Assembly (NCBI GenBank): GCA_000004985.1
Contig: GG739358.1
Source: Naegleria gruberi
Taxonomy: Eukaryota
Reading direction: 5' to 3' (one strand)
Length of the DNA: 1,645 nt
The notes under the pieces were generated by a model. The model searched no databases, was not told where the DNA came from, and worked only from the letters and a program-made list of their open reading frames with translations. Position 1 is the stretch's first letter. Each line of letters opens with the position of its first letter. A program made the position numbers and the translations under genes. Positions 1-1,645 of this stretch are shown here, in pieces.

Positions 1-1236
1 TGAGGATATCCATAAGGAAAATACATTATTCAATGCTTCCTTATTATGAAATACTTTATCTGATTCACAAGTATCAGTTAATAACAAGGTTTCCATTCCT
101 TTTTCAGTACTATTTGTCGTCAAATAATAATAAACATGACACGTATCATCTCTACTATATATAGTCTTGACATGATGTTGAAATAATTTCACATATCCAT
201 TTCCATCTTTTCTTTTTATAGATAATTCACAAACACTTCCTTGTGAATGATCTAATTTTACAGATGCCCAACTTGTAAATTTAACATTTTCATCCTTAAA
301 TAATTGTTTATAATTTTTCAATGTTTTTAAATTTTCATCTTCATCATCAATATAAAGATTCATCAGAGTGGAATGATTATTTGATATCAATTCATTATTT
401 AATATTTGTGCATTTAAATGAAGTATACATCCATTAATAAATTGCATGGTGGATGGTTTTGTAGATTTTTCACTTAAATAATTTTTAATTAAATTTTTAA
501 AGAGGAGAAATAGTTGAAATTGATATTTGCATTGATATTGTAAATGACTATTATATCCAATGTAGAGTTCATTGGTAAAAGCTGAATGAACAAGTCTAAA
601 TGATAATTGATCACTATTTGGTAAATACATGAAAATATTATGTAATATAATAGTATTTAACCATTTTGTAAAATGATAATTAGAATGTTGAATAATTAAT
701 ACATTAGTATTGATAGATTGTGTTGAACGTTTAGAATCATTCAATTTTCTCTTCTTTCTATGGCGTTGACTAACTTTGTTTGCATAATAATTCAAATCTT
801 TTTCTTCATCTTCATCTTCATCGGAATCTTCCTCATCTTCCTCATCGTCAGAATTTATACGACCTTTCTTTTCCAAATCATCATCTTCATCATCGGAATC
901 CTCTTCTTCATCTTCATCATCCTCATCCTCATAATAATCTGAATCATCATCTTCATAAGTATACAATTCCTTTCCATGTAATAATGCATTTCTAATTTTT
1001 TGAGCATCATCATCATCCCAATCCTCATATTCACTATTTTCATAATAGTGTTCGTCTGCATCAAGTAATATGCTCTCTAAACTTGATTCTTGCTCTTTTA
1101 ATTCCTTTTCCCATGATTTAATTTGTTCCAAGTTAACTTGATGGGATGGTGAATGTTCTGTTGTTTTGAAATGATCATACCAACAGGAATTGCCATATCG
1201 ACAACAACCTTGCAACCAATATCTACAAACAACCAT
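1..1236 (-). CDS. Partial CDS (N-terminal 412 codons; C-terminus beyond window start) encoding a CCCH (C3H1)-type zinc-finger protein with a long acidic D/E/S tract and a basic NLS-like cluster
   Basis: I translated the reverse complement codon by codon. ATG at 1236-1234 is preceded by A9 (AAAAAAAAATGG, A at -3 and G at +4). An in-frame TAA at 1245-1243 closes the frame upstream, so 1236 is the first possible start. The frame then has 412 consecutive sense codons to position 1 with no TAA, TAG or TGA. That is extremely unlikely by chance in ~72% AT DNA. The N-terminus reads MVVCRYWLQGCCRYGNSCWYDHFKTTEHSPSH... Codon usage (GAT, GAA, AAT, TTA, AAA) is coherent across the whole frame. The supplied ORF track omits it, presumably because no stop lies inside the window. 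Confidence 0.85.
   Translation of the reverse strand, partial: MVVCRYWLQGCCRYGNSCWYDHFKTTEHSPSHQVNLEQIKSWEKELKEQESSLESILLDADEHYYENSEYEDWDDDDAQKIRNALLHGKELYTYEDDDSDYYEDEDDEDEEEDSDDEDDDLEKKGRINSDDEEDEEDSDEDEDEEKDLNYYANKVSQRHRKKRKLNDSKRSTQSINTNVLIIQHSNYHFTKWLNTIILHNIFMYLPNSDQLSFRLVHSAFTNELYIGYNSHLQYQCKYQFQLFLLFKNLIKNYLSEKSTKPSTMQFINGCILHLNAQILNNELISNNHSTLMNLYIDDEDENLKTLKNYKQLFKDENVKFTSWASVKLDHSQGSVCELSIKRKDGNGYVKLFQHHVKTIYSRDDTCHVYYYLTTNSTEKGMETLLLTDTCESDKVFHNKEALNNVFSLWISS
745..765 (-). other. Basic cluster RHRKKRK (residues 158-164), candidate monopartite classical nuclear localisation signal immediately C-terminal to the acidic tract
   Basis: The translation is CGC CAT AGA AAG AAG AGA AAA, giving R H R K K R K. 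The K-K/R-x-K/R core is present. An acidic tract adjacent to an NLS is a common arrangement in nuclear and nucleolar proteins. Confidence 0.5.
796..1062 (-). repeat. Low-complexity coding repeat: imperfect (GAT/GAA/GAG)n trinucleotide tract encoding an acidic Asp/Glu/Ser-rich region (protein residues ~59-147) with CK2-type phosphoacceptor motifs
   Basis: On the + strand the tract reads (ATC/TTC/CTC)n at 800-850 and 877-950. On the minus strand it translates to ...YEDDDSDYYEDEDDEDEEEDSDDEDDDLEKKGRINSDDEEDEEDSDEDEDEEKD... The unit CATCGGAATC (GAT TCC GAT G, encoding D-S-D) occurs twice, at 819-828 and 889-898, which indicates an internal duplication. S-D-D-E and S-D-E-D fit the CK2 consensus S-x-x-[DE]. 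Confidence 0.8.
1171..1227 (-). other. CCCH (C3H1) zinc-finger motif coding segment, protein residues 4-22: C-RYWLQGC-C-RYGNS-C-WYD-H
   Basis: Direct translation gives Cys4, Cys12 (or Cys11), Cys18 and His22. The spacing C-x7-C-x5-C-x3-H matches the canonical C-x(6-14)-C-x(4-5)-C-x3-H consensus. The usual aromatic residues (Y6, W7, Y14, W19, Y20) and a Gly between the first two Cys are present. From memory, the placement at the extreme N-terminus resembles NUP42/hCG1-like proteins ([22 protein letters not shown]). The rest of the protein has no FG repeats. Confidence 0.8.
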
Positions 1237-1411
1237 TTTTTTTTAAAATTTGTAAAATGGTAATTATTCCATCTTCTTATGGAAATCTAATTTATTGAGG
1301 CATAAAGAGAATGGTTGTGGTTCATAGTGTTAGAAAATGAAGTGTTATGATTTAATATTAAGTATTTAAGAAATTGAATGGATATGGCCATATCACGATG
1401 AATGCACCTCA

Positions 1412-1426
1412 TCAAGTTCGACTTGA
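1412..1426. promoter_or_regulatory. 15-nt near-perfect palindrome TCAAGTTCGACTTGA (6-bp arms, 3-nt centre) in the divergent promoter; candidate dimeric factor site or small hairpin
   Basis: The pairs are 1412T/1426A, 1413C/1425G, 1414A/1424T, 1415A/1423T, 1416G/1422C and 1417T/1421A. The centre is TCG. Confidence 0.25.
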
Positions 1427-1435
1427 GAGTGTTGA

Positions 1436-1537
1436 ATTCCGATTGAATATGAGGAATGGACTTGTTTCCGATTGTAAATTACAAAATAAAGTGAAAATAT
1501 TCCGATATGCTTAATAAGCGACCTCAATTCCGAGTTG
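1436..1537. promoter_or_regulatory. Four direct copies of an ATTCCGA(T)TG-like motif at ~28-34-bp spacing (1436-1445 AATTCCGATTG; 1465-1474 TTTCCGATTG; 1499-1507 ATTCCGATA; 1527-1537 ATTCCGAGTTG); candidate repeated transcription-factor binding sites
   Basis: I read the motifs directly from the sequence. TTCCGA occurs at 1437, 1466, 1500 and 1528, with increments of 29, 34 and 28 bp. Related TTCGA cores occur at 1417-1421 and 1566-1570. GGAATG, the inverse of CATTCC, lies at 1453-1458 between copies 1 and 2. Confidence 0.3.
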
Positions 1538-1539
1538 TT

Positions 1540-1548
1540 AAAAATTTT
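1540..1548. promoter_or_regulatory. AAAAATTTT element ~25 bp upstream of the + strand ATG. It is identical to the budding-yeast RRPE (ribosomal RNA processing element) consensus if the host is yeast-like.
   Basis: There is an exact 9-mer match. PAC-like cores lie nearby (CTCATC at 1408-1413, CGATGA at 1395-1400), but their flanks match the PAC consensus GCGATGAG only partially. A 9-mer of A and T is expected fairly often by chance in AT-rich DNA. Confidence 0.2.
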
Positions 1549-1571
1549 CCATGCTCAAAAAATTATTCGAA

Positions 1572-1645
1572 ATGTCTGGTAATAACAAGAATACTGGAAA
1601 GACACAAAGGAAACAACACGCTGTATCATCTCCATCTCATCCTAA
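1572..1645 (+). CDS. Putative 5' end of a divergently transcribed gene (24 codons in window: MSGNNKNTGKTQRKQHAVSSPSHP..., continues past window end); product unknown
   Basis: ATG at 1572 has a purine at -3 (GAAATGTCT). The Met-Ser (ATG TCT) start is a common yeast-type context. The frame stays open to the window edge. It sits at the position expected for a divergent gene. Only 24 codons are visible, so the call is weak. Confidence 0.35.
   Translation, partial: MSGNNKNTGKTQRKQHAVSSPSHP

Follow-up and report, generated by a model that had tools for sequence, protein, structure and literature searches.

A lineage-specific Naegleria gruberi gene that combines a CCCH zinc finger and an acidic tract with a family core bearing a degenerate F-box-like motif

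Introduction

How can a gene of more than four hundred codons be absent from the list of open reading frames (ORFs) made from the very DNA that carries it, and what kind of protein does such a gene encode? The question is raised by a stretch of 1,645 nucleotides of Naegleria gruberi (contig GG739358.1 of assembly GCA_000004985.1), called the window below, for which 11 ORFs were mechanically listed. An initial annotation had pointed out a 412-codon gene on the minus strand that is not among them, and had described its product as an N-terminal CCCH finger, an acidic tract, a nuclear localization signal (NLS) and a C-terminal region of about 250 residues without known affiliation. The features discussed here are as follows, each with its basis in parentheses.

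1-1236, minus strand: coding sequence of 412 codons, 5' complete, 3' cut by the left window edge (translation and chance tests)
1234-1236, minus strand: start codon ATG (preceded by a run of eight A and an in-frame TAA)
1171-1227, minus strand: CCCH zinc finger C-x7-C-x5-C-x3-H, residues 4-22, CRYWLQGCCRYGNSCWYDH (Pfam PF18044, zf-CCCH_4)
799-1068, minus strand: acidic low-complexity tract, residues 57-146, 56% Asp/Glu with interspersed Ser and Tyr (composition scan)
745-765, minus strand: basic patch RHRKKRK, residues 158-164 (monopartite NLS consensus)
100-699, minus strand: family-homologous region, residues 180-379, including the F-box-like motif (phmmer and an HMM of the relatives)
559-663, minus strand: degenerate F-box-like motif, residues 192-226, WLNTIILHNIFMYLPNSDQLSFRLVHSAFTNELYI (Pfam PF00646 below its cut-off, and hhalign)
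1-99, minus strand: last 33 visible codons, residues 380-412, ending near the family motif PSEWNS (loose alignment to the relatives)

An open frame that runs off the window

Read from its ATG at 1236, the reverse complement of positions 1-1236 begins MVVCRYWLQGCCRYGNSCWYDHF in translation and meets no stop down to base 1, so that the missed gene is indeed there, and both peptide strings quoted for it occur in the translation. The reason that had been given for its absence from the ORF list also holds: the listing leaves out ORFs that run off an end, and this frame exits through the left edge with zero stops inside the window. The frame opens at 1242 and comprises 414 codons with the two Lys codons that precede the ATG; because an in-frame TAA lies upstream at 1243-1245, translation can start no earlier than at this ATG. 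The 412 visible codons show no sign of an intron.

Base composition gives a per-codon stop probability of 0.094, and therefore a chance of about 2e-18 for 412 open codons. The window was simulated 1000 times with a first-order Markov model, and the longest open frames so obtained had a mean of 78 codons and a maximum of 146; the remaining two minus-strand frames hold 23 and 71 stops. The GC content of the window is 28.5%, and that of its 335-base intergenic spacer is 30%, the same as in the coding part; the genome of Willaertia magna, a sister to Naegleria, has 25% GC (PMC6892926; PMC11702301). What the window contains is a real protein-coding gene of an AT-rich eukaryote, of which the first two-thirds are visible. 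Scans for Rfam families, tRNAs, tandem repeats, promoters and terminators returned nothing relevant in the window.

Might the frame nevertheless be no functional gene, namely a frame open by chance, a pseudogene, or a chimera of two genes made in assembly? The 3' end lies outside the window, and the N-terminal module occurs in none of the relatives described below, both of which such a reading could use. It is very improbable, as it has to account for a frame far longer than the simulated maximum (412 against 146 codons), for undisrupted family homology over 200 residues, for a finger with all four ligands intact, and for four ORF segments that share one stop-free frame on a strand whose other two frames are rich in stops.

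The N-terminal module

Residues 4-22 are a CCCH finger. In the full protein, they pass the PF18044 cut-off of 24.6 bits with 27.1 bits (E 3.3e-6), and when the finger is scanned alone its score rises to 30.8 bits. The profile by which the finger was originally to be checked, PF00642 (zf-CCCH), gives 17.9 bits with the full protein, below its cut-off of 20.5, and barely passes with 20.6 bits for the finger alone. The ligands are arranged as C4-x7-C12-x5-C18-x3-H22, within the C-x7-8-C-x5-C-x3-H spacing that defines these fingers, and aromatic residues (Y6, W7, Y14, W19 and Y20) stand between them as that definition also demands. It is reasonable to suppose from such a finger that the protein binds RNA; a lone finger of this type may also serve to contact proteins instead.

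The likeness to the N-terminal finger of NUP42 that had been noticed at first sight, together with the lack of FG repeats, is supported. Against the presumed N-terminal sequence of human NUP42 (hCG1, NUPL2), 11 of 22 residues are identical and 18 similar, and the spacing C-x7-C-x5-C-x3-H and the core LQG.CR.G..CW..H are shared. Both fingers lie at the extreme N-terminus, and the same two Pfam models rank top for both. Is the protein, then, a divergent nucleoporin of the NUP42/hCG1 type, with a pore-anchoring region behind its CCCH finger? Identity of 50% and similarity of 82% over 22 residues, the terminal position and the shared Pfam ranking are what this idea can offer, and its comparison sequence is the presumed one. 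FG, GLFG and FxFG each occur zero times in the 412 visible residues, the relatives have 0-2 FG dipeptides, and the region after the finger is unrelated to that of NUP42 and belongs to a different family. Membership in NUP42 was rejected because FG repeats are missing from the visible part, and a nucleoporin is the least probable of the identities weighed here. The C-terminal halves of the relatives had no match among the sequences of the PDB, which includes NUP42-Gle1 complexes. The nuclear-pore partner that NUP42 binds is Gle1 (PMC8311971); nothing in the window protein suggests such binding.

The acidic tract follows the finger where the initial annotation had placed it, and contains six CK2-consensus sites (S/T-x-x-D/E); residues 46-150 carry a net charge of -46. 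Its DNA contains GAT/GAA-rich repeats and has a GC1 of 0.65. Sub-threshold C/D snoRNA matches fall into this DNA and were rejected as compositional. The patch RHRKKRK, also found at its predicted place, fits the established monopartite NLS consensus K-K/R-x-K/R, and from its KKRK a nuclear location of the protein may reasonably be expected.

A small Naegleria family

Where does the remainder of the protein come from? Word-indexed protein searches with the full protein and with its C-terminal 243 residues gave no match, in the former case probably because the acidic tract swamped the query. In an exhaustive phmmer search of 1.84 billion representative proteins, four relatives were found, 23-32% identical to the window protein, with E-values of 1.2e-15 (the relative labelled P0001), 1.3e-8, 2.6e-8 and 1.1e-4. 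They are the predicted proteins XP_002672036.1 and XP_002669749.1 of N. gruberi, FDP41_006162 / CAG4713404.1 of N. fowleri, and a protein from a JGI metagenome (sample 3300002220); D2VVD5, D2W1Q4 and A0A6A5BKK2 are identifiers of Naegleria predicted proteins in the family. All four relatives are unnamed, match no Pfam domain and have no known function. An HMM built from the relatives alone matches residues 180-379 with 95.1 bits (E 2e-31 in a single comparison), and 19 columns are invariant across the five family sequences. The common motifs in this region are WLN..IFxxLP..LSFRLVNQ, HGCLL..NA.IRN, LFK.G.V.F..W, QGGRCE..I and QH..YGPN.R..YY. The relatives start with MKRK, and this basic KRK patch stands 23-32 residues before the WLN motif, a distance similar to that of RHRKKRK in the window protein.

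Thus the C-terminal region, which had been put down as uncharacterised, is part of a small family made up of Naegleria predicted proteins. A profile search after phmmer recovered no further members, and with only four relatives among those 1.84 billion proteins, the lineage restriction that the initial annotation had guessed at is upheld: the family is small, fast-evolving and restricted to Heterolobosea, and to date nearly all its members come from Naegleria. The match covers HMM positions 34-238 of 543, so that about half of the family architecture lies to the left of the window; the window edge corresponds to about HMM position 238-260, and the C-terminal half of the family takes up positions ~240-543. 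The relatives reach about 270-300 residues beyond the visible part, and their length suggests that the coding sequence probably runs on for roughly 250-300 codons past the window edge. The missing stop had been recognized correctly, while a continuation of this length had not been foreseen.

The window protein stands alone in the family with its CCCH finger and its long acidic tract, neither of which occurs in any relative. A CCCH pattern was also looked for in all frames of the metagenome contig and of the 3 kb preceding the N. fowleri copy, and none was found; the module of finger plus acidic tract is specific to the window gene. As a lineage-specific gene it is ordinary; its combination of domains is unusual.

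The patchy distribution invites another idea, that this is a gene or an insertion of a giant virus infecting Naegleria-like amoebae and that the Naegleria relatives result from exchange between host and virus. Low GC (28.5%), a long ORF without intron and the very patchy taxonomic occurrence would fit, and F-box-like proteins abound in giant viruses, a point that counts on the same side in view of the motif described in the next section. Among IMG/VR viral contigs, however, neither exact DNA nor peptide patterns matched and no relative appeared. The spacers of mimivirus-like genomes are short and very AT-rich, unlike the 335-base spacer, which is as GC-rich as the coding part. Moreover, the N. 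fowleri copy is an ordinary nuclear gene: it has an intron-sized gap, and its flanking genes encode guanylate cyclase, MAPEG and mannosyltransferase, which are housekeeping neighbours. A viral origin is accordingly improbable. In JGI metagenome contigs and GTDB prokaryotic genomes, the source contig and close relatives were not found.

A degenerate F-box-like motif and the predicted fold

The homologous region opens with a motif that was overlooked in the original account of the C-terminal region. Its likeness to the Pfam F-box stays below the cut-offs: PF00646 gives 14.7-17.5 bits (E 0.004-0.03) with the window segment and 13.8-18.3 bits with those of the relatives, all under the cut-off of 20.5, and PF12937 gives 9.7-12.6 bits with the window segment and the relatives against a cut-off of 24.3. 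Four of the five members have PF00646 as their top or only Pfam match, always over profile positions 4-32 of 43; for the N. fowleri protein, Pfam detects no F-box signal. When an alignment of the four member segments was compared by hhalign with ten F-boxes that pass Pfam, the probability was 71% (P 3.7e-5) over 26 aligned columns, and the score of 24.4 was reached in none of 300 column shuffles (maximum 14.8), with 0.3% for a reversed control.

The hydrophobic pattern of the first two helices of F-box proteins (PF00646 / PF12937), I/L-L-x-x-I-F-x-x-L-x-x-x-D/E-L-x-x-x-x-L-V, is also present in the window family. F-box proteins serve as substrate receptors of SCF ubiquitin ligases, but two of their hallmarks are altered here. 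The Leu-Pro dipeptide is replaced by Leu-Asn (L193-N194 in the extended hhalign register), of which the Asn is invariant in the family, and the match does not take in the third helix with its conserved Trp: the position of the Skp2 Trp is taken by F220 in the window protein and by I or L in the relatives. The segment may possibly dock to Skp1.

Structure prediction throws little light on the motif. With the five-sequence alignment, AlphaFold2 gave a pLDDT of 46.8 for the window C-terminal region, which is unusable, and 51.5 for P0001, whose core reaches 70-89; the F-box-like segment is below 50 in the models. At low confidence, residues 180-379 are predicted to form two long helices and an antiparallel sheet of five to six strands. 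Fold searches returned nothing significant, and no fold was assigned. A PDB sequence search with the full protein gave only weak CCCH and low-complexity matches, and one with the family profile gave none. In Pfam, zf-UBP (17-20 bits against 22.7) was rejected, as were CTHRC1_C, CDC45, Utp14, Torus and PV_NSP1, also below their cut-offs; these weak matches are due to Cys/His content or acidic composition.

It is a serious possibility, and one to which we give somewhat over a third of the weight, that the gene and its family are as described and the F-box likeness is incidental. On this view the gene would encode an acidic nuclear protein that binds RNA or associates with chromatin and is unconnected with ubiquitin ligases. 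The motif would be the first amphipathic helix pair of a family-specific domain, the finger would bind RNA, and the acidic tract would bind basic proteins such as histones or ribosomal proteins. Scores that never reach the Pfam cut-off, LN in place of LP and the N. fowleri member without a signal all agree with this, and so does a segment profile that recovered no F-box protein from PDB sequences, only two chance matches. The order of the charged parts agrees as well, since an acidic tract (net charge -46) followed by a basic patch is an arrangement common in nuclear chaperone-like proteins. What speaks for a true relationship is that four independent segments, 27-37% identical, all point to a single Pfam model, over identical positions, and to no other, and that the profile-profile score of 24.4 stands well above the maximum of 14.8 from 300 shuffles.

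A possible RNA-linked adaptor

What, then, might the protein do? Most likely it serves in the nucleus as an RNA-linked adaptor, with Skp1 as a possible docking partner. We tentatively favour, at somewhat under even chances, a genuine nuclear heterolobosean gene that arose by domain fusion and encodes an RNA-linked ubiquitin-ligase adaptor with Skp1 docking. In such a fusion, the finger, the disordered acidic tract of about 90 residues and the KKRK patch would have been joined to a core restricted to Heterolobosea, in which the degenerate F-box-like helix pair precedes a domain of helices and beta-sheet with an unrecognised fold. The basic patch would bring the protein into the nucleus, the finger would bind single-stranded RNA, the F-box-like segment would dock to Skp1 and hence to a cullin ligase, and the target would be bound by the domain specific to the family, of which the window covers one half.

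The logic of such an RNA-linked adaptor would be comparable to that of cyclin F-box protein 2 (CFB2) of Trypanosoma brucei, an F-box protein that associates with mRNA and binds SKP1 (PMC8051951). CFB2, which comes from a discoban protist, is a functional analogy only, and no sequence relationship to the window protein was detected. It lacks a CCCH finger and relies on an HDPY motif that binds MKT1, and its F-box retains the SKP1-binding residues, whereas the window family has lost the Pro. A broader proposal, that the whole heterolobosean family with its LP-to-LN change still consists of SCF receptors, one member of which gained a NUP42-type finger and an acidic tract, is unlikely. If true, there would be an E3-ligase adaptor steered by RNA recognition, by which turnover is aimed at particular nuclear RNPs, and a coupling of F-box and mRNA would have been invented independently of trypanosome CFB2.

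Conclusion

A gap in the ORF track has been corrected, in which a real gene of more than 412 codons had been missed for a mechanical reason. Fast-evolving, lineage-restricted genes like this one are many in protist genomes, and the wider significance of one more is modest. Still, a tiny unnamed family of Naegleria, the genus of the 'brain-eating amoeba', gains its first recognisable features, namely the basic patch, the F-box-like motif and, in this one member, the CCCH finger. If the link to Skp1 holds, the family would represent lineage-specific ubiquitin-ligase adaptors, and the window gene would be an RNA-coupled one among them.

An Open Reading Frame That Leaves the Window

The window contains 1645 bases with a GC content of 28.5%, and the initial annotation had claimed that its ORF track misses a long minus-strand coding region with a start but no stop inside the window. 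Both parts of this claim hold. The frame opens two codons before its ATG, after a TAA at 1243-1245, and the earliest possible start is the ATG at 1234-1236, immediately preceded by a run of eight A residues. From there no stop is met before base 1, and the frame of this gene (the CCCH gene) exits the left edge of the window. The mechanical ORF lister gave 11 short ORFs, among which the 412-codon frame is absent because the lister leaves out ORFs running off an end. Can such a frame stay open by chance? Over 1000 simulated sequences (first-order Markov), the longest frame free of stops had a mean of 78 codons and a maximum of 146, and composition gives a per-codon stop probability of 0.094, corresponding to about 2e-18 for 412 open codons. 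Four ORF segments are all without stops in this frame, and the other frames of the same strand contain 23 and 71 stops. Translation, simulations and stop counts thus place the open frame beyond chance; the gene is real, and a reading of the stretch as anything but a functional gene is very improbable. The features are as follows.

1-1236, minus strand: coding sequence of 412 sense codons, starting MVVCRYWLQGCCRYGNSCWYDHF (reverse-complement translation)
Residues 4-22, minus strand: CCCH finger, C-x7-C-x5-C-x3-H, with aromatics between the ligands
Residues 57-146, minus strand: acidic tract, 56% D/E
Residues 158-164, minus strand: basic patch, RHRKKRK
1572-1645, plus strand: open frame MSGNNKNTGKTQRKQHAVSSPSHP..., with its ATG at 1572, exiting the right edge

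With the plus-strand frame a neighboring gene, transcribed divergently, may begin; the frame has no Pfam match and is too short to be identified. Four copies of the hexamer TTCCGA, all in one orientation, lie at 1437-1533 on the plus strand (1437, 1466, 1500 and 1528; spacings of 29, 34 and 28 nt), with the extended consensus (A/T)TTCCGA(T/G)(T/A)TG. On both strands of the whole window six matches are observed against about 0.55 expected, and none of 200 shuffles reaches six. The four copies precede the ATG at 1572 by 39-135 nt and that of the CCCH gene by 200-300 nt. As a group they are a candidate promoter, or a candidate set of transcription-factor sites, for two divergently transcribed genes. 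A lone TTCCGA about 15 nt ahead of the ATG of an N. fowleri family member (locus L003, 7869) may be due to chance. The sole terminator-like hairpin in the window (1609-1633, minus strand; 11 pairs, three of them G-C, then a T-rich tail) falls within the possible plus-strand ORF and is most likely fortuitous, the scan consensus being bacterial-type and the sequence eukaryotic.

The Zinc Finger and the Acidic Tract

The CCCH finger at residues 4-22 had been proposed from the sequence, and PF18044 (zf-CCCH_4) matches residues 3-22 with an E-value of 3.3e-6 and 27.1 bits, above the curated cut-off of 24.6. The check with PF00642 was divided: the full protein scores 17.9 bits, under the cut-off of 20.5, while the first 55 residues scanned alone reach 20.6 bits (30.8 bits with PF18044). 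By these profiles it is a bona fide member of the CCCH class, in which fingers spaced like this one commonly bind RNA. Its noted likeness to the finger of NUP42 stands as a resemblance: 11 of 22 residues are identical and 18 similar to what we take to be the N-terminus of human NUP42, and the top two Pfam models are the same for both. Membership is rejected, since the 412 residues contain no FG dipeptide (the initial annotation had noted the lack of FG repeats) and all that follows the finger is part of another family; that the protein is a NUP42 is extremely improbable. A weak zf-UBP match (window 1111-1212, minus strand; residues 9-42; 17-20 bits, cut-off 22.7) covers the finger and the His-rich stretch after it (H22, H28 and H32). 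Cys/His composition probably accounts for it, though a possible ubiquitin link makes it worth noting.

The acidic tract, with six CK2-consensus sites, and RHRKKRK were likewise placed correctly at first reading, and the net charge over residues 46-150 is -46. Two ORFs of 60-73 codons, at 727-992 (plus) and 858-1076 (minus, other frame), lie antisense to or out of frame with this tract. They arise because its codon run is rich in GAT, GAA and GAG, of which the complements ATC, TTC and CTC make no stops, and are rejected as genes. Matches to C/D-box snoRNAs at 819-954, below threshold, come from the same composition.

A Small Family in Naegleria

Word-indexed searches with the window protein returned no relatives. 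An exhaustive phmmer search of 1.84 billion representative proteins, with residues 170-412 as the query, gave four (E-values 1.2e-15, 1.3e-8, 2.6e-8 and 1.1e-4).

XP_002672036, Naegleria gruberi, predicted protein
XP_002669749, Naegleria gruberi, predicted protein
FDP41_006162, N. fowleri
One protein on a 1965-base JGI metagenome contig (P0001)

Those of named organisms are all from Naegleria, and the relatives carry no protein name and no Pfam domain above threshold. Identity is 23-32%, between the window protein and the members and among the members, even inside Naegleria; therefore, the family is small and fast-evolving. An HMM made from the relatives only matches window residues 180-379 with 95.1 bits (E 2e-31 as a single comparison) at positions 34-238 of 543. 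Thus, the view that the C-terminal region is unassignable has to be given up, and on these alignments the family relationship holds. An alignment of P0001 with P0005, the fuller of the N. fowleri models, extends over about 500 residues, and the CCCH gene very probably runs on leftward by roughly 250-300 codons.

The N. fowleri copy consists of two called ORFs with a gap of 66 bases, consistent with a short intron. Its neighbors encode a guanylate cyclase, a MAPEG protein and a mannosyltransferase, and it is a normal nuclear gene. Gene models were compared at two N. fowleri loci (L002, 95-1978; L003, 8001-9707): XP_044559401 (P0004, 542 aa) is without a 47-residue segment, GIEFMDKLLSEFQDP..., found in CAG4713404 (P0005, 589 aa). 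Since this segment aligns with P0001 (EGIAFMDKLITTYD), the 589-aa model is probably the correct one.

Searches of IMG/VR, of JGI metagenome contigs and of GTDB genomes did not return the contig from which the window comes. In GC the window falls about 9 points short of the Naegleria-type loci L001 and L003 (both 37% GC), and the genome of Willaertia magna, sister to Naegleria, has 25% GC (PMC6892926; PMC11702301); a reasonable guess at the source would be a heterolobosean resembling Willaertia. Might the gene have come from a giant virus instead? Against a viral origin, no viral relatives were found among IMG/VR viral contigs, and the GC of the 335-base spacer is the same as that of the coding sequence. 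Such an origin is a minor rival and unlikely.

The CCCH finger and the long acidic tract are in none of the relatives. A scan of all frames found no CCCH pattern on the metagenome contig over its whole length or in the 3 kb that precede the N. fowleri gene, and P0001 has an in-frame stop 16 codons ahead of its start. Thus, the CCCH gene appears to consist of the family core preceded by about 157 further residues, the finger plus the acidic tract, a module that by these comparisons is unique to the window's gene. The KKRK patch (residues 161-164, window 745-756) lies 28 residues ahead of W192, and P0001 and another relative, P0003, begin with MKRK (KRK at residues 2-4), 23-32 residues ahead of the WLN motif that opens the core. 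The positions correspond, and since the three proteins have it in common, the NLS-like patch seems to belong to the family and not to the added module.

An F-Box-Like Motif

The core opens with W-L-N-x-x-(I/V)-L-x-x-(I/V)-(F/Y)-x-(F/Y)-L-(P/T)-x-x-(D/E)-x-L-(S/T)-F-R-L-V (window residues 192-226), which PF00646 (F-box) matches in the window protein with an E-value of 0.03. When the equivalent segments of about 63 residues were scanned alone, PF00646 came top in four of five members and was the sole family in three (E 0.002-0.056, all at profile positions 4-32 of 43). Against a reference of ten well-known F-boxes, each admitted only after passing Pfam's own cut-offs, hhalign gave the family segment a probability of 71% (P 3.7e-5, 26 aligned columns) and a score of 24.4; 300 column-shuffled controls reached 14.8 at most, and the reversed control had a probability of 0.3%. 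On the other side, the PF00646 scores of 13.8-18.3 bits are all under the cut-off of 20.5 bits, Leu-Asn stands in place of the hallmark Leu-Pro, its Asn invariant in the family, the third F-box helix has no match in the segment, the N. fowleri member gave no signal in the segment scan, and the segment profile found no F-box protein among PDB sequences. With evidence so mixed, the motif is called F-box-like and the protein is not filed in the F-box family. AlphaFold2, with five sequences only, gave a pLDDT of 46.8 for the window C-terminal region and 51.5 for full-length P0001, whose core (residues ~80-280) reaches 70-89; both models predict two long helices followed by an antiparallel sheet of five to six strands.

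A Possible Role

What could such a protein do? The KKRK patch would allow nuclear entry, the CCCH finger would bind RNA, the F-box-like helices would dock on Skp1, and the family-specific domain would bind the target. Put together, the protein may be an RNA-linked SCF adaptor, a proposal to which we give slightly less than an even chance. A precedent is trypanosome CFB2, an F-box protein binding SKP1 and VSG mRNA (PMC8051951). Its close rival, that the same protein works without any ubiquitin link, is also a serious possibility. The first interpretation was largely right, and its gene is real; the family, the F-box-like motif and the truncation are newly added. Protist genomes commonly contain lineage-restricted, fast-evolving genes that have accreted domains. 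The combination of CCCH finger, acidic tract and F-box-like core is new as an architecture, while its kind is not surprising.
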